NCBI RefSeq assembly: GCF_011045215.1
Contig: NZ_CP049201.1
Reading direction: 5' to 3' (one strand)
From: Escherichia coli
Lineage (GTDB): Bacteria > Pseudomonadota > Gammaproteobacteria > Enterobacterales > Enterobacteriaceae
DNA length: 64,000 nt
Shown here: piece after piece, positions 1 to 64,000 of the stretch
Position numbering within the stretch: position 1 is the stretch's first letter
Layout: every line of letters begins with the position of its first letter
Program-made: the position numbers and the translations under genes
Notes under the pieces: model-generated
Told to the model about the DNA's origin: nothing
The model's input: the letters and a program-made list of their open reading frames with translations, nothing else
Databases searched by the model: none

Positions 1-129
1 GCCGCAGATGATGAAAAACTGGCAGGCATTGGCTTTCATTGGGGATTTTCCGACCAGAGTCATTTTTCAACGGTATTTAAGCAACGCTTTGGGATGACGC
101 CAGGCGAGTATCGCCGTAAATTCCGCTAA
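1..129 (+). CDS. feaR: AraC-family transcriptional regulator, C-terminal end (5' partial), probably FeaR
   Basis: Frame-1 ORF open from the window edge to TAA at 127-129; C-terminal AraC-type HTH tail ...GFSDQSHFSTVFKQRFGMTPGEYRRKFR; position next to ydbL-ynbE-ydbH matches K-12 synteny. Confidence 0.7.
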   Translation, partial: AADDEKLAGIGFHWGFSDQSHFSTVFKQRFGMTPGEYRRKFR

Positions 130-130
130 C

Positions 131-163
131 TAATTCGCGTTGCATGTACTGCAACGCGAATTA
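131..163. terminator. Perfect 14-bp inverted repeat (TAATTCGCGTTGCA / TGCAACGCGAATTA) just after the feaR stop; likely transcript-end hairpin
   Basis: Hairpin read directly from sequence; no strong U-run, so terminator function is inferred. Confidence 0.4.
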
Positions 164-300
164 GTTAAAACAGATATTTGACTATGCATTTTTCAGGGCG
201 AAAGGCAATTTGACAGGAGTTTTTGAATATTCACCTTGTTTCAGGAAAATAGATCAATCGCTTTCTCCTGTAGCGTTATCCCGATATTGCGGTTTTGCTA

Positions 301-627
301 TTAAAATTTTCGCACCCATTTACCGTTTATCCCTTGTACATATTCCCCCGGTTTGGCCCGAGCGACGAGCTTTTGCCCGGCGAGTTTCGCGATATCATCT
401 ACAGACACATTATTTTGCTTTGCCAGTTGTTGGTAACTCGCTTTACGTTCGGCATTAATGTCGGTTACTAATTTCTCTGTTTCAGCATCCGTTTTCAGCG
501 CAACCAGATAACCATAAAATGTTTCACCTACCCGCCCCTGAGTTCTGGCTTCATCCAGAGTCAATGCCATTACATTGCTGCTTACCAGCCCAACAAGAAA
601 CGCACAAAGAAGTAATGTTTTCTTCAT
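301..627 (-). CDS. ydbL: YdbL, periplasmic DUF1318-family protein
   Basis: Track ORF 301..708; start moved to internal ATG (MKKTLLLCAFLVGL..., signal peptide) with GAGG upstream; last gene of the ydbH-ynbE-ydbL operon. Confidence 0.9.
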   Translation of the reverse strand: MKKTLLLCAFLVGLVSSNVMALTLDEARTQGRVGETFYGYLVALKTDAETEKLVTDINAERKASYQQLAKQNNVSVDDIAKLAGQKLVARAKPGEYVQGINGKWVRKF

Positions 628-634
628 CATCGCC

Positions 635-820
635 TCAGAAAAGATCGCTACGAGTTTCAAGCAGCTCTTCGACATCTTTGTCTGCCTTGATGATGATCTC
701 ATGCTCAATTTTAACGTTCATATTGATAGTGATCGGTTCCTTAGGTGCAGCGACTTCAATGCGAGGCGTACAGCCAACCAGCATAAAAGATGACGTCAAC
801 GCAGCCAGTAAAATTTTCAT
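635..820 (-). CDS. ynbE: YnbE lipoprotein (61 aa)
   Basis: 61-aa ORF MKILLAALTSSFMLVGC... with lipobox; 4-nt overlap with the ydbH stop. Confidence 0.9.
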   Translation of the reverse strand: MKILLAALTSSFMLVGCTPRIEVAAPKEPITINMNVKIEHEIIIKADKDVEELLETRSDLF

Positions 821-3456
821 TGTTTTTCCTCACACTCTTTTCCTTGCGGACAGTCATTTCCCGGCAGACGTGCGTTCTGCTCCAACCATGCCTGGAGATT
901 ATCGCCAAAGCGTAAACTGCGCCACAGCGTAAAAATATTCTCTTCATGATGGTAATTAAGGTTTACCGTACCGCTTTTACCATCGACGCGACTGGTGCCC
1001 GAAATGTTGGCCTGCATGGTTAACACACCGAGATTATCTAAATTAATCCTTGTTGATGAGCGACTGATTTCCATATAACGCAACCAGTTGATGGCAGTTC
1101 CAGCGGTCATATTGTCTTTGGCCACCGCATCTGCAGTGTCTTTATCCAGACGCAGCGTCATCGGCCCCGCGTTTGCCAACCAGCCATCTTTGACAATCCA
1201 TTTTTCATTGTTCAGCCATAGTGGCAACGCCCCACTAAATGCCCCAGACATAGCAAACTGTTTCGGATTAACCGCGCTAACCAGTTCGCTGGATGAGAGA
1301 TTATTCAGCCGCAACAGCGCCGGGTCATGTTGCGGCATACGTAATTGTTTCATCAGCACGTTACCGCCTAACACATCGACGCTAACATCAGTCAACAGCA
1401 ATGGTTCTTCTTCAGTCCACGGATAACGCCCTTGCAAATCAGCCGTAATATTTTTCGCTGTCACCAGATTAATCACTTCGGCAATTCGCAACGTAACGGG
1501 GCCGCGAGTCCCCAGATGCCAGGCTCCATCGGCAAAACGGAAAGGCAGGACAAAATCGACACCGTTAACCTGATTATCTGGCATCCAGGCACTACCGCCT
1601 TTCAACACGCCGTGCCCTCCCGCGCGGAATCCTTGTTCAGGCGCAGCAGAAAATGCAACCTGAGCATACAGTTCACCATCGCGTAAGTTCATCTTCCAGT
1701 CGGGTGGCACCAGCGGCTGGAATACAGTCAGTGATTGTTTAGGCCACCAGGCGTTACCGCGCAGACGAATACCGTCCCAGCGACCATTTACCCGAACCGG
1801 GCCAATCTCACCAGCATGTAAATCGCCTTTAAAGAGGAAATACGTCGGATCGCGCCCATCGACGCTAAATTTTAAGGTTGATGGCGGTAACACACTGCCG
1901 CCAGTGAACAGCGTTTGCCCGGCGTCCAGTGACAGCGCGCCGCTGAAGGAGGGATGCTGTGCGTCACGTACCCAGGCGACGGGCTTGTCGAGAATTAATC
2001 GCGGCTTTTCTACCGTCATCGTACCGTATTGTAACTGGTCGAAACCGGTGGAGAGATCGGTCAGCGTAATCGTGCTGTCATGCCACTCACCTTTTCCTGC
2101 GACATCCCAGGTGGCATTCATCGGTGTAAAGCTCCCTTTTCCCCAGTAGCGCCACTGCCAGCGGCCAGCGTCAGGGAGAAAATCATTCGCCAGCCCATCC
2201 ATATGCAGCACGAAATCGCCCAGTTCATTTTCATGCGCCTGCAAAATGGCCTGCAAACGTCCGTCAACACCACGTTGGGTGACTTTTACACCCGCTAAAG
2301 GCCAGCGGATTTCATCGATGTCCAGCGAATCGATGACTCTTCCCTTTGAACGAAGTAACGCGCCTGGCTCAAAGGTCAGCGTTGGGTCAGACAGACTTCC
2401 ACTTAGCTGCGCAGGTAAACGGGCATATAAAATGAGGTCCGCCTGTTTCGCTTCACCGGTCAGCTGCAGAGGCAGCTGGCTGTTATCCATGCTTAATTTT
2501 CCTGGGCCAAAATTAAGCACCGCGTTGCCCTTACCCGCTTGCCCCTGGGTCAGCACACTCAGTCGTCCGCTGACCAGAGCGTTCTCAAGCCCTGCCTGCC
2601 AGTTGTCGACTTTGACACCCAGTCGGCCACTCAAAGGAAAACCTGCATACGGCCAGCTCCAGCGACCATCGCTTACGGTCAATTGTTGACGAGTAATTCG
2701 CCACGGCAAATCGAGCAACGGATCGCCGTTATCCCGTGCCAGCACGATCAATTGCCCGCTATTTTCCTGCCAGTCCAGCTCGGCATCCACCAGTGACGGT
2801 TCCTGCGGCAAGTTTAACGTCGCAGTAGCATGCCCACTTACAGGAAGTCCATCCGGCACGAGCGGCATAGTAAATTCCCCCACCAGTTTAACCGGCGGCT
2901 GATTTTCAAACGCGACGACATCCAGTTCGCTGACTGTAAGTTGTTGCCCTTTCAGCTGGCCTTGAAATTTAACTTTTTCGCCCTGATAACGCAGTTGCTG
3001 GATATCAGAGGTTAATGCGAGAGAGAGTTTTCCCTGCCATTCCTGCCAGGGAGAAAAAATCAGTTTATCGATATTGATCCAGGTGTTAGGCAGCATGGAC
3101 TGCCACTGCGCGAGGGTTTTTGGAGCAGCTGGCGATTGCTCCGTCTGCGGCAATTTCGCCAGACAAGCAGAATCAAGTTCTACCATGCCGACGTTCAATA
3201 ACCAGCGGCTGGGATGTGAAAGGCTGGCGTTGGTGATATGCGCAAGCTGACAATCTCCCACCAGATAACGGAGATCGGGAATGATTAAACCTTTACGCGT
3301 AATGCGTGGGCTTTCATCTAATGCAATACGTGTCCCGAGCGGTAGCCAGATGCCCGCCAGCGTGGGAACCCACAGCCCGAGCGTCATCAGCAGCGTCAAC
3401 GGCACAAGAATAATCAGTAATAACAGCGCGAGAACGGCTTTATATTTACCCAGCAT
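817..3456 (-). CDS. ydbH: YdbH, AsmA-like large envelope protein (879 aa)
   Basis: 879-aa ORF with N-terminal TM segment; length and synteny match K-12 ydbH. Confidence 0.95.
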   Translation of the reverse strand: MLGKYKAVLALLLLIILVPLTLLMTLGLWVPTLAGIWLPLGTRIALDESPRITRKGLIIPDLRYLVGDCQLAHITNASLSHPSRWLLNVGMVELDSACLAKLPQTEQSPAAPKTLAQWQSMLPNTWINIDKLIFSPWQEWQGKLSLALTSDIQQLRYQGEKVKFQGQLKGQQLTVSELDVVAFENQPPVKLVGEFTMPLVPDGLPVSGHATATLNLPQEPSLVDAELDWQENSGQLIVLARDNGDPLLDLPWRITRQQLTVSDGRWSWPYAGFPLSGRLGVKVDNWQAGLENALVSGRLSVLTQGQAGKGNAVLNFGPGKLSMDNSQLPLQLTGEAKQADLILYARLPAQLSGSLSDPTLTFEPGALLRSKGRVIDSLDIDEIRWPLAGVKVTQRGVDGRLQAILQAHENELGDFVLHMDGLANDFLPDAGRWQWRYWGKGSFTPMNATWDVAGKGEWHDSTITLTDLSTGFDQLQYGTMTVEKPRLILDKPVAWVRDAQHPSFSGALSLDAGQTLFTGGSVLPPSTLKFSVDGRDPTYFLFKGDLHAGEIGPVRVNGRWDGIRLRGNAWWPKQSLTVFQPLVPPDWKMNLRDGELYAQVAFSAAPEQGFRAGGHGVLKGGSAWMPDNQVNGVDFVLPFRFADGAWHLGTRGPVTLRIAEVINLVTAKNITADLQGRYPWTEEEPLLLTDVSVDVLGGNVLMKQLRMPQHDPALLRLNNLSSSELVSAVNPKQFAMSGAFSGALPLWLNNEKWIVKDGWLANAGPMTLRLDKDTADAVAKDNMTAGTAINWLRYMEISRSSTRINLDNLGVLTMQANISGTSRVDGKSGTVNLNYHHEENIFTLWRSLRFGDNLQAWLEQNARLPGNDCPQGKECEEKQ

Positions 3457-3663
3457 GGGTAGTTAATATCGTGATTTAGCGAAAAATTAAGCATTCAATA
3501 CGGGTATTGTGGCATGTTTAACCGTTCAGTTGAAGGTTGCGCCTACACTAAGCATAGTTGTTGATGAATTTTTCAATATCGCCATAGCTTTCAATTAAAT
3601 TTGAAATTTTGTAAAATATTTTTAGTAGCTTAAATGTGATTCAACATCACTGGAGAAAGTCTT

Positions 3664-4653
3664 ATGAAACTCGCCGTTTATAGCACAAAACAGTACGACA
3701 AGAAGTACCTGCAACAGGTGAACGAGTCCTTTGGCTTTGAGCTGGAATTTTTTGACTTTCTGCTGACGGAAAAAACCGCTAAAACTGCCAATGGCTGCGA
3801 AGCGGTATGTATTTTCGTAAACGATGACGGCAGCCGCCCGGTGCTGGAAGAGCTGAAAAAGCACGGCGTTAAATATATCGCCCTGCGCTGTGCCGGTTTC
3901 AATAACGTCGACCTTGACGCGGCAAAAGAACTGGGGCTGAAAGTAGTCCGTGTTCCAGCCTATGATCCAGAGGCCGTTGCTGAACACGCCATCGGTATGA
4001 TGATGACGCTGAACCGCCGTATTCACCGCGCGTATCAGCGTACCCGTGACGCTAACTTCTCTCTGGAAGGTCTGACCGGCTTTACTATGTATGGCAAAAC
4101 GGCAGGCGTTATCGGTACCGGTAAAATCGGTGTGGCGATGCTGCGCATTCTGAAAGGTTTTGGTATGCGTCTGCTGGCGTTCGATCCGTATCCAAGTGCA
4201 GCGGCGCTGGAACTCGGTGTGGAGTATGTCGATCTGCCAACCCTGTTCTCTGAATCAGACGTTATCTCTCTGCACTGCCCGCTGACACCGGAAAACTACC
4301 ATCTGTTGAACGAAGCCGCCTTCGATCAGATGAAAAATGGCGTGATGATCGTCAATACCAGTCGCGGTGCATTGATTGATTCACAGGCAGCAATTGAAGC
4401 GCTGAAAAATCAGAAAATTGGTTCGTTGGGTATGGACGTGTATGAGAACGAACGCGATCTGTTCTTTGAAGATAAATCCAACGACGTGATCCAGGATGAC
4501 GTATTCCGTCGCCTGTCTGCCTGCCACAACGTGCTGTTTACCGGGCACCAGGCATTCCTGACAGCAGAAGCTCTGACCAGTATTTCTCAGACTACGCTGC
4601 AAAACTTAAGCAATCTGGAAAAAGGTGAAACCTGCCCGAACGAACTGGTTTAA
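3664..4653 (+). CDS. ldhA: Fermentative D-lactate dehydrogenase (NAD-dependent)
   Basis: 329-aa ORF MKLAVYSTKQYDKKYLQQVNESFGFELEFFDF..., NAD-binding GxGxxG (GVIGTGKIG); matches E. coli LdhA. Confidence 0.97.
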   Translation: MKLAVYSTKQYDKKYLQQVNESFGFELEFFDFLLTEKTAKTANGCEAVCIFVNDDGSRPVLEELKKHGVKYIALRCAGFNNVDLDAAKELGLKVVRVPAYDPEAVAEHAIGMMMTLNRRIHRAYQRTRDANFSLEGLTGFTMYGKTAGVIGTGKIGVAMLRILKGFGMRLLAFDPYPSAAALELGVEYVDLPTLFSESDVISLHCPLTPENYHLLNEAAFDQMKNGVMIVNTSRGALIDSQAAIEALKNQKIGSLGMDVYENERDLFFEDKSNDVIQDDVFRRLSACHNVLFTGHQAFLTAEALTSISQTTLQNLSNLEKGETCPNELV

Positions 4654-4763
4654 TCTTGCCGCTCCCCTGCAATCCAGGGGAGCTGATTCAGATAATCCCC
4701 AATGACCTTTCATTCTCTATTCTTAAAATAGTCCTGAGTCAGAAACTGTAATTGAGAACCACA

Positions 4764-5186
4764 ATGAAGAAAGTAGCCGCGTTTGTTGCGCTAAGCCTGC
4801 TGATGGCGGGATGTGTAAGTAATGACAAAATTGCTGTTACGCCAGAACAGCTACAGCATCATCGCTTTGTGCTGGAAAGCGTAAACGGTAAGCCCGTGAC
4901 CAGCGATAAAAATCCGCCAGAAATCAGCTTTGGTGAAAAAATGATGATTTCCGGCAGCATGTGTAACCGCTTTAGCGGTGAAGGCAAACTGTCTAATGGT
5001 GAACTGACAGCCAAAGGGCTGGCAATGACCCGTATGATGTGCGCTAACCCGCAGCTTAATGAACTCGATAACACCATTAGCGAAATGCTGAAAGAAGGTG
5101 CACAAGTGGATCTGACCGCGAACCAGTTAACGCTGGCGACCGCGAAACAGACATTAACTTATAAGCTGGCGGATTTAATGAATTAA
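4764..5186 (+). CDS. hslJ: Heat-shock lipoprotein HslJ (META domain)
   Basis: Track ORF begins at TTG 4752; ATG at 4764 gives MKKVAAFVALSLLMAGC... (140 aa, lipobox). Confidence 0.9.
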   Translation: MKKVAAFVALSLLMAGCVSNDKIAVTPEQLQHHRFVLESVNGKPVTSDKNPPEISFGEKMMISGSMCNRFSGEGKLSNGELTAKGLAMTRMMCANPQLNELDNTISEMLKEGAQVDLTANQLTLATAKQTLTYKLADLMN

Positions 5187-5449
5187 TAGCTGCCACAGCT
5201 CCCGGCGGCAAGTGACTGTTCGCTACAGCGTTTGCCGTTGGGTAATGCACACATCCCAATCGCCGTACCATCCAGTTGACGGGCAACAGAAAGCGAACCG
5301 CCGATCATTGCACAATTTGCTTCTCCACTACTCGACATTGACGCTTTTAAACCTGGCGCTACGTGCGCCGCAGTCGCCTGCTGAACAGGCTCACTACTAC
5401 ACGCCGACAACAATAAAGCGGCACACCCTACCCAAAACGCTGCTCGCAT
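5183..5449 (-). CDS. ydbJ: YdbJ, DUF333 lipoprotein (88 aa)
   Basis: 88-aa ORF with signal peptide and lipobox (LLLSACSS); convergent with hslJ. Confidence 0.85.
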   Translation of the reverse strand: MRAAFWVGCAALLLSACSSEPVQQATAAHVAPGLKASMSSSGEANCAMIGGSLSVARQLDGTAIGMCALPNGKRCSEQSLAAGSCGSY

Positions 5450-5722
5450 CTTTTCTTCCTCTGATCTTCAAGCCAAACGACACCGCCATAAATAATAGGC
5501 AGCACAGAGGGCGGCGTCGAGAGCTGTCCTGCGCGTTGCCCCGCATTTTTACTTTTTTATGGCTATTTTTTTGCCCTCTGTTTGATCAAAACATTCATTA
5601 CGCTGATGTGGGGGACACAAAAGCGAAAATGCAGAAGAAAGCCATTTGCTAAAATTGAAAGATTACTACTGGGCGCGCAGCAATTTCGTGCGCCCCTCAT
5701 TTGCGCAATGTAAGGGTGTCAT

Positions 5723-8700
5723 ATGATTACTATTGACGGTAATGGCGCGGTTGCTTCGGTCGCATTTCGCACCAGTGAAGTTATCGCCATCTACCCTATT
5801 ACCCCCAGTTCCACGATGGCAGAACAGGCTGATGCCTGGGCCGGAAACGGCTTAAAGAACGTTTGGGGAGACACACCACGCGTGGTTGAAATGCAGTCGG
5901 AAGCGGGTGCTATCGCTACCGTGCATGGCGCTTTGCAGACGGGTGCCCTTTCAACATCGTTTACATCATCGCAGGGTTTGCTGCTGATGATCCCGACGCT
6001 GTACAAACTGGCAGGCGAACTAACACCGTTTGTCCTGCATGTAGCGGCACGTACCGTTGCCACACATGCACTCTCTATTTTTGGCGATCATTCCGACGTC
6101 ATGGCGGTGCGCCAGACGGGTTGCGCGATGTTGTGTGCGGCAAACGTCCAGGAAGCGCAAGACTTTGCTCTCATTTCGCACATCGCGACGCTGAAAAGCC
6201 GCGTGCCATTTATTCATTTCTTTGATGGTTTCCGCACGTCCCACGAAATCAATAAAATTGTCCCGCTGGCCGATGACACGATTCTTGATCTCATGCCGCA
6301 GGCCGAAATTGATGCTCATCGCGCCCGGGCGCTCAACCCGGAACATCCGGTGATCCGCGGTACGTCCGCCAATCCTGACACTTATTTCCAGTCTCGCGAA
6401 GCCACCAACCCTTGGTACAACGCGGTCTATGACCATGTTGAACAGGCGATGAATGATTTCGCTGCTGCGACAGGTCGTCAGTATCAGCCGTTTGAGTATT
6501 ACGGGCATCCGCAAGCGGAACGGGTGATTATCCTGATGGGCTCTGCCATTGGCACCTGTGAAGAAGTGGTTGATGAATTGCTAACCCGTGGCGAAAAAGT
6601 CGGCGTGCTGAAAGTTCGCCTGTACCGCCCCTTCTCCGCTAAACATTTACTGCAAGCTCTGCCGGGATCCGTACGCAGCGTGGCGGTACTGGACAGAACC
6701 AAAGAAGCCGGTGCCCAGGCAGAACCGCTCTATCTGGATGTGATGACCGCACTGGCAGAAGCCTTTAATAATGGCGAGCGTGAAACCCTGCCCCGTGTCA
6801 TTGGTGGGCGCTATGGTCTTTCATCCAAAGAATTTGGTCCGGACTGTGTACTGGCGGTATTTGCCGAGCTCAACGCGGCTAAACCGAAAGCGCGCTTTAC
6901 GGTTGGTATTTACGATGATGTGACTAATCTGTCACTGCCGTTGCCGGAAAACACCCTGCCAAACTCGGCGAAACTGGAAGCCTTGTTTTATGGCCTTGGT
7001 AGTGATGGCAGCGTTTCCGCGACCAAAAACAATATCAAGATTATCGGTAATTCCACGCCGTGGTACGCACAGGGCTATTTTGTTTACGACTCCAAAAAGG
7101 CGGGCGGCCTGACGGTTTCTCACCTTCGAGTGAGCGAACAGCCGATTCGTTCCGCTTATCTCATTTCCCAGGCTGATTTTGTTGGCTGCCACCAGTTGCA
7201 GTTTATCGATAAATATCAGATGGCTGAGCGTTTAAAACCTGGCGGCATTTTCCTGCTCAACACACCGTACAGCGCAGATGAAGTGTGGTCGCGCTTGCCG
7301 CAAGAAGTTCAGGCCGTGTTAAACCAGAAAAAAGCGCGCTTCTATGTGATTAACGCGGCGAAAATCGCCCGCGAATGTGGCCTGGCGGCCCGTATTAATA
7401 CCGTCATGCAGATGGCTTTTTTCCATCTGACGCAAATTCTGCCTGGCGATAGCGCCCTCGCAGAATTGCAGGGTGCGATTGCCAAAAGTTACAGTAGCAA
7501 AGGCCAGGATCTGGTGGAACGCAACTGGCAGGCTCTGGCGCTGGCGCGTGAATCCGTAGAAGAAGTTCCGTTGCAACCGGTAAATCCGCACAGCGCCAAT
7601 CGACCGCCAGTGGTTTCCGATGCCGCCCCTGATTTCGTGAAAACCGTAACCGCTGCGATGCTCGCCGGGCTTGGTGATGCCCTCCCCGTTTCGGCGCTGC
7701 CGCCAGACGGCACCTGGCCGATGGGCACTACGCGCTGGGAAAAACGCAATATCGCCGAAGAGATCCCCATCTGGAAAGAGGAACTCTGTACCCAATGTAA
7801 CCACTGTGTTGCCGCTTGCCCACACTCAGCTATTCGCGCAAAAGTGGTACCGCCTGAAGCGATGGAAAACGCCCCTGCCAGCCTGCATTCGCTGGATGTG
7901 AAATCGCGTGATATGCGCGGGCAGAAATATGTCTTGCAGGTGGCTCCGGAAGATTGCACCGGTTGTAACCTGTGCGTCGAAGTTTGCCCGGCGAAAGACC
8001 GTCAGAATCCAGAGATTAAAGCCATCAATATGATGTCGCGCCTGGAACATGTCGAAGAAGAGAAAATCAATTACGATTTCTTCCTCAACCTCCCAGAAAT
8101 CGACCGTAGTAAACTCGAACGTATTGATATTCGTACATCACAGCTGATTACACCGCTGTTTGAATATTCAGGTGCTTGCTCCGGTTGTGGCGAGACGCCG
8201 TATATTAAATTGCTGACTCAGCTCTATGGTGACCGGATGTTGATCGCTAACGCCACCGGCTGTTCTTCAATTTATGGCGGTAACCTGCCCTCTACACCGT
8301 ATACTACCGATGCCAACGGTCGTGGTCCGGCCTGGGCGAACTCTCTGTTTGAAGATAATGCCGAATTTGGCCTGGGTTTCCGCCTGACGGTCGATCAACA
8401 CCGTGTACGCGTGCTGCGTCTGCTGGATCAATTTGCCGATAAAATCCCGGCGGAATTACTGACTGCGTTGAAATCAGACGCCACGCCAGAGGTTCGTCGT
8501 GAACAGGTTGCAGCTTTACGCCAGCAACTCAACGATGTTGCCGAAGCACATGAACTGCTGCGTGATGCAGATGCGCTGGTAGAAAAATCAATCTGGCTGA
8601 TTGGTGGCGACGGCTGGGCTTACGATATCGGCTTTGGCGGTCTGGATCATGTATTGAGTTTGACAGAAAACGTCAACATTCTGGTGCTGGATACGCAATG

Positions 8701-9247
8701 CTATTCCAACACCGGTGGTCAGGCGTCGAAAGCGACACCGCTGGGTGCAGTAACTAAATTTGGCGAGCACGGCAAACGTAAAGCGCGTAAAGATCTTGGC
8801 GTCAGTATGATGATGTACGGTCATGTTTATGTGGCGCAGATTTCTCTCGGCGCGCAACTGAACCAGACGGTGAAAGCGATTCAGGAAGCGGAAGCGTATC
8901 CGGGACCATCGCTGATCATTGCTTATAGCCCGTGTGAAGAGCATGGTTACGATCTGGCACTCAGCCATGACCAGATGCGCCAACTCACAGCTACCGGCTT
9001 CTGGCCGCTATATCGCTTCGATCCGCGTCGTGCCGATGAAGGCAAACTGCCGCTGGCGCTGGATTCACGCCCGCCGTCAGAAGCACTGGAAGAAACGTTA
9101 CTTCACGAGCAACGTTTCCGTCGTCTGAATTCGCAGCAGCCAGAAGTGGCAGAACAGTTATGGAAAGATGCTGCAGCTGATTTGCAAAAACGCTATGACT
9201 TCCTGGCACAAATGGCCGGAAAAGCGGAAAAAAGCAACACCGATTAA
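5723..9247 (+). CDS. ydbK: Pyruvate:flavodoxin/ferredoxin oxidoreductase (PFOR)
   Basis: 1174-aa ORF; two 4Fe-4S ferredoxin motifs (CTQCNHCVAACP, CTGCNLCVEVCP) and TPP-binding region (GGDGWAYDIGFGG). Confidence 0.97.
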   Translation: MITIDGNGAVASVAFRTSEVIAIYPITPSSTMAEQADAWAGNGLKNVWGDTPRVVEMQSEAGAIATVHGALQTGALSTSFTSSQGLLLMIPTLYKLAGELTPFVLHVAARTVATHALSIFGDHSDVMAVRQTGCAMLCAANVQEAQDFALISHIATLKSRVPFIHFFDGFRTSHEINKIVPLADDTILDLMPQAEIDAHRARALNPEHPVIRGTSANPDTYFQSREATNPWYNAVYDHVEQAMNDFAAATGRQYQPFEYYGHPQAERVIILMGSAIGTCEEVVDELLTRGEKVGVLKVRLYRPFSAKHLLQALPGSVRSVAVLDRTKEAGAQAEPLYLDVMTALAEAFNNGERETLPRVIGGRYGLSSKEFGPDCVLAVFAELNAAKPKARFTVGIYDDVTNLSLPLPENTLPNSAKLEALFYGLGSDGSVSATKNNIKIIGNSTPWYAQGYFVYDSKKAGGLTVSHLRVSEQPIRSAYLISQADFVGCHQLQFIDKYQMAERLKPGGIFLLNTPYSADEVWSRLPQEVQAVLNQKKARFYVINAAKIARECGLAARINTVMQMAFFHLTQILPGDSALAELQGAIAKSYSSKGQDLVERNWQALALARESVEEVPLQPVNPHSANRPPVVSDAAPDFVKTVTAAMLAGLGDALPVSALPPDGTWPMGTTRWEKRNIAEEIPIWKEELCTQCNHCVAACPHSAIRAKVVPPEAMENAPASLHSLDVKSRDMRGQKYVLQVAPEDCTGCNLCVEVCPAKDRQNPEIKAINMMSRLEHVEEEKINYDFFLNLPEIDRSKLERIDIRTSQLITPLFEYSGACSGCGETPYIKLLTQLYGDRMLIANATGCSSIYGGNLPSTPYTTDANGRGPAWANSLFEDNAEFGLGFRLTVDQHRVRVLRLLDQFADKIPAELLTALKSDATPEVRREQVAALRQQLNDVAEAHELLRDADALVEKSIWLIGGDGWAYDIGFGGLDHVLSLTENVNILVLDTQCYSNTGGQASKATPLGAVTKFGEHGKRKARKDLGVSMMMYGHVYVAQISLGAQLNQTVKAIQEAEAYPGPSLIIAYSPCEEHGYDLALSHDQMRQLTATGFWPLYRFDPRRADEGKLPLALDSRPPSEALEETLLHEQRFRRLNSQQPEVAEQLWKDAAADLQKRYDFLAQMAGKAEKSNTD

Positions 9248-9275
9248 ATGCTCTGTATAAGGATTATCCAATTCT

Positions 9276-9312
9276 AAAAAAAAGCCCGGACGACTGTTCG
9301 GGCTTGTCTTTT
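9276..9312. terminator. Bidirectional rho-independent terminator shared by ydbK (+) and micC (-)
   Basis: A8 run, hairpin GCCCGG-ACGACTGT-TCGGGC, then T-rich tract; read directly. Confidence 0.8.
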
Positions 9313-9385
9313 TATATGTTGGAAAATCAGTGGCAATGCAATGGCCCAACAGAAAATAAAATCTGTGACAATAAAGGCATATAAC
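9277..9385 (-). ncRNA. micC: MicC small regulatory RNA (Hfq-dependent, represses ompC)
   Basis: Minus strand reads GTTATATGCCTTTATTGTCACAGATTTTATTTTCTGTTGGGCC...CCGGGCTTTTTTT, matching the known MicC sequence; lies between ydbK and ompN as in K-12. Confidence 0.9.
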
Positions 9386-9612
9386 CCGCGCAGAATAACG
9401 TATAGAAAATTAAAAGTATAATTTTTATTTTGTATGTATTATCTTCGATACATTCACCAGACTTATTATCATTTCAGAGGAATTATTTGATTAAGGTTTT
9501 ACTTAAGGCGTAACAAATGATATTTATCGGCTAACTGAACTTCTCCTTTAGGATGTTTTCACTCCCCGAAATGGGGATCAAAGGCAAATAAAATAACTAA
9601 AGGATTTATTCA

Positions 9613-10746
9613 ATGAAAAGCAAAGTACTGGCACTTTTAATTCCTGCCCTGCTCGCCGCAGGTGCTGCACATGCAGCCGAAGTTTATAATAAAGACGGCA
9701 ACAAATTAGATCTGTATGGCAAAGTTGATGGCCTGCATTATTTTTCTGATAATTCAGCGAAAGATGGCGACCAGAGCTATGCGCGTCTGGGTTTTAAAGG
9801 CGAAACCCAAATTAACGATCAACTTACTGGCTACGGTCAATGGGAATACAATATTCAGGCAAACAACACTGAATCTTCAAAAAACCAGTCATGGACCCGT
9901 CTGGCATTTGCCGGACTGAAATTTGCAGATTACGGTTCTTTCGATTACGGACGTAATTATGGCGTAATGTACGACATCGAAGGCTGGACCGATATGCTGC
10001 CTGAATTTGGCGGTGACTCTTATACCAATGCAGACAACTTTATGACTGGTCGTGCCAATGGCGTCGCGACTTATCGTAATACTGATTTCTTCGGTCTGGT
10101 AAATGGTCTGAACTTCGCGGTGCAGTATCAAGGTAACAACGAAGGTGCCAGTAATGGTCAGGAAGGCACCAACAACGGACGTGATGTTCGCCATGAAAAC
10201 GGTGACGGCTGGGGTCTTTCCACAACATATGATTTAGGCATGGGCTTTAGCGCTGGTGCGGCATACACCTCTTCTGACCGCACCAATGACCAGGTTAACC
10301 ATACTGCGGCGGGTGGTGATAAAGCAGACGCGTGGACTGCTGGGCTAAAATACGATGCTAACAATATTTACCTGGCAACCATGTATTCAGAAACGCGTAA
10401 TATGACCCCGTTTGGCGACAGCGATTATGCAGTTGCGAACAAAACCCAGAACTTTGAAGTCACTGCACAGTACCAGTTTGATTTTGGTCTGCGTCCGGCA
10501 GTCTCTTTCCTGATGTCTAAAGGCCGTGACCTGCACGCTGCCGGTGGTGCAGACAACCCGGCAGGTGTTGATGATAAAGATCTGGTTAAATACGCCGATG
10601 TTGGCGCGACTTACTATTTCAATAAAAACATGTCCACCTATGTTGACTATAAAATCAACCTGTTGGATGAAGATGACAGTTTCTACGCTGCCAACGGCAT
10701 CTCTACCGATGATATTGTCGCTTTAGGTCTGGTTTATCAGTTCTAA
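9613..10746 (+). CDS. ompN: Outer membrane porin OmpN
   Basis: 377-aa ORF, signal peptide [21 protein letters not shown], porin C-terminal ...LGLVYQF; synteny. Confidence 0.95.
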
Positions 10747-10754
10747 ATCCTCCT

Positions 10755-10778
10755 GCCCGCTGTTATGGCGGGCTTTTT
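10755..10778 (+). terminator. Rho-independent terminator of ompN
   Basis: GCCCGC-TGTTATG-GCGGGC followed by TTTTT. Confidence 0.8.
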
Positions 10779-10805
10779 CTGCTTATTCTTCCTCCTTTGA
10801 TCTAA

Positions 10806-11321
<516 letters not shown>

Positions 11322-11328
11322 CACTAAC

Positions 11329-11353
11329 GCCCGCACATTGCTGCGGGCTTTTT
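11329..11353 (+). terminator. Rho-independent terminator of uspF
   Basis: GCCCGCA-loop-TGCGGGC followed by TTTTT. Confidence 0.8.
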
Positions 11354-11496
11354 GATTCATTTCGCAAATGTGCTGACATTTTCCCCTCTAATCCGTACCA
11401 TACACGCCACAGTTTTTATATCAGATTTCTTATGCTGGGCGTTCCGGCATGACGCATACTCTTCTGATGCCATATAACGAATTGAGTCGCTTTTAA

Positions 11497-11550
11497 ATGT
11501 CGCAAAATCAAGAAATTAGCAAGAAAGAACAATACAATCTGAACAAGTAA
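11497..11550 (+). pseudogene. ttcC: Remnant of the original ttcA 5' end (ttcC-like), displaced by prophage integration
   Basis: ATG...TAA encodes MSQNQEISKKEQYNLNK*, paralogous to the intact ttcA N-terminus [17 protein letters not shown] at 60641; stop lies immediately after the att core. Confidence 0.7.
11532..11546. repeat. attL core (15-bp direct repeat ATACAATCTGAACAA)
   Basis: Identical 15-mer at 60676..60690 inside ttcA; flanking bases show extended imperfect identity. Confidence 0.8.
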
Positions 11551-11643
11551 GGGCAAAAATCACAACCATCTGATGCATAATAGTTTTATTTATTTTTCAA
11601 TGCGTTAATCATTATCAGCAACAACAATAAGCTACGATAATCC

Positions 11644-11697
11644 ACTCTTTTGTTGCCCCATTTTTGCCCCTTTTACAGCATTTTGCCCCATTTTTGC
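11644..11697. promoter_or_regulatory. Repeated TTGCCCCATTTTTGCC motifs; candidate integrase arm-type binding sites
   Basis: Two copies of TGCCCCATTTTTGCC ~100 bp inside attL; a related TTTGCCCCATTT motif sits between int and attR (60601-60620). Confidence 0.4.
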
Positions 11698-11785
11698 CAC
11701 CGAAAAAATTCCAAAACTTCTCAACCTCAGCACGTTCTTGAATATGGCATATGACAATTTCCTTTACGATTTATATGCTGTTATA

Positions 11786-11815
11786 AAAATCCCCAGTTGT
11801 CAGCAACAACTGGGG
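11786..11815 (-). terminator. Rho-independent terminator after the HTH-peptidase gene
   Basis: CCCCAGTTGT-CAGC-AACAACTGGGG hairpin followed by a U-rich tract on the minus strand. Confidence 0.7.
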
Positions 11816-11873
11816 ATTTACTTTTCAGGCCCAAAAGACGTTCACTACGACTCTAGATGTGAGCATTTACGGG

Positions 11874-12980
11874 TCATACTAGTCGGAGCGAAGCCCTTGA
11901 TGGTGTTCTTTTGTTATTTCCGCCACTAATTGCCGCAACTCCATAAAGCAAACTACTCAATTCATCGAGAGGTACGTTAAGCTCATTACTCAAGTGAGCC
12001 AGATAAATGCCGTCTCCAGCCAGAGCAGTCATCATTTTTTCTATAACGAGTGATCTTTCGCGCTCAATTCCCCCCGGCTCACCGGTTCGATACCCCTTTG
12101 CCGTCGCATCACGCATCAAACTATTATACTGCCATTCCGTCAGCATATTTAGATTGCGCATTCTGACAATCAGGGCCATAGCCGAAACTTTCCAGAGTGA
12201 TTTCAATTGCACAATTTTATCAAACGTCGGGACCACCATCTTAACGGCCATCACGTTTTCCTGAGGCATTAGAAATGCAGAAGCAAAAGCATCCGCTTCA
12301 CGCTCAGCATCCTGCCCTTTGACTTCCCCTTGACGATGAAGTACTAGGTGAGCCAATTCATGTGCGGCATCAAAACGGCTGCGTTCACCTGACTTGCGTG
12401 TGTTAAGAAAGATATAAGGAACATCATCTTTCCAGAACGAAAAAGCATCAATACTCGCTGTTTCCTCTGAAAGCCAGAACACCTTAACTCCAAATTTCTC
12501 AAGTAGATGAACAACATTGGTGATACTCTTCTTACCAATCCCCCAAGCCTCGCGTATCGCTTGGGCAGCGACCTCAGGCTCACTTCCACGGAGATTCGGC
12601 AATTGAGGCGAAGGAAGAGTAAAGCGAGCATTAAAATAATCGCTAAGCATAACCCCTAAAGCACCTGCACCAATTGCCGCATGCTGGTCAGCAGCTTTTG
12701 TTGTGCGTAATGAACGAAATGAAACAGTCAATGGATCAATTGTTTCAACATCATCGCCAAAGAAAAAAGCCTCTGGATAATTTAAAGCACTAGCGTATGC
12801 GCGTACCGTCTCTGCCGTGGGTGCATAAAGACAATAATCTTTTTCGTATTCAATTACGATACGACTAGATAACCCGGTTCGCCTCGCCAGTTCTGCCAAG
12901 GTCAGTTTGCGTCTGATCCGCGCTAGCTTTAGTCGAGACGGATTAAAAAGACGTTTGACATCATCAACAGTGTTACTCAT
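11874..12980 (-). CDS. Fused XRE-family HTH / ImmA-IrrE (COG2856-type) zinc metallopeptidase protein; candidate antitoxin or regulator
   Basis: N-terminal HTH (LKLARIRRKLTLAELARRTGLS) and HEXXH motif (HELAHLVLH); ATGA start/stop overlap with upstream gene. Confidence 0.75.
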   Translation of the reverse strand: MSNTVDDVKRLFNPSRLKLARIRRKLTLAELARRTGLSSRIVIEYEKDYCLYAPTAETVRAYASALNYPEAFFFGDDVETIDPLTVSFRSLRTTKAADQHAAIGAGALGVMLSDYFNARFTLPSPQLPNLRGSEPEVAAQAIREAWGIGKKSITNVVHLLEKFGVKVFWLSEETASIDAFSFWKDDVPYIFLNTRKSGERSRFDAAHELAHLVLHRQGEVKGQDAEREADAFASAFLMPQENVMAVKMVVPTFDKIVQLKSLWKVSAMALIVRMRNLNMLTEWQYNSLMRDATAKGYRTGEPGGIERERSLVIEKMMTALAGDGIYLAHLSNELNVPLDELSSLLYGVAAISGGNNKRTPSRASLRLV

Positions 12981-13648
12981 TTGCTTTCAACTGAAATTGA
13001 TATGTCATCATCAAAATCCTGTTCAGGGAAAATATCCGCACCTTCAAATTGCAGAGGAGCTAAAATAATTCGCTCACTCCACGCGCTTACTCTGGCAAAT
13101 CCGTCCTGATTCACCATCCCTACCGGATACGACACCTCACAGCGAATTTCTTTATTTGCCGCATCATAATAATACAGAACGATATAAGTTCGGGTGCTAT
13201 CTATCGGCGTGATCTCAGCTTTGCCTGAATGTAAGGTATCTGCTTGGAACATATCGAATGTACCCGGATTGTTGTGAACAATCGAGCGAGTTGCCTCTCC
13301 CTTTGCATTTTTGGTTTTAGGCAATCCATCAGGACGCCCGGTATGTCCGTCACCTGAGGTAATAATCAGATTAACCCCTTTGCTTGAATTAACGACCATT
13401 TCCATGCGATTGACTACTTCAGAAGACCAGCCGTTACCCTTACCAATCAGAATACGGCGAAGCGCGGCAACCATCTCACTCCAAAAGCGGAATCCAGCAT
13501 CCACTTTAGGGTGGAGCTTACTGGATTTGCGTCGCTCGTATAAAGCAGACATTAACGCATCGCGAATATCATTTTCTGTAAAGCCCAGTTTACTAAGTAC
13601 AAAATCCGAATCAATTCCTGTATGCAGAACACAATGAGGCATATTCAT
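12977..13648 (-). CDS. Hypothetical protein, partner of the HTH-peptidase gene (candidate toxin/effector)
   Basis: Track ORF 12977..13666; ATG at 13648 with GGGAGA upstream; no recognisable motif; translationally coupled to downstream gene. Confidence 0.55.
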   Translation of the reverse strand: MNMPHCVLHTGIDSDFVLSKLGFTENDIRDALMSALYERRKSSKLHPKVDAGFRFWSEMVAALRRILIGKGNGWSSEVVNRMEMVVNSSKGVNLIITSGDGHTGRPDGLPKTKNAKGEATRSIVHNNPGTFDMFQADTLHSGKAEITPIDSTRTYIVLYYYDAANKEIRCEVSYPVGMVNQDGFARVSAWSERIILAPLQFEGADIFPEQDFDDDISISVESK

Positions 13649-13884
13649 GAAAGTTTCTCCCATCACTTTTACTTCATGATTTTATCATAAAATTTATGCA
13701 AAAATCAAGAAGTGACACCCTGCAAGCGATTGTAGACTTTCTCTTGTTTTCTTACGTTCCTGCTCTCCAATTGCGCAATTGATTTCTTCAACAATATGAG
13801 AGTACACATCATAAACCTCCGACTGCAGCCAGCAACCGGAGCCTCATTCTTCAGATACCAGAACAACTCACTGCGACCTATTCG

Positions 13885-14448
13885 TTACTCAACATTAAAT
13901 GCTCGTATCGCATCTAAATCCTCCAGACTACTCAACTCCTCCTTCATCTCCCGCTGACGCTGATAAATCTCGTCATTGCGATCGACCTGCGCCTGAACCA
14001 TTGCAGTAAGTAGCTCATCCAGTTGTTGCATTGACAACTTTACCTGCTGATTTTCCGCATCACCCCATACCATGTTTTTCCGTGCCGTGACTGATTTTGC
14101 TGATATCACCACCGGGTAAAGACGGGCCATCGAATCCGGTCCCCCGTTCCAGCTATGACCGTTCCATTCAAAAATGAATGGCTGCGCCTCCTGCTCTGTA
14201 CGCCATGCTTCAATTTCCCGGCGTTTGGCTGCTTTTGCTGCTTCCAGCATCTCTGGCGTGACGGTGAACGGCGTTATTTCTCCCCACTTGCCGCTTTGCA
14301 GTTCCTGCCAGACTCGCTGCCCTGTCTCTGCTGTATCCGTGGCAGTTGCCGTATACGGAACCGGTTCATCCATGCCATCAAACAACACCCCGCAGTCAAT
14401 CGCGCCATTTTCAAGATAACGCGCATTTTCGATGCGTTTTATTTCCAT
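13885..14448 (-). CDS. Tail fibre assembly protein (Tfa-like chaperone)
   Basis: Begins MEIKRIENARYLENG...; directly downstream of the Stf-like fibre gene. Confidence 0.75.
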   Translation of the reverse strand: MEIKRIENARYLENGAIDCGVLFDGMDEPVPYTATATDTAETGQRVWQELQSGKWGEITPFTVTPEMLEAAKAAKRREIEAWRTEQEAQPFIFEWNGHSWNGGPDSMARLYPVVISAKSVTARKNMVWGDAENQQVKLSMQQLDELLTAMVQAQVDRNDEIYQRQREMKEELSSLEDLDAIRAFNVE

Positions 14449-14455
14449 AAAACAC

Positions 14456-15880
14456 CTACGCAATACGTATGAACAAACCAATCATGACACTGGCTGACCC
14501 GGCAGACCCGAGTTCATCGCCTGACAGTGCACGATATGACCCCGGCATACCACCACCAGAACCCCGCACATATACGGAAACGCTGCCGTTATATCCAACC
14601 CCGCTACCGGTCGTGCCGTGACACATAAATTCAACCGCGCTCAGACGTGACCCCGGATAGCTGTACCCGCGTTTTATCCGGCGGTCGGTGTCTGCGTCTC
14701 CCTCACCGTTACAGGCCGCCAGTACAAGACTGCCTGTACCGTACCAGCCGTCCGTGGTACCGGGAGCAATACCGGACAGAAGAGAGATAATGTCCTGTGA
14801 GGTCATCTTCAGATTTTCCCAGCCAGTCAGATAACCATTACCTGTTGTCCAGTAGCGGCTGTAATAAACATCGCCATTAATACCGTAGAAAATAATGGCC
14901 TTTGCTGTATATCGCGGCTCCGGTGGATTATTGCGTGCCTCAACCCACCGGATTCTGACCACCCCGTTAAACAACACACCTCCGGATATGATTTTACTGC
15001 CACCCTCAACAAAATATTCACCCGGCGTCGCATTCCTTACCCATGCCAGAAAATCATCCTCTGTGTTAAAACGGATACGCTCTGCGGGCAAAAAAATATG
15101 CCCAAAACCAAATGCGCCAGGTGTCGCCAGACGACCTTCAGTCCGGTCACGAATGTCGCTCTGTGGCATCATTGTGGCAGCGCTTTTCAGTCCAAGATTA
15201 TCACGGGATTCCTGCTGAGCCTCTTCACCTTCATCAGCCAGCTCTGACAGGCGATTCGCCGTTTTCAGTGTCGCAGATAACGCAGTATCAATATCTGCTC
15301 TGGCCTGCTCTGCACCGGATGCGGCCTGTTTAGCAGCTTCAGCGTCCTTTTTTACCTCTGCGGCGGCATTCTCAACCTGCGAGGCCAGATTTTCGGCCTG
15401 TTGTTTACCCTCCGCAACAGCGTCGGCGTTCTGCTGAACACCTTCCGCCAGTTTTTTTACCTCTTCTTTTGCCCGGGCGGCAGCATCTGCATGTTGCCCT
15501 GCCTGTCGTTCGCTTTCTGTTGCGGTTTCGGCACCCTGCTGCGCCTGCGCCACCATTTCCTCAAATCGTTTCACCACGTCGGGTTTGAGGTCGCCTTCAT
15601 CCAGGGCAGTCAGAAAATCGTTCAGCGTGCCGGGCTTTGAGTCGTCGTATACAGCAATATCGCCAACACAGTACTCGTCGCGCCAGCCCTGTTTCAGATA
15701 TACGCAATATTTTCCGGTCTGCGCCTCAAAACAGTACTCGCCACAGTTTCCTGTCACCACGTCGGCAACTGTGCGCATCACCACCTCTGAGGTGTTTACC
15801 CGGGATTTCAGAATAATGTGGCATCCGGACATGGAGATACCTGCGCCATCAATCAGCGCACCTGATATCACTACAGACAT
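14456..15880 (-). CDS. Side tail fibre protein, lambda Stf-like
   Basis: N-terminus ISGALIDGAGISMSGCHIILKSRVNTSEVV...YDDSKPGTLNDFL resembles lambda Stf; Ala/Glu-rich coiled-coil centre. Confidence 0.8.
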   Translation of the reverse strand: MSVVISGALIDGAGISMSGCHIILKSRVNTSEVVMRTVADVVTGNCGEYCFEAQTGKYCVYLKQGWRDEYCVGDIAVYDDSKPGTLNDFLTALDEGDLKPDVVKRFEEMVAQAQQGAETATESERQAGQHADAAARAKEEVKKLAEGVQQNADAVAEGKQQAENLASQVENAAAEVKKDAEAAKQAASGAEQARADIDTALSATLKTANRLSELADEGEEAQQESRDNLGLKSAATMMPQSDIRDRTEGRLATPGAFGFGHIFLPAERIRFNTEDDFLAWVRNATPGEYFVEGGSKIISGGVLFNGVVRIRWVEARNNPPEPRYTAKAIIFYGINGDVYYSRYWTTGNGYLTGWENLKMTSQDIISLLSGIAPGTTDGWYGTGSLVLAACNGEGDADTDRRIKRGYSYPGSRLSAVEFMCHGTTGSGVGYNGSVSVYVRGSGGGMPGSYRALSGDELGSAGSASVMIGLFIRIA

Positions 15881-15903
15881 AGTTTTTCTCGCGATAAATT
15901 AAA

Positions 15904-16449
15904 TCAGGAAGAGGCTTCCGGAGAGACGGGCCATTCAATGGCGTTATATGAGGCTTTATCAGTGACGGTGCTGAAATCCATCGCCTGCAGCGATTTCGCG
16001 TAAATGCGGTACGCTTTCAGCTTTTCCCTGTCTTCGTCGCTGATTAATCCCAGCAGCAGGTCTTTTTCCCATTCGCTGGTCATGATGCTGGCCTGTTGTA
16101 ACAGGGCATCGCGTTCATCTTCTGCTTTAAGTTTGTAGTCGAAAACAAATTCATCATTGCGGTAAAACCAGTAACCAGGCACGGTAATACGGCGATTAGC
16201 GGTAATATCAGGAACTTCAATAACACTGGCGTTACGGGGTTCAATACCTGTCACATCCTTACCGACCCACACCACGCGTCCGTCTCCGGTGTAAACCATT
16301 TTTATGGTGTCACTGGCAAAGTTCTTCTGTTCTTCATACCAGTTTTTGCCGTCTTCCGAAAAAAGCCAGGTGACATCATACTGTTTTGTCAGCTGATATT
16401 GTTCCGCGGTTTTCGGATTACCCGCAGTAATATTTTTTAAATGCAACAT
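15904..16449 (-). CDS. Tail fibre assembly protein (second chaperone)
   Basis: 181-aa ORF directly downstream of a fibre gene; Tfa-like size and position. Confidence 0.65.
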   Translation of the reverse strand: MLHLKNITAGNPKTAEQYQLTKQYDVTWLFSEDGKNWYEEQKNFASDTIKMVYTGDGRVVWVGKDVTGIEPRNASVIEVPDITANRRITVPGYWFYRNDEFVFDYKLKAEDERDALLQQASIMTSEWEKDLLLGLISDEDREKLKAYRIYAKSLQAMDFSTVTDKASYNAIEWPVSPEASS

Positions 16450-16451
16450 TG

Positions 16452-18005
16452 TTAAACACTCGCCACGTTATACCAGGTGCCGTTAATCAGTTTCTGAAGC
16501 GGTCGGTAATACACGCCGCCGATGTTATCTGCTGAATTTTTTCCGGTATCCTGCACATTAATACCGGATAATCCGTGGCCTGAAGGTGAGCGAAATGTCC
16601 AGGATTTTTCGTTACCTCCCGGGTTATAAAACATTTCGGAGCCATAACGCACATCCTGCACGCCGCCATTTCGCTGCTGGTAACGGGCATCGAAATTTCC
16701 ATAGTTTGATGGAACCATCTGTCCGTTTACAGCGAATGTGATACTGCCATCGGTATTTCTCTGGCTGTAGAAATGCCAGCCGGAATCATCACCAAGCTCT
16801 GCAACTACAGGTCGGGATGAATTACCCCATAAATTAAACGTTGCATTTTTCGTGGAGTTGTTGGCGCTGGATAACGTGAATTTTTTAGCATTTCCGGCCT
16901 GAATATTTTTTAACGCTATCGCCACACCATTCTGGAAACGAAATACATGCTGTCCATTCGCATAAACATCCAGAATGCCGTCGCCGTTTTGTTTTATACC
17001 TGTATCGTTATCCCCGAAAGCAATTGAGTTTCCGCCCAGCGCGTTCTGAACGCCGATACCCAGCGCACCATTGACCTGCGAACCACCGCCAACAGACACT
17101 TTATGCGACATGGATATTTCACCAGTCCGCAGATTAATAGTGAACGGGCGAAGTGGACCAATATCGCCATTCTCGCCCTGACCTTCACTGGTAGGGATAA
17201 GGTGCAGGCACTCTTCCGAACGACGAAAAATAAGGCCAAAAGCGTCGTTGAAAATCCTCAGCGCATTAACACCACGGATTTTCAGCTCCCCGGTCATCAA
17301 ATCACCAGATTTTTTTACATATCGCAGATCAAAATCTGAATAGATATTGCTGGGGTTTATCACGCTGAAATAGCTTTTCTCGCTATCAAGAAGGCAAATC
17401 AAAGGAATACCCTTAATGATATCATTCGCTACCAGCTCGGACTTGTTCCCCTTATAAAGTGGGAACGTACCAAGAACCTTTCCGCCTAGTGTTAGTTGAA
17501 GTGTCGCCGCGTTGGTATTGTTCTGAACGGGGAAGACGATAATCGGGGTTCGTAGCGTCCAATCTGTACCCTCATTAACAAAAAACGTCGAGGGAAGTTC
17601 CAGCGCCAGTGTGTTTGCAGTGCCACCAGCAACACCCGCAATATAATGACCGCTCTGAAGCTGCGCTATCTGTACGAAATAGTTTTCCGATCCACGCGTG
17701 GCAAAGTTAGCCACTACGTCATTAAGGGACCAACCTTTCGCGGTTGTTCCTTCCTGCCCACGAATGACTTTCAGCACGTCACCGTTTACCGATACCAGGT
17801 GACAAATCTCAAATGCAGACTCTTTATTATCGGTAAGCGTAATTTTTGCATAGACGCGTTGCCCGTTCGATTTATTTTCAAAATCGGCAGAAAGCAATTT
17901 TGCAAATTTAGCTCCCGTGCCCGGCATCACCGGAATATCAGTCTGAATCGTCGTAATATCACCAGCCAGTGCTGAAACAACGTTATTGCCGAATCCAAGA
18001 ATCAT
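16452..18005 (-). CDS. Tail fibre protein (baseplate-proximal)
   Basis: 517-aa Gly/Asn/Ser-rich ORF following the baseplate genes; typical fibre position. Confidence 0.7.
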   Translation of the reverse strand: MILGFGNNVVSALAGDITTIQTDIPVMPGTGAKFAKLLSADFENKSNGQRVYAKITLTDNKESAFEICHLVSVNGDVLKVIRGQEGTTAKGWSLNDVVANFATRGSENYFVQIAQLQSGHYIAGVAGGTANTLALELPSTFFVNEGTDWTLRTPIIVFPVQNNTNAATLQLTLGGKVLGTFPLYKGNKSELVANDIIKGIPLICLLDSEKSYFSVINPSNIYSDFDLRYVKKSGDLMTGELKIRGVNALRIFNDAFGLIFRRSEECLHLIPTSEGQGENGDIGPLRPFTINLRTGEISMSHKVSVGGGSQVNGALGIGVQNALGGNSIAFGDNDTGIKQNGDGILDVYANGQHVFRFQNGVAIALKNIQAGNAKKFTLSSANNSTKNATFNLWGNSSRPVVAELGDDSGWHFYSQRNTDGSITFAVNGQMVPSNYGNFDARYQQRNGGVQDVRYGSEMFYNPGGNEKSWTFRSPSGHGLSGINVQDTGKNSADNIGGVYYRPLQKLINGTWYNVASV

Positions 18006-18628
18006 TTTTGAATCACCGTTGTTGCATAGGAATAAATAAAAGGGAGTTTTACATATTTCTGGTCAATGGCATCTTTCAGAAAATAGCCTATACCATCACC
18101 ATATTCTGGTATCTGAATAGAAAAAACACTGTCCGATACAGTCACGCTCACATCAAAAGTGTGCTGCAACGGCGGGTCTATTCCGTTTTTTCCATGAATA
18201 AAGCGCGCCACACGGCGCTTTAACCAGTCAATGCAGAAATGCGAACCGTCAGCCTTGTAAAAATTCCACGTTAATATTCGTTTGAAATAATCATCCGGAA
18301 CATACGATGCCTGCCCCGGAACATAATTCCGCATTGCCGCATAAGGGATTGTATTGTATTCAATGGTATCGTATGCGCCGCGTGCAATAGCCTCCTCGGA
18401 AACCTGTAGTAAAGGCCTTTCAACGCCATAAATCCCGAGAGCAATCCAGTCCAGCAATTGCCCGGTTATTGATTCCGATGTCCAGCATGGCAATGCCAGA
18501 TTGTTGAGTGAATCGAGGTATTCCTGAGCAATTTCATTGTATGCATCAAAGAACGCAACAACATTCGGATCATCTCTGTACTGCACAAACGGATAAGCAG
18601 GGAGAATTTTTTCAGTCAGATATTGCAT
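18002..18628 (-). CDS. Tail/baseplate protein (Mu gp48-like position)
   Basis: Track ORF 18002..18736; internal ATG at 18628 (MQYLTEKILPAY...); sits between the J-like gene and the tail fibre. Confidence 0.5.
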   Translation of the reverse strand: MQYLTEKILPAYPFVQYRDDPNVVAFFDAYNEIAQEYLDSLNNLALPCWTSESITGQLLDWIALGIYGVERPLLQVSEEAIARGAYDTIEYNTIPYAAMRNYVPGQASYVPDDYFKRILTWNFYKADGSHFCIDWLKRRVARFIHGKNGIDPPLQHTFDVSVTVSDSVFSIQIPEYGDGIGYFLKDAIDQKYVKLPFIYSYATTVIQK

Positions 18629-19838
18629 ACTTGTTAACTTGAACCTGTGATGCCACCGTCGAAAAATAGGAATAGGTATCGCCATAAACCAGGCTTGTGT
18701 CTTTTGCCGGAGGAACAATATGGCCATTAATGCCAATGCTCACACTGATTGTTGAGATCAACGTCGCATCAACCAACAATCTGACGGAACTGGTAAAAAT
18801 ATCCTGGATTCGCAGCAGATTTATCGGGTGTCCGACTTCAATAGAATTGATGTAATCAGCAACGTTTTGCTGCACAGCCATAGCAATACCCGCCGGATCA
18901 ACATAATCATCAGATACAGTGTTCCAGGTGATTAGCACCATGACGTTTTGTGATGACGGGATAACGAACGGCACCTGATAAACATCTGGCGAAACGGTTA
19001 TTGAAACCGTGCGTTTTTCCACTGCCGCACCAGATGGATTGCTAACATCGTTGGTCAGTTTCGAAATATCCGGTACAGATTTGTAAATAGCATAAGCCAC
19101 ATCATACGGATCACCGCCACCAACAACCGCAACCCATTTCCCCAGCGACGACTGCCGGAAAGAAATCAGGTTTTCTCGCACACCGCTTACTGATTTGAGC
19201 ATCGCTTTAAAGCAATCCGGTGTTCCCTGCACACCAAACATGCCGGACTCCATGACTTCGGCGCGGTAAGATGCCCACGTTTGCGCCTCCTGACCTGGCA
19301 TCCCTGCGGTAAGGTTCGTGCATTTTACAGGCTGATCTTTGGGTACCGATGTAATGACCTGCGTTACGGTTCCTTCCGGTACAGCCCATGAGCCTGACGT
19401 TGTGGCCACACAGTAGACTGGCTCAGTCTGCCCGCTTTCCGGCACCACCGTATCGCGGGAAACTGCATACTGGTAGTTGCCGTCACCGACAACAAATCCT
19501 TTAGGGATACCAAACCCCGGCAACGCCTCAAACACCACGTATACCGCCGTATTTGTACTTAATCCCTTCTGTGCTCCATAAATGTTTCCGAGTTGCATCA
19601 ATAACGGAATATTTGCGCCGTATGGGCTTACGGAGTTAATAAGGTCCACCCGCGCCTGGTCTATTAATGCCAGCGCCCCGACTGCCGTGCTGGCAAGGTC
19701 AGTAATAAGCCCCGCCGGAAGGTTGGCTGTATATCCAGGTACTTTTTCAGCAACTCTGATGATAAGATCTGCAAGCAAATCATTGGGTGGCGTAGGCTGC
19801 GCCCCCGCACTGGTCATAGTAATTGGTATTTCTGACAT
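18612..19838 (-). CDS. Baseplate J-like protein
   Basis: 408-aa ORF in baseplate context; assignment by position and size only. Confidence 0.5.
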   Translation of the reverse strand: MSEIPITMTSAGAQPTPPNDLLADLIIRVAEKVPGYTANLPAGLITDLASTAVGALALIDQARVDLINSVSPYGANIPLLMQLGNIYGAQKGLSTNTAVYVVFEALPGFGIPKGFVVGDGNYQYAVSRDTVVPESGQTEPVYCVATTSGSWAVPEGTVTQVITSVPKDQPVKCTNLTAGMPGQEAQTWASYRAEVMESGMFGVQGTPDCFKAMLKSVSGVRENLISFRQSSLGKWVAVVGGGDPYDVAYAIYKSVPDISKLTNDVSNPSGAAVEKRTVSITVSPDVYQVPFVIPSSQNVMVLITWNTVSDDYVDPAGIAMAVQQNVADYINSIEVGHPINLLRIQDIFTSSVRLLVDATLISTISVSIGINGHIVPPAKDTSLVYGDTYSYFSTVASQVQVNKYAISD

Positions 19839-19850
19839 ATTTACTCCATT

Positions 19851-19876
19851 AAAAAACCCGCTTTCGCGGGTTTTTT
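19851..19876 (-). terminator. Hairpin terminator (bidirectional form) right after the cargo nuclease gene, inside the tail operon
   Basis: AAAAAA-CCCGC-TTTC-GCGGG-TTTTTT. Confidence 0.75.
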
Positions 19877-19878
19877 AC

Positions 19879-21039
19879 TTATTCAACCTCTTCTAAACTG
19901 CTCACTCTGGACCCTCGGCGGAAATTATCATCATTTTTAACATACTCGTATGAATCCAGAATCAAACCAGATATGCGAAGTATATCTTCCGGATTAGTTA
20001 TATGTATCCTTTTACCATCCGTATCAAGTCGAGCTCGTCTTATTTCATTCAACTGAACTTCACTAAGCGAAATAGGTAAAGTTATAAATGAAGATTTTTT
20101 ATCATAAAATCTTAACAGCCATCTATTTGTTTTACCATTCAATAGTACACCGAAATATGACTCAGTATCTTTATATTCTATATTATCTTCTGTTTGTATG
20201 ATTTGTTTTACCCTTTCAAATAGCTCCAATTCTTTGGCTGTGGTTATTATGTTGGGGTTTTCTTCATCAACAATGGCGTTATTAACTTGTGTATCCGTTG
20301 CATCATTTTCTTTAGTTTGCTCTACCGGTTGTGTAGATAGCCCGGAAACCACCATTGCGCTAACAGCGCGCTCAACGGCCTGTTTAACTAATGGAGTCAC
20401 GAACTCAAGAAATCTCTGATTAAGTTGTCTCTCAATATTTGAACGACTAGCAACATATCGAACAAACTCCAGATCAACTTCACGAAGACTAGAACTGATT
20501 GTTTTAGTAAATGAATTCAAATAAACACTTTCTTCAGCCAGTGTCCGTAAAGCCTCTGGTTTGAATTTATCATAACGAAAACGAAATAATTGTGTAATAT
20601 CGGAGTGAGTTAGAGAATCCATTCTTAATTTTAAAAACGGCGTTGAATCCATTATGTTTTTTTGTTTCAAATCCGTAAAAAAACGCCATTCAACACCATT
20701 TGTAATGGCTGATATAGTAACTTCCGGTGTTGAATTAAAATATCTTGATAGCTGTGGGCAGTGATTATCAATTTGTTCTGAAAACGATTTCGCCTCAATG
20801 AACATCACAGGAACATCATGACAAAATAAAGCGTAATCAACCCGTTCATTAGCCTTAACCCCGGGGAAGTCAGCACTATACTCAGCTTTGACTTTTCTTG
20901 GATCATACGGAGTAAAACCAAGAATATCTAGTAATGGCATAATGAGTGCTTGTTTTGTCGTTTCTTCAGTTGTACAAAACACCCCCATTTTTGCAACATG
21001 CTCTGTGTGTATTTTTAACTTATTTGCAAAATTTTCCAT
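19879..21039 (-). CDS. PD-(D/E)xK nuclease-fold protein (HsdR-N/Mrr-like N-terminal domain) with unknown C-terminal domain; cargo gene
   Basis: Track ORF 19879..21054; ATG at 21039 with GGAGGAGA upstream; motif ...VDYALFCHDVPVMFIEAK... (D...E-x-K); own AT-rich upstream region and own terminator. Confidence 0.7.
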   Translation of the reverse strand: MENFANKLKIHTEHVAKMGVFCTTEETTKQALIMPLLDILGFTPYDPRKVKAEYSADFPGVKANERVDYALFCHDVPVMFIEAKSFSEQIDNHCPQLSRYFNSTPEVTISAITNGVEWRFFTDLKQKNIMDSTPFLKLRMDSLTHSDITQLFRFRYDKFKPEALRTLAEESVYLNSFTKTISSSLREVDLEFVRYVASRSNIERQLNQRFLEFVTPLVKQAVERAVSAMVVSGLSTQPVEQTKENDATDTQVNNAIVDEENPNIITTAKELELFERVKQIIQTEDNIEYKDTESYFGVLLNGKTNRWLLRFYDKKSSFITLPISLSEVQLNEIRRARLDTDGKRIHITNPEDILRISGLILDSYEYVKNDDNFRRGSRVSSLEEVE

Positions 21040-21188
21040 GCTTGTCTCCTCCATGGTAACAATATGTATTTTGCAAATCCGAAATAATATATGTCAATAT
21101 GCTCCAGCTTAGAAAATTACTCGCCCCCCTAAAATATCTCTCTACAGCACTCCAAACCAAGGTAAAAGTTTTATCATAAAACTGTGAT

Positions 21189-21536
21189 TCATACCGGCAC
21201 CTGCGTCCGGTAACTGGTCCCATTAAAAAACACAACATCGATGTTATAGGTGGGGTTATCTGCTCCATCTACCTTTGAAATTGCCAGTGATGCAAAATAC
21301 CCAGCAAACTGTTGCTGAACCATGTTCACATAGTAGTCTGGGTAAATCTGCTGCACGATGCACTGCTGCGCAGGAATACCGTAATTCGCGTAAAACGGCG
21401 ACTCCCCCAATCCCAGCTTTAACGTCTGAATGAGCGTCGTCAGCCAGCCGTAGGAGAAATCACCGTTGGCGTCAGATTCTACTGCAACCCATTTTTTGTT
21501 GCCGTTCGCGTCGGTGACGCGGCCCCATGTTCTCAT
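21189..21536 (-). CDS. Baseplate/tail protein (gp25/W-like position)
   Basis: 115-aa ORF between the spike gene and the J-like gene; positional call. Confidence 0.4.
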   Translation of the reverse strand: MRTWGRVTDANGNKKWVAVESDANGDFSYGWLTTLIQTLKLGLGESPFYANYGIPAQQCIVQQIYPDYYVNMVQQQFAGYFASLAISKVDGADNPTYNIDVVFFNGTSYRTQVPV

Positions 21537-21721
21537 CGTGCCCCCATCACTTTAACTAACTCTGTCAGTACTGGTGAAAAGGCAAATGCTAAAGCTACGA
21601 GTGCAGCGGTGTAATACATGCGTCGTAAGGTATTGCTTTTTGCCACTAATTTTAAGGCTTTCACAATCCAGTCTCCTCCGCTAAAATTAATCACGGAAGA
21701 CCTCCAAACATACGTAATCAT
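21533..21721 (-). CDS. Small hydrophobic protein
   Basis: Track ORF starts at TTG; internal ATG at 21721; one predicted TM helix. Confidence 0.3.
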   Translation of the reverse strand: MITYVWRSSVINFSGGDWIVKALKLVAKSNTLRRMYYTAALVALAFAFSPVLTELVKVMGAR

Positions 21722-21818
21722 CCCTTGCGTATTCAAGGTGAGAAACAGAAAACCCCGACTGGGCCAACAGTCGGGTTTTTCGTTTTATGGTCAGAATTTA
21801 AAGTGAAATGAACCGGTA

Positions 21819-22532
21819 TTAACCAGGATTTGGTTTCTTCGACGTAATCGTGCTGCTGCCGCTTTGAACACCAGTCACATCGTGGCTGTGGCCGCTGACG
21901 CTCACGCCGTTGATAACTGCATCCATCTCGACATTAAGAGGACCAATCAGCGAAGCGGTTGTATCCTTCATCTGGGCTTTGTCCTGGACGATCGGTCCGT
22001 TGAGGTGAATTTTCCCGTTCAGGAAAATATCTTCGGCCTCGAGGTAAACAGCTTTCGACTTTTGCCTGATTTCTTCCAGAGCCACCATTACCGAGCTACT
22101 GCCGTCCTCTGTTTTGAGGATCGCGCCATCCGGACCGTACAAAACGATTTTTTGCGGATCTTCGTCGGACCACTCCTTGTTTGCCAGTGGCACGAAAAAC
22201 AGGGGAGTGAGCGACATCGAGTAAGAAAGCGTTGCCATACCGGTTCCCAATCCGGACACACCGCGCAGTGATACATCAGCGGCAATTGTTACTCCTCGAT
22301 CGCCCGGCTGTATCGGGTAACGGATATACGGGAATGTGGCGACAGGGATTGTTATCTGCGGGAAGTTGATCCCCTCCGGCAACATATCAAACTGAACTGT
22401 CACTATTTGCCCGCAGATATCGACAACATGGCAGGGCAATTCGCGGCCTTTAAGCTCGGCTTGTTGGTTACCAGAACTGGTCATCATCTCCGACAGTGTT
22501 CGGAGAAACGGTAATTTTTGAGCGTTTGACAT
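21819..22532 (-). CDS. Baseplate spike / gpV-like protein
   Basis: 237-aa ORF with spike-like C-terminal region (GHSHDVTGVQSGSSTITS); baseplate context. Confidence 0.55.
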   Translation of the reverse strand: MSNAQKLPFLRTLSEMMTSSGNQQAELKGRELPCHVVDICGQIVTVQFDMLPEGINFPQITIPVATFPYIRYPIQPGDRGVTIAADVSLRGVSGLGTGMATLSYSMSLTPLFFVPLANKEWSDEDPQKIVLYGPDGAILKTEDGSSSVMVALEEIRQKSKAVYLEAEDIFLNGKIHLNGPIVQDKAQMKDTTASLIGPLNVEMDAVINGVSVSGHSHDVTGVQSGSSTITSKKPNPG

Positions 22533-23539
22533 TACACCCTCGCCCAGTTCTCAGCATATGCCTCAAATACCGTCACCCAGGCATCGCCATCGGCTGTCAG
22601 ATACGAACCAATGTGTCTGACTGATTTCACAAGAAATTTCCCGGTGAACGTGGTCGAATTTTTTGCGATAACGCTGGGTACCGTTGTATTAGCCATCACA
22701 ATCGACGCAGCGCCAGAATATAGCCCCTCCGGCAGTTTAACCACATCACCACATCTGATATCGCCTCTCATAGGGCATTTGAAACTGACGGTAAACGGCG
22801 CTATCCATGTCGGCTGCCCGACCAGTTCATGGGCATGAATTGTTTTTGGCTCACCCCACTTTGCCGATGCGTTATCGTAGATTCGTATTCTGTCGGAAAG
22901 AATACTGATGGCGATTCCGCTATACCTTTCATTACGCATCATCGCAATAGAGGCGTTTTTTACGACCATAGCCAGCGAACCAATCTCCGTATATTTGCCC
23001 GTCCACGGCTCTGGCAAAACCAGGTTGTCGCTGACTGTGCAATCAATAAGTTTATTGGGATATGCTTTTTGCAAAGCGCGGACTAAAACATCGCCCACCC
23101 TTTCCCCTGCTTCCCCCTGCCCCTCAATTGAAAAAGGTTTACCGTCATCGGTTTTGCGTATGCTTGGATTTATTACCAGGTTTAAAGTCTGGTTCGTGCC
23201 GATCCAGTTGGCATAGGCCAGATAAATTTCACCATAGATTACCTCCCCCTGTTGATCCTTATTTGCCAGTGGTAACCCCTGAACAAAGCCTGCTTTCATA
23301 CGTACCAGACAACCCTGCAAACTTACGCTTTGCTTCAGCATGTCAATTGGTAATCCATAGATCGTCAGCATCGTACCCGAACAGACTACATCCAGGCCGG
23401 TTACTTCAAAGTCAAATTCAACATGTAACCCACATCCTGGTGTTTCATTGGTATCAAAAGGTCCAATGGGTTTTCCATTGCTATCCACTGGCGGCTTGCC
23501 TGTTTTAGGATTAATAATTTCCAGTCGGTAATAACGCAT
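22532..23539 (-). CDS. Tail/baseplate hub protein
   Basis: 335-aa ORF between the tape measure and the spike; positional. Confidence 0.45.
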   Translation of the reverse strand: MRYYRLEIINPKTGKPPVDSNGKPIGPFDTNETPGCGLHVEFDFEVTGLDVVCSGTMLTIYGLPIDMLKQSVSLQGCLVRMKAGFVQGLPLANKDQQGEVIYGEIYLAYANWIGTNQTLNLVINPSIRKTDDGKPFSIEGQGEAGERVGDVLVRALQKAYPNKLIDCTVSDNLVLPEPWTGKYTEIGSLAMVVKNASIAMMRNERYSGIAISILSDRIRIYDNASAKWGEPKTIHAHELVGQPTWIAPFTVSFKCPMRGDIRCGDVVKLPEGLYSGAASIVMANTTVPSVIAKNSTTFTGKFLVKSVRHIGSYLTADGDAWVTVFEAYAENWARV

Positions 23540-23805
23540 TACGAAACCTCAAACTGATTCGTACTTTCGCGAAAAACAAGTTTCCCCGGTGAGCAAGGCA
23601 GCGCCAGATTGATGTCGTAACTGTCTGGTGACGCGATCAAAGGCATGTATACAATCACGTCGCCTGAACTGTCTTTCAGTTCCAGGTAGTAACGATTTGC
23701 ATACAGATTAAACGGAACGCGGGCGAATGTTTCATATTCTCCGATTCTGGCCGTGAACTGAAATGGTCCTCGCCCGTCAGGTTTGAAAGGAATTAACGTT
23801 GTCAT
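23539..23805 (-). CDS. Tail protein (small)
   Basis: 88-aa ORF with stop/start overlap to neighbours in the tail operon. Confidence 0.4.
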   Translation of the reverse strand: MTTLIPFKPDGRGPFQFTARIGEYETFARVPFNLYANRYYLELKDSSGDVIVYMPLIASPDSYDINLALPCSPGKLVFRESTNQFEVS

Positions 23806-24470
23806 AAGCCAAAACCAAACTCCTGCACGACCTGGTTCTTAATACCTGACCACGATAGCGCCCCGTCTGACGGCATCCCTTTATCAAATTTATCCAGAAC
23901 GCTCGCCAGCGTTTTTACCGTTTGTTCGACAGACGACAATGGTTGCTCAAACTCAATCTGCCAGGTGTGCTGAACCTGCTTGTTCTGCTCAGAGAAACCG
24001 GATGTATCGATAAACGACCGCATCAGACAGCGCGTGTAGATGAAAGATGGCGTCATTACGGTGTAACAACCGCCATACTGGTTATGCATATCGAGCGCCA
24101 TTTTCAGCGCCGTAAACGTCATCCCCTTAGTGGTGTAGCCACCGTCCTCCGTTGATACCGGACGGATCATCTGCATGACTACCCGGTTAGGCTTCCTGAC
24201 GGTCGCATTCGCTGCCGTTACCTGGTTATAGAAATTCAGGTTGCAAATATCCTGCTGGACCAGCGTTGTCCCGGCCATTGGCGTGAATGCCGCCATCGAG
24301 CGTGTATGAATCTCTCCATGCAGCAGACCGTTCGCGATACTTAGTCCTTCGGTCAGAACAGCAATCGGCATCACCCCGCCGGGAATTTTCGACGCTATGC
24401 CATCAACTAAAAGAATGGGCGAAACTTCAAACGCCAGTTTGAAAGCTTGTCCAAAGTAATTAAGTGACAT
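23802..24470 (-). CDS. Tail protein
   Basis: 222-aa ORF immediately downstream of the tape measure gene. Confidence 0.4.
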   Translation of the reverse strand: MSLNYFGQAFKLAFEVSPILLVDGIASKIPGGVMPIAVLTEGLSIANGLLHGEIHTRSMAAFTPMAGTTLVQQDICNLNFYNQVTAANATVRKPNRVVMQMIRPVSTEDGGYTTKGMTFTALKMALDMHNQYGGCYTVMTPSFIYTRCLMRSFIDTSGFSEQNKQVQHTWQIEFEQPLSSVEQTVKTLASVLDKFDKGMPSDGALSWSGIKNQVVQEFGFGL

Positions 24471-24473
24471 CTT

Positions 24474-26447
24474 TTACCCCGGTATTTGTTGCGTTCCGGC
24501 GAGTTGTGCCAGTATGTCGGAACCCGGCGATTGTCGCACCTGAAGCTCAATTATTGCGCGGGCATTTTTGCCAGCACCCTGAAGGTTATCTCTGGCATTT
24601 CTTAGCTGATTCATAATACCAGGGTGTTGATCCAAAGCTCCCTGTATCTGAGGCAATAATTTAATTAAATATTTTACAGTCTCCATTCTCAAACTTAGAT
24701 TTCCATCTCTATCAATACGACCTCCGTTATATGCCGTAAGCATTTTTGCCACATCGCCTTTATAACGCCGGTTCAGATCATTTAAAAAGCGGCCAGCCGC
24801 AAGAGTGGATTTATTTGGGTCATAAACATCATCACCCACCAGACCATACTGTTTTGCGGTGCTATCCCAGAATTGCCACAACCCCTTAGCGAATCTACCT
24901 TTTTCATCTGGAGTTCCTCTTGCCAGAGGATTCCACGAAGATTCAACCTCCGCGATAGCTGACATCATATTTTTAGGAAGTCGATAAGTATTATTGGCTT
25001 GCTCTACAAAGTTCTGAATATTTCTCTTTAAATCATTAGGCATACGGTAATTTTTATATACATCATCCTGTTTATAAAACTCACCCGTATACTGATTTGT
25101 CATCGGGTTTGCTCCCGGCAACGCACCACCGAGATATTTATTCCCAAATGCCGCAAGAACTGGATCTGCCTGTTCAGCACCAACTCCGGTTCCGGGGAGA
25201 TATTTATCTTCCCCACCGATCCATTTGATAGCTGACCATATTGCTTTTGCAATCCGGCTCACCGCCAGAGAAAAATCGTCAAGATCATTTTTAAATTGTT
25301 CGCTATTCAGCCACTTACCAAGTTTCTCCAGCCCTTCGCCAGCCTCAGTGAGAATTTTCTGAAAATTTCCACCATTCAGAAAACCTTCAATATTGGATGT
25401 CAGCCCATCAGATGCACCTGTGATTAGTGGGTTATATCTGGCGAGAGCTGCATACCAGGAATTTGATATTCTGTTTCCATTTACCATCAGGTTACTCACC
25501 GTATCCTGATAACCTGACTGCATAGCTGGCGTGAGGTAAGCACCGAGCAACCTGGTATTTGATGCAAATTTCTCGTTCAGTTGGGGGATCTTGTCCAGAT
25601 TCGCTTCCACCTGGTTAGTTGTCGCGACATCAACAAATCCAAGCCCTTGTCCGTTGAGAATCCCCTGAGTAAGTCCTGAACCTTTATATTGCTTAACGAG
25701 AGATGCAAGCGCGCTCATAAGTTTGGGCAGATTCTTTGCTGCACCATCTCGAGGATCAATTCCAAGACTGACCAGACCAGCATAGTTTGGATCATTCGGA
25801 TTTTTCTGTGCGTTCGCCAGATGCTGAACCAGTTCTTCTGTGCCAGAAAAATATGGCGAATAGGTGGCACGTGCGGCCTGCATCTGTGCGGTTTCCATAC
25901 CCAGCCCCTGAGCCACGCTGTATTGCGCTGCAACCTTGCTCGCCATATATCCGTACCCGAAAGCACCGACCGAACCAAGCGCCGCAATTTTGCTCCCCCA
26001 GGATACAGTCGTTTTAAACAGCGTTTTCAGTCGTGAATTGGTCGTTTTAAGCGTTGAATTGATCTGCTTGTAAGTTTTCAGCGTCCCCTGAGCGTTTTTA
26101 CCCAGACTACTGAGATACTTATCAAACATCGTTTCGCCGCGACCTTTATAGTTGCTCACCAGCGAATCAGGTGTTTTTCCGCTACCGACAAAGCTCCCTT
26201 TTTCATCCCTTAAACGTCCATCGGTGGGCGCAGGTGAAGATGGTTTCCTGGGAGCCTGATTGGCTTCTCCGCCCGAGGTTGCCTGCTGCGTGCCACCTCC
26301 TAGACCTGTATTTGAAGGTATTTTAAGCGGCGTCCCCGCAGGGCCAATCATCAGCCCATTGCGATACTTTTCAAATATCGCCTCAAGTCGCTTAAGGTGT
26401 TCTTCATTAACGTCCAGTGTCAGAACTGGCATCTGATTACCTGACAT
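24474..26447 (-). CDS. Tail tape measure protein with lytic transglycosylase (SLT) domain
   Basis: 657 aa; SLT-like motif ...SAIAEVESSWNPLARG...GLWQF; follows the frameshifted chaperone pair. Confidence 0.7.
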   Translation of the reverse strand: MSGNQMPVLTLDVNEEHLKRLEAIFEKYRNGLMIGPAGTPLKIPSNTGLGGGTQQATSGGEANQAPRKPSSPAPTDGRLRDEKGSFVGSGKTPDSLVSNYKGRGETMFDKYLSSLGKNAQGTLKTYKQINSTLKTTNSRLKTLFKTTVSWGSKIAALGSVGAFGYGYMASKVAAQYSVAQGLGMETAQMQAARATYSPYFSGTEELVQHLANAQKNPNDPNYAGLVSLGIDPRDGAAKNLPKLMSALASLVKQYKGSGLTQGILNGQGLGFVDVATTNQVEANLDKIPQLNEKFASNTRLLGAYLTPAMQSGYQDTVSNLMVNGNRISNSWYAALARYNPLITGASDGLTSNIEGFLNGGNFQKILTEAGEGLEKLGKWLNSEQFKNDLDDFSLAVSRIAKAIWSAIKWIGGEDKYLPGTGVGAEQADPVLAAFGNKYLGGALPGANPMTNQYTGEFYKQDDVYKNYRMPNDLKRNIQNFVEQANNTYRLPKNMMSAIAEVESSWNPLARGTPDEKGRFAKGLWQFWDSTAKQYGLVGDDVYDPNKSTLAAGRFLNDLNRRYKGDVAKMLTAYNGGRIDRDGNLSLRMETVKYLIKLLPQIQGALDQHPGIMNQLRNARDNLQGAGKNARAIIELQVRQSPGSDILAQLAGTQQIPG

Positions 26448-26739
26448 TCAATACCCCTCCCGGCGTCGTGCATTTACGCAGCTCACGAAACTGAGCTGCT
26501 GTTTTTACATTCAGACCGGAATTTGCCCAGATGTCGCTGAATCCGTCTCCGGCTGAGTAGTCGAGGATGTCGCTGATAACGTGCTCGCCGTCGCGCCAGA
26601 ACTGGCGACAGGCTTCAATGTCGGCAATGAAGCAATCCATTCCGTAAGACTCAAGGATGAAGTGCGACTGTTCCACATTCCACTGACTACCAGCATCATC
26701 TGTTCCGTCTGCTCCGGTGTGTTTATCGACGAGACGCAT
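26437..26739 (-). CDS. -1 frame C-terminal extension of the tail assembly chaperone (GT-like fusion segment)
   Basis: ORF in -1 frame relative to 26511..27128; -1 frame is closed by a stop just upstream of the U8 run (plus 26742-26749); ends 10 nt before the tape measure start. Confidence 0.55.
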   Translation of the reverse strand: MRLVDKHTGADGTDDAGSQWNVEQSHFILESYGMDCFIADIEACRQFWRDGEHVISDILDYSAGDGFSDIWANSGLNVKTAAQFRELRKCTTPGGVLNVR

Positions 26740-27128
26740 GTAAAAAAAACGAGTTCACCTGCCACATCATCAAATTCAACGATGCCGCGCTCTAGCGCCA
26801 TATCAAGCGGGATCGTGTCGTAGCCTTTCCCTTCGACTGGGTAAACCAGATTCGCAAGACGAATGATTTCATTCACGAGCGTATTGCGAACGCCCTTTTC
26901 GCCATCCCAGATATTCATATCTGAGGAGATCCGTTCCAGCATAAGGCAGGCGATACGCGGCCCCGAAACGACGCCAAGACCTTCTGAAAAAATGGCAGAA
27001 AAGGTTTTACTCAGAATAAAGAAATGCTCTTTAAACACCTCTTTGCTGATCGGCGTGGCATGGATCCAGCCGTTCCCCTTTTCTGTCCGGACAGGAATAA
27101 TCAGATTCAAATTTCGCGCGATTTTCAT
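26511..27128 (-). CDS. Tail assembly chaperone (G-like, zero-frame product)
   Basis: Track ORF 26511..27140 (GTG); ATG at 27128 overlaps tube stop (ATGA); contains the slippery run. Confidence 0.6.
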   Translation of the reverse strand: MKIARNLNLIIPVRTEKGNGWIHATPISKEVFKEHFFILSKTFSAIFSEGLGVVSGPRIACLMLERISSDMNIWDGEKGVRNTLVNEIIRLANLVYPVEGKGYDTIPLDMALERGIVEFDDVAGELVFFTCVSSINTPEQTEQMMLVVSGMWNSRTSSLSLTEWIASLPTLKPVASSGATASTLSATSSTTQPETDSATSGQIPV

Positions 27129-27568
27129 ACCAGATCCCACATTTCAGAGTTGATGTAATACGTACCGGTAATGGTGATGGCTACACCAGGCTCGCCCCCG
27201 GCGAAGGTCATATCCTGCACGTTGGTGATCGCCGTGTTATAGATATCGAAGTCACCGAATACCGTGCTGTCGCTATACACTTTTGCGTCGCCGATCGTGG
27301 CGTTCTTTTCCCATTGAGCCTTGAATTGTTTCCCCAGCGCCTGGCTACGCAGCAGATGAACACGCGCCTGTAAAATCATGTATGGCTGCGGCGACTGCAC
27401 GGCTCCCGTCATGGCGGGTAAAAACTCCGTGATATTGCCCTGAAAGGACAATTCGACGCCTTCTTTTGCCAGAAATGAGGCGGACACATTCAGTTCGGAA
27501 TGAGAGGTGAATTTAACGCTGGCGCGAACCCGGTTAAGGGTGCCAACGGGGATCATTGGATTAGGCAC
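27125..27568 (-). CDS. Tail tube protein
   Basis: 147-aa ORF between sheath and chaperone; GTG start with GAGGGA upstream. Confidence 0.55.
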   Translation of the reverse strand: MPNPMIPVGTLNRVRASVKFTSHSELNVSASFLAKEGVELSFQGNITEFLPAMTGAVQSPQPYMILQARVHLLRSQALGKQFKAQWEKNATIGDAKVYSDSTVFGDFDIYNTAITNVQDMTFAGGEPGVAITITGTYYINSEMWDLV

Positions 27569-27579
27569 GGTTCAGTCCC

Positions 27580-28917
27580 TCACGAAAGCTGCATTGTCAC
27601 ATTGATGTTAAAAATGATTTCGACAAATCCGCGCATCGGCGTATAGGAGGCCGAAAGGCCCGCATAACGCCCGATACCGTAATCATTCGGATTCGTGTTG
27701 ATATACTGGCGGAAAGGCACTGCATCTACGACAGGCTGGCCGTTGACCAGGCCGTAAGATACGCCCGTATTGAACACCGCCTGTGCGACCTGCTGCAGAC
27801 GGTCGATCCCGTCCTGGTTGTAGTAAAGCGGGTTAATTGGGTTATTGCAGCCGTTGATCACCGCGTTGGCGAGCTGCATATCGACGTTAATCTGCACCCA
27901 ATCCACGGAATACCAGTACGTCATATCGTTACCGTCACTGGTAACGCCTTTCACCAGGATCGTGTTGGAGATTCCACCCTCAGCACCCGTTTCGATGTAG
28001 TTAATATTCTGCTTCGTCATCGTGGCCAGAATGGAATTTTTGCCCTTGTGGGCGTTTACCGCCTGTAAATAGCGAAATGCCATCGGCGGCACCTTGTTGA
28101 TTTCTGAAGGTGATGCGGAAACATAGTTCCACATTACGGCTGCTGCCGCGTTTGTCGCCGGGTACGTATCATCCGCCGTTGCAATAACCGACTTAATACC
28201 GGCATAAGGCGAAACGTAATTCGTGTCGTCCGGCGTTTTCGTCAGCACGAAGAAATACTGCATCGCTTCGTTGGCGGTGTGGAGTTTTGCCAGACTGATA
28301 AACTCTGCGTCACCATCCCACGGCTGCGGCACCAGATACGCATAAAAACGCAGGAGCGGATCTTCCATATAAGCTTTCAGTGCAGCGATTTCCTTACTGA
28401 CTCCGCCTTTCTGTACTCCCAACTCCAGCAGGTAAATCCCCACTGAATTTCCCTGGGCAAAAAACGTGTTTACTGCCGTCACCAGATTTTCACTGCCAGC
28501 AATGGAAAACTGACCCAGTGTCACTGGCGAACCGGAAAGCTGAGAATCAGCTATTGTCCAGGTCAGTGTTTTTTCATCCGCGACGGTAGCAGTATATTCG
28601 CCGTTCCACGCGTCGGGAGAGCAACCGGAAACGACAATCTTTACCTCAGAACTGTTTTCGCGCCGGATATTACTCCCTTCCGGAAGCGTCATCGTAACAG
28701 TGACGTTTGTCGCAGATTTTCCTGCGGCTGCTGCCGACAGTGCTGCAATCGGATTTTTAACCAGATCGTTGATATCCTGATTACGGGTGAGTAATACGGG
28801 TTTCCCAGGCTCATGAGTCGTGGAGCCAAACGAGAGAACCGCGGACATCTGCTGCAAATTCGAGGGAATGGCCCCGATGGTCTGGGACACATTCACCGTG
28901 ACGATATTAAATCCCAT
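27580..28917 (-). CDS. Tail sheath protein
   Basis: 445-aa ORF directly upstream of the tube gene; contractile-tail gene order. Confidence 0.6.
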   Translation of the reverse strand: MGFNIVTVNVSQTIGAIPSNLQQMSAVLSFGSTTHEPGKPVLLTRNQDINDLVKNPIAALSAAAAGKSATNVTVTMTLPEGSNIRRENSSEVKIVVSGCSPDAWNGEYTATVADEKTLTWTIADSQLSGSPVTLGQFSIAGSENLVTAVNTFFAQGNSVGIYLLELGVQKGGVSKEIAALKAYMEDPLLRFYAYLVPQPWDGDAEFISLAKLHTANEAMQYFFVLTKTPDDTNYVSPYAGIKSVIATADDTYPATNAAAAVMWNYVSASPSEINKVPPMAFRYLQAVNAHKGKNSILATMTKQNINYIETGAEGGISNTILVKGVTSDGNDMTYWYSVDWVQINVDMQLANAVINGCNNPINPLYYNQDGIDRLQQVAQAVFNTGVSYGLVNGQPVVDAVPFRQYINTNPNDYGIGRYAGLSASYTPMRGFVEIIFNINVTMQLS

Positions 28918-29861
28918 TATTTAACCTCATATTTACAAATAACTTTTTCAATCAACTGCCGGGATATTTTCCGGGCGGTGCTCTGGTAGTAATTCACGTC
29001 AAAATCGACAATCTTTTTCTTCGCCAGAGCGTTGATTTCAACCTGTCCCGACTTTGCGTCCTGAACCACCGGAATATTGGTTACACCAAACTTTTCCTCC
29101 TCCAGCGCCCTGTTCACCACCGAGTCGACAAGATCCAGCGCCATTTTGTTGCTGAATCCGTAAAGCGTCAGGCGAACCGAATCCTGGACTAGCTGGAACC
29201 GCTCACCGCCGAAAACAACGGGAGCCACCTGCAACGGAATACTGTTGCGAACATCCACCGCGATATACGGAGGGCGAAGGTTCTGCGGTACCAGGTAAGA
29301 CGGATACACGGTCGCGGCATCTTTCATTTGCAGCCAGATCGGGATGCTGTTGGAGATGATCTGCTCGTCGCTGATATCCTCCTCGCAGTCGATAATCTGA
29401 GAACGCATGGTTGGTAAAATCGCCATGCCGCGATAATGAAAAATACCAGACTGCTGATAACGGCTCTCCATTCGTGAAAAAGCGAACTGGACGCCTCCGT
29501 ACTCACCGAGATAGATCGCATCGGGATTTTCCACATTAAAATCATCAACCTGCTGAACAGGCGTGAAAATAATGTTGTTCACATCCTTCGAGACAGACTC
29601 GTCCTGAATCGCAATAACCTGACGATGCAGGCTGCCTTTGATTTTCAGACGAGTTGGTGACTCAATATTCAGGCGACACAGTTCATCGCAACTGATGATT
29701 TCCGCATTAACCCAATAGACAAAGCCATCCAGCGGCAGAACCTGCCGGACATAGAGCCTGAACGTGATTTCCTGGTCTGACGAGATGGTTTCAACTGCGG
29801 ATTTAAGAACGGACGAGAGCTGCGAACTGTGCTGTTCGGCTAATTCCTCAAGACTCGGCAT
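28917..29861 (-). CDS. Virion structural protein (head-tail joining region)
   Basis: 314-aa ORF between head and sheath genes. Confidence 0.4.
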   Translation of the reverse strand: MPSLEELAEQHSSQLSSVLKSAVETISSDQEITFRLYVRQVLPLDGFVYWVNAEIISCDELCRLNIESPTRLKIKGSLHRQVIAIQDESVSKDVNNIIFTPVQQVDDFNVENPDAIYLGEYGGVQFAFSRMESRYQQSGIFHYRGMAILPTMRSQIIDCEEDISDEQIISNSIPIWLQMKDAATVYPSYLVPQNLRPPYIAVDVRNSIPLQVAPVVFGGERFQLVQDSVRLTLYGFSNKMALDLVDSVVNRALEEEKFGVTNIPVVQDAKSGQVEINALAKKKIVDFDVNYYQSTARKISRQLIEKVICKYEVK

Positions 29862-30303
29862 TATTATCTATCCACGCTATAAAGCTGCCCTTAAACAGGC
29901 CGCCGTCTATGAATGACGGACGCCGCTCTCCGGTATACTTGTCCTTAAGCCTGGAGTTAACGCCCAGTAGCGCGGCCTGAGTTGGCACAGGGTTTCCGTT
30001 AATCGTCATCCCGGCCATTTCTTCAGTTTCAAGAAAAATATGGAAAATCTTCCCGGTCCCTTCCAGAAAATGCTCGCCAGGTAGCGGAGCCTTATACTTG
30101 AAGTGATTGACCAACTGGTACGCCAGTTCAGTACCTGCCTCCTGGATAATCTCGTCCTTATGCATTTCCCAGAAGTGCGTAAAAATTTCGTATCGCTCCT
30201 CGAGGTCACAGGCTACGTCAAACGTGGTTTTTCCCGGTTCGTCGCCGTAGTCATACGGCTGGTCGATAACCCCAAAACAAAGTTTCATGGCGTGTAACCC
30301 CAT
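29848..30303 (-). CDS. Virion protein (head completion/connector region)
   Basis: 151-aa ORF, overlapping neighbours. Confidence 0.4.
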   Translation of the reverse strand: MGLHAMKLCFGVIDQPYDYGDEPGKTTFDVACDLEERYEIFTHFWEMHKDEIIQEAGTELAYQLVNHFKYKAPLPGEHFLEGTGKIFHIFLETEEMAGMTINGNPVPTQAALLGVNSRLKDKYTGERRPSFIDGGLFKGSFIAWIDNNAES

Positions 30304-30725
30304 ACCGTGCCCATCTGCATCAGCACCGCAACAACCTGTCGCCCATACGGATCCTGTAACATCTGCAAATCCAGCAAAGACAGATTACTCAGCGCGTCGC
30401 TGATGGTGATCGAACCCGATGTCCCCTGGTCTGCTGCCGCGCTGACAAGCCCGGTAGCCAGTTTCCCCAGGTTGAGTTTTTTTCTCAGGTCGGCAAACCA
30501 CGAGCCGGGAGCGAAATTCAGGAGAAATGAGGCAGCAGCGTTATAAACCGTTCGCACATAGATGATGGATAAACGCTCCAGCCCCTGATCGTGAGGGATT
30601 AGCTCCATCGCAGACTGAAAGCAACATTCCAGCGTCGGATCATCGTCAGCAATAGCGTGAACCGGTACTTTCATGTCTTCACGAACGAAGCGAATAAACC
30701 CCTCCAGTGACGGACGCAGGGTCAT
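30285..30725 (-). CDS. Virion protein (head completion/connector region)
   Basis: 146-aa ORF. Confidence 0.4.
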   Translation of the reverse strand: MTLRPSLEGFIRFVREDMKVPVHAIADDDPTLECCFQSAMELIPHDQGLERLSIIYVRTVYNAAASFLLNFAPGSWFADLRKKLNLGKLATGLVSAAADQGTSGSITISDALSNLSLLDLQMLQDPYGRQVVAVLMQMGTVWGYTP

Positions 30726-31222
30726 TATTTTTTAACCTTAATATTTCGCTTTGTGCTGGGCGGATTTTCCTGTTCGGTGTTAACCGCTTCCCCGGTGATT
30801 TCCATCTCAATACCGCCCGGTTGAGGTTTTTCGCCACTCTGAATCACCGCCTGATCCACTGCGTTATTCAGCGATACAGCGCTGGCTGCGAGAATTTCTT
30901 CTGACAGGGATTCCAGATTTTCCGTTTTCTGCTCCGCGCAATCCTCAATGCGACCGACGCTCACAGGTTTATCGATGGAATAGCAGATACCGGAAAAATT
31001 CTTGTCCACCTTGTCACAACGCTGGAATCCGTAAGGCTCATGCTGTCGGATGATGTGGTCGATAATATCGGACTGATTTTCGATCATATGCTGACGTCCG
31101 GACGGAATTGTCACACCGAACGACTGCGTTTTTTCGGGGAGTTTGTAGTTGAACGTGTGCGGCTGACGTGAGCAGTTAGCGATGTAGAGCTTCATAAATT
31201 TTCCCACAAAAAAGGGGAGCAT
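30725..31222 (-). CDS. Hypothetical head-associated protein
   Basis: 165-aa ORF with GGGGAG RBS; directly downstream of the major capsid gene. Confidence 0.4.
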   Translation of the reverse strand: MLPFFVGKFMKLYIANCSRQPHTFNYKLPEKTQSFGVTIPSGRQHMIENQSDIIDHIIRQHEPYGFQRCDKVDKNFSGICYSIDKPVSVGRIEDCAEQKTENLESLSEEILAASAVSLNNAVDQAVIQSGEKPQPGGIEMEITGEAVNTEQENPPSTKRNIKVKK

Positions 31223-31251
31223 TTAGCTCCCCGCATTATCAGATTGAACGT

Positions 31252-32280
31252 TTATGCGTATTTGGCAGACAACAGAGTGATCCCCTCAGGGCGGAAGTTC
31301 CAGCCCGGCGTCGCGCGCATGGTATACAACGTGGTCAGGCCGCCATCCGGCATAGGGGACGGAATTTCCGTCGGCGCTGCCATATCACAGAACATCACGT
31401 TGACGGCCTGCTGGTTAGGGACCAGCGTGGAGAAAATATTGGTGTTAATGTTGTGACGCGCTTCCGGAACCTCAATCGTCGGGTTCGTAACGATGATCAG
31501 GTCATTACCACCAGCGCCTTTACCGATCAGCGTGTCGTCCTGGCAGAAAATGATGTCGTCGCCTGCCGCCTTATCGGCGACGTCTTTAACCATCGTTCCC
31601 ACCGTTCCGGTACCACCACCAGGACGCTGGTAACTGGTCAGCTCAACAATTCCTGTCCACTCCAGCGCCTTCATGAATCGCTGTGGGCTCAGAATAACAG
31701 TCGTTAATGGCTGCCCCAGCAGCAACATGCGGGTTTTCTGGTCAGCAATCAGGCCAAGCATAAATTTAGCCATCTCGCCGGAATCCCAGGTGGTATATGA
31801 ATCATTCCCTTTGCTGTCGTTGCCCAGATTCAGCGTCACTGCGTTCGGGGAGTTGGTGATCCCCTCGTTATTAGCTGCATTCACGCCATACAGCAGCATA
31901 TTACGCAACATTTGAGCGTGTCCCTGACGGTTAGCCAGGCGCAAGCCTTCAATCAGAGAATAGCCCCAGCGATCTGCTGCATCAGTATCGAGATAGCTGT
32001 ATTGCGAGCGGGAAGAAATTCGGTAAGTCATCATCCCGTCATAGCCGCCAGAGATACTGGAAGACGGTAACTGGCCCGGCAGAGACTGGCCGACCTGCGC
32101 CTGCGAGGTCATGCGCAGATATTTCTGATAGACCATCAAATCACTGGAACTGATTTTTACCGCTGGAGCACCACCAGCCAGGACTTCAAACGCCCCGGAA
32201 GCCATGCTCTGTTGCACGATCATTTCCGGCAGCACCATTGACGGCGACACAATAGTAGTCGCAGGAGTAAATGCGCTCAT
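31252..32280 (-). CDS. Major capsid protein
   Basis: 342-aa ORF after the scaffold gene; size and position typical of a major head subunit. Confidence 0.6.
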   Translation of the reverse strand: MSAFTPATTIVSPSMVLPEMIVQQSMASGAFEVLAGGAPAVKISSSDLMVYQKYLRMTSQAQVGQSLPGQLPSSSISGGYDGMMTYRISSRSQYSYLDTDAADRWGYSLIEGLRLANRQGHAQMLRNMLLYGVNAANNEGITNSPNAVTLNLGNDSKGNDSYTTWDSGEMAKFMLGLIADQKTRMLLLGQPLTTVILSPQRFMKALEWTGIVELTSYQRPGGGTGTVGTMVKDVADKAAGDDIIFCQDDTLIGKGAGGNDLIIVTNPTIEVPEARHNINTNIFSTLVPNQQAVNVMFCDMAAPTEIPSPMPDGGLTTLYTMRATPGWNFRPEGITLLSAKYA

Positions 32281-32294
32281 TAATTAATATCCCC

Positions 32295-32912
32295 TTAAAT
32301 TAAAAACAGGCCGCACGGTTTGCCGATTTCCCAGACAACGTTACCGCCATCCTCTTTTTTCACCGTCAGGTTTCCGTCAACTGAAACCATCAGCAGCTTA
32401 ATATCCACTTTCGGATTAGCGCCGGGTGATCCCGAATAAACATCAACCATGTTTTTCGTCAGATCCCACACAAAACCACTGGCAGCAACGGTGTTATTGC
32501 CATCAGCCAGCGCAACAACTTCTGCACTGACAGGGAGAGGAATGCGGGCACCTGAGCCAACGCGGTAATAGTGAACAAAGCCACCCGCAAGATATAACGG
32601 CACCGGATTATCCGGCGTGGTAATGCCATGAAATGCCTGATTAAAGACCGTAAAGGCGTTACATGCGTTTTGTGTAGCCTGCTTAATTACCGCGCCGTTA
32701 ACGCTGTCTTTCGCGGGAGCAATGCACTCCATAATGCCAACGCCACCCCATACCGGTTCAGTGATTTTGCTGTCCAGTCGACCGGAGCAAAGTTGCAGAC
32801 GAATTGCCGGATCATCCTGCGCATCCCCCTGCATCAGCCCACGGGATTCGACGTTAAAAAGGCCAACAAATGCTCCACGGTTTTTAAACGGATGAAAATT
32901 AATATCAGCCAT
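32295..32912 (-). CDS. Head protein (decoration/scaffold-associated)
   Basis: 205-aa ORF between scaffold and capsid genes. Confidence 0.4.
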   Translation of the reverse strand: MADINFHPFKNRGAFVGLFNVESRGLMQGDAQDDPAIRLQLCSGRLDSKITEPVWGGVGIMECIAPAKDSVNGAVIKQATQNACNAFTVFNQAFHGITTPDNPVPLYLAGGFVHYYRVGSGARIPLPVSAEVVALADGNNTVAASGFVWDLTKNMVDVYSGSPGANPKVDIKLLMVSVDGNLTVKKEDGGNVVWEIGKPCGLFLI

Positions 32913-34227
32913 TGTTCAGGCTCCCTTGAGTGTTAATTTTTGCCAGACGACGCCCCGGAATTTTGAAAGCACTCAGCCAGACGTTCGGATCGCCCTGATA
33001 TTCAGTAATGCGACGCCCGGCTTCATCGTTGCGGATACGTTTATGCAGTTGCCCCTGCCTACTCATCATTTCTTTTTCGATGGACTGACGGGCGGCACTG
33101 AAAATTGCGTCCTCAAGCACAGCCAGCGTTGCAGAATCCGCAATCGCGCGAATATTGACGTCCTTATGTGCCGGAGAGTGTTTCTGCATAGCGATTAGCG
33201 CACGCTTGCGGTAGTCCAGCGCATTTTCACCAGAAAACGGTGCTGGCGCGTTTTTACCGCAGGCACTGAATGCGGAGTCGGCTTTTGCCTGCGCTTCTGC
33301 CAGGGCAGAGTCATTGCGTTCTTTTTCTGCCTCCTCGTCAGCCTTACGCTGTTCTTCCGCTTCGGAATCAGCCTTTGCTTTCTCCTCAGCGTCTTTGGCT
33401 GCCGCCTCGTCAGCTTTGGCTTTTTCTTCCGCCTCCTTTGCCGCAGCTTCATCAGCTTTACGCTGTTCCTCTGCTGCTTCATCGGCTTTGGCCTTTTCTT
33501 CGGCCTCTTTTTTCGCCAGCTCTTCAGCATCCGCCCGCGCTTTGTCCCGCTGTTCCAGTGAGTCCATGCGCGTGACGACTCCATCGATTTTCTGATTAAT
33601 GCCGCTCAGGGCATCATTCACCACCCCCTGTAACAGGGCCTGGAGTTCTTCTTTTTCCATCTCAATTTCACCTGTATTTGTCACTTCAACCCCTGCGGGG
33701 ATCCGGTCTTTATCCCACACGCCCAACGAGCCGTGGTCTTTCGTCACCAGGGCGATGTGATCAACAAGGAAAGGAACGCCTTCGATTAAAAAATTGGTGT
33801 CACCTTCCTGTACTTCCACATTTCCTGATGTGCTGTTGAACACCACCGACGGGCTTGTCGAAACATCCCCCTCAGTGATTTCTTCAACAATGCTCTGGAG
33901 GTAAACGCGGCACACCGCCCATACCTCATCACCCCGGATATACGGCAGCATGACGCTACCAACGATCCGCGATTTAAAATCCTCCTCCGTCAGAACTGCG
34001 TCGTCAGGATGGTTTGCGATAACCGGAAGGCCATTGCATCGCCTTAAAAACTCCTCGTTCAGATAGAGCTTTGGATCACGCCAGACGTGCTCTTTCAGCC
34101 CGGCGCGATAGGCAAGCCCGGTTCCGGTTATGCGCAAATTCACCAGCCACATGTTGGAGAATTTCACCGGAGACGGTACGGTTCCGTCCCTGATGCGTTC
34201 TGCCACTTCAAGCTCGGTTAAACTCAC
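32905..34227 (-). CDS. Head scaffold / prohead protease-like protein with Ala-Glu-Lys repeat
   Basis: 440 aa; central repeat EEKAKADEAA(A/E)... encoded by tandem DNA repeats ~33270-33560. Confidence 0.5.
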   Translation of the reverse strand: MSLTELEVAERIRDGTVPSPVKFSNMWLVNLRITGTGLAYRAGLKEHVWRDPKLYLNEEFLRRCNGLPVIANHPDDAVLTEEDFKSRIVGSVMLPYIRGDEVWAVCRVYLQSIVEEITEGDVSTSPSVVFNSTSGNVEVQEGDTNFLIEGVPFLVDHIALVTKDHGSLGVWDKDRIPAGVEVTNTGEIEMEKEELQALLQGVVNDALSGINQKIDGVVTRMDSLEQRDKARADAEELAKKEAEEKAKADEAAEEQRKADEAAAKEAEEKAKADEAAAKDAEEKAKADSEAEEQRKADEEAEKERNDSALAEAQAKADSAFSACGKNAPAPFSGENALDYRKRALIAMQKHSPAHKDVNIRAIADSATLAVLEDAIFSAARQSIEKEMMSRQGQLHKRIRNDEAGRRITEYQGDPNVWLSAFKIPGRRLAKINTQGSLNNG

Positions 34228-35041
34228 GTTTGCCCTTCTCCGTTAAAAATTCGTCGGGTAGTTTCTGAGGGGCGTAGATCGGCAGTGCATCGCAACTGCA
34301 ATAAACCTCCTCCCCGGCAGCAGTGATTTCGTCATAAAAACCATATACGGGCTTAATCAGCCCCTGCTCCAGCGCCCACGAATCGCGGAGGAGATAAATT
34401 TTCTCGTCGCGCTCTTTGTGGTCCTGTCGGTATTTGTAGCCCGGACGCCGCCAATTCGAATGCCAGCGCAGAGCAATCGCTCCACTCTGAACAGCCAGCA
34501 GATACTTAACGTTGCTTGCCAGCTTATGCCCCTGGTCAATTGCCACCCGACGACTGATAAAATCCATATCCTTCACGGATTTCTGAAACCCGGCCTTCAC
34601 TTCCCGGCGATCAATTTCGCTCACCCCGTCAGGCGGAATGGACGTAACCCAACCCTGAAAACGCTGTATGGTTTTCTCGATGGCCTGTTCTCGGTTGAGT
34701 TTTATCAGGTTGGCACTGGCGAAAATTCGCCTGTCGAGTTCCTTGCGAAACTCAGGTTTCAGTTTTTCAACAGTGATTTTTTTAGGGCCGTCAGGAGGCT
34801 GATCCCGTAATGCCCCGCCGTCGATGACAAGACGGCTGTAGATAGCGGTGAGGTGTTTTCTGGCTACGGTATCATCAGGGGTTTCTCGCTGAGCGGCTAC
34901 ACGGAGTTTCCGGCACCATTCGAGCAATGATTTTTCGCTATCCCACCCGTGATTTACGTAGTAGTTAACGGCATCCGTCAGAACCTCATACAGCGTCCTG
35001 ATCCGTTTCTTCTTCCTCACCGCCCGGCTGGAAATTGCCAT
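34208..35041 (-). CDS. Head morphogenesis protein (Mu F-like / SPP1 gp7 family)
   Basis: Track ORF 34208..35179 overlaps portal; internal ATG at 35041; follows the portal as in Mu-like head modules. Confidence 0.5.
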   Translation of the reverse strand: MAISSRAVRKKKRIRTLYEVLTDAVNYYVNHGWDSEKSLLEWCRKLRVAAQRETPDDTVARKHLTAIYSRLVIDGGALRDQPPDGPKKITVEKLKPEFRKELDRRIFASANLIKLNREQAIEKTIQRFQGWVTSIPPDGVSEIDRREVKAGFQKSVKDMDFISRRVAIDQGHKLASNVKYLLAVQSGAIALRWHSNWRRPGYKYRQDHKERDEKIYLLRDSWALEQGLIKPVYGFYDEITAAGEEVYCSCDALPIYAPQKLPDEFLTEKGKREFNRA

Positions 35042-36425
35042 CAGGCGTCTCCTGCTTCGGTGGTTCATAATTCGCCAGCGCGTCCACATCAATGATGAGT
35101 GGAGCTTCGCCATAGGTTTGCGTGGCATTAACAAGGCTTGCCAGCCATTCAGTGACGGCGGCACGGTTTTCAGGATCAACCTGTGGCGACACGGCAGAGA
35201 AAAGTGCTATCGCCTGTTGAATCACTTTACTGTCGCTTTCCCGGCGTTTGTCCGGCGACTCCTCCACCAGCTCCTGCCATGTCGCGGTAAATTCACGTCG
35301 CCACTGGTAAAACGTGGTTTTATAGTCATCAGTTATGATGTCCGGGTAATCATTTTTCAGCGACTGATAAAATTCCTCGTTCCAGGCGATGTACTGCACC
35401 AGGCGTTCGAAATAATCCATCACGGGTTCAATCTGCTGGCGTACACCATCGATATACTGGCTGATGGCTTTCGAATCTTCGGTCCCCTCACCGAAACCAT
35501 TCGAAAAGGCTTCCTCTTTGATGAGGATCGCCGGAACGTCACTCCCTGACGCAATATCGGAAATAATATTGTCGCGTGCAGCGTTTAGCGCACCATCGAT
35601 GTTTTGTAGATTTAGCGAGGTAACGTCCTCATCCTTCCCGATACTAAGCACACCTTTATTTTTTGCCTCTTTGACGTTTTCCCTTTTTCGTCCCGTGGCG
35701 GCAGCCATGATCCCGTCAAGTTTCGAACCGTACTGCACAACTTTAGCTACCAGTACGCCCGCCTTCTGGCTGACGAGATCATTCGCCTCCATCGTGTTGA
35801 TATAGGATTTCAGGGAATAAAGAACGCGCTGAAACACACTTCGTCCGGTGAATCCGAACGATGAACTCTGAAACTCCAGATAAATCGGTGTGCCGTTGAA
35901 GATTTTCAGTGTGCGTGACGGATGCCAGTCTTTCCCACCAATCTTCAGTTTTTTATTGGCTTCCTGGAAAAACGGGCTGTTGGGGTTCTGGTCAGTCACC
36001 ATCGAACCGGAAGCGTTCAACGGGTCCCACGCGTTGATATACACGTCATCTTCTGTCAGTCCGAACGTCGGAAGCGGTTCACGACATGGAACGCTGTCGG
36101 TGCCCACGCCGATCGCTGCAGCACCGTAGCAACGAGACAGAAAAAACAGATTTTTAATCTTCTCGTTGACCTTCATGCGTTCCCATACCTCCTGAAAACG
36201 CCTCACAACCCTCTCGTCAGGGTCTGTCTCCACGTTATACTGGCGCGGCTTACACATCGCCATCAGTATGGGTTTTTCGACAAGTTTTCCGCCCAGAGGA
36301 TGGAATTGCCACAGCTGCTTACACAATTCATAGCCAATGTCGGTTCCCGGCTGAATTTCTTCAGCCTCAAGAATACGCATCAGTGCCGAACCGAGGCCGC
36401 CAGTAATCTCGATCTCTGCCATCAA
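34986..36425 (-). CDS. Portal protein
   Basis: 479-aa ORF immediately downstream of the large terminase. Confidence 0.7.
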   Translation of the reverse strand: MMAEIEITGGLGSALMRILEAEEIQPGTDIGYELCKQLWQFHPLGGKLVEKPILMAMCKPRQYNVETDPDERVVRRFQEVWERMKVNEKIKNLFFLSRCYGAAAIGVGTDSVPCREPLPTFGLTEDDVYINAWDPLNASGSMVTDQNPNSPFFQEANKKLKIGGKDWHPSRTLKIFNGTPIYLEFQSSSFGFTGRSVFQRVLYSLKSYINTMEANDLVSQKAGVLVAKVVQYGSKLDGIMAAATGRKRENVKEAKNKGVLSIGKDEDVTSLNLQNIDGALNAARDNIISDIASGSDVPAILIKEEAFSNGFGEGTEDSKAISQYIDGVRQQIEPVMDYFERLVQYIAWNEEFYQSLKNDYPDIITDDYKTTFYQWRREFTATWQELVEESPDKRRESDSKVIQQAIALFSAVSPQVDPENRAAVTEWLASLVNATQTYGEAPLIIDVDALANYEPPKQETPDGNFQPGGEEEETDQDAV

Positions 36426-36439
36426 AAATATCCTGATTT

Positions 36440-37768
36440 TTACAACTCCGCGTAATTACCGTGCGCGATGATCAATCCATAGGTGTAACAATCGAAAAGG
36501 TCATCAGCACGTTTATGCGCGTCTTTGTCTGCCAGGTGGAACCCGGCGATTTGTTTGATGAGGTGGTTTGCGGTTGTGCGCTTGAATGAAACGGTTTTGT
36601 CGTAAGCCTCGCGGGTAATTTTGCATTTACCCTGGTAATGGTGGCTGGAAGCCAGCACCGCGCGCTCGTCTTTCCCTTTGCTGGTTAACGCTGATTTAAT
36701 CGGCGTCATATCCCAGCCTTCGGTTTCCGCTTTCTGGTTGAGGATTGCGCCCATTGCGGCATCCTCCATGAATACCCCCTGACTCCCCAGGCGCGGGCGG
36801 CAGAGTTGCGCCAGCCGCTCGAGGTTGTCATAAACACCGGGGATATACTCAGGAAGCAGCGACGCTTTAATTTGCGTCACATCCCAGTCGATAACGGTCA
36901 GTTTCGGCTCATCGGAATACGTGGACTCATACGCGAAGTAAACCACGCCTGTCCCGTCGTTCTCCGTCCCGCCTTTCAGCGCCGTATCCATTACCGCAAA
37001 AATCATGTCGCAGTGTCGCGGCATCTCAACCGGCTGGCCATCCACCAGCAGCTTATCGACATCGAGTAACGCGTCTTTGGACCAGTCTACGAACTCTGCA
37101 AGATATTCCTGCTGCCAGACGCGCGGATCGGATTTCTTCTCCGTTTCCTCCAGTTCTTCTTTCGGAATATACGGATTCGATGAAGTTGGCGCATGGTGCA
37201 TAACAAATCCCAGGGATTCATCGTGGCATATCGCGTAGAAAAAATTGCTCTCGTCGATACCGTTTGGTGTGGAAAATACCCACGCACAGCCGCGGTAATC
37301 GACAAGCGTCGGGCGTATCGCTCGGGGCCAGATTTCCTCGAGCATTTCCGGCGATTTAGTGAATGCGGCCTCATCAATCAGCACAGCGTGATATTTACGC
37401 CCACGCCCGGCCAGTTTGTTATTGTCCGTTACCCAAAAGTCGATGCGCCCCCCATTACGGAGAATGATGCGCTTTTCATTTTTTGACTGACTGAGGATCA
37501 GCGGTTGCAGAACGGCGCTAATTTCATCCCAGATTTCCTGGTACTGGCGGTATTGCGCGGTAAAAATCCCCACCCTACCCGCGATAAGTTGCCCGGTGGT
37601 AGGAACGGCAAATTTCCGCGTAGCGAAACTGGTAGCGATGTTCACCAGCATCACCGTTTTACCCCAGCGACGACCACAGCATACCGCGTGGAAGCGTTCC
37701 TCTATTGCCGCCGTCCATGCAGCTATTTGCCCCTCATGAGGTTTTGGGAGGTAGATTTCAATCGACAT
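36440..37768 (-). CDS. Terminase large subunit
   Basis: 442 aa; Walker A (CGRRWGKT) near N-terminus; C-terminal nuclease-like region. Confidence 0.85.
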   Translation of the reverse strand: MSIEIYLPKPHEGQIAAWTAAIEERFHAVCCGRRWGKTVMLVNIATSFATRKFAVPTTGQLIAGRVGIFTAQYRQYQEIWDEISAVLQPLILSQSKNEKRIILRNGGRIDFWVTDNNKLAGRGRKYHAVLIDEAAFTKSPEMLEEIWPRAIRPTLVDYRGCAWVFSTPNGIDESNFFYAICHDESLGFVMHHAPTSSNPYIPKEELEETEKKSDPRVWQQEYLAEFVDWSKDALLDVDKLLVDGQPVEMPRHCDMIFAVMDTALKGGTENDGTGVVYFAYESTYSDEPKLTVIDWDVTQIKASLLPEYIPGVYDNLERLAQLCRPRLGSQGVFMEDAAMGAILNQKAETEGWDMTPIKSALTSKGKDERAVLASSHHYQGKCKITREAYDKTVSFKRTTANHLIKQIAGFHLADKDAHKRADDLFDCYTYGLIIAHGNYAEL

Positions 37769-38849
37769 TATCCACTCCCGGCATCGGCAGAGAGTTGTGG
37801 ATAATTATTTCGTTATTCTCACCACCCACGCCTTTTTTGAGGTTTTCAATCTCAGTGCGCAGCTTTTCGTTGCGAAGCCTCAGTCCTTCAAGCTCCAGAT
37901 CATTGCGACTGTCAGTTGCACCACCAGCAGAACTTCCTTTCGTCGCCATTATCAGCTTGATAAGTTCGCGCCGGGCGGCAGCCTTATCCTCCAGCAGGAT
38001 CTCAACACCAAATTTCCCGAGCTTTGCCCCTGCATATAATTGTCGCGCATCCCCATCAAGCAGAGTGGTATCAGCCATATAAAGCTGTCCCGTTCCCTCA
38101 CCGCAGCACTTCGGACAATCCGGATTGGGTATGGCGTTATCAACAAAGCCGAGGCCTCCATATTCCGGCTCGGGTTTGCCATCTCTGGAGGCCTGTGCCG
38201 CTGCCTTATCGAATTCTGCAATATCACGCCACTGGTAGAGGTGATTCTCGCCCCAGCAATAACGGCAGTTAACACGGCGAAATTGTGCCAACTGATTGGG
38301 GTCGGCCTGGACAATGGCCATCAACTGACTCACCAGTAAATCCAGGTCTGCGGTATAGCGTTTCTGATACTGATTGCGGAAGTAGCTGATAGCACGATAA
38401 ACCCTGGCATTTCTAAGCATACGGCTGGCGTTGCTGTTAGCTGTCGCACCTTGCCCCTCATAACCAGCCAGTCGGTATGCCTCTGTCGGCTTTTTCCCCT
38501 GAGCAACAAGCATCGCAAACTTAGCCTGCTGGTCAGAAATGCCGAATTCATCGGGGCAGAACGAAAATTCCTCCGCGTCGCCCTCATTCAGGCACGCATC
38601 GGATACTGGCTTTTTTTTCTGAGATTTTCCGTTCCGCTTTTGCGCAGTCTGCGCAGATTTTTTCTGCGCACTTTGTTGCGCAGTTTTGCGCATTTCTGTC
38701 TGCGCATTTTTCGGAGGTTTTTTGATGTAACGACGGGCTGTTGCGTAATTCAGTCCCCTTGCCTCACACCATGCCACCGGGGATACACCGGAGCGGGTGT
38801 ATTCAGCAATATATTCCTGCTGCAACGCCCCCCAGTCCGGTCTGCTCAT
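37758..38849 (-). CDS. Terminase small subunit (HTH N-terminus)
   Basis: 363-aa ORF overlapping the TerL start; N-terminal HTH, basic linker, coiled-coil C-terminus. Confidence 0.6.
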   Translation of the reverse strand: MSRPDWGALQQEYIAEYTRSGVSPVAWCEARGLNYATARRYIKKPPKNAQTEMRKTAQQSAQKKSAQTAQKRNGKSQKKKPVSDACLNEGDAEEFSFCPDEFGISDQQAKFAMLVAQGKKPTEAYRLAGYEGQGATANSNASRMLRNARVYRAISYFRNQYQKRYTADLDLLVSQLMAIVQADPNQLAQFRRVNCRYCWGENHLYQWRDIAEFDKAAAQASRDGKPEPEYGGLGFVDNAIPNPDCPKCCGEGTGQLYMADTTLLDGDARQLYAGAKLGKFGVEILLEDKAAARRELIKLIMATKGSSAGGATDSRNDLELEGLRLRNEKLRTEIENLKKGVGGENNEIIIHNSLPMPGVDNVD

Positions 38850-38852
38850 TAG

Positions 38853-39104
38853 TTAGTCCTGATTTTTATCCACCCTGAGTAGTTCACGCAGGGCAAAGGC
38901 ATCCCCTTTTCTGGCAAGCTTAAACAATGCCGCCCGTAGTTCGGCTTCACCTTTCGCTCTGCCCTTACGGATGGATGCGTAAAAATCTGTCATTGCTTCC
39001 CGATTTTCTTTCAGTCGGTTCAGATCAACATCCAGAACGTCAGCGATTTGTTGTGCAGTCATCCGGCACGCTGCCAGAGACTCGACTTTCGAATACGGAA
39101 TCAT
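38853..39104 (-). CDS. Hypothetical small protein
   Basis: 83-aa ORF just upstream of TerS. Confidence 0.35.
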   Translation of the reverse strand: MIPYSKVESLAACRMTAQQIADVLDVDLNRLKENREAMTDFYASIRKGRAKGEAELRAALFKLARKGDAFALRELLRVDKNQD

Positions 39105-39990
39105 TTGTCACCCCCATTGATATGCAGGGTGTCTTCTTCCTGTATTTTTCGTGAAGGATTTTTACTGCAGCGTTGTTCCAGGTGACCTGATGGTGAATGC
39201 GTTTATGGCTGGCCCCCATCAGTGAGATTTTTACGCACGAGGGCGCATACATGACGGAGTAAAAACTTTTAACGTAGGTTCCGGAATCCAGATACAGCTC
39301 GGTCATTCCGCCGCTGTTTTTCTGCGTCTGTTTCTGCCCTAACTGGACAGCACCGATCGTCATAAACAATTCACCACAGCGACCGAGATTCGTGTACGTA
39401 TTCACATCCTCGTTAATGCGCCCCATGAATGAGAACGGTCGATCAACCGAACAGATAAAGCTGTTCATTGCCTTGCGTTTCACCCACGAAGCATGGCCGC
39501 CATTGTCACCAAGAAAATCCCCGCCCTGCGACATAGCGATGGAAAGCGCAGGTATTGATTCGTAGTACGCCAGCATTTCAGAAAGGATCGCATCCAGTTT
39601 TCTTATCGGGAAATAGGCCTGGTCATAGTTGCGATCCACCCGAAACTGAAACTCGTGATAATCATCATCGAGCTGAATGAAGTATTTACACCCGACCAGT
39701 TTTGCCAGGTCGAAACAGGCATTACGGGCGTAAAAAATTGAGCGGCGATCACCGAAATTATCGGCTTCGTCAAAACGACTGGCTATATCGGCTTTGGAAA
39801 ACACCAGCACCTGTTCACCAAATTCAGCTATGTACTGATGCCGTGTCTTATCTTCATCATCAACAACGATAAAAATTTTCCCGGTATAGCCAGCACGACG
39901 CAACGTCCGGTAAGTCAGAACTTTGTCCGGTCGCCCGTGAGTCAGAATAAAGGCGCAAAAATCATCACGCATATTCCTCCTCCCCGCCAT
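39040..39990 (-). CDS. Hypothetical protein with glycosyltransferase-like (GT-A-like) motifs
   Basis: N-terminal FILTHGRPD and later DDD motif (IQLDDDY) suggest a nucleotide-sugar transferase fold; alternative ATG at 39972. Confidence 0.4.
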   Translation of the reverse strand: MAGRRNMRDDFCAFILTHGRPDKVLTYRTLRRAGYTGKIFIVVDDEDKTRHQYIAEFGEQVLVFSKADIASRFDEADNFGDRRSIFYARNACFDLAKLVGCKYFIQLDDDYHEFQFRVDRNYDQAYFPIRKLDAILSEMLAYYESIPALSIAMSQGGDFLGDNGGHASWVKRKAMNSFICSVDRPFSFMGRINEDVNTYTNLGRCGELFMTIGAVQLGQKQTQKNSGGMTELYLDSGTYVKSFYSVMYAPSCVKISLMGASHKRIHHQVTWNNAAVKILHEKYRKKTPCISMGVTNDSVFESRVSGSVPDDCTTNR

Positions 39991-40753
39991 GCATGATCTC
40001 CACCATACGCTGCGTCATCCGGACAAAACCATTTTCGATGGCTTGCTGATAATCAATGATCACCAGTGCCGACTCCTCAAAAAGGCCCTGAATTTCAGCG
40101 GGGGCGTGAGCGTAATAGTCTGCAATTCTGCTGAAATTAAACACCGTGTGGCGTTCTGCCGCGCACAGGAGGAATTTTTCGATATCAGGCTCAAGGGACG
40201 CCGTACGTATCCGGCTGACCAGCTCCTGAGTTTTCGTATCGTCGTACAGTTCACTGATATCCGGTTCATCCCCTGACGGCTCATAAACAGGCGTATCAAT
40301 TTTCGTCGTGTACGGCTCATCCTCATTCGCTGTACCTGGCAAAACATCCGTTAATAGTTCGTCAATTTCTGTCGGGCAGAATCCTGTCAGGGAGATATCA
40401 AAATCAGCATTGATTAGGTCCGACAGCTCCATCCGTAACAGATCTTCATCCCAGCCAGCACTCATCGGCAGGCGATTATCAGCCAGGCGGTACGCCTTTT
40501 TCTGATCATCCGTCAGACCAGACAGAACAATGACCGGAACCGAATCCATTTTGAGCGCCTCAGCCGCCATAACACGCCCGTGCCCCGCAATAATTTCACC
40601 CTTTTCATCAATCAGCACCGGATTTGTCCAGCCGAATTGCTTAATGCTTTCAACCAGCTGTGTCACCTGTTCAGGAGAGTGTGTCCTTGCATTGTGCACA
40701 TACGGAGACAACTCTTGTAACAGTCGATAGACAATATTCAATTTTTCGCTCAT
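39965..40753 (-). CDS. ParB-like nuclease domain protein
   Basis: Track ORF 39965..40840; ATG at 40753 with GAGG upstream; ParB/Srx-type N-terminal motif ...TNPVLIDEKGEIIAGHGRVMAA... Confidence 0.75.
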   Translation of the reverse strand: MSEKLNIVYRLLQELSPYVHNARTHSPEQVTQLVESIKQFGWTNPVLIDEKGEIIAGHGRVMAAEALKMDSVPVIVLSGLTDDQKKAYRLADNRLPMSAGWDEDLLRMELSDLINADFDISLTGFCPTEIDELLTDVLPGTANEDEPYTTKIDTPVYEPSGDEPDISELYDDTKTQELVSRIRTASLEPDIEKFLLCAAERHTVFNFSRIADYYAHAPAEIQGLFEESALVIIDYQQAIENGFVRMTQRMVEIMHGGEEEYA

Positions 40754-41113
40754 ACAACCTCGCTTTATGAATAAAAAACTAACAGCAGCCAGTGGAGAGC
40801 ATTTATCATTAACATTTACAGATAAGATGACGTACATCATTGAAACGCCATTAAGCTATATACCTGCAGCATTTGTAGTTGCACTCCGCAACTCTGCGAC
40901 TACGGTTATAAAAGCATTGGCAACTTTTGCCACCGGCAAATCTTCCATGGATTTCCTCTGCCGGTTTTTTATTTTCGTCGATGCATAACATTGCATTTAC
41001 ATCAATACCGTCTATTGTCATAAGTATGTTGTACCGATGCTCGGGTGATATTGGCGGTCTTCGCCAGCCGGTTCTGTGTAGTTGCTCCCTGTGACCGGTT
41101 TTTTATTTCTCAC

Positions 41114-41148
41114 ATTACAGCAGCCCCTCACCAAAGGGCTGCTGTAAT
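41114..41148. other. Perfect 13-bp inverted repeat (ATTACAGCAGCCC / GGGCTGCTGTAAT), 9-nt loop
   Basis: Read directly; no U-run on either strand, so not a canonical terminator. Confidence 0.5.
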
Positions 41149-41226
41149 GCCTGCTGTTACTCACAAATCAGACCATCATGATCACCGCTCATCCCTGGAC
41201 TGTTCCCGCAGTCGGAGTTTTGTTTT

Positions 41227-41586
41227 TCATTTACTGGTATGAGTTCTGCATCGGGCTATTTCATTCCGGGCCTTACTGTCACCGCGACAGATACAACGCA
41301 CCGTGTCTCCGGTCAGCGTGGTAATGTAAGCCTCATCCTCTTTTTCTACCGAAATACATGGAATATCCCAGCCCCGGCAATACTCAATTTTTGCTGCCAA
41401 GTGAGTGTCACGCGGATAGAACTCCAGACGATACATATCCCCCAGGACATGCACTTCCTCAACCTGACGGCCATCTTTAGTTACCGTTATTTTTTTCAGT
41501 GCGTACATACGTACCTCCGTTCTTTCGTTTTTTGAGTAATAAAAAAGGCCGCCACAGCGACCTTTGCCAGTACGTTTACAAACCAA
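41227..41586 (-). CDS. Hypothetical Cys-containing protein downstream of endolysin
   Basis: 119-aa track ORF (internal start MYALKKITV... possible); no Rz-like features. Confidence 0.35.
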   Translation of the reverse strand: MVCKRTGKGRCGGLFYYSKNERTEVRMYALKKITVTKDGRQVEEVHVLGDMYRLEFYPRDTHLAAKIEYCRGWDIPCISVEKEDEAYITTLTGDTVRCICRGDSKARNEIARCRTHTSK

Positions 41587-42121
41587 CGCGCGCTTTCATC
41601 CAGCCATAGACAAACGACTCATTGGCCTCGCGTTTCTCTGCCAGCTCCAGATAACGCTCGCCCTGCGTACAGTTCAGGGCTTTCACCAGTACCAGTTCAC
41701 CATCCCTGCTGCGATTTTTCAGATATGCCCGTAACGCATTAAGAGTACGCGGCCCGATGCGTCCATCTGCATCCATATCCGGATAGAGTTTCCCGCGCAG
41801 GTTGAAAACGTTCAGCCAGCGTTGAAGCATTCTGGACGCCACAGTTGGCCCCATGTTCACGCCCGTATCGCACAACTCTGAGGCAATATCCGGAGACAGG
41901 TTCGCAACCAGGTCGAATCGTGGTCCGTACCAGTAGTCCGCCTCGAGTATTTCCAGCGCCTGCTCACGCGTCAGGTCACGCATATCGCCATGATAACCGT
42001 GTGCGCGGGCAACTTTTTCAGTAATGCCCCATCTGGTCGGTCCACCTTTATCATCCGGATGATTGATGTAACCGCCCTCTTTTCCCAGAATTTCGTCAAA
42101 AATTTCATCTTTCGACTTCAT
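41576..42121 (-). CDS. Endolysin, GH108-type muramidase with peptidoglycan-binding domain
   Basis: Track ORF starts at TTG; ATG at 42121 gives MKSKDEIFDEILGKEGGYINHPDDKGGPTRWGIT..., characteristic GH108 N-terminus. Confidence 0.85.
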   Translation of the reverse strand: MKSKDEIFDEILGKEGGYINHPDDKGGPTRWGITEKVARAHGYHGDMRDLTREQALEILEADYWYGPRFDLVANLSPDIASELCDTGVNMGPTVASRMLQRWLNVFNLRGKLYPDMDADGRIGPRTLNALRAYLKNRSRDGELVLVKALNCTQGERYLELAEKREANESFVYGWMKARVGL

Positions 42122-42122
42122 A

Positions 42123-42413
42123 TCAGCGCCTTCGTAATACAAGGATTTTTGATACGTTCCCGCGTGCTCGTATCACCAGCACGCAGAACACCAGGTTAAT
42201 CAGGACGACCAGCCAGTTACCGGGTGGAAAGCGACCACACAGATAACAAAGCGGCGCAAAGGCATAAAGCAGCATCAGCAGCCAGGCCAGCCACGACATC
42301 AGCGGTTTATGTCTCGACTCACCACGACGATAAAAAAAGAGCGTCAGCACGATAACCGTGCTTAACACCACATTCAGTAATCCGGGAAGGTTACTTAACA
42401 TTACCGCCTCCAC
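42123..42413 (-). CDS. Putative lysis membrane protein (second holin/antiholin-like)
   Basis: 96-aa hydrophobic ORF between holin and endolysin. Confidence 0.4.
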   Translation of the reverse strand: MEAVMLSNLPGLLNVVLSTVIVLTLFFYRRGESRHKPLMSWLAWLLMLLYAFAPLCYLCGRFPPGNWLVVLINLVFCVLVIRARGNVSKILVLRRR

Positions 42414-42780
42414 CCCGCAGACGGGAGAACAGCCCGGATACCAGCGATGCGATATCCTGCTGGTGGATGAATGAGAGAATCTTCACTGACACCACCGATA
42501 CCAGTACCGCACAAAGCGCGTCGAGAGATGTGCTGTGGAGATTCAGTTTTTCAACCAGGTAAGACGCCATCACATCCGCCCCCAGCACGCCAACAATGAA
42601 CGACACCAGAAAATGCGCTGCCACACGCCAGACAGAAATCTTCTGTGGTATCGTGGCCACAAACAGCGCCCCTGCGAATGCACCAAACACAATCCCGAAA
42701 TCCGTTCCGGTAAACAGCCCGAATACCGTCGCCCCGCCGAGCGCCGCAGCCGTGCCGGAACCGGATAAGGGTTCAGACAT
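42391..42780 (-). CDS. Holin
   Basis: Track ORF 42391..42906; ATG at 42780 with GGAGA upstream gives MSEPLSGSGTAAALGG... with ~3 TM segments; first gene of lysis cassette. Confidence 0.6.
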   Translation of the reverse strand: MSEPLSGSGTAAALGGATVFGLFTGTDFGIVFGAFAGALFVATIPQKISVWRVAAHFLVSFIVGVLGADVMASYLVEKLNLHSTSLDALCAVLVSVVSVKILSFIHQQDIASLVSGLFSRLRGGGGNVK

Positions 42781-42796
42781 ACTTTTTCTCCTGTCA

Positions 42797-42820
42797 ATAA
42801 AAAAGGGCCTCTGTCGGCCC
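42797..42820 (-). terminator. Rho-independent terminator ~15 nt upstream of the holin RBS
   Basis: Minus strand: GGGCC-GACAGA-GGCCC followed by UUUUAUU. Confidence 0.6.
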
Positions 42821-43277
42821 GTAAAAAAACACCCCGTCAAAGGCACCCGCAGATACCTTTTGTGTGGTGTTATCTGGTGTTTTCTGGTGTGGTGTGTGCA
42901 GGACACAGATGTGAAAAAGGTCCGCTGGTACGAACCCTGTATATGGATAAAAAAATGCCCGTCAGGAGACGGGCCAGAGCATTCATCGTGTAGTAATAGA
43001 ATTATATTTATATATGGTCGCCACCAGAATGAGTCGTCAACCTACAAAGCCATCCTGGCTTACTGTACGTGTGCGCATGGAACAGGTAACGACTCATTCT
43101 GCTAACGACGTTTACAAGTAATAATCACATACCATTATGTAATACAAAAAAAAGCAGCACTGAAACTGTAACCGTTCAGATATTACAGCATGAAGAAAAA
43201 CAATAGTACCTACAAAGCTGTTCTCCGCGAAAATTCGCCAGTGCTGATAAAGCTATGCCTCGTTTGTTTTACAGGAG

Positions 43278-43349
<72 letters not shown>

Positions 43350-43352
43350 ATA

Positions 43353-43428
<76 letters not shown>

Positions 43429-43430
43429 GT

Positions 43431-43490
43431 TGGTTCCTCGGGAGTGAGATGAGATGCCCCGATACATAATGTATCATTCCCTCGGAACCA
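43431..43490 (-). other. Structured ~60-nt element (compound hairpin) just upstream of tRNA-Thr
   Basis: Outer stem GGTTCC...GGAACC plus inner hairpin GATACAT-A-ATGTATC; not a complete cloverleaf. Confidence 0.35.
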
Positions 43491-44038
43491 CAAAAATAAT
43501 ACTAATAAATAATCAGGATGCAATATTTACCAACTATGTAATTGTAAATTTGTTTGAATAAAAAAATTACTAAACACGCCATACCCCCCTAAAAAGGGGG
43601 TCGTAATAATATAAGTGATACTAAACATCACATTACTAAATACATTGTATTAAGCTGGCGACCCGATGCGTAATCCCTTGATATTAAAAACTCCAAACAA
43701 AATCAGAATGCCATCTAAATACACAAAAAGCTGGCTTCACACCACCCTGTATGTGAACGCAGAACTCATCACCCCACGCGCTTTCGCAGCCAGTACACAA
43801 CCTGTGTCAAACGCTGGCAGATGAACAATGAAACTGCCAGCACGGTCACCTATCTTAGTTCGCGTCTCGCATTCTGCTTGATAATAAGTTTCCCGTTCTT
43901 CTCTTATTGTGCATTTCTCAGTTTATCTGTCAGTAGCATTTTGACATACCAATAATTCCTGTCGAGAAAATCAGTGAGCTAAAAAACCGTATTCACAGCC
44001 TCGGGCACGTTTAACGTACCGCACCACTTTTCGGGCGT

Positions 44039-44064
44039 AAAAAAACCCGCATTAAGCGGGTTTT
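44039..44064 (-). terminator. Rho-independent terminator ~80 nt downstream of Q (candidate tR-prime)
   Basis: Minus strand: CCCGC-UUAAU-GCGGG followed by U7. Confidence 0.65.
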
Positions 44065-44144
44065 CAGGTGTCCATGTCTGCTATACGCCTCGTGATACAG
44101 CTTTACGAAGCGTACCAAAATTGAAGCAGTTTGTACGTAAAAAA

Positions 44145-44600
44145 TCAAGCCATTTTTTGAGCAAATGATTCTCGCATGGGAATGTATAGCGCATACTCAG
44201 CAACAGCCAACCAATTAGCAATTCGCTTTTCGCATGTGCTAAAACACCACTCTGGGTGTGCATCATTTAGCAATTCAGCCATTTTTCGCTTAGTCATCCC
44301 CCGCCCCTCATAGCGTTGCCGGAGAATACAAATCAATCCCGGATGATCCGCCATAACTTCGCCAATAACTCTGTCGATTATTAATGCCTCTGAATCGGCA
44401 CAATGTGCCAGCCAGCTCTTTTGCTTGCCGTTAATCATATCCCGCAAAAAAGCCTCAAGTTCAGGCTTGTCCAGACCTGCTTTTTTCATCCTCCGGAGCG
44501 CCTCGTTAATTGCCGTTTTTGTCAGCTTTTTAGAGGTCAACATCTGGTTAAACATATTCCCTGTCTTACCGCCACCAATATACGACCAGCGCCCCCACAT
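44145..44600 (-). CDS. Putative late-gene antiterminator Q
   Basis: Track ORF 44145..44807; ATG at 44600 avoids overlap with upstream gene; call rests on position (after nin-type genes, before terminator/tRNAs/lysis) and weak family resemblance. Confidence 0.45.
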   Translation of the reverse strand: MWGRWSYIGGGKTGNMFNQMLTSKKLTKTAINEALRRMKKAGLDKPELEAFLRDMINGKQKSWLAHCADSEALIIDRVIGEVMADHPGLICILRQRYEGRGMTKRKMAELLNDAHPEWCFSTCEKRIANWLAVAEYALYIPMRESFAQKMA

Positions 44601-44683
44601 ACGCAGTTTTCCCTGAATCCAGACACTTTCCAGCGTAGTGAGACGAAGGTGTTCTCCGCTTTTTCCTGTATTCGTTGGGTAAA

Positions 44684-44974
44684 TCACAAATATCCCTCCT
44701 TTCTCCAGATTTCTTGTGTGCGAAAAACACCTTCTGCATGCATCAGGCGCAATTCTTCTTTGGTGTAATCGATGGTTTTTACTCTCCCGTCGATTAAATC
44801 GTGGCACGAGCTACAGGCAATCGCCGCCTGCATATCGTGTGGTTTTGTCGCTGTTCCACACGTCCCCGCCAGCCTGTAATGTGCCAGCACAGACGTTCCG
44901 GGATTGTGATTGCAGTAGCCAGGAATTCTGACCTGGCACATCTGGCCCCGCGCCGCTTTACGCAAATTCACCAT
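44684..44974 (-). CDS. YbcO-like (DUF1364) Cys-rich nin-region protein
   Basis: 96-aa ORF with Cys/His pattern (CNHNPG...CSSCHDLIDG) as in DLP12 ybcO-type proteins. Confidence 0.5.
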   Translation of the reverse strand: MVNLRKAARGQMCQVRIPGYCNHNPGTSVLAHYRLAGTCGTATKPHDMQAAIACSSCHDLIDGRVKTIDYTKEELRLMHAEGVFRTQEIWRKEGYL

Positions 44975-45585
44975 TACGCAAACTCCAGCAGCTGCGCGGC
45001 CACATTTTCGACTTGTTCCGGAGAGGAAAATTTACGGAACAGGATCCAGTTCCACAGCACATTCAGTACAGATTTATAAACCTGCTGAAACTCGGTTTCG
45101 TCCATATTCGCAAACGCGATTGATTTCGCCCTGCGCCCACGGCTACCATCCGGATAAAAATGCTCGGTGTAAAATCCGGCCTGAATGATTACCCACTCGC
45201 GGAAAGCGTCAAATGACTTAAGCAATGCCGTATCCCGGGTTCTGCGTGTCGCAACTGTATTCAGATATTGCTCTGCGGCTTCGCTCAGAGCTGGCGTATG
45301 TTCCCGGCCTACTGATTCACACAGGTAATCAACGAATCCTGATACCATTTCTCGTTCTCGAGGTGTGATCGCCCCACCGATCGGAGTCCAGTAATCGAAT
45401 CCCAGTTGCAGGAGTTTGAAAAAACGCTTGTGGAATGCGTAGTTACGCACACGCTTAAAGTCTGCGTGTATCCACTCACCTATTTTGATTTGATACAGAA
45501 AATCGCAACTCTCCGGCGTCGCCGGGAGAAGTAATCCGGAAGAGGTTTGTTTGACCAGTTGTATATGCGCCATTGCTTTCTCCAA
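44974..45585 (-). CDS. Hypothetical nin-region protein
   Basis: 203-aa ORF, stop/start overlap with the ybcO-like gene. Confidence 0.45.
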   Translation of the reverse strand: MEKAMAHIQLVKQTSSGLLLPATPESCDFLYQIKIGEWIHADFKRVRNYAFHKRFFKLLQLGFDYWTPIGGAITPREREMVSGFVDYLCESVGREHTPALSEAAEQYLNTVATRRTRDTALLKSFDAFREWVIIQAGFYTEHFYPDGSRGRRAKSIAFANMDETEFQQVYKSVLNVLWNWILFRKFSSPEQVENVAAQLLEFA

Positions 45586-45632
45586 TAGCGCTGTAGGTTG
45601 CCAGGTGTTCAGGCTGGCTTACGAATTATAAC

Positions 45633-45875
45633 TCATTCCCAAACTACCTTGAAACCGAGCCTTTCCAGGTATTCAATGAATGCCTCGATAGATAAAATTA
45701 CATGATCATCAGGAATTAACGTTGCGTAGATAACTTCCCCATTCTCAACGCGCACAGCATAGAGGCCATTTTCACTAAAAATTTCACGCAATTCTTCGAT
45801 TTTCATCAGCAGAATCCTTCTGGATAAATAACTTTCCCCTGTTTGGGGGCCATCCCTCTTCTCCCTGCGCGCCAA
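45633..45875 (-). CDS. Hypothetical small protein
   Basis: 80-aa track ORF (internal start MKIEELREIF... possible). Confidence 0.3.
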   Translation of the reverse strand: MARREKRDGPQTGESYLSRRILLMKIEELREIFSENGLYAVRVENGEVIYATLIPDDHVILSIEAFIEYLERLGFKVVWE

Positions 45876-45965
45876 TCAAGTAATGAGATTCTATTTCCCC
45901 CGTAATTAGCCTCAAGAACAACAAATCACAAAAACACAAAAAGCCTGTTTGATTAAAAATAATCG

Positions 45966-45996
45966 TAACAAAAAACCCGTCGAAGCGGGTTAAGTA
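45966..45996 (-). terminator. Rho-independent terminator downstream of the hok-like gene
   Basis: Minus strand: AACCCGC-UUCGA-CGGGUU followed by UUUUUUGUU. Confidence 0.6.
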
Positions 45997-46059
45997 CGGG
46001 GGCGTTGAAGATGCCTGACACATCAGAGGTGGCGGGAGATTTCTCTCCCGCCAGGTCTC

Positions 46060-46197
46060 TTACTCCTCAGGTTCGTAAGCTGTAAAGACAGCGACCTCCG
46101 TCTGACCGATTCGGATTTGTACCTCACAGAGGTCTTTCCTCGTTACCAGTGTCGTCACTATGACGGTTAAACAGATGACGATCAGGACGATTAACAT
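46060..46197 (-). CDS. Hok/Gef-family type I toxin (HokD/RelF-like)
   Basis: Not in ORF track (<60 aa). Minus strand encodes MLIVLIVICLTVIVTTLVTRKDLCEVQIRIGQTEVAVFTAYEPEE*, closely matching HokD/RelF; in-frame GTG just upstream; 3' palindrome GGCGGGAGA...TCTCCCGCC after the stop. Confidence 0.75.
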   Translation of the reverse strand: MLIVLIVICLTVIVTTLVTRKDLCEVQIRIGQTEVAVFTAYEPEE

Positions 46198-46283
46198 CAC
46201 CTTTTGCTACTTTATAGCCTGCTATGCCTTTCATGCATTCTTGGCTATACTAACCTTATACCTACAACACGAGAGACGCAGAA

Positions 46284-46454
46284 ATGACCGTTCATGGCAT
46301 ATCAACAGGCAGTATCGTTCACTTACGTGAAAAAGATGGAGAATGGCTCGTAGTGCACATTCTTAATGACGACATTGTATATGTCCTCAAAAATGCAGAT
46401 TCAGGTGAAGAAATAAAAGTCACTCTTCAAGACATCAATACACCCAATAAATAA
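46284..46454 (+). CDS. Hypothetical small protein (56 aa)
   Basis: ATG...TAA ORF MTVHGISTGSIVHLREKDGEWLVVHILNDDIVYVLKNADSGEEIKVTLQDINTPNK; below track cutoff; weak RBS. Confidence 0.3.
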   Translation: MTVHGISTGSIVHLREKDGEWLVVHILNDDIVYVLKNADSGEEIKVTLQDINTPNK

Positions 46455-46654
46455 TCCCTCCACAATCCCACGGGGGGTATTGTTCTTCTTATCATCACAA
46501 CCGCATCACACCACCAATTGCTCATTGCAGACAACACCCCAGCCATGCTACTCCTAAACGGTTTTATAGTGCTATAGCCCCGGATGTCTGTTGTCGTCAA
46601 CAGACATAACAAGCTAAAATAACAACACTCCCCAACAACGAAGGACTTAATACC

Positions 46655-46942
46655 ATGGCTCAGGTCTATTTTGATACTCTGAAATTCGTTGAAACCCTAG
46701 AAGCCGCCGGAATGCCTGCAGCACAAGCTCGCGCCATATCTGCTGCAGTAAAGGATTCTCACGAAGCGGCAGAAGTCGCTACAAAGCGCGACCTGAACGA
46801 TGTTAAAACTGAACTAAAAAATGACATTGCTGCCATTGATGCAAAAATTGATAAACTCACCCTGCAACTGACTGTCAGATTTGGCGGGATGCTCGTCGTT
46901 GCTGTTGGCGCACTGGCAGCCATCATGAAGCTACCTCTTTAA
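46655..46942 (+). CDS. DUF1640-like coiled-coil protein with C-terminal membrane anchor
   Basis: 95-aa ORF followed by terminator CCAGCCC-TAAT-GGGCTGG-TTTTG at 46950-46972. Confidence 0.5.
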   Translation: MAQVYFDTLKFVETLEAAGMPAAQARAISAAVKDSHEAAEVATKRDLNDVKTELKNDIAAIDAKIDKLTLQLTVRFGGMLVVAVGALAAIMKLPL

Positions 46943-47050
46943 AAAACCAGCCCTAATGGGCTGGCTTTTGTTATCCCCAGCAGAAAATCGAATACACCAC
47001 CAGCGCCACCGCCATCGCAATTCCTGCCGTTGTGAATGCTTCAGGCCAGG

Positions 47051-47413
47051 TCATCGTAAAACATCCTCCACGCTTGTCAGTCCGTTTCGCTCCAGGTAGT
47101 CCATCGCCTTATCCGGCAATTTGCAGTCCGGCTTCGCTTTCCTCAGTTGCCAGGCTAACTGCTTTACCTGCATAGTTAACTCGTCGACCAGACGCTGATA
47201 CCCCACTGGTTTGTATTCATAAAATTTACCAACTGGCGCTGCTGCCAGCGATTGCAGTGCAATTTCCAGAACAGCAATATCCATCTTATATGCGCGAATG
47301 AGGTCATGGTCGATTGTGCCTGGTATGCACAGTCTCTGTGATTCAATAGCCTCCTCTGCGTGGGCTATTAACTGCTCTTTGGTAAACCGTTCTTCTTTGG
47401 TCAAAGTCGCCAT
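47051..47413 (-). CDS. Hypothetical nin-region protein
   Basis: 120-aa ORF, start abuts stop of upstream gene. Confidence 0.4.
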
Positions 47414-47668
47414 TTACTCTTCCACTTCGTCTTTTATTTCGTAAATTGAGTAATTGCAGTGATTAAAGAAAACATCAATTGCCTCGTTTTCTATTTCCTC
47501 AGGAGTCGCATCATCATCCACTTCAAATACATCTTCACGCACGTTACCAACAATCCTCGTTTCGATAACTATTTTGAATTTTCGCATTGTCTTACCGCCC
47601 TTTCGGGCGGCCTCCTGATGTTTTGAGGGTGCAGAAATCCCTCCGGTTAAGGATTTAATAAAAATCAC
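47414..47668 (-). CDS. Hypothetical protein
   Basis: 84-aa track ORF; internal start MRKFKIVIET... likely. Confidence 0.35.
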   Translation of the reverse strand: MIFIKSLTGGISAPSKHQEAARKGGKTMRKFKIVIETRIVGNVREDVFEVDDDATPEEIENEAIDVFFNHCNYSIYEIKDEVEE

Positions 47669-47713
47669 TTCTGATTTAAATTTCAGTGTCTTATTGTCAG
47701 TTTGTTTATCGCT

Positions 47714-48052
47714 TTATGCCTGAACCTTATTTCTCATCCATACACAAACCGGGCCGTCTTCCGTGTCATGAATGGAGCCAATAAACCACCCATCACCCTC
47801 TGGTCGTTCCGGCTCCCATGCGGAAATATCAGGACCATCCGCATCCGGATTAAAATCATCTTCATCCATTGCGCGAATGGTCCACTGAAGATTATTCGCC
47901 TTCATCCAGGCATTAAATTCTTCCGTCGAAATATACTCCCGGCCATCACAAAATTTTTCATATTCAGGATGTATCCAGCAGCCATATGCATCACGTTCTA
48001 CCGGCATTTCTTTGATTTCGTTCATAACATTAACTCCATTAAAATAATGCAA
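47714..48052 (-). CDS. Hypothetical acidic protein
   Basis: 112-aa ORF. Confidence 0.4.
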   Translation of the reverse strand: MHYFNGVNVMNEIKEMPVERDAYGCWIHPEYEKFCDGREYISTEEFNAWMKANNLQWTIRAMDEDDFNPDADGPDISAWEPERPEGDGWFIGSIHDTEDGPVCVWMRNKVQA

Positions 48053-48221
48053 AACAAATTAACCACACCACTACAACCGATGCTATTAACACCCTGATTG
48101 CAAACAGTGGACTGATATGTCGAAAAGGATTTTCCCAGATAATAAAAGCCGCTGCCAGAAATGCACTGATCAGGAAAACAATAACAAACAGCTCAATTTT
48201 GATTATCCAGAACATATTCAC
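48039..48221 (-). CDS. Small membrane protein
   Basis: 60-aa hydrophobic ORF overlapping neighbours. Confidence 0.3.
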   Translation of the reverse strand: MNMFWIIKIELFVIVFLISAFLAAAFIIWENPFRHISPLFAIRVLIASVVVVWLICFALF

Positions 48222-48508
48222 TGCATCGCCTTCTGTAAAATAACCGCATGCCCCAGCTTCTCCGCCAGTGCCAGTTCTGCCCTAGCACCTGCCGACCGCT
48301 GCCAGTCTTTCAGCATGTAAATCGCATCCACGCAGCGAATCATTGCCATGCAAATATCCATGTAGTGCGGCTGCGTCAGTCCGTCCGGAAGTACTGCCGG
48401 ATTTAAGACTGTGTGCCCATCCCGTTTCAGTTCCTCTTCCGCCTTGTGGAACGCCTCACGGTTGAAATTTTCATAGCCCGTCATTGGACCGGCGATATAA
48501 ACCCTCAC
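48218..48508 (-). CDS. Nucleoside 2-deoxyribosyltransferase-like protein (DUF4406-type)
   Basis: 96 aa beginning [27 protein letters not shown]... (Rossmann-like YIAGPMTG). Confidence 0.5.
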   Translation of the reverse strand: MRVYIAGPMTGYENFNREAFHKAEEELKRDGHTVLNPAVLPDGLTQPHYMDICMAMIRCVDAIYMLKDWQRSAGARAELALAEKLGHAVILQKAMQ

Positions 48509-48909
48509 TCCAGAACCCTCCTGTTGAAATAAACGTAGTTATTCACTGTGCGCAACGGCATTCCGAATTTTCTGGCAATTTCTCTCCTGGACACGCCACG
48601 CTGATGCAACTGTCGCACCAGCTCAATATCGCTCTGCGGATATTTTGTTGACTGGTGATAATCACCACGCAACATCATGCCGATACCCAGTTCCCGTGCT
48701 TTCGCCCTGACCGCCGGCTCACTACGACCAATCAGACTGCCGATGCTGTCGACTGTCATCGTTCCCGCACACTGCCGGAGCACCATGATTTCAGCCCTGC
48801 ACCACTTCTTCCAGCCACTCACCGCTACCGTTCTCCGGTGGCGATAATCTGTCTGACAATATCCTTGTGCCTGTACAGTTCCCGCAGCGCCGCGCAGACT
48901 CGCTCCCAC
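48505..48909 (-). CDS. Hypothetical HTH DNA-binding protein
   Basis: C-terminal HTH-like segment ([22 protein letters not shown]); true start probably internal. Confidence 0.4.
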
Positions 48910-49571
48910 TTCCGGACATGATTTTTCGCCCGACGCAGTTCGCGGTTTGCCATATGCAGTGATGGTAAAACCAGGTCATCAGCTCGCGTTTCAGTAAACG
49001 ATGGCAGCGAATGCACAATGTCCGCCACAGTTTCTGTTTTAATATCTTCCTGTGTTGCAGCCTCCTGTACTGGTAACGCAACACATGCAGGTTGAGGAAA
49101 GGCTTTACCATCAGTTTCCGCTACCGATGCAGCTTTCGGCTCTGCTGGTAAATTATCGCCCGGCATGCAGTAACGAAATTTACCGTTCTGATTAACGCGA
49201 ATCAGACGACCTTTACTGATTGCCATTGCCAGCGTTGAAGCCACTTTGCGTGATGTGGTGCCGAAAAACGTAGCCAGTTCATCCGCCGTTTGTGGGCCAC
49301 GTTGTTCAATCGTCGCAGTTAAATCGCACTCCGAAATTTTCGCGACTGTTGCCGTGGCGGTTTCTTCCGGCAGTTCTGCCTGCTCTGGCTGTTCCTGCTG
49401 AACGTTGTTATCAGCCACACGCCAGGTGTATACGCTTTTATCAACGAAACCAGCCTTTTTCAGTTCCCACAGCTCGTTCAGTACCTCTTCACGACTGATA
49501 TCAAGTCGCGCAGCCAGTTCTACCGACGTGGCTTTTCCCATTGCTTTCAGTGCGTCAAAAACAGTCTCCAT
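48825..49571 (-). CDS. Hypothetical replication-region protein
   Basis: Track ORF 48825..49604; ATG at 49571 with GGGAGG upstream; directly downstream of the DnaC-like gene. Confidence 0.45.
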
Positions 49572-49593
49572 TAAAATTTCCTCCCGGTAAAAA

Positions 49594-50340
49594 TCACTTC
49601 GCAATTCCTAGCTGGACGACATTCGGACGCCAGCTCTCCCAGTTAAAATTCACCCATCGCCCGCCGTTCATGGTCATGCGATCCATAATCCTCTCGCCGA
49701 GCAATGTTTTCATGGCCTCATAGTTCAGGTTTGTCAGCATCCCCACGCTGCGCATCGACGCTGTCCGGCGATCAACAATCTGGTGCAGCACCACCAGCTC
49801 GTTTTTTGTCTCGCGCTGAATGCCAATTTCATCAAGAACCAGCAGATCCACTTCGCACAGTTCCCGCAAAAATTTTTCGCCTGATTTCCCGTCGTCATAG
49901 CTGGCGTGTAGAGCACTCATGACATCAGCCACGGTAACCACAATCACTGTCTGGCCATCTTTCAGCAGGCGATTCCCGATTGCCGCCGCCAGATGGTTTT
50001 TTCCGGTACCAGGTTTTCCGCTGAACGCAAAATTTGTACACCCGGTCATCAGTTCATCAGCGATAGATTTCGCCTGGCTCAACGCGTATCGCTGGCCGTC
50101 GTTCTGCACCAGGTAATTCGCAAACGAGCATTTGCGGTGCAACAGCTGGATGCCGGAGCGATTCAGGATTTTTTCCACCCGCAACTGACGATTCTGACGG
50201 TTGATCTCCTCACAACGTTTCTGGCCTTCTACAAGTTGCCACTCGCGCCACTCCGCCACCGTCCTGAATGGCGCGGTTACATGTGACGGGGCCAGTCTGC
50301 GGATACGTTCCAGAACGCCGCCTGTCGCAATATTTTTCAT
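49594..50340 (-). CDS. DnaC-like helicase loader / replication protein (AAA+), Rac YdaV-like
   Basis: 248 aa; Walker [16 protein letters not shown], Walker B LLVLDEIG. Confidence 0.85.
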
Positions 50341-50346
50341 GGTCAG

Positions 50347-51153
50347 TTACCCCCTGAAGCCTGGCGGGATCGCACTGTCCGGCAACGAGACGGTGTTAAC
50401 CTGTCGAGGCAGCATCTCCGGTCGAACGCCTTTCGGTGCGAACAAACCCTGGTATTCATTGGCGATGCTGTGTCGAATCACCTGCTCAGGGGTAAAACCC
50501 TGCTGGCGGAATTTTTCCAGTTCCCGTATCGCCCCGTTAGCGCCCTGCTCTGTTCGAATCGGTTTTCGCAATGCCTGGCGAAATTCAACCCACTCACGCC
50601 AAAGCGAGACAGAAATCCAGTTCGGCAAAGCAATATCCAGAGGGTCAAACTTTTTGACACCTCGATTCCCCCGGGGGGGATTTAGGGGGGGATCTGTTTT
50701 TAGATCTTTATCTGTATCTTTATTAGTTGCCTTTGTGTTGGCATCATGTTCAAACACTGCTCCAACTTCTGTTTGAACACCTGTTAAATTTCTCTCTTGT
50801 TTTGTTTGAACATCTGCTTCCTTTCTGCTTCTTCTGGCCTGAACAGATGCTTTTCCGGCGGCTGATTTTTTGGTTAATTTTTCCCTGACTGAAGCCAGAT
50901 CTTCCTCAATCCGAAGATGCACCCATTCGTCGCCGTTATCGCAAAAAAACTCCCGCAAGGATGGTTCAACATCAGCCCATCGCTCGTTAGTCAGACGAGC
51001 AATTTTTGCCAGCCTGTTTTTGGGTATTGGCTTTCCTGTTTGCCAGTAATTGAACATCAGCAACAAATACGCACCGTGCTCCTCTGCTGACAAATGCATG
51101 GTGTCAGCCAAGTAATCAGCTATGTACAGTTGCATATATGGTAATGCGGCCAT
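50347..51153 (-). CDS. Replication initiation protein (DUF1376 / Rac YdaU-like)
   Basis: Track ORF starts at TTG 51207; ATG at 51153 with GAGG upstream (MAALPYMQLYIADYL...). Confidence 0.6.
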   Translation of the reverse strand: MAALPYMQLYIADYLADTMHLSAEEHGAYLLLMFNYWQTGKPIPKNRLAKIARLTNERWADVEPSLREFFCDNGDEWVHLRIEEDLASVREKLTKKSAAGKASVQARRSRKEADVQTKQERNLTGVQTEVGAVFEHDANTKATNKDTDKDLKTDPPLNPPRGNRGVKKFDPLDIALPNWISVSLWREWVEFRQALRKPIRTEQGANGAIRELEKFRQQGFTPEQVIRHSIANEYQGLFAPKGVRPEMLPRQVNTVSLPDSAIPPGFRG

Positions 51154-51232
51154 AACTGCCTCATCTGGTGCCGAACCTTCCTCCGGATATAATCTGTGAT
51201 TCCCCAATCAACAGAACCAAAGGAGGTTCGAC

Positions 51233-51484
51233 ATGTCTTTTACATTTGATAAGTCTGCTCCATTCCCCCAAAAATTTTGGGTGGACAGTATTACTGGAAC
51301 CGAGTCAAAAATTTTTAGCACCTCAGGAATGCTCAATCGCGGAGGAGTAAAAATACTTGCCCAGGAATTCCATACACAGGAACTAAATTACGGGGCTTAT
51401 CACAAACTGGAGTTGATAATGGATGCAACCCAAATTGATGAACTGATCGTTGCCCTACAAAAGCTAAAAGAAAAGATGTCATAA
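51233..51484 (+). CDS. Hypothetical protein (83 aa), opposite-strand moron in the replication module
   Basis: ATG preceded by AAGGAGG at 7 nt; stop abuts the stop of a convergent gene. Confidence 0.5.
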   Translation: MSFTFDKSAPFPQKFWVDSITGTESKIFSTSGMLNRGGVKILAQEFHTQELNYGAYHKLELIMDATQIDELIVALQKLKEKMS

Positions 51485-51781
51485 TCACCCCCTAAAAATT
51501 ACGTGGCGCAGCGGTTGAGCTTTGCTGTAGTCGATCTCATCGCCATACTCAATATCAAGAGCTTGTCCCTGCGCCAGTTCCATCCACCGAATGTGATCTG
51601 CGGCTTTTTCTTTATCTTTGATATTGATGAACAACAGCGTTGACGAGGGATACCCGTTAACAAGATGGCGATGCAGAGAGAGTCGTATCGCATACCAGGC
51701 AACATTTCGGGCTATACGCTGAAGCAATGTTTCGGCTTCCAGTGTTTTAAGTCGGTATTTTTTCAGTTCATATTTTTCCAT
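51485..51781 (-). CDS. Hypothetical protein (98 aa), convergent with the 83-aa gene
   Basis: Track ORF starts at GTG 51787; ATG at 51781 with AAGGTG upstream. Confidence 0.45.
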   Translation of the reverse strand: MEKYELKKYRLKTLEAETLLQRIARNVAWYAIRLSLHRHLVNGYPSSTLLFINIKDKEKAADHIRWMELAQGQALDIEYGDEIDYSKAQPLRHVIFRG

Positions 51782-51793
51782 CACCACATCACC

Positions 51794-52216
51794 TTAATGA
51801 ACAACAACAGAATCGCCGGACGAACCGCCGCCGCTGAAATGCGCTTTACGGTAAACGGCCTGGACTGCGTCATCATGCGCATCAATTGCCGTACTCAGTG
51901 CGTCCTGTGCCGCAAGTAATGCCCGTCGTTCCAGGGTATCGAAGATGCTGAGTCGGTGGCGCAGCTCGCGCGGAAGGATTGCCAGAATTGCTGGGATCAG
52001 CTTCTGAATTTTTTCTCTTTGCGTTTTCGTTTCACCTTTCAACCAACGGTGATAGATATTCTGCTGATTGTTCCAGTCCTTGCCTGGTACCAGGGGCAAT
52101 TCGCCGCCCCCCTGGCGCAGATATTCTTCAGTAATTGCATTGGCTACCCATGCCTGCCCTTTTTCGGCTGCCAGGGCTAACAGCACTGATTCGATGTGCT
52201 CATGCCTGATTTTCAT
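51794..52216 (-). CDS. Rac YdaT-like protein (140 aa)
   Basis: 140-aa ORF directly downstream of the Cro-like ydaS homologue, same size and position as Rac ydaT. Confidence 0.5.
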   Translation of the reverse strand: MKIRHEHIESVLLALAAEKGQAWVANAITEEYLRQGGGELPLVPGKDWNNQQNIYHRWLKGETKTQREKIQKLIPAILAILPRELRHRLSIFDTLERRALLAAQDALSTAIDAHDDAVQAVYRKAHFSGGGSSGDSVVVH

Positions 52217-52475
52217 GAATCAACTCCTGTGCATTTTGTGTGTTAGTCTTACATCCAACAGGTAAACCATCGGTCGGATTCGGGTAGATATCAGGCCGAA
52301 GTTCATGAGGTGTAACCTCGAAATTCGTAGCCTCAGCGATACGCAATACCTTTTCGGGGCTTAACTGACTACGGCCAGTAGCTACGAGGCTAATCATTGA
52401 TTGCGAACAACCAGCGAGCGCGGCCAAACAAGACTGTCGTACACGATTTTTTTTCAAATATTCATCTAATGTCAT
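52200..52475 (-). CDS. Cro-like HTH regulator (Rac YdaS-like)
   Basis: Track ORF starts at TTG 52502; ATG at 52475 with AAGGTG upstream; HTH SCLAALAGCSQSMISLVATG; divergent from repressor. Confidence 0.6.
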   Translation of the reverse strand: MTLDEYLKKNRVRQSCLAALAGCSQSMISLVATGRSQLSPEKVLRIAEATNFEVTPHELRPDIYPNPTDGLPVGCKTNTQNAQELIHENQA

Positions 52476-52579
52476 AAGGGTCACCTTAGTAATGCCTGTC
52501 AAAATATTAACTATATTAATTTATATGATCAATACCCATATCAGTTTGAGATTATGAGTTGTGTTCATAAAATGGTGGT
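52476..52579. promoter_or_regulatory. Divergent promoter/operator region of the immunity switch
   Basis: AT-rich ~100-bp spacer between divergent repressor and cro-like genes; operator repeats not resolved by eye. Confidence 0.45.
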
Positions 52580-53044
52580 ATGAGAAGAAAACGCGAAGAA
52601 ATCGCATCGCCAGAAGCTACGCAGCGTCTGCGCGCAGTCTGGGATGCAAAAAAAAGAGAGCTCAAACTGACTCAGGAGCTTGCTGCTGAGCTGATGGGCT
52701 TTGAGACTCAATCCACAGTTAGCCACTATCTCAACGGAAAGGCTCCACTAAACACTGATGCAGCATTAAAATTCGCTGTATTACTAAGAGTTAAGCCTGA
52801 AGAGTTGAGGCCTGATTTAGCTGATCTGATGAATTACGTCCGTTCTTCAGGAACTTATGACGAAAGTTTCGAAGGCGAAGGTTGGCGGATGGTTAACAAG
52901 CAACAAGCTGATTTACTGGATCTTTTTGAAATCCTACCCGAATCAGAAAAAGCAAAACTAATCGAAAGGCTTAAAGGTCAGAATGAACTCTACAAAGAAG
53001 CGTTTGAAAAGATGCTGGCAGCTCAGAAACGCATGAAGAAATAG
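52580..53044 (+). CDS. Prophage repressor, RacR-like (XRE-family HTH)
   Basis: 154-aa ORF, N-terminal HTH (LTQELAAELMGFETQSTVSHYLNGK); divergent from cro-like gene. Confidence 0.65.
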   Translation: MRRKREEIASPEATQRLRAVWDAKKRELKLTQELAAELMGFETQSTVSHYLNGKAPLNTDAALKFAVLLRVKPEELRPDLADLMNYVRSSGTYDESFEGEGWRMVNKQQADLLDLFEILPESEKAKLIERLKGQNELYKEAFEKMLAAQKRMKK

Positions 53045-53279
53045 CTCCCGCAACCTCGTAACTAAACCGCCATTTTTGGCGGTTTTTTTGTCCCCTCTGC
53101 CCCCTCACCTTACTTTTTTATCAAAAAAAACACTAAAAATTTCATTACGATAGTGCATTTTTATCAACAAAATGCATATTTATGTTGATCACTCATATGA
53201 ATATAACTAATATTATTGCAGAAGTAGCACGGCGCTGTAGGTTTTAGTTCCGCCACCCGGCGTTAAGGGGAGAGATAAG

Positions 53280-53585
53280 ATGACATTTACTCAGGGTATT
53301 GACCCGCTAGAAACGAATAATGCTGTATTTTGTCTGGCGTATGAATTGTCTGTACAGGCATCAACAATGGCAAAGGAAAGAGAGCTAACTCCAGGGCAGG
53401 CACGTCTCGCACTGGAACTCGCCAGCCGGGTATCAGTAGCAAAAAAAATCGCACCAGCCGTAATGGCACGAAACCTGGCTGATGCAATTACAGATCTCAG
53501 GTCACTACAACCATACAATTATCATGTCGAAGAGGTATTAGAAAAATTAATCGCTGCTGCCGACGCCATCATTGATGAACTGTAA
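53280..53585 (+). CDS. Hypothetical early protein
   Basis: 101-aa ORF with AAGGGGAGAG RBS. Confidence 0.4.
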   Translation: MTFTQGIDPLETNNAVFCLAYELSVQASTMAKERELTPGQARLALELASRVSVAKKIAPAVMARNLADAITDLRSLQPYNYHVEEVLEKLIAAADAIIDEL

Positions 53586-53853
53586 TAATTGATATGCGGG
53601 AATTTCTATTCCTGAGAGATGCATTTTTCACGCCCGGACAACGCCCGGCAATTGCCAGATTCAGTTTTTCACGCTGCTCTGGCGTAAGAAGTTTAACAAG
53701 TTCTTCAAGAACAAGCGCGGTAGCCTCTAATCTGGCGGAAAGATAATCAATATTTTTGTGTTGAGATTGAATAGGCATAAGCAATTCCTTACTGGTTGTG
53801 TGAGAGCGCCAGTATACCACCGAGCCTGAAGTGGTAAAAAAAGACAAGCACAC
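53569..53853 (-). CDS. Hypothetical protein
   Basis: 94-aa track ORF opposite to early-left transcription; weak. Confidence 0.25.
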   Translation of the reverse strand: MCLSFFTTSGSVVYWRSHTTSKELLMPIQSQHKNIDYLSARLEATALVLEELVKLLTPEQREKLNLAIAGRCPGVKNASLRNRNSRISIITVHQ

Positions 53854-54198
53854 AACACGAAAGCGTACGGAGGAGGTGTTTTTCCCTTAGAAGGCTTGTC
53901 GTTAAATTTCTTCGACCGTGCGCTTCCGGTTGTGAATAACAACATTGCTGTGTGTAGTCTTGGCGGCATCAGTTTTTTCTTGAAGTTCGGCTGATGTCCG
54001 CCCTTTTTAAAGTGAATTTTGTGATGCGGTGAATGCGGCTCAGCGCACGCGGAACAGTTAAAAGGCCAGTTGACCTCCGTATTGGTTCTTATGGGTGGGT
54101 TCTCTGTATCCGGCGTTAATTGTTAACTGGTTAACGTCACCTGGAGGCACCAGGCACCGCATCGACAAAATTCATTTGTGAAAATGGAGATAATTATG

Positions 54199-54417
54199 AT
54201 TGCTCATCACTTCGGAACTGATGAAATACCACGTCAGTGTGTGACTCCTGGCGATTATGTTCTTCATGAAGGTCGGACATATATCGCCTCAGCAAACAAT
54301 ATTAAAAAGCGAAAACTTTATATTCGTAGCCTGACTACAAAAACATGCATTTCTGACTGCATGATTAAAGTCTTCCTCGGTCGTGATGGTTTACCTGTAA
54401 AGGCGGAGTCATGGTGA
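54199..54417 (+). CDS. Hypothetical early protein
   Basis: Track ORF starts at GTG 54178; ATG at 54199 with GGAGA upstream. Confidence 0.35.
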
Positions 54418-54587
54418 TGACTAAGAAAATAAAATGTGCTTACCACCTTTGCAATAAAGGAATTGAAGAAAGCAAAAGCATTAAAAGACCACTTCATTTC
54501 ATGCGTGGAGTTATCCCAACGACGGAAATGAAAAAATATTGTAGTGAAAATTGTGCCGAAAAAGACCAGATGGCACACGAACTCTAA
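54417..54587 (+). CDS. Small Cys4 zinc-ribbon protein (56 aa)
   Basis: Not in track. ATG overlaps upstream stop (TGATGA); encodes [56 protein letters not shown]. Confidence 0.45.
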   Translation: MTKKIKCAYHLCNKGIEESKSIKRPLHFMRGVIPTTEMKKYCSENCAEKDQMAHEL

Positions 54588-54661
54588 TTAACTGACTATT
54601 CGAAACTGAATTTATGCCAGCAATGGCAGGGATTCTTTCAACCTTAAAAAAGGAAACAGCA

Positions 54662-54961
54662 ATGCACAAGCATATTAAATGTGAAATTGAACTTGATGTT
54701 ATTAACGATTCTCTCGCCGAATTTAAATGCGGGAATACATTACATGGTTTTATTCAGATTTCCCAAAAAGAAAACATTACGGTAATTATTGATGGTGGTT
54801 ACGTTCTGGGAACATTTGATTGTGATGCATGTGCCCTTAAAGAAGTCGCATTACTCGCAGCTCGTATTGAAGAGGCTGACAAGAAATACGGTATCAGTTA
54901 TCAACGACTGAAAGAACTCTCTTATATCGCATCATCAGTTCATTTCTTTTATGCAATCTGA
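54662..54961 (+). CDS. Hypothetical early protein
   Basis: Track ORF 54614..54961; internal ATG at 54662 with AAGGAAA upstream. Confidence 0.35.
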   Translation: MHKHIKCEIELDVINDSLAEFKCGNTLHGFIQISQKENITVIIDGGYVLGTFDCDACALKEVALLAARIEEADKKYGISYQRLKELSYIASSVHFFYAI

Positions 54962-54985
54962 ATCTGAGTTGAGGTTAAAAAAATA

Positions 54986-56887
54986 ATGAGCATAAAACAA
55001 CACTTCCTGTTACGGAAAGCGAAAAAATCATCCGGTGAACCTGACGCAGTTCTGTGGGCAAGCGACGATCTCGAATCGACCAGTGCCACTCTGGACTACC
55101 TGATTGTTAAGTCAGGTAAAAAACTGAGCAACTATTTTAAAGCTGTTGCTACGAATTTTCCTGTCGTTAACGACCTGCCCCCAGAAGGGGAGATCGATTT
55201 TACGTGGTGTGAACGCTATCAACTCGGCAAGGACTCCATCACCTGGGAACTAAAACCAGGTGCAGCACCAGACGACGTTCACCATCAGGAGAATATCCCG
55301 GAAACTGAAGAACTGGCTGGAGACCAGGAAGAAAACGCGCAGGCGGACGCTCACGGGGATTGCCAGGATTGCGAAGTTCCTGTAGCCACACTCAGTCTTA
55401 CTCATCGTTTCCTTCATCTCTTCTTTTTCGGTCAGATGGAAGGTGGAAAATACAGTAGTCACGCCACGCCGGAACAGCGCAATACCGTCATCCGGATGGA
55501 GCTGGATACGGAGGACAGCTACCTCCAGAGTCTGCTTACAGCAGTACGCTCTCATCCTGAACTGGATAAGCTGACAAACCACCATCTTGGCAGACTGGCG
55601 GAGTCTGTATCCAGAGTGTTTACCCACACAGAAACCCGTTGCATCAGCCCCGCTGAATTCGACAAATTCATTTCCACCTGGATGAAAACTGATTATCTGG
55701 ATCAGGGATTACTGACAAAAGAATGGGCGAAGGGAAACTGCGTATCTGAAATCAATCGCACCCCGTCGGGCGCTAATGCCGGTGGCGGTATCCTTACCGA
55801 CCGTGGAGAAGGTTTTGTCCATGATGATGCATCAGTAGCGCGTGACGTAGCCGCTGGCGTACTGGCACGTTCAATGGATATCGATATTTACAATCCACAT
55901 CCAGCACACGCTAAACGTATTGGGGAAATTGTCGCTGAAAATAAACCGCCATTTTCTGTTTTTTTCAGCAAATTCATCACCATGCCTGGCCACAAGGATT
56001 TCTCCCGCGCCATCGTGGTTGCGTCCGTGAAAGAAGCGCCAGTCGGTATAGAGGCTACCCCACACCATGTCACTGAATATCTGAACAGGGTGCTGACTGA
56101 AACCGATCATGCCAACCCTGATCCGGAAATCGTGGATATTGCCTGCGGTCGCTCCTCTGCCCCGATGCCACAGCGTGTAACAGAAGAAGAAAAACCGCAA
56201 CCATCTTGCGCAATGGCAGATGAACAGGCAACGGCTGAAACAGTGGAACCGGATACAAGTGAACATCATCAGGACACGCAGCCGCTGGATGCCAAGTCAC
56301 AGGCCGATGCGAAATATCAGAAACTGCGGGAAGAACTCCATGAAGCCCGGAAAAACATTCCGCCCAAAAATCCTGTCGATACAGACAAAATGCTGGCAGT
56401 CCATCGCGGTGAGTTCGTTGAAGGAATTAGCGACCCGAATGATCCGAAATGGGTGAAGGGAATTGAAACCCGCGATTCTGTGAACCAGAACCTGCCAGAA
56501 ACGGAAAAAACCAGTCAGGATGTGAAACAACCTGAGCCAGTAGTGCAACGGGAACCGGAAATAGTCTGCACCGCCTGCGGTCAGAGCGGTGGCGGCAACT
56601 GCCCTGATTGTGGCGCGGTGATGGGCGACGCAACATATCAGGAAACATTCGATGAAGAGAATCAGGCTGAAACTCAGGAAAATGATCCGGAGGAAATGGA
56701 AGGCACTGAACCATCATTAGAAAAACTCGACTGGAAAAGACAAGTGGTGATTGCGGCTGTTTATGGTTTGTGTGCGAATCCTGCAGGTATAGCCTCAGCG
56801 CCATTAATTCCGGGTATTGCAATGATGATTGCCAACAAGCTTGAAAATTTTGGGGTGACGGATGATGAGCACATACCCGATTTTTGA
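54986..56887 (+). CDS. Large hypothetical early-left protein (633 aa), acidic, C-terminal CxxC...CxxC and hydrophobic tail
   Basis: Long ORF between immunity region and gam; motif [16 protein letters not shown] then hydrophobic [30 protein letters not shown]; no family recognised. Confidence 0.6.
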
Positions 56888-57161
56888 TCGCATTGAAGAG
56901 CTGGCATGGTCACGCCACTACCAGCAGATCGTTCGCGAAGAAAAAGAAACGGAGCTGGCAGACGACCTGGAAAAAGGTCTACCCCAGCACCTGTTTGAAT
57001 CGCTCTGCATCGACCATTTGCAACGCCACGGTGCCAGCAAACAGGCAATCAGTCGCGCATTTGATGACGATGTTGAATTTCAGGAACGCGTGGCGGAACA
57101 CATCCGGTACATGGTTGAAACCATTGCTCGTCACCAGGTTGATATTGATTTGAAGGTATAA
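56862..57161 (+). CDS. gam: Gam, RecBCD inhibitor (lambda Gam-like)
   Basis: 99 aa; ...[42 protein letters not shown]... closely matches lambda Gam; precedes bet. Confidence 0.85.
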
Positions 57162-57166
57162 AACAA

Positions 57167-57952
57167 ATGAGTACAGCACTTGCAACACTGGCCGGGAAGC
57201 TGGCTGAACGTGTCGGCATGGATTCTGTCGACCCACAGGAACTGATCACCACTCTTCGCCAGACAGCATTTAAAGGCGATGCCAGCGATGCGCAGTTCAT
57301 CGCATTGCTGATCGTCGCCAACCAATACGGCCTTAATCCGTGGACGAAAGAAATTTACGCCTTCCCTGATAAGCAGAACGGCATCGTTCCGGTGGTGGGC
57401 GTTGATGGCTGGTCCCGCATCATCAATGAAAACCAGCAGTTTGATGGCATGGACTTTGAGCAGGACAATGAATCCTGTACATGCCGGATTTACCGCAAGG
57501 ACCGTAATCATCCGATCTGCGTTACCGAATGGATGGATGAATGCCGCCGCGAACCATTCAAAACCCGCGAAGGCAGAGAAATCACCGGACCGTGGCAGTC
57601 GCATCCCAAACGAATGTTGCGGCATAAAGCCATGATTCAGTGTGCCCGTCTGGCCTTCGGATTTGCTGGTATCTATGACAAGGATGAAGCCGAGCGCATT
57701 GTCGAAAATACCGCATACACTGCAGAACGTCAGCCAGAACGCGACATCACTCCGGTTAACGATGAAACCATGCAGGAGATTAACACTCTGCTGATCGCCC
57801 TGGATAAAACATGGGATGACGACTTATTGCCGCTCTGTTCCCAGATATTTCGCCGCGACATTCGCGCATCGTCAGAACTGACACAGGCCGAAGCAGTGAA
57901 AGCTCTTGGATTCCTGAAACAGAAAGCCACTGAGCAGAAGGTGGCAGCATGA
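57167..57952 (+). CDS. bet: Bet (Red-beta) single-strand annealing protein
   Basis: 261 aa, [35 protein letters not shown]..., essentially lambda Bet. Confidence 0.95.
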
Positions 57953-58629
57953 CACCGGACATTATCCTGCAGCGTACAGGGATCGACGTGAGAGCTGTCG
58001 AACAGGGGGATGATGCATGGCACAAATTACGGCTCGGCGTCATCACCGCTTCAGAAGTTCACAACGTGATAGCAAAGCCCCGCTCAGGAAAGAAGTGGCC
58101 TGACATGAAAATGTCCTACTTCCACACCCTGCTGGCTGAGGTTTGCACCGGTGTGGCTCCGGAAGTTAATGCTAAGGCGCTGGCCTGGGGAAAACAGTAC
58201 GAGAACGACGCCAGAACCCTGTTTGAATTCACTTCCGGCGTGAATGTTACTGAATCCCCGATCATCTATCGCGACGAAAGTATGCGCACCGCCTGCTCTC
58301 CCGATGGTTTATGCAGTGACGGCAACGGCCTTGAACTGAAATGCCCGTTTACCTCCCGGGATTTCATGAAATTCCGGCTCGGTGGTTTCGAGGCAATAAA
58401 ATCGGCTTACATGGCCCAGGTGCAGTACAGCATGTGGGTGACGCGAAAAGATGCCTGGTACTTTGCCAACTATGACCCGCGTATGAAGCGTGAAGGCCTG
58501 CATTATGTCGTGGTTGAGCGGGATGAAAAGTACATGGCGAGTTTTGACGAGATGGTGCCGGAGTTCATCGAAAAAATGGACGAGGCACTGGCTGAAATTG
58601 GTTTTGTATTTGGGGAGCAATGGAAATGA
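57949..58629 (+). CDS. exo: Exo (Red-alpha) 5'-3' exonuclease
   Basis: 226 aa, [40 protein letters not shown]..., essentially lambda Exo. Confidence 0.95.
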
Positions 58630-58856
58630 GCGCAGCCACAAAGCTCACAGGAGAAAAACCAGTGCGATACACAAAAATTAAACCATGTCCATTTTGTGGT
58701 TGTCCATCAGTAACGGTGAAAGCCATTTCAGGATATTACCGAGCGAAGTGTAACGGATGCGAATCCCGAACCGGTTATGGTGGAAGTGAAAAGGAAGCAC
58801 TCGAAAGATGGAATAAACGAACCACTGGAAATAATAATGGAGGTGTTCATGTATAA
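58620..58856 (+). CDS. Lar-family restriction alleviation protein (RalR-like)
   Basis: 78 aa with zinc-ribbon motif KPCPFCGC...CNGCE typical of Lar. Confidence 0.6.
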
Positions 58857-59037
58857 AATTACCGCCACTATTGAAAAGGAAGGTGGCACTCCTACTAACT
58901 GGACAAGATATTCAAAATCTAAACTAACGAAATCAGAATGCGAAAAAATGCTCTCAGGTAAAAAAGAAGCGGGCGTTTCCAGAGAGCAGAAAGTAAAACT
59001 GATAAATTTTAATTGCGAGAAACTTCAGTCCTGGTGA
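58849..59037 (+). CDS. Hypothetical small protein
   Basis: Track ORF 58777..59037; internal start [10 protein letters not shown]... assumed. Confidence 0.35.
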   Translation: MYKITATIEKEGGTPTNWTRYSKSKLTKSECEKMLSGKKEAGVSREQKVKLINFNCEKLQSW

Positions 59038-59136
59038 ATTGCATTGTATTCAAATTAAAACTTCATAGCTGATTATTAATAATCAACATCGGGCGTCAAT
59101 TTCAGTCTAACATTGGCGCCTGCCAGAGGTGATGCG

Positions 59137-59352
59137 ATGGCACAAGTAATCTTTAATGAAGAGTGGATGGTTGAATACGGCCTGATGCTTCGCACTGGTC
59201 TGGGGGCCAGACAAATTGAAGCATACCGCCAGAACTGTTGGGTGGAAGGCTTCCACTTCAAACGAGTATCTCCTTTAGGGAAGCCAGACAGTAAGCGAGG
59301 GATTATCTGGTACAACTATCCAAAGATAAATCAGTTTATCAAAGACTCATGA
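59137..59352 (+). CDS. Excisionase (Xis, Rac XisR-like)
   Basis: Track ORF starts at TTG 59113; ATG at 59137 with GAGGTGA upstream; [22 protein letters not shown]...; immediately upstream of int. Confidence 0.6.
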
Positions 59353-59353
59353 T

Positions 59354-60589
59354 ATGTCTAAATTACCAACAGGTGTCGAGATTCGAGGTAAATACATTCG
59401 CATCTGGTTCATGTTTCGAGGAAAACGATGCCGGGAAACATTGAAAGGCTGGGAGGTTACTAACAGTAACATTAAAAAAGCCGGGAATTTAAGAGCGTTG
59501 ATAGTTCATGAAATCAATTCCGGTGAATTTGAGTATTTAAGACGTTTCCCCCAGTCCGGCACTGGGGCAAAAATGGTGACAACTAGGGTCATAAAAACGT
59601 TCGGGGAGCTTTGTGATATCTGGACAAAAATTAAAGAGACAGAGTTAACAACAAACACAATGAAGAAAACGAAATCACAATTAAAAACACTCAAGATAAT
59701 AATTTGTGAGAGTACCCCGATATCGCATATTCGTTATAGCGATATCTTAAACTACCGGAATGAACTGCTGCATGGAGAAACGCTTTACCTGGATAATCCA
59801 AGATCCAACAAAAAAGGAAGAACCGTGCGCACAGTTGATAACTATATCGCCCTACTCTGTTCGCTGTTACGTTTTGCGTATCAGTCGGGATTTATATCAA
59901 CCAAACCATTTGAAGGAGTAAAAAAATTACAGCGAAACAGAATAAAGCCTGACCCGTTATCTAAAACAGAATTCAATGCATTAATGGAAAGTGAAAAAGG
60001 ACAGAGCCAGAACTTATGGAAATTTGCCGTTTACTCAGGACTTCGTCACGGGGAACTGGCAGCTCTGGCGTGGGAGGATGTGGATCTCGAGAAGGGAATT
60101 GTGAATGTCAGAAGAAACCTGACGATACTTGATATGTTCGGTCCCCCAAAAACAAATGCCGGGATCCGGACAGTAACACTACTGCAGCCTGCTCTTGAAG
60201 CACTGAAGGAGCAATACAAACTGACCGGACATCATCGCAAAAGCGAAATCACCTTTTATCATAGGGAGTACGGCAGAACCGAAAAGCAAAAACTGCATTT
60301 TGTTTTCATGCCCAGGATGTGTAACGGAAAACAGAAACCTTATTACTCGGTAAGCAGTTTGGGTGCGAGATGGAATGCAGCAGTAAAACGTGCTGGTATT
60401 CGCCGCCGTAATCCGTACCATACGCGGCATACTTTTGCCTGCTGGCTGTTGACGGCAGGAGCGAACCCGGCGTTTATAGCCAGCCAGATGGGGCATGAAA
60501 CTGCGCAGATGGTGTATGAAATTTACGGTATGTGGATTGATGACATGAACGACGAACAGGTAGCCATGTTGAATGCGCGGTTATCGTAA
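59354..60589 (+). CDS. Site-specific tyrosine integrase
   Basis: 411 aa; C-terminal catalytic region HTRHTFACWLLTAGANPAFIASQMGHETAQMVYEIYG (R...HxxR...Y); next to attR. Confidence 0.9.
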   Translation: MSKLPTGVEIRGKYIRIWFMFRGKRCRETLKGWEVTNSNIKKAGNLRALIVHEINSGEFEYLRRFPQSGTGAKMVTTRVIKTFGELCDIWTKIKETELTTNTMKKTKSQLKTLKIIICESTPISHIRYSDILNYRNELLHGETLYLDNPRSNKKGRTVRTVDNYIALLCSLLRFAYQSGFISTKPFEGVKKLQRNRIKPDPLSKTEFNALMESEKGQSQNLWKFAVYSGLRHGELAALAWEDVDLEKGIVNVRRNLTILDMFGPPKTNAGIRTVTLLQPALEALKEQYKLTGHHRKSEITFYHREYGRTEKQKLHFVFMPRMCNGKQKPYYSVSSLGARWNAAVKRAGIRRRNPYHTRHTFACWLLTAGANPAFIASQMGHETAQMVYEIYGMWIDDMNDEQVAMLNARLS

Positions 60590-60640
60590 TTGCAAAGTTT
60601 GCCCCCAATTTGCCCCATTTAGTACCAGAGAACTGAAATA

Positions 60641-61576
60641 ATGCAAGAAAATCAAAAGAATACGAAGAAAGAGATATACAATCTGAACAAATTACAAAAA
60701 CGCCTGCGTCGTAACGTGGGCGAAGCCATTGCTGACTTCAATATGATTGAAGAAGGCGATCGCATCATGGTTTGCCTCTCCGGGGGTAAAGACAGCTATA
60801 CCATGCTGGAGATTCTGCGCAATTTGCAGCAAAGCGCGCCAATCAATTTTTCGCTGGTGGCTGTTAACCTCGATCAAAAGCAACCGGGCTTCCCGGAACA
60901 CGTTCTGCCCGAGTATCTTGAAAAGCTGGGCGTTGAGTACAAGATTGTTGAAGAGAACACTTACGGTATCGTGAAAGAGAAGATTCCAGAGGGCAAAACC
61001 ACTTGCTCACTGTGTTCTCGGCTACGTCGCGGTATCCTTTATCGCACCGCAACGGAACTGGGGGCGACGAAGATCGCGTTGGGCCACCATCGTGACGATA
61101 TCCTGCAAACGTTGTTCTTAAATATGTTCTACGGCGGTAAGATGAAAGGTATGCCTCCGAAACTGATGAGCGATGATGGCAAACATATCGTTATTCGTCC
61201 GCTGGCCTACTGCCGCGAGAAAGATATTCAGCGATTTGCCGATGCAAAAGCGTTCCCGATTATTCCGTGCAACCTGTGCGGTTCACAGCCTAACCTGCAA
61301 CGTCAGGTGATTGCTGACATGTTGCGTGACTGGGATAAACGTTATCCAGGGCGTATCGAGACGATGTTCAGCGCGATGCAGAATGTGGTGCCGTCGCATC
61401 TGTGCGATACCAACCTGTTCGATTTCAAAGGCATCACCCACGGTTCTGAAGTGGTTAACGGGGGTGATCTTGCGTTTGATCGCGAAGAGATCCCACTACA
61501 ACCGGCGGGCTGGCAGCCAGAAGAAGATGAAAATCAGTTGGATGAGTTACGGCTGAATGTGGTTGAAGTGAAATAA
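60641..61576 (+). CDS. ttcA: tRNA 2-thiocytidine(32) synthetase TtcA (5' end and promoter supplied by prophage DNA)
   Basis: 311 aa; PP-loop SGGKDS, CxxC clusters; N-terminal 11 codons differ from the ttcC remnant. Confidence 0.95.
60676..60690. repeat. attR core (15-bp direct repeat ATACAATCTGAACAA) inside ttcA codons 12-17
   Basis: Identical to 11532..11546. Confidence 0.8.
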
Positions 61577-61583
61577 CCCGGAT

Positions 61584-61660
61584 AGCGCCCGATGCGCAAG
61601 CGTATCGGGCTACTCTAATGGAGGCCGGATAAGACGCGGCCAGCGTCGCATCCGGCAATC
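61584..61660. repeat. REP/BIME-like palindromic units between convergent ttcA and dbpA
   Basis: GCCGGATAAGACGCGGCCAGCGTCGCATCCGGC (61624-61656) is REP-type; second imperfect palindrome GCCCGAT...ATCGGGC upstream. Confidence 0.55.
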
Positions 61661-61704
61661 CCGAATAAGATGTTTACTCTTGCACCCGGCAATTCAACAT
61701 TTCA

Positions 61705-63078
61705 TTATTTTAATAACCGCACCCGGCACGTTTTTCCTTTAATCTTCCCGCCCTGTAACTGTTTCCATGCTTTATGAGCAACAGCCTGACGGACCGCGAC
61801 ATAGACATGCGCCGGATGCACGGCGATTTTGCCAATATCTGCGCCATCAAGCCCGATATCTCCTGTCAGTGCACCTAATACATCACCCGGGCGCATTTTG
61901 GCTTTTTTCCCGCCATCGATACACAACGTTGCCATTTCTGCTTCCAGCGTCGCAATGGAACTATTAGCTGGCGGCGTTTGCCAGTTAAGTTTTATCTGCA
62001 ACATGTCAGAAATGATATTGGCCCGCTGTGCTTCTTCCGGAGCACAGAAACTGATCGCCAGACCGCTATTTCCTGCACGAGCTGTACGACCGATGCGATG
62101 TACATGAACTTCAGGGTCCCACGCCAGCTCAAAGTTCACCACCAGCTCAAGCGATTTAATATCCAGACCACGCGCAGCAACATCAGTCGCGACCAGTACA
62201 CGGGCGCTACCGTTAGCAAAACGTACCAGGGTCTGATCGCGATCGCGTTGCTCCAAATCGCCGTGTAATGACAATGCACTTTGCCCTACTTCATTCAGCG
62301 CGTCGCAGACAGCCTGGCAATCTTTTTTGGTATTGCAAAACACCACGCAAGAGGATGGCTGATGCAAGCTTAATAACCGTTGCAACAGAGGAATTTTGCC
62401 TTTGCTGGATGTCTCATAAAATTGTTGTTCAATGGGTGGCAAAGCATCTGTTGAGTCAATTTCAATCGCCAAAGGATCGCGTTGCACTCGTCCGCTGATT
62501 GCAGCGATGGCTTCCGGCCAGGTTGCCGAAAACAGAAGCGTCTGTCGAGATGCTGGCGCAAAACGGATGACATCATCAATGGCATCGCTAAATCCCATAT
62601 CCAGCATGCGGTCGGCCTCATCCATCACCAGCGTATTCAACGCATCCAGTGATACCGTGCCTTTTTGCAGGTGATCCAGCAAACGCCCCGGCGTTGCCAC
62701 GATAATATGCGGCGCATGTTGCAACGAATCACGCTGCATACCGAACGGTTGACCACCGCACAACGTCAAAATTTTGGTATTTGGCAGAAAACGCGCCAGC
62801 CGACGCAATTCACCTGCCACCTGATCCGCCAGTTCACGCGTAGGACACAGCACTAAAGCCTGGGTTTGAAATAGCGACGCATCAATTTGCTGTAACAAGC
62901 CGAGGCCAAAAGCCGCCGTTTTGCCGCTGCCGGTTTTCGCCTGCACGCGAACATCTTTTCCGGCAAGGATCGCCGGAAGCGCGGCGGCCTGCACCGGCGT
63001 CATGGTTAAATAACCCAACTCATTAAGGTTCGTGAGTTGGGCGGGAGGCAAAACATTCAGGGTAGAAAAAGCGGTCAC
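61705..63078 (-). CDS. dbpA: ATP-dependent RNA helicase DbpA (DEAD-box)
   Basis: 457 aa; Walker A AKTGSGKT, DEAD box VMDEAD, SAT, HRIGRTAR motifs. Confidence 0.95.
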   Translation of the reverse strand: MTAFSTLNVLPPAQLTNLNELGYLTMTPVQAAALPAILAGKDVRVQAKTGSGKTAAFGLGLLQQIDASLFQTQALVLCPTRELADQVAGELRRLARFLPNTKILTLCGGQPFGMQRDSLQHAPHIIVATPGRLLDHLQKGTVSLDALNTLVMDEADRMLDMGFSDAIDDVIRFAPASRQTLLFSATWPEAIAAISGRVQRDPLAIEIDSTDALPPIEQQFYETSSKGKIPLLQRLLSLHQPSSCVVFCNTKKDCQAVCDALNEVGQSALSLHGDLEQRDRDQTLVRFANGSARVLVATDVAARGLDIKSLELVVNFELAWDPEVHVHRIGRTARAGNSGLAISFCAPEEAQRANIISDMLQIKLNWQTPPANSSIATLEAEMATLCIDGGKKAKMRPGDVLGALTGDIGLDGADIGKIAVHPAHVYVAVRQAVAHKAWKQLQGGKIKGKTCRVRLLK

Positions 63079-63338
63079 AATCTATTCTCGTGGTCATCGA
63101 CGCAAAGTTAGCAGGCGCGTATCCTCGCAGATCTACGCTCACGATGCGACAATTTAATCGGTTCTTCATCGGGTGGTGGGTCAGGCATGGGTTGCGGGCG
63201 AGGGATCGGATCGGGCACTGGAACAGGATCGCCAGGAATCGGTTCAGGGACAGGAATTTGCAAATAAATAAGTGTCGTCATATTTCCCTCTGGTCATTGG
63301 GTGGACTCTTAAAGGGTAGACGCTGATAAATAACAGGC

Positions 63339-63366
63339 AAAAAAAAGCCGACTCATCAAAGTCGGC
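63339..63366 (-). terminator. Rho-independent terminator ~190 nt downstream of zntB
   Basis: Minus strand: GCCGAC-UUUGAUGAG-GUCGGC followed by U8. Confidence 0.6.
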
Positions 63367-63555
63367 GTCGTACGAATCAATTGTGCTATGCAGTAATTCA
63401 AAAAAGGAAGTAAGACAATATGGAGCGCAACGCCCATCGCTTGACGTTGCATTCACCTGCAAGAGAGATATTGCCCTGAATGGGTAGAGAGTTTATTGAC
63501 TTCGCTCAAACTTTGCGGCGTTTTTGTATACAGACAGCCGGAAAAATTGCTTTTG

Positions 63556-64000
<445 letters not shown>

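What the first reader, a model, noticed from the sequence alone, without database searches (positions are those of the whole stretch)
51208..51793. Convergent pair of small genes inserted between the ydaT-like and ydaU-like replication genes
In an otherwise co-directional replication operon, a ~580-bp segment carries an 83-aa plus-strand gene with a strong RBS (AAGGAGG) and a 98-aa minus-strand gene; their stop codons abut (51482-51484 and 51485-51487). In K-12 Rac, ydaT and ydaU are adjacent as far as I recall, so this looks like an inserted cassette. Tail-to-tail small gene pairs can be addiction or exclusion modules.
Basis: partly seen in the sequence, partly recalled or inferred. Interest (0 to 1): 0.55.

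Follow-up and report, generated by a model that had tools for sequence, protein, structure and literature searches.

The report
Convergent gene-pair cassette in prophage
Two real but uncharacterised small genes, facing each other, form a mobile cassette in the early operon of a Rac-like E. coli prophage; the cassette starts with a conserved 67-base element that precedes at least eight other gene families at the same site in other prophages, so this is a variable accessory slot and not part of the replication machinery.

Summary
Gene A (51233-51484, +, 83 aa, SD AAGGAGG) and gene B (51485-51781, -, 98 aa) have abutting stop codons. They lie between ydaT and ydaU, which are 12 bp apart in K-12 Rac.

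Both genes are under purifying selection (dN/dS 0.21-0.34 and 0.08-0.14). Neither matches Pfam, PHROGs, NCBIfam, PADLOC or PDB.

The pair moves as a unit. It lies between ydaT-like genes and several unrelated replication initiators, and in some phages between cro and cII. B occurs in 27/29 A-family loci and 3/3 loci of an A-like 75-aa family, and in 0/104 loci with other cargo.

The cassette includes a conserved 67-nt element (51166-51232). On the + strand it supplies a -10-like hexamer, the SD and A's ATG. On the operon-sense strand it folds into a covariation-supported hairpin. It is present in about 530 of 5,426 E. coli genomes and precedes at least eight antisense gene families, including ECs1072. 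In the four best-sampled families (three besides A) and the small A-like family this gene converges on a sense-strand gene, usually overlapping it by 176-323 nt.

The insertion reading is supported. A classical toxin-antitoxin reading is not. The likely logic is mutually exclusive expression, A in the lysogen and B after derepression. The biochemical function is unknown.

The parts
51166..51232 (-). Conserved 67-nt element. On the operon-sense (-) strand it folds as a three-part hairpin that ends 12 nt upstream of the ydaU ATG.
   Evidence: Covariance model R1 scores 86.9 bits here. MFE is -32.5 kcal/mol, z -3.5. Across 44 distinct copies 91% of cells are paired against 85.4% in shuffles (0/500), and 9 pairs show compensatory changes. 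About 100 G.U cells lie on this strand, and 42 of 48 variants are more stable on this strand.
51188..51195 (+). Putative -10 of gene A's promoter: a perfect TATAAT at 51188-51193, overlapping TAATCT at 51190-51195. The TAnnCT pattern is invariant in the 10 aligned element variants. The -35 is weak (cTGgtg).
   Evidence: Sequence and invariant columns T51 A52 C55 T56 in alignment A5. This is a consensus match only; no transcript data were available.
51197..51210 (.). Apical palindrome TGATT-CCCC-AATCA. It resembles YdaT-box half-sites but with N4 instead of N6 spacing.
   Evidence: The YdaT box is TTGATT-N6-AATCAA (PMC9986795, PMC11879457). The palindrome is degenerate in the CP-933P-type element, so YdaT binding is doubtful.
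51220..51226 (+). Shine-Dalgarno AAGGAGG of gene A, 6 nt before the ATG.
   Evidence: GGAGGTTCGACATG is nearly invariant among the 48 distinct element copies found with a pattern that fixed most of this motif.
51233..51484 (+). Gene A: 83 aa, antisense to the early operon. Predicted fold is three long beta strands followed by a C-terminal helix.
   Evidence: dN/dS 0.21-0.34. Homologues down to 36% identity. AF2 pLDDT 74. No family or significant fold match.
51485..51781 (-). Gene B: 98 aa, in the sense of the ydaS-ydaT-ydaU operon. It starts 12 nt after the ydaT stop with its own SD (AAGGTGA). It carries the conserved motif ETxxQRIARNxAWxAxR and the C-terminus VIFRG.
   Evidence: dN/dS 0.08-0.14. 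Family of about 20 members in Enterobacterales. AF2 model is poor, pLDDT 53. No family match.
51794..52216 (-). Flank: ydaT-like CII-type regulator. Homology with K-12 and other prophages ends just after its stop codon, which marks the left cassette boundary.
50347..51153 (-). Flank: ydaU-like (DUF1376) replication initiator with a DnaT-type C-terminal tail ...IPPGFRG. Its SD (GAGG) lies between the hairpin base and the ATG.

Best explanation
The segment 51166-51793 is a mobile accessory cassette (a moron in the broad sense). It occupies a hypervariable slot in the early, pR-type operon of Rac-like and lambdoid prophages of Enterobacterales. It has three parts. (1) A conserved 67-nt bifunctional element. 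On the + strand the element provides a -10-like hexamer, a strong ribosome-binding site and the ATG for an antisense gene. On the operon-sense strand it folds into an RNA hairpin just upstream of the next operon gene. (2) Gene A, read against the operon. (3) Gene B, read with the operon. Shown: both are real genes, they are inherited together, the element travels with the antisense gene, and other cargo types at this slot are also convergent sense/antisense pairs. Inferred: because the two genes converge with no spacer and no terminator, each transcript is antisense to the other gene, so expression should be mutually exclusive. A would be made from its own promoter while the early operon is repressed in the lysogen. 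B would be made, and A shut off by promoter occlusion and antisense RNA, once the operon is derepressed or the phage infects a new cell. The hairpin may act as an insulator or RNase III-type processing site that protects the downstream replication-gene mRNA. More speculative: A is a lysogen-state factor, for example exclusion or defence, or a brake on lytic functions, and B is its lytic-state partner or antagonist. P22 sieB/esc is a precedent for pairing an exclusion function with self-immunity.
For: Insertion relative to K-12 Rac, with boundaries at the ydaT stop and the hairpin base. Purifying selection on both genes. The A+B pair is conserved down to about 37% identity with stops abutting or overlapping by 22 nt. 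It lies next to at least four unrelated replication initiators and, in two loci, between cro and cII. B is found in 27/29 A-family and 3/3 A-like loci and in 0/104 loci with other cargo. The element is present in 530 of 5,426 E. coli genomes and at least 120 IMG/VR contigs, always ending in an ATG that opens one of at least 8 gene families. In four of those families the antisense gene overlaps a sense-strand ORF by 176-323 nt, and both frames stay open more often than synonymous shuffling allows; two of the sense ORFs are independent PHROG families. Hairpin covariation and strand asymmetry. No terminator-like site between or after the genes on the + strand. ECs1072, which occupies the same slot in O157:H7 Sakai, gave a growth-phase-dependent microarray signal in uninduced cells (PMC2241611). 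In lambda, a convergent promoter at the equivalent position (pO) lowers pR transcription (PMC3985674).
Against: No transcript, protein or phenotype data exist for A or B. The promoter is only a consensus match with a weak -35, and the scan did not list it. A and B variants reassort (A 46% against B 93% between the window and L012). A occurs without B in L014 and L139. Both facts argue against an obligate cognate protein pair. Lineages with a frameshifted A and an apparently intact B exist. The structure model of B is unreliable and that of A has no informative neighbour. The alignment used for covariation was fitted to the model structure, which favours it.
Confidence: 0.5

Rival explanations
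1. A and B are two functionally unrelated accessory genes (independent morons). They co-occur only because they are adjacent in a small cassette that recombines as a block.
For: A and B variants reassort. A-only loci exist (L014, L139). Neither protein gives a functional clue.
Against: Co-occurrence persists to about 37% identity, in three different 3' arrangements (abutting, 22-nt overlap, 176-nt overlap) and in two genomic slots. B is never seen with other cargo (0/104). Other cargo types at the slot are also sense/antisense pairs.
Confidence: 0.15
2. The pair is an accessory part of the replication module. B modulates DnaT-type initiators or the host primosome through its C-terminal ...VIFRG tip, which resembles the ...IPPGFRG tail of DnaT and YdaU. 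A regulates B.
For: The cassette lies directly upstream of the replication genes in most loci. Host DnaT and several unrelated phage initiators here end in (I/V)P(P/D)GF(R/K)G, and B ends in an almost invariant VIFRG. DnaT residues 154-179 contribute to cooperative ssDNA binding (PMC4132743).
Against: The similarity is only three terminal residues and was noticed after the fact. The pair also occurs between cro and cII in O/P-type phages and beside an HTH_36/DnaB-type module whose initiators lack the tail. Only 18 of 5,426 genomes carry it, so it is dispensable for replication.
Confidence: 0.12
3. The functional product of the + strand unit is mainly an antisense RNA of the lambda OOP type. 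It down-regulates B and ydaT (CII-like) and thereby tunes the lysis-lysogeny decision or replication. The A protein is secondary.
For: The position and orientation match lambda pO/oop: the promoter lies at the start of the gene downstream of cII and points back toward cII. No terminator follows A, so the transcript should extend antisense into B and ydaT.
Against: A has a near-ideal SD, is under purifying selection and keeps its frame down to 36% identity. Neither lambda nor K-12 Rac has the element, so it is not homologous to oop. This reading does not exclude a protein function.
Confidence: 0.12
4. The pair is a classical toxin-antitoxin addiction module.
For: Two small, tightly linked genes in a prophage. 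Rac-like prophages often carry TA loci near the immunity region, for example relB/parE in CP-933P-like loci.
Against: The genes are convergent and not a bicistronic operon. No TA or defence family matches. A is disrupted while B appears intact in a lineage seen on 14 contigs. A-only loci exist. B lies in a repressed operon, which does not fit post-segregational killing.
Confidence: 0.07
5. One or both ORFs are chance open frames and not genes.
For: Neither has a homologue in 50,697 sequenced phage genomes, and neither matches any family.
Against: dN/dS is well below 1 for both. Homologues exist with conserved motifs and lengths. Both have ribosome-binding sites.
Confidence: 0.02

Closest known systems
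Phage morons and accessory-gene hot spots (for example lambda bor/lom, the P2/P4 defence hot spots)
   Same: An extra, exchangeable unit inserted between genes that are adjacent in related phages. It is rare among relatives, has many alternative cargoes at the same site, and appears to have its own expression signals.
   Different: No terminator was found. The cargo is a convergent sense/antisense pair embedded in the early lytic operon. All cargo types share one conserved 67-nt element that serves as a 5' leader on one strand and an RNA hairpin on the other.
Lambda pO promoter and OOP antisense RNA (and OOP-BTP1)
   Same: An antisense promoter at the boundary between the CII-type gene and the next gene, firing against pR transcription. 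In lambda this interference lowers pR transcription and affects replication (PMC3985674). OOP inhibits cII through RNase III (cited in PMC7067206).
   Different: OOP is a 77-nt non-coding RNA with its own terminator. Here the antisense unit encodes a conserved protein and has no terminator. The element has no match in lambda.
P22/lambda sieB with esc (exclusion gene plus self-immunity) and the sas antisense RNA
   Same: A prophage-borne conflict module in which an exclusion function is paired with a product that protects the phage's own development, with antisense RNA control. This account comes from my own knowledge and from PMC7067206.
   Different: There is no sequence or structural relationship. 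esc is an internal in-frame product of sieB, not a convergent gene. No exclusion function has been tested for A or B.
ECs1072 family phage-associated protein (NCBIfam NF033230) of O157:H7 prophages such as CP-933P
   Same: It occupies the same slot and orientation, and starts at the same conserved element and ATG.
   Different: It is an unrelated protein of 151 aa. Gene A does not match the family. Its sense-strand partner (phrog_8304) overlaps it by 317 nt, whereas A and B abut.
RNase III processing hairpins between early genes of T7 and in lambda (N leader, sib)
   Same: An intergenic imperfect hairpin of about 60-65 nt and about 25 bp with internal loops, on the sense strand of an early polycistronic mRNA.
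   Different: This is an analogy from my own knowledge. No cleavage has been tested and there is no sequence similarity.
Integron gene cassettes with attC sites
   Same: Exchangeable cargo bounded on one side by an imperfect palindrome that folds on one strand. The outer arms GTCGAAC...GTTCGGC match RYYYAAC...GTTRRRY at 6 of 7 positions each. One locus (L014) has two elements in tandem.
   Different: No integron integrase was noticed among the called genes or annotations of the loci inspected, though no dedicated search was run. The element also carries a -10, an SD and an ATG. Only one element is present per cassette in nearly all loci. The resemblance is probably superficial.

Membership tests
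Type II toxin-antitoxin module | Two genes co-transcribed as a bicistronic operon | tested here: not met
   The genes are convergent with abutting stops.
Type II toxin-antitoxin module | Toxin or antitoxin belongs to a recognised fold or family | tested here: not met
   No match in Pfam, NCBIfam, PADLOC, PHROGs or PDB.
Type II toxin-antitoxin module | One product is toxic and is neutralised by the other | not testable with these tools
   This needs expression experiments. Indirectly, a lineage with frameshifted A and apparently intact B persists.
Moron (accessory unit in a phage genome) | Inserted between genes that are adjacent in related phages, and absent from most relatives | tested here: met
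   K-12 Rac has a 12-bp ydaT-ydaU gap. The cassette is present in 18 of 5,426 genomes.
Moron (accessory unit in a phage genome) | Own promoter | tested here: inconclusive
   A perfect TATAAT at 51188-51193 and an invariant TAnnCT across variants, but a weak -35 and no transcript data.
Moron (accessory unit in a phage genome) | Own terminator | tested here: not met
   No terminator-like site on the + strand between 51484 and 52546.
Lambda OOP-type antisense RNA | Promoter at the start of the gene after cII, directed back toward cII | tested here: met
   The position and orientation of the element relative to ydaT and ydaU match. In L011 and L015 the element lies between cro and cII instead.
Lambda OOP-type antisense RNA | Short non-coding transcript ending at an intrinsic terminator; sequence or structure homology | tested here: not met
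   It encodes a conserved 83-aa protein. There is no terminator, no Rfam hit and no R1 match in lambda.
ECs1072 family (NF033230) | Score above the NCBIfam cut-off of 70 bits | tested here: not met
   Gene A gives no hit. The CP-933P-type gene scores 105.7 bits.
Integron cassette / attC | attC core sites and a strand-specific imperfect hairpin | tested here: inconclusive
   The outer arms match the R''/R' consensus at 6 of 7 positions each by eye. The hairpin is strand-biased.
Integron cassette / attC | Associated IntI integrase and attI; arrays of cassettes each with its own attC | not tested
   No integron integrase was noticed in the called genes or annotations of the loci inspected, but no dedicated search was made. 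One element per locus except L014.
YdaT (CII-like) operator | TTGATT-N6-AATCAA inverted repeat (PMC9986795, PMC11879457) | tested here: not met
   The element apex is TGATT-N4-AATCA and is degenerate in the CP-933P-type element. A canonical N6 box lies at the ydaT start, 52207-52222.
Structured cis-acting RNA element (new family, model R1) | Conserved secondary structure supported by covariation on one strand | tested here: met
   with 2 true and 55 rejected chance matches in the species-representative genomes. Caveat: the alignment was fitted to the model.

The most novel reading that the evidence does not exclude
The window's pair is one member of an undescribed class of exchangeable two-state cassettes in lambdoid prophages of Enterobacterales. 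Each cassette pairs a lysogen-expressed antisense gene with an early-operon sense gene. The two converge and often overlap by 200-300 nt as two protein-coding frames. They are wired for mutually exclusive expression, and they share a conserved bifunctional element that is promoter, SD and ATG on one strand and an insulating or processing RNA hairpin on the other. Such cassettes would act in phage-phage or phage-host conflict, for example exclusion plus self-immunity, or as induction checkpoints. They would include the ECs1072 locus found in roughly one in twelve complete E. coli genomes.
Probability: 0.3. Interest if true: 0.8.

Novelty: new variant of a known kind. Interest (0 to 1): 0.62.

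Why it matters
If the reading is right, a site in the best-studied class of temperate phages, between the CII-type regulator and the replication genes, hosts a modular system that has gone unnoticed. It consists of a portable 67-nt element plus interchangeable convergent gene pairs.

The element is present in about 10% of complete E. coli genomes, including O157:H7 prophages used as models for the YdaS/YdaT switch. This would give a testable example of expression switching by convergent transcription between lysogenic and lytic states.

It would also provide several strong candidates for long antisense-overlapping protein-coding genes. Current annotation lists only one strand, and RefSeq and PHROGs disagree on which. 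Finally, it would add a new structured RNA family and a set of candidate exclusion, defence or replication-control proteins.

Even in the ordinary reading, an accessory cassette of unknown function, the finding corrects the idea that these ORFs belong to the replication module.

Tried and rejected
1. Family and structure searches for A and B all returned nothing significant: Pfam, PHROGs, PADLOC, NCBIfam, PDB by sequence and by profile, Foldseek against PDB and AFDB50 for A, and tblastn against 50,697 phage genomes.

2. B gave weak single-sequence hits to the N-terminus of GmrSD/DUF262 proteins (PADLOC HEC-05 at E 0.0024; PDB 7p9k at E 0.93). These vanished with the family profile, so I rejected them.

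3. A's best fold neighbours are COMM domains with the same beta-beta-beta-alpha topology (E 0.08-0.2). They are not significant and I treat them as analogy only.

4. The full-library search for A also returned two repeat proteins of 300 and 1,274 aa (E about 3e-4 to 6e-4). They are low-complexity repeats and I did not pursue them.

5. I tested whether A is related to BssS, because another cargo family at the slot is BssS-like. hhalign gave probability 0.2%, so I rejected this.

6. I considered YdaT binding at the element apex, because the half-sites match. The spacing is N4 rather than N6, and the palindrome is degenerate in the phage whose YdaT specificity is known, so it is doubtful.

7. By eye I checked for sigma-E, sigma-54 and LexA-box readings of the element. 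The spacings do not fit.

8. I tested homology of the element to lambda pO/oop or to anything in K-12 Rac. There was no R1 match and no Rfam family.

9. MAFFT plus RNAalifold on 12 copies showed no double compensatory changes. Covariation appeared only after alignment with a covariance model over 90 copies.

10. The species-representative genome scan gave 57 pattern matches. 55 were chance hits rejected by R1.

11. The structure prediction of B was too poor (pLDDT 53) to search with.

12. The 253-bp Acinetobacter baumannii contig carrying an A fragment (P0011) is too short to interpret.

Full report
**1. Observation**

- A + strand ORF lies at 51233-51484 (83 aa), preceded by AAGGAGG at 51220-51226.
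- A - strand ORF lies at 51485-51781 (98 aa from the ATG, or 100 aa from the GTG at 51787).
- The stop codons abut.
- The flanks on the - strand are a ydaS-like gene, a ydaT-like CII-type regulator (51794-52216), a ydaU-like DUF1376 initiator (50347-51153) and a ydaV-like gene. A racR-like repressor lies on the + strand.

The DNA is 99.3% identical to E. coli strain 14EC029, where RefSeq annotates both ORFs as hypothetical proteins. In K-12 Rac, ydaT and ydaU are 12 bp apart. A three-way alignment places the left boundary just after the ydaT stop codon. The right boundary is about 12 nt upstream of the ydaU ATG.

**2. Both ORFs are genes**

Copies from Citrobacter freundii and from a metagenome assembly keep both frames. 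dN/dS is 0.21-0.34 for A and 0.08-0.14 for B, and changes concentrate at third codon positions.

A full-library HMMER search found A homologues down to 36% identity. A profile search found about 20 B relatives in Escherichia, Citrobacter, Enterobacter and Yokenella.

Neither protein matches Pfam, PHROGs, PADLOC, NCBIfam or PDB sequences. Neither has a homologue in 50,697 deposited phage genomes.

AlphaFold models A as three long beta strands followed by a C-terminal helix (pLDDT 74). It has no significant structural neighbour; COMM-domain-like topology appears only at E 0.08-0.2. The model of B is unreliable (pLDDT 53). B has a conserved motif ETxxQRIARNxAWxAxR and a nearly invariant C-terminus VIFRG.

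**3. The pair is a mobile unit and not a replication component**

Only 18 of 5,426 complete E. coli genomes carry the full segment.

In other genomes the same convergent pair, with stops abutting, lies between ydaT-like genes and unrelated initiators: DUF1376, DnaT-like, and proteins without a Pfam family. In two lambda-like O/P phages it lies between cro and cII.

I examined 139 loci that carry the conserved element described in section 4.
- B-family ORFs occur in 27 of 29 loci with an A-family gene.
- They occur in 3 of 3 loci with a distant A-like 75-aa gene.
- They occur in none of 104 loci with other cargo.

In the 75-aa type, the B-like gene overlaps the antisense gene by 176 nt. L018 and L019 also carry a second B copy on the other side of the element.

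The coupling is not absolute.
- A occurs alone in L014 and L139.
- A lineage has a frameshifted A while the B ORF, as far as examined, remains open.
- A and B variants reassort, for example A 46% against B 93% identity between the window and L012. Overall divergence is still correlated, r = 0.76.

**4. A conserved element belongs to the cassette**

About 80 bp upstream of A is nearly identical across phages whose flanking genes differ. It ends in GGAGGTTCGACATG.

It travels with the antisense gene and not with the replication gene. In the cro-cII loci it abuts cII, and in L018 it abuts B.

It is widespread.
- It is present in 530 of 5,426 E. coli genomes, mostly O157:H7-type prophages.
- Among species-representative genomes, the covariance model confirmed it only in Xenorhabdus and Izhakiella. 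The other 55 pattern matches were chance hits.

On the + strand the element offers a -10-like hexamer: a perfect TATAAT at 51188-51193, with TAnnCT invariant in the 10 aligned variants. The -35 is weak. The SD and the ATG follow.

On the operon-sense strand it folds into a three-part hairpin of -32.5 kcal/mol, z -3.5. A covariance model built on 12 copies found 90 copies. On that alignment:
- 91% of cells pair, against 85.4% in shuffles (0/500) and 35-52% in slid controls;
- 9 pairs show compensatory changes;
- about 100 cells are G.U pairs, which would be A.C mismatches on the other strand;
- 42 of 48 distinct variants are more stable on the operon-sense strand.

The alignment was fitted to the model, which favours the structure. 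The slid controls and the G.U asymmetry argue that the signal is real. There is no Rfam match, and the element is absent from lambda and K-12 Rac.

**5. The slot is hypervariable and its cargo is typically a convergent pair**

The ORF that opens at the element's ATG falls into at least eight families:
- ECs1072 (NF033230, 151 aa, 34 loci);
- phrog_4753 (97-99 aa, 33 loci);
- the A family (29 loci);
- a 151-155-aa family distantly related to ECs1072 (24 loci);
- a 75-aa A-like family;
- a 78-aa family;
- a BssS-like 83-aa family;
- several singletons.

In the four best-sampled families, and in the small 75-aa A-like family, a sense-strand ORF that begins after ydaT or cro converges on the antisense gene. 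The overlaps are:
- 269-323 nt for ECs1072, where the sense partner is phrog_8304;
- 207-273 nt for phrog_4753;
- 233-236 nt for the 151-aa family, where the sense partner is phrog_37051;
- 176 nt for the 75-aa family;
- 0-22 nt for the A/B type.

Synonymous-codon shuffling of either partner usually closes the other frame. For the ECs1072 family most values are at or below 0.05. For the 151-aa and 75-aa families one frame of each pair is at or below 0.065, while the other reaches up to about 0.2 per variant. For the phrog_4753 family the per-variant values are weaker, but both frames are retained across four or five divergent lineages.

RefSeq annotates the antisense gene of the ECs1072 pair, whereas PHROGs holds its sense partner. 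For the 151-aa pair the situation is reversed. The window's abutting pair is therefore the non-overlapping version of a general layout.

**6. Mechanism**

Shown: the cassette structure, the selection on both genes, their linkage, and the bifunctional element.

Inferred: no spacer or terminator-like site separates the two genes, and none follows A on the + strand. Transcription of either gene therefore yields antisense RNA to the other. RNA polymerase from the early operon must also pass through A's promoter. This predicts that A is on in the repressed prophage, and that B is on and A is off after derepression.

In lambda, the convergent pO promoter at the equivalent position lowers pR transcription and affects replication (PMC3985674). 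OOP RNA acts on cII through RNase III (cited in PMC7067206).

ECs1072 gave a growth-phase-dependent signal in uninduced O157:H7 Sakai (PMC2241611). This is weak support for lysogen expression of the slot.

The hairpin sits 12 nt before the next operon gene. It may insulate or process the operon mRNA in the manner of an RNase III site. This is an analogy only.

The biochemical roles of A and B are unknown. I favour a lysogen-state factor paired with a lytic-state partner or antagonist. P22 sieB/esc is a precedent for exclusion paired with self-immunity. The reassortment of variants and the A-only loci keep my confidence modest.

**7. Rivals**

The rival readings are unrelated neighbouring morons, a replication accessory acting through a DnaT-like FRG tail, an OOP-like RNA regulator, a classical TA module, and chance ORFs. 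The evidence for and against each is given in the rival explanations section of this report.

- The FRG lead rests on the following. Host DnaT ends in ...PDSQIPPGFRG. YdaU and several unrelated initiators in these phages share that tail. B ends in VIFRG. This is a three-residue, after-the-fact resemblance.
- The TA reading fails its defining tests of operon structure and family membership.

**8. Comparison and novelty**

Functionally the segment behaves like a moron in a hot spot, with an OOP-like antisense position. It is not a member of the OOP, ECs1072, TA or integron-cassette families on the features tested.

I found no description of the element, of the A or B families, or of the convergent-pair slot in the searchable literature. 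The papers on CP-933P and Rac YdaT do not mention the gene downstream of ydaT.

I classify the finding as a new variant of a known kind: an accessory cassette or hot spot with an unusual, conserved architecture. There is a real chance (about 0.3) that it represents a distinct class of two-state modules.

Noticed in passing
L010 4074-4529 (+) and about 4213-4721 (-); L002 4084-4539 (+) and 4304-4717 (-); IMG/VR loci L022-L141: Long antisense-overlapping ORF pairs (207-323 nt) at the same slot, with both frames conserved across divergent variants. RefSeq annotates ECs1072 but not its sense partner (phrog_8304). In strain 06-00048 it annotates the sense gene (phrog_37051) but not the 151-aa antisense ORF. 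This is an annotation conflict and these are candidate true overlapping genes.
   Followed up: partly
L014 1257-1319 and 1629-1695: Two copies of the conserved element flank a lone A-family gene, with no B. The second copy (72 bits) sits where B normally lies. This suggests tandem or exchanged cassettes.
   Followed up: no
window 50347-50376 (C-terminus of YdaU); L021 2979-3518 (dnaT); L004, L008, L010, L014, L016, L020: Replication initiators with unrelated N-terminal domains share the last residues of host DnaT (...PD..IPPGFRG). B ends in VIFRG. This may be a common docking or oligomerisation tail, or a coincidence.
   Followed up: partly
window 52207-52222 and 49189-49204: A canonical YdaT box (TGATT-N6-AATCA) overlaps the ydaT start codon, as published for K-12 Rac. 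A second N6 match lies inside the DUF1627-type gene (48825-49604). The pattern gave 4 matches in the window against 0.74 expected.
   Followed up: no
L080, L140 and one further IMG/VR locus (cargo cluster 7): One cargo family at the slot is a distant, full-length relative of the chromosomal biofilm regulator BssS (NCBIfam E 1.6e-5, 24% identity). The K-12 bssS gene itself has no such element upstream.
   Followed up: partly
L018 3547-3668: Between ydaT and the antisense 75-aa gene lies a GC-rich hairpin (CAGCGCATAC...GTATGCGCTG) flanked by an A-run and a T-run. It looks like an intrinsic terminator in the operon sense, which would require antitermination to reach the replication genes.
   Followed up: no
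PP818812.1 8384-8474 (hit H26): A phage deposited as Actinobacillus phage vB_Apl-pPE4 carries a 91-bp stretch (the element plus flanking bases) at 97.8% identity to E. coli, next to a 'primosomal protein'. This is an unexpected host assignment for an Enterobacterales-type sequence.
   Followed up: no
L012 5001-5243 compared with window 51233-51484: A is mosaic. Its first residues and its C-terminal helix (QIDxxIxxLQKLKE.MS) are conserved, while the central beta region is replaced (46% identity) next to a 93% identical B. This suggests a variable, possibly target-recognising, middle part.
   Followed up: partly
L009 4077-4532: In E. coli O103:H2 12009 the ECs1072-family gene is a pseudogene with an internal stop, while the overlapping sense ORF (169 aa) remains intact.
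   Followed up: no

Follow-up and report, generated by a model that had tools for sequence, protein, structure and literature searches.

The short open reading frame directly downstream of kilR in this stretch of DNA raises two questions: whether it is a genuine gene, and, if so, whether its product acts together with KilR or only shares its operon. Within the window (the whole stretch of 64,000 nucleotides that was analysed), the frame occupies positions 54417..54587 on the + strand, and comprises 56 codons followed by a TAA stop codon at 54585-54587. Its ATG (54417-54419) shares one nucleotide with the TGA that ends kilR (54415-54417), giving a TGATGA junction at 54415..54420, and its translation contains two Cys pairs, Cys7-x4-Cys12 and Cys42-x3-Cys46. 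A first-pass annotation, made from the letters alone, had reported that the start overlaps the preceding stop, that there are two Cys pairs, that the ORF lies in the early-left operon, and that it is like small Rac early proteins. All of these hold: the ORF lies directly after kilR in a Rac-like gene order, and it is almost certainly Rac's own gene, the ydaE of a Rac-like prophage.

By size alone this ORF is unremarkable, as the same 5 kb is overlapped by 58 ORFs of 30 aa or more; an antisense ORF at 54318..54578 has no match among the PHROG families, the sole library scanned for it. Instead, ydaE is taken as a real gene because of its homology to an established family, its invariant Cys residues, and purifying selection. 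The product matches NCBIfam NF041288 ('YdaE family protein') over its full length (88.1 bits against a cut-off of 35; E 3e-25), falls into phrog_1520 in the PHROG scan, and is 73% identical to YdaE of K-12 MG1655 (b4526, 171 nt, RefSeq product 'zinc-binding protein'); its homologues carry the precomputed Pfam assignment PF27493. Across 29 aligned domain sequences, reaching down to 36% identity, Cys7, Cys12, Cys42, Cys46, Tyr9, Tyr41, and Ala53 never vary and the C-terminal DQMAHE hardly does, and the window protein has the family pattern of C-x2/4-C followed by YC-x3-CA and a C-terminal DQMAHE. Departures from the conserved residues among relatives occur in singleton, frameshifted, or Shigella sequences. 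Poor conservation of the Cys residues in homologous loci had been named at the outset as grounds for doubting the ORF; with all four invariant, the ORF stands. The dN/dS ratio, estimated as pooled pN/pS, is 0.42 over 33 distinct nucleotide alleles, and pN/pS between the window and K-12 is 0.45, values which indicate that ydaE is under purifying selection.

The position of the start codon is of interest for how the gene may be expressed. A putative GGAG Shine-Dalgarno sequence (54405..54408, + strand) lies within the 3' end of kilR, 8 nt before the ATG. Another in-frame ATG at 54411 would yield a 58-aa form, but as this codon sits just 2 nt from GGAG, the start at 54417 is the better candidate, and the equivalent start is used by the RefSeq homologues. 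The 58-aa form, beginning MVM, is nevertheless present in some databases. Together, GGAG and the TGATG overlap, which is found likewise in K-12, suggest that translation of ydaE is coupled to that of kilR. In a few alleles (among IMG/VR loci L012-L091), AAG or ATA replaces the ATG of the junction, and these must either start at an upstream in-frame ATG or GTG or go without translation.

The genes on either side identify the setting. Immediately upstream, kilR (54196..54417, + strand) encodes a 73-aa inhibitor of FtsZ/MreB morphogenesis (NF008465, 160.5 bits against a cut-off of 92; phrog_294). A RacR-like HTH repressor, assigned from PHROG and the annotation of a homologue, is encoded upstream of the early-left genes at 52580..53044 (+ strand). 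The next operon gene after ydaE, in the position of racC, encodes 99 aa (54662..54961, + strand; phrog_2434), and is followed by a RecE-family ORF of 633 aa (54986..56887, + strand) in which the N-terminal Exonuc_VIII domain is the only one retained (residues 4-183; Pfam PF06630, 203 bits). This ORF is without the nuclease domain, and RefSeq labels its homologue partial RecE. It runs into the start of a lambda-type Gam (56862..57161), after which come Bet (57167..57952) and YqaJ/Exo (57949..58629), such that the recombination module of the window (54986..58629) reads as a Rac/lambda hybrid. In all, the prophage genes around ydaE are those for YdaT, YdaS, the RacR-like repressor, KilR, YdaE, the RecE N-terminal domain, Gam, Bet, Exo, RalR/RalA, and an integrase, and the DNA that flanks the prophage, ttcA-dbpA-zntB, matches E. 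coli chromosomes at 99.6% identity. The element is therefore a Rac-like prophage that occupies the Rac attachment site, with its early-left operon on the + strand. The gene thus has the setting of its family, the early-left operon of a lambdoid or Rac-like prophage, between repressor and recombination genes.

K-12 Rac has the order kilR, ydaE (with the one-base overlap), racC, recE, and recT, and the two YdaE proteins share their length of 56 aa, four Cys residues, the C-terminal DQMAHEL, the kilR overlap, the operon position, and the attachment site by ttcA. The window allele differs in the middle, at residues 13-25 and 30-39, and its prophage has the hybrid module where K-12 Rac has recET. 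In transcriptome work summarised in PMC11014345, ydaE, kilR, ydaF, ydaG, and racC were up 40-70 fold when RacR was displaced or its control perturbed. As to the 99-aa protein, no Pfam match was found for it; it is encoded directly 3' of the YdaE gene, with its 'DGGYVLG' motif, even where YdaE is only about 45% identical, as with its counterpart at L008 8367..8654, and a homologue bears the RefSeq name 'DNA breaking-rejoining protein'.

The description of the ORF as unannotated, in contrast, was wrong. It is a known, catalogued gene, with a K-12 annotation and families of its own in NCBIfam, Pfam, and PHROG, and was probably absent only from the length-filtered track used for the first reading. 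DNA resembling ydaE is present in 1817 of the 5426 complete E. coli genomes, about one-third, where NCBI PGAP applies the label 'YdaE family protein'; when the region was compared by megablast with complete E. coli genomes, the matches fell on loci labelled 'kilR | YdaE family protein | RecE'. A word-indexed search found 32 clusters of close relatives, 28 came from searching 1.84 billion representatives exhaustively by HMM, and at least 594 IMG/VR contigs encode one. The named hosts are E. coli, Shigella, Salmonella, Citrobacter, Kosakonia, and Atlantibacter. As a discovery, then, ydaE matters little, since the gene is already annotated; the fusions described below are a modest lead.

What kind of domain YdaE forms bears on what it might do. 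The first-pass annotation called it a Cys4 zinc ribbon; the Cys4 finger stands, and 'ribbon' is imprecise. Alignment of the YdaE family with the cyanobacterial protein SmtA (PDB 1JJD) by hhalign gave 88.9% probability and E 2.4e-6, pairing Cys7, Cys12, Cys42, and Cys46 of YdaE with SmtA Cys9, Cys14, Cys32, and Cys36. The latter four constitute zinc-finger site A of SmtA. The two proteins share a C-x4-C ... YCSxxCA pattern, and the hairpin of YdaE is 12 residues longer. Blindauer et al. are said to have found that YdaE of E. coli K-12 binds one zinc through four Cys residues, in an SmtA/GATA-like finger. For zinc binding by YdaE, PMC6892955 refers to Blindauer et al. 2002, and bacterial metallothioneins contain a GATA-type finger according to PMC10612145.

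AlphaFold2 modelled YdaE alone poorly (pLDDT 56). When KilR was concatenated to YdaE, with natural fusions in the alignment, mean pLDDT rose to 84.7, and the YdaE part reached 82-89; however, pTM was 0.52, and therefore a confident packing of the two domains is not predicted. In this model, Cys7 and Cys12 form a knuckle on a short hairpin, residues 22-30 and 33-41 form a long hairpin, Cys42 lies at its end after strand 33-41, and Cys46 is in the first turn of a C-terminal helix (residues 44-54). The predicted arrangement is a treble-clef/GATA layout and not that of a zinc ribbon. Fold searches with the KilR-YdaE model returned matches to the KilR half and none to the finger. Taken together, the profile alignment and the model suggest that YdaE is better described as an SmtA/GATA-like (treble-clef) finger.

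Among loci with a YdaE match, kilR lies directly upstream with the same 1-nt overlap in 78 of 86, a figure biased to close relatives, as it was drawn from the 80 loci with the greatest similarity to the query. The exhaustive HMM search also recovered single-chain KilR::YdaE proteins of 124-129 aa, in which YdaE is joined in frame to the KilR C-terminus, in Atlantibacter and related prophages. The first approximately 66 residues are KilR (43% identical to the window KilR, E 7e-20; NF008465, 89 bits), and the last 50 are YdaE (81 bits). The fusions form six clusters at 90% identity, which are 56-72% identical to the query fusion P0054, and one Atlantibacter hermannii cluster has 207 member sequences. 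On Atlantibacter contigs the gene for the fusion comes next after a CI-like repressor, ahead of recE/recT. The architecture is visible in public databases, and among the literature searched no paper was found that links ydaE to KilR function or reports these fusions.

KilR is not the only protein to which the finger is attached. A second recurrent partner is a peptide of 38-47 aa ending in LAQKGDP, which is fused to YdaE in frame in prophages of E. coli and Citrobacter (including Citrobacter braakii), and is encoded as a separate ORF with a 4-8 nt overlap with the YdaE-like gene in Gifsy-2 (Salmonella; STM1010.2n/1n) and in Kosakonia. Such peptide and YdaE-like pairs are found at L092 2431..2698 (Gifsy-2), L004 8001..8288, and L099 4864..5159. 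No relationship of this peptide to KilR was detectable save a 10-residue junction motif, with L-x-x-K/R-G-D-P common to the peptide and the KilR C-terminus. In mEp237, Kil and the YdaE-like gene are 11 nt apart. Additionally, the domain follows an unrelated 135-aa domain, and in one lytic-looking contig the finger is the end of a 190-aa protein. In some prophages (L080, 2796..3162; L097, 1078..1445), a small DUF1482 protein with a hydrophobic N-terminus replaces kilR upstream of the YdaE-like ORF. Because the domain also follows the QKGDP peptide, DUF1482, and the 135-aa domain, the link between YdaE and KilR is not exclusive. Nor is it required: POCJ13 (KilR 93% identical) and PhiR5_2 (KilR approximately 80%), both viable Stx-type phages, have another gene after kilR and are without ydaE, and KilR-like genes with no YdaE match also occur in many Stx phages, in phi80, and in HK639. 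YdaE is therefore not an obligate partner or antitoxin of KilR, but an optional, portable module.

The place of attachment on KilR coincides with the part known to matter for its activity. Recent work shows that KilR inhibits FtsZ as well as MreB by means of its C-terminal tail, whose last 12 residues are needed for toxicity in a length-dependent manner, and KilR alone is fully toxic (PMC12482147). These 12 residues abut YdaE, and become the linker in the fusions. Overall, the fusions and overlaps with KilR and other proteins suggest that YdaE is an accessory module of Kil-type morphogenesis inhibitors. We propose that YdaE is a small, zinc-stabilised protein-binding module that would be made in step with KilR through translational coupling, would act as an optional accessory of such inhibitors, and may tune or retarget the activity of the essential KilR tail, which is joined directly to the finger in single-chain KilR::YdaE. 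Taken as a whole, a Rac-like ydaE with this Kil-accessory mechanism is the best explanation for the locus, and one towards which we lean slightly. Its mechanistic part, a finger that modulates or retargets Kil-type inhibitors, is tentative and falls somewhat short of an even chance. A more specific form, that prophages attach a portable finger by coupling or fusion to the active C-terminal end of small morphogenesis inhibitors (KilR and the unrelated QKGDP peptide), with the finger setting the target (FtsZ or MreB) or the potency, is a doubtful but reasonable guess. If that form were true, KilR and YdaE would be a two-part device for controlling host shape, a gene in approximately one-third of E. 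coli genomes would gain its first function, and the dependence of the KilR tail on its length would be accounted for. The natural fusions offer a cheap, testable lead, which could assign a role to a very widespread small prophage protein and refine the account of how cryptic prophages arrest host growth under stress.

The best surviving alternative is that YdaE is an independent early host-takeover protein, which binds and either inhibits or redirects a host enzyme unrelated to KilR and adjoins kilR only through operon packing. We consider this possible, if on the unlikely side. The occurrence of the domain behind several unrelated genes, and its lack in phages with otherwise close kilR genes, both speak for it, and the near-invariance of DQMAHE at the C-terminus hints at a conserved target surface. 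Likeness to fingers of known binding proteins points the same way. Pfam RPAP2_Rtr1 (PF04181) matches YdaE residues 6-52 at 32.0-32.1 bits, just below its cut-off of 33 (E 1.4e-7), and 18 of the 29 family members give matches just below this threshold. There are also weak matches to YacG in one member and to zf-FCS/zf-FLZ in a few. Against host takeover, the recurrent in-frame fusions to the preceding product, whether KilR or the QKGDP peptide, favour joint action over packing. A K-12 ydaE knockout is less prone to killing by the Agrobacterium T6SS, with partial complementation (PMC7012810), which counts in favour of an independent protein, although the reported ydaE phenotypes could be polar effects on kilR, racC, or recET. 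In Tn-seq, ydaE disruption is enriched under chemical stress (PMC5064937). Neither the T6SS nor the Tn-seq phenotype discriminates among the readings, and both may be polar effects.

These profile similarities also explain some labels in circulation. The score of PF04181 near its threshold makes common finger ancestry plausible, and because of this similarity some databases name YdaE homologues 'Rtr1/RPAP2 family'. However, YdaE covers only profile positions 20-69 of 75 with the whole of its 56 aa, and is the finger alone, with nothing of the remaining eukaryotic Pol II CTD-phosphatase domain. The finger of Rtr1/RPAP2 contacts RNA polymerase II, and the fourth ligand of the Rtr1 motif is His, whereas that of YdaE is Cys. 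The 'protein phosphatase' label that some bacterial homologues bear was rejected as over-annotation. YacG, a small zinc-finger inhibitor of DNA gyrase, illustrates how a finger of this kind may exert its effect solely through binding to a host protein. It resembles YdaE as a Cys4 finger of approximately 60 aa with an FCS-like 'xCSxxC' second pair, but is a functional analogue only: significant homology is absent, and there is no sign that YdaE touches gyrase. Lambda Kil and CIII are small proteins made on derepression from genes that lie between the immunity region and the recombination genes. They are positional analogues of YdaE with no sequence relationship to it, and a YdaE-type finger is absent from lambda.

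That YdaE is instead an antitoxin or immunity factor for KilR, in a toxin-antitoxin-like pair whose coupling ensures stoichiometric neutralisation, is improbable. A stop/start overlap with a toxic upstream gene is what such a pair might show, and the study of KilR in PMC12482147 leaves open whether the toxin has a partner or belongs to such a system. However, obligate co-occurrence fails in the functional phages named above, which have KilR 93% and approximately 80% identical and no ydaE, and a stable covalent fusion is unusual for an antidote. Moreover, in the OxyS/KilR papers, induction of the native operon, with ydaE co-expressed, is still tied to KilR-dependent division arrest. The PADLOC models matched neither YdaE, KilR, the fusion, nor the extended forms.

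Very improbable is a role in regulating phage or host transcripts as a nucleic-acid-binding GATA-like finger. The predicted GATA-type/treble-clef topology and the basic N-terminus (MTKKIK) would suit it, but the C-terminal helix and tail (AEKDQMAHEL) are acidic, unlike the basic GATA tail, the net charge of the K-12 allele is near neutral, no HTH or other DNA-binding signature was found, and the matches to C2H2 fingers in the PDB are repeated sub-threshold pattern matches. Finally, a metallothionein-like zinc buffer or chaperone in zinc homeostasis, for which the likeness to the SmtA zinc-finger core and a 'putative Zn chaperone' listing in PMC6892955 can be cited, is scarcely credible, since YdaE has just the four site-A Cys and a prophage early-operon setting without tie to metal regulation, and its presence did not track zinc tolerance in PMC6892955. 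Metallothionein identity itself was considered and rejected: Metallothio_Pro (PF02069) scores 19.9-20.1 bits, below its cut-off of 33, YdaE has four Cys residues in total and no multi-zinc-cluster ligands, SmtA C11, C16, and the Cys/His-rich C-terminal tail of its four-zinc cluster are without counterpart, and SmtA is of a metal-regulated kind of gene whereas ydaE is a prophage early gene.

Two further features of the prophage were observed. Approximately 1.1 kb (window 53100..54190) separates a terminator-like hairpin of the repressor (53064..53085) from kilR. The ORFs of this interval (53280..53585, + strand; 53569..53853, - strand) have no match in PHROG, the sole library scanned for them, and Rfam has no match within 53100..54190. 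The K-12 counterpart of the interval contains sieB, ydaF, ydaG, and the sRNA KilS. Towards the integrase end of the prophage, the antitoxin sRNA RalA is encoded at 58855..59033 on the - strand (Rfam RF02694, 217.5 bits against a gathering threshold of 170), marking a RalR/RalA type I toxin-antitoxin system.

Follow-up and report, generated by a model that had tools for sequence, protein, structure and literature searches.

RecE and RecT of the Rac prophage are routinely used for recombineering and direct cloning. [quoted passage not shown] As related there, linear-linear recombination proceeds better with full-length RecE, a fused protein, than with the nuclease domain (Fu 2012, via PMC11611040 and PMC11610958). 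In the Rac prophage of E. coli K-12, recE occupies the operon position after kilR, ydaE and racC and is followed by recT. A second point of reference is phage lambda, where the early-left genes kil, cIII, ea10, ral and sieB have in common with the gene described below their operon and the position directly upstream of gam; these accessory genes of lambda are, however, short and show no sequence relationship to it.

The DNA analysed here (the window; 64,000 nucleotides of E. coli) contains a Rac-type E. coli prophage at the ttcA site, and the flanking host DNA (ttcA-dbpA-zntB) has 99.6% identity with E. coli genomes. From the repressor to the host boundary, the following features were assigned.

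52580-53044, + strand: RacR-like repressor, at the head of the early-left gene order
53280-53585, + strand: ORF of 101 aa, between the repressor and kilR
53569-53853, - strand: ORF of 94 aa, between the repressor and kilR
54178/54196-54417, + strand: kilR (basis for the upstream genes, NF008465 and NF041288)
54411-54587, + strand: ydaE (same basis)
54614-54961, + strand: gene of 115 aa in the racC position (phrog_2434, unknown function)
54986..56887, + strand: RecE-N gene, 633 aa (ORF, NF007259, phrog_607, PF06630, BLASTP, dN/dS)
56862..57161, + strand: gam, host-nuclease inhibitor (phrog_259, E 4e-53; 80% identity to lambda Gam)
57167..57952, + strand: bet, lambda-type annealase (TIGR01913, E 7e-50; 95% DNA identity to lambda)
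57949..58629, + strand: exo, lambda-type 5'-3' exonuclease (TIGR03033; 95% lambda DNA identity up to 58640)
58620..60589, + strand: ralR, a DUF1187/rcbA-like gene, xisR and intR (NF007260, NF007283; annotations of the homologous loci L001 and L002)
60641-61576: ttcA, abutted by the distal end of the Rac-type prophage

The gene order of K-12 Rac matches that of the window, except that recE-recT stands in place of the 633-aa ORF and gam-bet-exo; at the position of the 101-aa and 94-aa ORFs, furthermore, K-12 Rac carries ydaF and sieB. Neither of these two ORFs has a match in PHROGs, and the 101-aa one has none in NCBIfam or PADLOC either. The 115-aa gene is not the racC of K-12, there being no DNA homology over 54655-54954; phrog_2434 is its only match, and PGAP labels its homologue in one genome "DNA breaking-rejoining protein" and elsewhere "hypothetical protein". 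No strong terminator-like site was noticed on the + strand between 53085 and the integrase gene, which bears out the placement of the 633-aa ORF in the early-left operon by the initial annotation of this DNA.

The ORF at 54986..56887 opens with ATG, which is preceded by GAGG 11 nt upstream, and runs for 633 aa with zero internal stops. As had been noted from the sequence, the product is strongly acidic (pI 4.75; 109 D+E versus 59 K+R), and the stop codon overlaps the start of gam: the TGA is at 56885-56887 and the ATG of gam at 56862 or 56865, so that 23-26 nt are shared. The gene is thus predicted to be translationally coupled to gam.

The initial annotation had called the protein unrecognised, and in this respect it was mistaken; nor is the protein missing from Rac, and the clear homology to a known protein that the annotation itself had named as grounds for refutation is present. 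NCBIfam NF007259 (exodeoxyribonuclease VIII) aligns with residues 1-578 at model positions 1-578 of 877 (E 2.4e-242), Pfam Exonuc_VIII (PF06630) with residues 4-183 at model positions 3-203 of 203 (E 9.1e-60), and phrog_607, named "exonuclease", with residues 5-579. In a BLASTP comparison with K-12 RecE (866 aa), 63% of the residues are identical between 1-575 of our protein and 1-565 of RecE, the zinc-ribbon motif included. Residues 1-578 accordingly correspond to the N-terminal region of Rac RecE. An identical protein is, moreover, present in NCBI as "hypothetical protein EGX56_12110" and as "RecE family exodeoxyribonuclease" on 15 contigs. The gene thus encodes the non-nuclease, N-terminal part of RecE-family proteins as a protein in its own right.

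Given the names "RecE family exodeoxyribonuclease" in NCBI and "exonuclease" in PHROGs, the protein might be supposed to be an active exonuclease, a supposition that we find barely credible. Its match to NF007259 stops at position 578, leaving the nuclease positions 579-877 unmatched, and the score of 806.8 bits is under the curated cutoff of 1269 bits because the last 300 model positions are absent. BLASTP against the nuclease part of K-12 RecE returned only noise, the Pfam scan of the protein gave neither DUF3799 nor any other nuclease family, and the activity of RecE is located in the C-terminal part of that enzyme (PMC11611040, PMC11610958). Nor is recT found downstream of the gene, where gam, bet and exo stand instead. 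The protein therefore fails three of the four features that define RecE (nuclease domain, score cutoff and recT partner) and ought not to be classed with exodeoxyribonuclease VIII; the name "RecE family exodeoxyribonuclease" is a misnomer for such nuclease-less proteins. Rather, the protein belongs with stand-alone RecE-N/YdfE-type proteins that end in a hairpin. While the sequences are already in the databases, our searches of the PMC and bioRxiv literature gave no paper on nuclease-less RecE, on the function of YdfE or on the conserved tail, and the architecture and the tail are thus without a paper in those searches.

The structure of the protein was predicted by AF2 on a 98-sequence alignment (mean pLDDT 77.7), and the following parts were distinguished.

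54986..55297, + strand, residues 1-104: alpha/beta domain at the N-terminus, of all segments the one most like RecE (AF2 confident over 1-100)
55373..56185, + strand, residues 130-400: all-helical core (AF2 confident; motifs including DYSRA and TETDHxNP)
56567..56611, + strand, residues 528-542: zinc-ribbon-like CxxC-x7-CxxC, common to RecE
56711..56884, + strand, residues 576-633 (58 aa): tail, standing where RecE carries its nuclease domain
56726-56848, + strand, residues 581-621 (~40 residues): conserved hairpin within the tail

Within the core, residues 236-400 are predicted with pLDDT above 90, and BLASTP matched them in 93 of the 150 best representatives; no solved structural relative of the core was found. 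AF2 further places a helix pair at residues 438-473 and disordered acidic linkers at 100-130, 400-437 and 480-577, the last of which contains the zinc ribbon. The C-terminal CxxC...CxxC motif pointed out in the initial annotation stands as a motif, with C528, C531, C539 and C542 invariant in a five-sequence alignment including K-12 RecE. Its reading as a zinc ribbon is less well grounded; the Pfam match is marginal (DZR, E 0.51) and AF2 confidence is low at residues 528-542. Distant tail-bearing members have a different helical segment at this position. Searches of solved structures by sequence gave only noise for the whole protein and for the tail profile, and the best 50 of 317 Foldseek matches in AFDB50 (E <= 0.001) all came from enterobacteria and were annotated as exonuclease VIII-type, as DNA breaking-rejoining or as uncharacterised proteins.

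The gene is a mosaic, and its DNA tells where the segments meet. Homology to K-12 Rac breaks off at 56711 and is picked up again at 58678, in ralR, with 98.6% identity; lambda homology (95%) begins inside gam and spans 56907-58640. The intervening 56712-56906, which takes in the tail and the opening codons of gam, resembles neither Rac nor lambda and is found with 90-96% identity in other E. coli prophages. In this Rac-type prophage, therefore, the nuclease half of recE together with recT is exchanged for the hairpin and gam-bet-exo. The tail was also considered as the leftover of kil, the lambda gene upstream of gam, and this was rejected, as lambda homology starts only at 56907 and kil is unrelated. 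Exactly at 56711/56712, where the RecE-homologous part gives way to the tail, the window copy lacks 72 bp that are present in the sibling prophages L001, L003 and L006; this deletion is in frame and costs 24 residues of the acidic linker (EHxHKENAGSDPHRDCSDETGEAAAS). Further mosaicism is seen inside the gene. Residues ~105-235 (55296-55699) have no homology to K-12 recE and are ~83% identical in amino acids to the type found in O104:H4 and Stx phages, and residues 236-400 closely resemble K-12 and L006 and are far from L003 (dN 0.65).

Such a mosaic invites the reading that the gene is a non-functional remnant, that is, a recE truncated by recombination with a lambda Red cassette whose frame has stayed open by chance. 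The junction deletion, the internal mosaicism and the verdict of PGAP are all in keeping with this reading: PGAP is inconsistent on the nuclease-less architecture, calling it either an intact "RecE family exodeoxyribonuclease" or a pseudogene, and flags the homologues at L001 6970-8775 and L004 1724-3496 as "incomplete; missing C-terminus" (compare L003, L005 and L006). Against five homologues, nonetheless, whole-gene dN/dS by the Nei-Gojobori method was 0.19-0.35 (dS 0.76-1.27), and codons 576-625 of the tail, outside the gam overlap, gave 0.03-0.21 (dS 0.16-0.93); the ratio is well below 1 in every segment, including the tail that is not derived from RecE. The long ORF upstream of gam is hence real, as first annotated, and purifying selection speaks against a fortuitous frame. 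The 72-bp deletion, moreover, keeps the frame, the tail is an old conserved C-terminal motif (see below), and the gene is intact in complete phage genomes and hundreds of E. coli contigs. Indeed, the order RecE-N-tail-gam-bet-exo with its stop/start overlap is intact at another Rac site, at the ynfG/intD site of O104:H4 2011C-3493 (690 aa; cluster of 604 members) and in two phages deposited as complete genomes, Shigella phage 75/02 Stx and PhiR5_2. RecE-N-tail-gam is also present beside a yfaA-side integrase, and the tail peptide matches an "exodeoxyribonuclease VIII" gene in POCJ13 (peptide match only). The remnant reading is thus largely refuted and, in our estimation, highly improbable; the RecE-N gene is to be regarded as maintained and not as debris.

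In the prophage next to yfaA in E. coli CFSAN029787 (L004), RecE-N and gam are followed not by bet-exo but by a 365-aa "AAA family ATPase" (3944-5041), a third recombination-module partner for the RecE-N and gam pair.

The tail is predicted to form a two-helix hairpin (helices 583-597 and 605-621; pLDDT 55-77) and follows the motif L-[TS]-[YFW]-x-QQLTIAALQGLCANPA-x5-D[DE][IL]PxMAxxLA, or in its short form QQLTIAALQGLCANPA..DDIPxMA, at the extreme C-terminus. An exhaustive search over 1.84 billion representatives yielded 242 relatives, of which the best 150 were compared. BLASTP matched the tail in 23 of these 150; in 19 of the 23 it is the C-terminal end, in proteins of >400 aa. Over their whole length, the tail-bearing representatives from Enterobacterales (~20 clusters) have no more than 21-31% identity with the window protein, and yet, of the seven invariant columns in a 24-sequence alignment, six belong to the tail, namely A590, A591, G594, C596, N598 and P599; the hairpin also keeps Q and D positions. 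Among the best 150, no tail-bearing relative has the RecE nuclease as well, tail and nuclease being mutually exclusive C-termini. When the tail profile was searched against 5.8 billion proteins, only short fragments annotated as "exodeoxyribonuclease VIII (partial)" or hypothetical were matched, which indicates that the tail is absent from other protein contexts. Its DNA is present in 105 of 5426 complete E. coli genomes.

The hydrophobic C-terminal stretch described in the initial annotation does exist, the Kyte-Doolittle 19-residue maximum being 1.62 at residues 587-605. Its suggested role as a membrane anchor fares less well: this maximum is borderline, an N-P-A-G break lies inside the segment, the predicted helices are 15 and 17 residues long, the hydropathy of the homologous segment is 0.5-1.3 in 16 of 24 members, under the transmembrane threshold of 1.6, and the hairpin has conserved Q, N and D positions. 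We would not take the tail for a convincing membrane anchor, and a tail anchor of the SieB type does not seem to be present.

The last nine codons (56858-56884) overlap the start of gam, and the protein end reads DDEHIPDF. The sibling numbered 006 ends in DDEYMPNF and P0123/P0127 end in SDERLPDF; the O104:H4/Stx-phage type ends in GGDKS, a DDEHIPDF-like end being absent there and in distant members. E. coli SSB has an acidic C-terminal tip (..DFDDDIPF) that is bound by many DNA-metabolism proteins. The DDEHIPDF end resembles this tip. An interaction between Red-beta and SSB is the subject named in the title of PMC6393309.

In terms of known families, the window protein thus stands between two kinds of relatives. 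With RecE of K-12 it has in common the operon position, the prophage type and the ttcA site, whereas RecE continues into a nuclease domain followed by recT and the window protein ends in the hairpin followed by lambda gam-bet-exo; residues 105-235 are, furthermore, unrelated to RecE. With the tail-bearing RecE-N proteins of Rac/Qin-like prophages in Enterobacterales, which include the 682-690 aa "exodeoxyribonuclease VIII" proteins of O104:H4 prophages and Shigella phage 75/02 Stx, it has in common the helical core, the hairpin motif, the early-left position and the stop overlap. It differs from them in its RecE-type N-terminus, the 24-aa in-frame deletion before the hairpin and the longer DDEHIPDF end. 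The E. coli and Stx-phage members of this group have gam-bet-exo downstream as in the window, whereas the distant members are without Red genes nearby. Tail-bearing members match either PF27430 and PF27432 (YdfE_N/YdfE_C) or PF06630 in precomputed Pfam hits; PF27430/PF27432 are recorded for P0124, P0075 and P0118 and absent from the scan of the window protein, for which the Pfam library may predate them. A further group, located next to dicB-ydfD in Qin-like prophages, has the N-terminal module (N-module) and the operon position in common with the window protein, but carries a catalytic DEDD (Rv2179c-like) 3'-5' exonuclease domain in place of the hairpin.

These arrangements allow a proposal on function. 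The N-module would assist phage DNA-end processing and recombination as an accessory or scaffold that is itself non-catalytic, acting in cis on its own nuclease in RecE and in trans alongside Gam, Bet and Exo in the window prophage; the hairpin may then be a docking or oligomerisation element, filling the role that a covalently attached enzyme domain has in the fused forms. We favour this model because the N-module is repeatedly joined to exonucleases, the gene is positioned before recombination genes, and full-length RecE has the published advantage in linear-linear recombination. Indeed, a Pfam scan of the C-termini of 98 family members gave the DUF3799 PD-(D/E)XK nuclease in 22, the Rv2179c-like DEDD 3'-5' exonuclease in 13 and RecT in three; the others have the hairpin or some further kind of C-terminus. 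For the accessory model as a whole, we hold the considerations for and against to be about evenly balanced.

The RecT fusions were also considered as Rosetta-stone evidence and were down-weighted, since at least P0003 looks like a deletion product of recE-recT. In this 703-aa protein, residues 1-529 of RecE-N are joined directly to residues 84-268 of RecT, and a deletion across recE-recT within a cryptic Rac prophage, not a designed fusion, is its probable origin.

The main evidence against the accessory model comes from the tail-bearing relatives in prophages of other Enterobacterales, whose place is between kilR and xis-int and which have neither gam, bet and exo nor recT in their vicinity. 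The module thus needs no phage recombinase, and the partner of the hairpin cannot, in general, be a Red protein. A common downstream partner gene was looked for in the distant loci as well and none emerged; DUF7740, DUF1187, an Rrf2-type gene or unknowns are found instead. Relatives of this sort, with no adjacent recombinase and with a varying downstream gene, speak for another reading, in which the protein is an autonomous early-left effector for anti-defence, host takeover or exclusion, its hairpin binds a conserved host protein, and the nuclease fusions, RecE included, are secondary. The place of the gene in the early-left operon, alongside kilR and not far from ralR, the strong acidity with long disordered acidic linkers, the hairpin as the most conserved element and an N-module that has no known function in the literature (PMC11611040) would all suit such an effector. 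The repeated joining of the N-module to exonuclease domains does not, however, and no likeness to known anti-defence folds was seen; a search of PADLOC-DB returned 0 families at E <= 0.01, and the short, broken helices and low hydropathy of the tail count against a membrane version. The host-takeover, superinfection-exclusion or anti-defence role proposed in the initial annotation consequently found nothing specific in its support, and we consider the effector reading doubtful, if deserving of attention. The accessory model remains the one that we prefer.

A narrower form of the effector reading, in which the RecE N-terminal/YdfE module is autonomous, its invariant C-terminal hairpin engages a conserved host DNA-metabolism protein and Rac RecE is a secondary fusion of that module to a nuclease, is in our view rather unlikely. 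If it were true, the nuclease-less form beside lambda Red in the window would be the natural "split" state, and the N-terminal two-thirds of RecE could be studied alone.

In conclusion, the N-terminal two-thirds of RecE occurs naturally as a separate gene under purifying selection, in this prophage as in its relatives from O104:H4 prophages and Stx phages, with a conserved hairpin of its own, and stands here beside lambda Red, a different system of recombination. For proteins of this nuclease-less kind, both the label "RecE family exodeoxyribonuclease" in the databases and the pseudogene flag that is occasionally set are misleading. The separate RecE-N gene provides a clean genetic handle on the module alone, and its 40-residue hairpin can serve as bait.

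Follow-up and report, generated by a model that had tools for sequence, protein, structure and literature searches.

The Rac prophage found in Escherichia coli K-12 carries recE and recT as its recombination genes. In the window analysed here, a stretch of 64,000 nucleotides of E. coli DNA, the corresponding site of a Rac-type prophage holds lambda-type Red genes instead, as the initial annotation had recognized. This arrangement raises the questions of how such a hybrid was assembled, what remains of recE, and whether the Lar-family gene found after exo belongs together with gam. The locus is very probably explained by the ordinary shuffling of phage modules: in a Rac-family prophage integrated at ttcA, the slot for the RecE nuclease and RecT is filled by a cassette comprising a short C-terminal tail, gam, bet and exo. 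The coordinates of the features are collected in the table below.

Table. Features of the hybrid locus, with positions in the window.
Feature	Position	Strand	Supporting observation
Prophage repressor, 154 aa	52580..53044	+	70% identical to Rac-SA53 repressor; 96.8% to GPT24-02 repressor
RecE-N-type ORF, 633 aa	54986..56887	+	aa 1-575 RecE-like; aa 576-633 non-Rac tail
Left junction	56711..56712		Rac homology stops at RecE residue ~564, start of nuclease domain
Tail-coding segment and gam 5' end	56712..56906	+	POCJ13-type (Stx1 phage); neither Rac nor lambda
gam, 98 aa (alternative ATG 56862, 99 aa)	56865..57161	+	PF06064, 187 bits (cut-off 25), profile 1-98 of 98
bet, 261 aa, predicted single-strand annealing protein	57167..57952	+	TIGR01913 bet_lambda equivalog, 169.5 bits (cut-off 77)
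exo, 226 aa, predicted 5'-3' dsDNA exonuclease	57949..58629	+	PF09588 (YqaJ), 105 bits
Right junction	58630..58650		lambda homology to 58640; Rac homology again from 58651-58678
ralR (lar), 64 aa from the probable GTG start	58662..58856	+	RalR equivalog NF007260, 160.3 bits (cut-off 113)
rcbA/ydaC homologue, DUF1187, 62 aa, opposite RalA	58849..59037	+	PF06688, 129 bits; 100% identical to K-12 RcbA over 61 aa
RalA antitoxin sRNA of RalR	58855..59033	-	Rfam RF02694, 217.5 bits (gathering score 170), full length 1-179
xisR excisionase, 71 aa	59137..59352	+	100% identical to K-12 XisR; PF06806
intR integrase, 411 aa	59354..60589	+	98.5% identical to K-12 IntR; PF12167 and PF00589
attR core, within 5' end of ttcA	60665..60690	+	25/26 nt as in annotated Rac-SA53 attP; 0 matches in 100 shuffles

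The prophage and its Red-type genes

The prophage is full-length, extends over about 45 kb (about 15.4-60.6 kb of the window) and is inserted at ttcA, its flanks being ttcA and dbpA. It is collinear with Rac-SA53 (KU052037), to which 32.9 kb could be aligned with a conserved gene order, and its left end was placed approximately from this alignment. The set of morphogenesis genes is complete and collinear with that of Rac-SA53, a sequenced phage genome of 52 kb. The label "anti-CBASS Acb1" carried by one gene in the relatives was discarded, the real identity being the portal protein. A search allowing up to three mismatches detected the att core only once, with no further copy that would mark attL, and exact repeats of at least 13 nt were absent between 13-17 kb and 60.4-61 kb. 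Integration at ttcA by the IntR/XisR type and the collinear early and late gene content are traits of the Rac family; the recE-recT pair and the K-12-type RacR/YdaS immunity are absent. The nearest relative of this backbone, OkiPb01716 (97.9% identity over window positions 30000-54654, 86% of the span being covered), carries recE (1055 aa) and recT in place of the Red genes.

The immunity and replication genes had been described as Rac-like. This description stands for YdaT, YdaU and YdaV which, like KilR, are 94.5-96% identical to their K-12 Rac counterparts, but it fails for the repressor, in which blastp detected no similarity to K-12 RacR, and the Cro-like protein shares only 42% identity with YdaS over 50 aa. 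Nor is the racC-position ORF related to K-12 RacC. The immunity type is that of Rac-SA53 and GPT24-02, and the repressor is predicted to be heteroimmune to K-12 Rac.

The initial annotation was right to place at 56862-58856 a gam-bet-exo block of lambda type, with a Lar-family gene behind it. The Pfam matches for Gam, the RecT family (PF03837, 116 bits for Bet), YqaJ and Lar_restr_allev all exceed their curated cut-offs. The genes follow the order gam-bet-exo, and the stop codon of bet overlaps the ATG of exo in an ATGA at 57949-57952. Bet and Exo are, as proposed, essentially those of lambda at the protein level. Indeed, 260 of the 261 residues of Bet (99.6%) are identical, the sole change being A255T, as are 222 of the 226 residues of Exo (98.2%; changes N168D, I189V, I202M and R226K). 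Exo residues R28, from the 5'-phosphate pocket, L78 and the catalytic D119, E129 and K131 are all conserved. The nucleotide identity to lambda reaches 97.1% for bet, 97.2% for exo and 81.5% for gam, and 95.3% over the whole match (56907-58640, 1,734 nt); the DNA of the block is nevertheless as near or nearer to the lambdoid phages 2G7b, PhiR11_1 and Turner (96.8-96.9%). Gam was rightly called lambda-like: it has the length of GamS, to which it is 79.6% identical, and covers its family profile from end to end. It is also 90% identical to the Gam of a Shigella-type Rac variant. Near-identity to characterised proteins points to recombination and RecBCD inhibition as the functions of Gam, Bet and Exo; for this particular Gam, 20% diverged from that of lambda, the inhibition of RecBCD is assumed.

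The cassette itself is, at the level of its sequence, a mosaic. The tail-coding segment with the 5' end of gam, examined in 60-nt windows, is 65-88% identical to POCJ13 as against 18-53% to lambda, and is of POCJ13 type; from the 3' end of gam onwards, through bet and exo, the identity to lambda is about 97%.

Junctions and the retained N-terminal region of RecE

The nucleotide alignment to lambda and Rac that had been suggested as a check located the junctions at 56711 and at 58640/58651-58678. The left blastn end-point is common to K-12, Rac-SA53 and OkiPb01716. The nuclease domain of RecE corresponds to residues 564-866 (PMC11611040). On the right, about 20 nt are common only to other hybrids, and Rac homology returns at the ribosome-binding site and 5' end of ralR. 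The ATGA stop/start overlap of lambda exo and orf60a is preserved and now reads in frame into ralR; this junction showed no homology at its flanks from which the mechanism of the join could be read. The segment between the two junctions (56712-58650, 1.94 kb) takes the place of the Rac sequence coding for the RecE nuclease domain and for RecT. Neither of these was found by tblastn in the whole 64-kb window, which also contains no lambda pL gene besides the Red block.

The initial annotation overlooked that recE is not wholly lost: its N-terminal two-thirds persist as a conserved ORF of their own, which overlaps gam. This ORF of 633 aa, hereafter RecE-N, is 66% identical to residues 1-564 of K-12 RecE, and its only Pfam match is PF06630 (Exonuc_VIII, aa 4-183), the PF12684 nuclease domain being absent. 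Publicly it is named "RecE family exodeoxyribonuclease", which is misleading for an ORF lacking this domain. Its stop codon falls 23-26 nt inside gam, and this overlap is consistent across relatives. An identical protein is encoded on 21 public contigs, and there are many nuclease-less forms, 624-677 aa long. All six loci compared (6/6) keep the frame open, with dS up to 1.29 and dN/dS of 0.21-0.36, the range across all five genes being 0.04-0.36. RecE-N is intact in all the relatives examined and is kept there under purifying selection.

The C-terminal tail of RecE-N is very rare. The peptide was found in only 4 phages among 50,697 records, and a search of 1.84 billion representatives returned five close clusters, in each of which the peptide is C-terminal, and a single weak match. 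As residues 580-633 are covered by neither Pfam nor PHROGs, and the peptide is nearly absent from these representatives, the tail was rejected as a known domain. The AlphaFold2 model of RecE-N, built on a 26-sequence alignment, has a mean pLDDT of 52.9 and a pTM of 0.31; it is confident only in a helical core at about aa 130-350, and the tail is helical with low confidence. Foldseek returned nothing at E < 1 for this model against the PDB, and a PDB sequence search with the ORF gave no match.

The function of the RecE N-terminal region has been obscure for decades, and the boost that full-length RecE gives to linear-linear recombination is the only functional clue we know of. It can be tentatively proposed, as a possibility clearly less likely than not, that this region is not a part of the nuclease but a self-standing protein that assists phage single-strand-annealing recombination. 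RecE-N is maintained as a free-standing gene under purifying selection, its translation presumably coupled to that of gam, and is paired interchangeably with a RecE nuclease and RecT (fused), with Bet and Exo (unfused) and with a Sak4-like AAA_24 protein. The hydrophobic tail of 58 aa may then do the work of the covalent link to a nuclease, for instance by docking or localising the protein.

RalR, RalA and the assembly of the hybrid

The Lar-like frame is open over 58620-58856, with in-frame ATGs at 58620 and 58626 that would give 78 or 76 aa, and gene callers assign either 64 or 76 aa. The most likely start is the GTG at 58662, which is preceded by an AGGAG 8 nt upstream. The product matches the Lar family models TIGR03655 (54.8 bits, cut-off 39.6) and PF14354 (52.9 bits, cut-off 28.6), carries the CxxC...CxxC motif and is 93.8% identical to K-12 RalR. 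On the opposite strand, RalA is identical to its K-12 counterpart at 177 of 179 nt and is provided with a promoter-like TTGACG-16-AATAAT at 59099-59072. The 16-nt pairing between ralR (AAGTGAAAAGGAAGCA) and the RalA complement (AGGTAAAAAAGAAGCG) comprises 12 Watson-Crick pairs, or 14 when G-U pairs are counted. The same pairing in K-12 reaches 14/16, with 11 contiguous; the window pair differs by one change in each partner, which results in one additional G-U and one additional mismatch. In K-12, single mutations lowered the function of the antitoxin (PMC4041452). An inverted-repeat search for this pairing came back empty because it appears as a direct repeat on the plus strand, and RNAduplex on the full-length RNAs gave no usable information. 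The promoter-like TTGAAA-16-AATTAT of K-12 ralR is replaced in the hybrid and the frame of ralR is open at the exo stop, so that expression of ralR together with the Red genes is possible. The loss of a terminator between recT and ralR was also considered and rejected: a scan for intrinsic terminators found none in K-12, so that there was none to lose, only a weak promoter-like match.

Under the module-shuffling explanation preferred here, the recombination slot between the racC-position ORF with recE-N and ralR holds a cassette other than that of K-12, in which the tail continues the reading frame of the RecE N-terminal region that was kept and is followed by gam, bet and exo. POCJ13-type phages already carry a nuclease-less RecE-N ORF overlapping gam. 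On the left, the join would most likely have arisen by relaxed homologous recombination inside recE-N, which both parties share. For the right join, a short or illegitimate event between exo and the ribosome-binding site of ralR would be the likeliest. Experiments have demonstrated that Red or RecT drives relaxed homologous recombination of lambdoid phages with defective prophages (PMC3945230). The stop and start codons of the operon overlap or lie 5 nt or less apart. On induction or infection, the early-left operon would express RecE-N, Gam, Bet and Exo in a translationally coupled manner; Gam would block RecBCD, Exo would resect 5' ends and Bet would anneal the 3' tails. The expected outcome is a RecA-independent recombination for the phage with protection of its rolling-circle replication. 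Downstream, ralR/RalA is the resident type I toxin-antitoxin and restriction-alleviation pair of Rac. Both directions of the swap fit the data, either Rac gaining Red or a Red-type ancestor gaining the RecE nuclease and RecT.

The initial annotation had instead seen in Gam and Lar a counter-defence island next to int, which supposes that the two genes were selected together for their cooperation against host nucleases. The published roles of Gam against RecBCD (PMC11611040) and of Lar/RalR against EcoKI (King & Murray 1995, as cited in PMC4041452) speak for this proposal, as does the possible co-expression of ralR with the Red genes. It is nevertheless very unlikely. The ralR gene occupies the same position by rcbA-xisR-intR in K-12, Rac-SA53 and OkiPb01716, none of which has gam, and this type of Gam occurs without RalR in POCJ13-type Stx phages and in the Shigella-type Rac variant; moreover, bet and exo separate the two genes, whose origins differ. 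The anti-restriction role of RalR is itself contested: in Guo et al. 2014 (PMC4041452) the protein is the toxin of a type I toxin-antitoxin pair, reported to be a non-specific DNase and not an inhibitor of restriction-modification. The "Lar" gene being the native ralR with RalA, not imported with Gam, the apparent island is therefore a by-product of the swap. Decay offers another explanation for the truncated recE, in which an insertion or deletion would have turned the 633-aa ORF into a pseudogene within the relic of a defective prophage. PGAP indeed calls the RecE-N ORF of GPT24-02 a pseudogene or incomplete, the match to the NCBIfam RecE equivalog reaches only 807 bits (cut-off 1269) and spans positions 1-578 of the 877 in the model, attL was not found, and the window is 72 nt shorter than other hybrids at the left junction. 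This deletion is however in frame (24 codons), and the open frame in all six loci at the substitution rates given above, the many nuclease-less forms, the constant overlap with gam and the complete morphogenesis genes make decay highly improbable.

A reversed polarity deserves more consideration, even if it too is unlikely. According to this scenario, RecE-N, Gam and a separate recombinase pair would be the older state, and the K-12 fusion of RecE-N to a PD-(D/E)XK nuclease with RecT the derived one. In its favour, RecE-N with its tail and Gam is found with three partners or backbones, namely Bet/Exo in Stx1 phages, Bet/Exo in the Rac hybrids and, in Shigella-type loci, an AAA_24/Sak4-like protein. 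Other exonuclease types, too, are found attached to the zinc-ribbon part of RecE-N, so that fusion to different nucleases is recurrent. Against it, RecE/RecT forms are far commoner and the tail is very rare, the exo-ralR junction being present in 15 of 5,426 complete E. coli genomes. The blocks of these 15 genomes (96-97.5% identity) are associated with two different integrases and two attachment sites, which indicates an established, mobile lineage.

The Rac-type recombination slot is thus polymorphic, with at least four states: RecE (866 aa)/RecT; RecE (about 1040-1055 aa)/RecT (362 aa); RecE-N with Gam, Bet and Exo; and RecE-N with Gam and AAA_24. This polymorphism is in line with the idea that modular exchange is driven by the phage recombinases themselves. 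The break at the boundary of the RecE domains amounts to a natural "domain deletion", the N-terminal two-thirds being kept as a selected gene beside a heterologous recombinase pair, and this natural split provides a handle for asking what the RecE N-terminal region does. Two corrections of annotation follow: ORFs named "RecE family exodeoxyribonuclease" or called pseudogenes carry no nuclease domain, and "Lar" is here the RalR toxin with its RalA antitoxin.

Comparison with known systems

The component parts of the hybrid were all previously known. The literature searched yielded no paper on a Rac prophage bearing Red genes, an absence that is not proof. The order gam-bet-exo and the bet/exo ATGA overlap are shared with lambda Red (NC_001416, 31348-33232), but lambda has kil-cIII upstream and orf60a downstream where RecE-N and ralR are found here, and the Gam of the window lacks the N-terminal extension of GamL. 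With K-12 Rac and Rac-SA53, the prophage has in common the ttcA site and IntR, XisR, RcbA, RalR/RalA, KilR and YdaT/U/V, which are 94-100% identical; it differs by the replacement of the RecE nuclease domain and RecT with tail-gam-bet-exo. In comparison with the RalR/RalA locus of K-12, the 5' flank of ralR is new.

The closest cassettes are those of the POCJ13 group of Stx1 phages (POCJ13, 75/02 Stx, PhiR5_2 and phiSTEC1589-Stx1c), in which a nuclease-less RecE-N ORF of 682 aa ends in the same tail and overlaps gam, with bet and exo coming next, at about 90% nucleotide identity over 56726-58623 of the window. These phages nevertheless have another integrase and backbone (Sepvirinae) and neither ralR/RalA nor rcbA downstream, and their Bet and Exo, which are 94.6% and 95.6% identical to the proteins of the window, resemble those of lambda less closely. 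Lambda reverse (Gottesman et al. 1974, as cited in PMC13048471 and PMC3945230) is similarly a lambda/Rac hybrid whose recombination modules were exchanged through recombination between the two. It is however a laboratory-selected lambda carrying the recET of Rac. The present prophage, a natural Rac backbone equipped with Red whose left cross-over lies inside recE at a domain boundary, can be viewed as its rare natural reciprocal.

Gene content of the recombination slot and its Rac backbone

A series of closely packed ORFs on a single strand runs, in the ORF list, from the 633-aa ORF upstream of gam (hereafter RecE-N ORF, the N-terminal part of RecE without the nuclease domain, followed by a 58-aa tail) through intR, and the block itself is compact and coupled in its organisation (see table). 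The order proposed in the initial annotation, a lambda-type Gam-Bet-Exo block followed by a Lar-family gene, is borne out by this list, by Pfam and by NCBIfam. Matches above the curated Pfam cut-offs were obtained for Gam (PF06064), the RecT family (PF03837), YqaJ (PF09588), Lar_restr_allev (PF14354), DUF1187, DUF1233 and phage integrase, and the bet_lambda and RalR equivalogs pass their NCBIfam cut-offs. When compared with the other hybrid loci, i.e. Rac-type loci carrying RecE-N, gam-bet-exo and ralR, gam, bet, exo and ralR display dN/dS values of 0.04-0.21 and are under purifying selection.

Features of the prophage and its flank (window coordinates)
Feature	Position	Strand	Remark
478-aa gene	34986-36425	-	after terminase
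Immunity region	52200-53044		154-aa repressor, Cro-like protein
Terminator-like hairpin	53064-53085		clean, after repressor gene
DicF match, sub-threshold	53949-54003	+	41.1 bits, gathering score 48
STnc100 match, sub-threshold	54005-54210	+	33.3 bits, gathering score 47
115-aa ORF	54614-54961	+	racC position, phrog_2434
RecE-N ORF, 633 aa	54986-56887	as gam-bet-exo
Zinc-ribbon segment	56560-56715		within RecE-N ORF
Left break	56711		Rac homology stops
72-nt in-frame deletion	56711/56712		relative to other hybrid loci
gam	56862/56865-57161		starts 23-26 nt ahead of RecE-N stop codon
bet	57167-57952		5-nt spacer after gam
exo	57949-58629		ATGA overlap with bet
ralR Shine-Dalgarno, AGGAG	58649-58653
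Right break	58651-58678		Rac homology returns
ralR (Lar-family ORF)	58662 (GTG) to 58856		downstream of exo
Pairing region, ralR side	58783-58800
RalA	58855-59033	-	Rfam 217.5 bits, gathering score 170
Pairing region, RalA side	58950-58970
RalA promoter-like site	59099-59072
rcbA/ydaC (DUF1187), xisR, intR			in this order downstream of ralR
attR core	60665-60690
ttcA, dbpA		-	host genes beyond intR, strand given for dbpA
FnrS	63343-63460	-	RF01796, 134.8 bits, beyond dbpA

The prophage begins at ~15.4 kb and reaches as far as the attR core, which matches the annotated attP of the Rac-type phage Rac-SA53 at 25/26 nt. The initial annotation was right about a Rac-type backbone but wrong about a racR-like immunity, because the backbone proteins match those of K-12 while the immunity genes differ. 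Indeed, 32.9 kb of the prophage are collinear with Rac-SA53, and the identity to K-12 Rac is 100% for XisR and RcbA (61 aa), 98.5% for IntR, 96.0% for YdaV, 95.9% for YdaU, 95.7% for YdaT, 94.5% for KilR and 93.8% for RalR. No similarity to RacR was detected for the 154-aa repressor, which is 70% identical to that of Rac-SA53, and the Cro-like protein shares just 42% identity with YdaS over 50 aa; the immunity region is heteroimmune to K-12 Rac. The C-terminus of the repressor is DicA-like. The 115-aa ORF found at the racC position, directly upstream of recE-N, is unrelated to K-12 RacC and constitutes another small replaced module. Just upstream of kilR, the weak Rfam matches to DicF and STnc100 form a pair that is also present at the equivalent place of K-12 Rac (L002 7952-8195) and is thus a feature of the backbone. 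The 478-aa gene is named 'anti-CBASS protein Acb1 family' by PGAP in close relatives, a reading that looks like an annotation artefact since the gene scores 47 bits (cut-off 34) against PF06381, a phage portal family.

The comparison with lambda by blastn yields a single match in the window (56907-58640; 1,734 nt at 95.3%). The bet gene is 97.1% identical at the nucleotide level and 99.6% at the protein level (sole change A255T), and exo 97.2% and 98.2% (N168D, I189V, I202M, R226K). Residues R28, L78, D119, E129 and K131 of Exo, which in the lambda enzyme make up the catalytic site, the wedge and the pocket for the 5'-phosphate, are the same in both. The term 'essentially lambda-identical' thus suits the Bet and Exo proteins but not the DNA, to which phages 2G7b, PhiR11_1 and Turner are closer (96.8-96.9%), and a 'lambda-like' Gam amounts to 79.6% protein and 81.5% nucleotide identity in its GamS part, with 20/98 residues changed. 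The other lambda early-left genes (N, ral, sieB, cIII, kil, orf60a) were undetectable across the whole window. The Red block is a member of the common lambdoid Red allele pool, and not a specific derivative of lambda.

Junctions and distribution of the hybrid

The alignment to lambda and Rac advocated in the initial annotation does locate the junctions, as homology to K-12 Rac, Rac-SA53 and OkiPb01716 (a Rac relative with RecE/RecT) is interrupted between two breaks. The left one falls after the RecE motif EEMEGAE (K-12 residues 558-564); the nuclease domain comprises residues 564-866 (review PMC11611040), and the smallest RecE fragment functional in experiments starts at residue 588 (PMC3945230). 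In the other hybrid loci examined, 24 further RecE-like codons precede the switch, to SDETGE (residues 580-585). These 72 nt are missing from the window, which places its junction at residue ~564 and not ~585. Next comes the 58-aa tail, whose coding DNA is, like the 5' end of gam, similar to that of Stx1 phages in the POCJ13 group. The right break lies within ~20 nt past the exo stop codon, where the lambda exo/orf60a ATGA overlap is kept and is followed by unique sequence, then by Rac sequence at the ralR Shine-Dalgarno. Owing to this arrangement the ralR frame extends upstream without a stop as far as two ATGs, at 58620 and 58626; in identical loci, RalR is called as 64 or 76 aa by gene callers.

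Several other states of this slot were observed. In K-12 it holds RecE (866 aa) and RecT (269 aa), and in OkiPb01716, the nearest relative of the backbone (97.9% over 30000-54654, 86% covered), a 1055-aa RecE and a 362-aa RecT. In the Shigella-type loci (L020-L023, e.g. HE616528.1 1962253-1970486), RecE-N is IS-disrupted or shortened (569 aa), a separate small ORF of 77/97 aa bears the same tail as the RecE-N ORF, and a Gam 90% identical to that of the window precedes a 365-aa AAA_24/Sak4-like protein, then DUF1187, XisR and IntR. These loci, which lack Bet, Exo and RalR, are a further variant, and the Rac recombination slot is polymorphic.

A one-off event or an assembly artefact can be rejected for the hybrid. 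Its exo-ralR junction recurs at 96-97.5% identity in 15 of the 5,426 complete E. coli genomes, mostly from bovine and mouse isolates, and at two attachment sites: at ttcA with intR (OkiPb01695, TUM9812, GPT24-02) and next to yebY, where another integrase is present (R1, M8). The exact 633-aa protein is found, with the same gene order, in 21 public contigs. This distribution argues for a hybrid that is rare yet established and mobile. Along the chromosomal flank 1-25000 (nifJ/ydbK, ydbH), identity peaks at 97.6-98.1% among the same 5,426 genomes, none reaching 99%, so that the source strain is without close representative among them; beyond dbpA, the host sRNA FnrS is ordinary E. coli content.

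RalR, RalA and the RecE-N ORF

The Lar gene of the window is a RalR equivalog, and its antitoxin sRNA RalA is present, with 177/179 nt identical to K-12. RalR was reported to be a non-specific DNase toxin neutralised by RalA through a 16-nt pairing, and it was argued that restriction-modification is not inhibited by RalR (Guo et al. 2014, PMC4041452); the restriction-alleviation role is an older assignment (King & Murray 1995, as cited in PMC4041452). Each partner of the pairing carries one substitution relative to K-12 (ralR A>G, synonymous; RalA T>C), leaving 12/16 Watson-Crick pairs, or 14/16 with G-U, versus 14/16 in K-12; the contiguous Watson-Crick stretch falls from 11 to 5, or 12 with G-U counted. 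Compared with K-12, ralR has a dN/dS of 0.46 at a dS of merely 0.08. Its K-12 upstream region is lost, with read-through from exo into ralR as a possible functional consequence. The idea that Gam and Lar form a counter-defence island does not survive comparison: ralR occupies the same position in Rac relatives devoid of gam, and this type of Gam occurs elsewhere without ralR. Their association is a by-product of the module swap and not a selected unit.

The RecE-N ORF is named 'RecE family exodeoxyribonuclease' by PGAP, which in one genome labels it an incomplete pseudogene. Its reading as exonuclease VIII was rejected, since Pfam detects PF06630 alone and the score remains below the RecE equivalog cut-off (807 versus 1269 bits). 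The ORF is open in 6/6 loci compared, with dN/dS of 0.21-0.36, even though dS reaches 0.56-1.29, and many nuclease-less RecE-N forms of 624-677 aa exist in the protein database. A CxxC...CxxC zinc ribbon and GANAGGG...TDR are invariant. recE-N is strongly mosaic, and only a few clusters carry the tail. The zinc-ribbon segment recurs in further large prophage genes labelled 'exonuclease', for instance an 823-aa gene adjoining dicB in a Qin-like O157 prophage, and appears to shuttle as a module that becomes joined to nucleases of various types. Nucleotide matches to it at 88-96% are found in ~4,466 of the 5,426 genomes, most of those listed being annotated 'exonuclease' or '3'-5' exonuclease'; K-12-type recE matches at ~88%. 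The AlphaFold2 model (mean pLDDT 52.9) contains just a helical core, residues 130-350, and no match in the PDB was returned by Foldseek or sequence search. Further work could be rewarding for one feature alone, this free-standing, conserved RecE N-terminal protein.

Proposed origin and comparison with known systems

By analogy with the characterised lambda proteins, the block would be expressed from the early-left operon upon derepression; Gam would inhibit RecBCD, Exo would resect 5' strands and Bet would anneal the 3' tails, the three jointly standing in for RecE/RecT. The hybrid probably arose when a Rac-type phage recombined with a lambdoid phage that carried recE-N-tail-gam-bet-exo; for the left cross-over, homology inside recE-N was most likely used. 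Experiments have demonstrated relaxed homologous exchange of that kind with Red and RecT (PMC3945230).

No paper on a Rac/Red hybrid was found in the literature searched, an absence that is no proof. Every part comes from a known family, and mosaicism of this sort is textbook for lambdoid phages. Nearest among known systems are the lambda Red operon, Rac and Rac-SA53, and the POCJ13 group, in which a nuclease-less RecE-N ORF (682 aa) overlaps gam-bet-exo as in the window. On the conceptual level, the element is nature's reciprocal of lambda reverse, in which a lambda had acquired recET from Rac (Gottesman et al. 1974, cited in PMC3945230 and PMC13048471).
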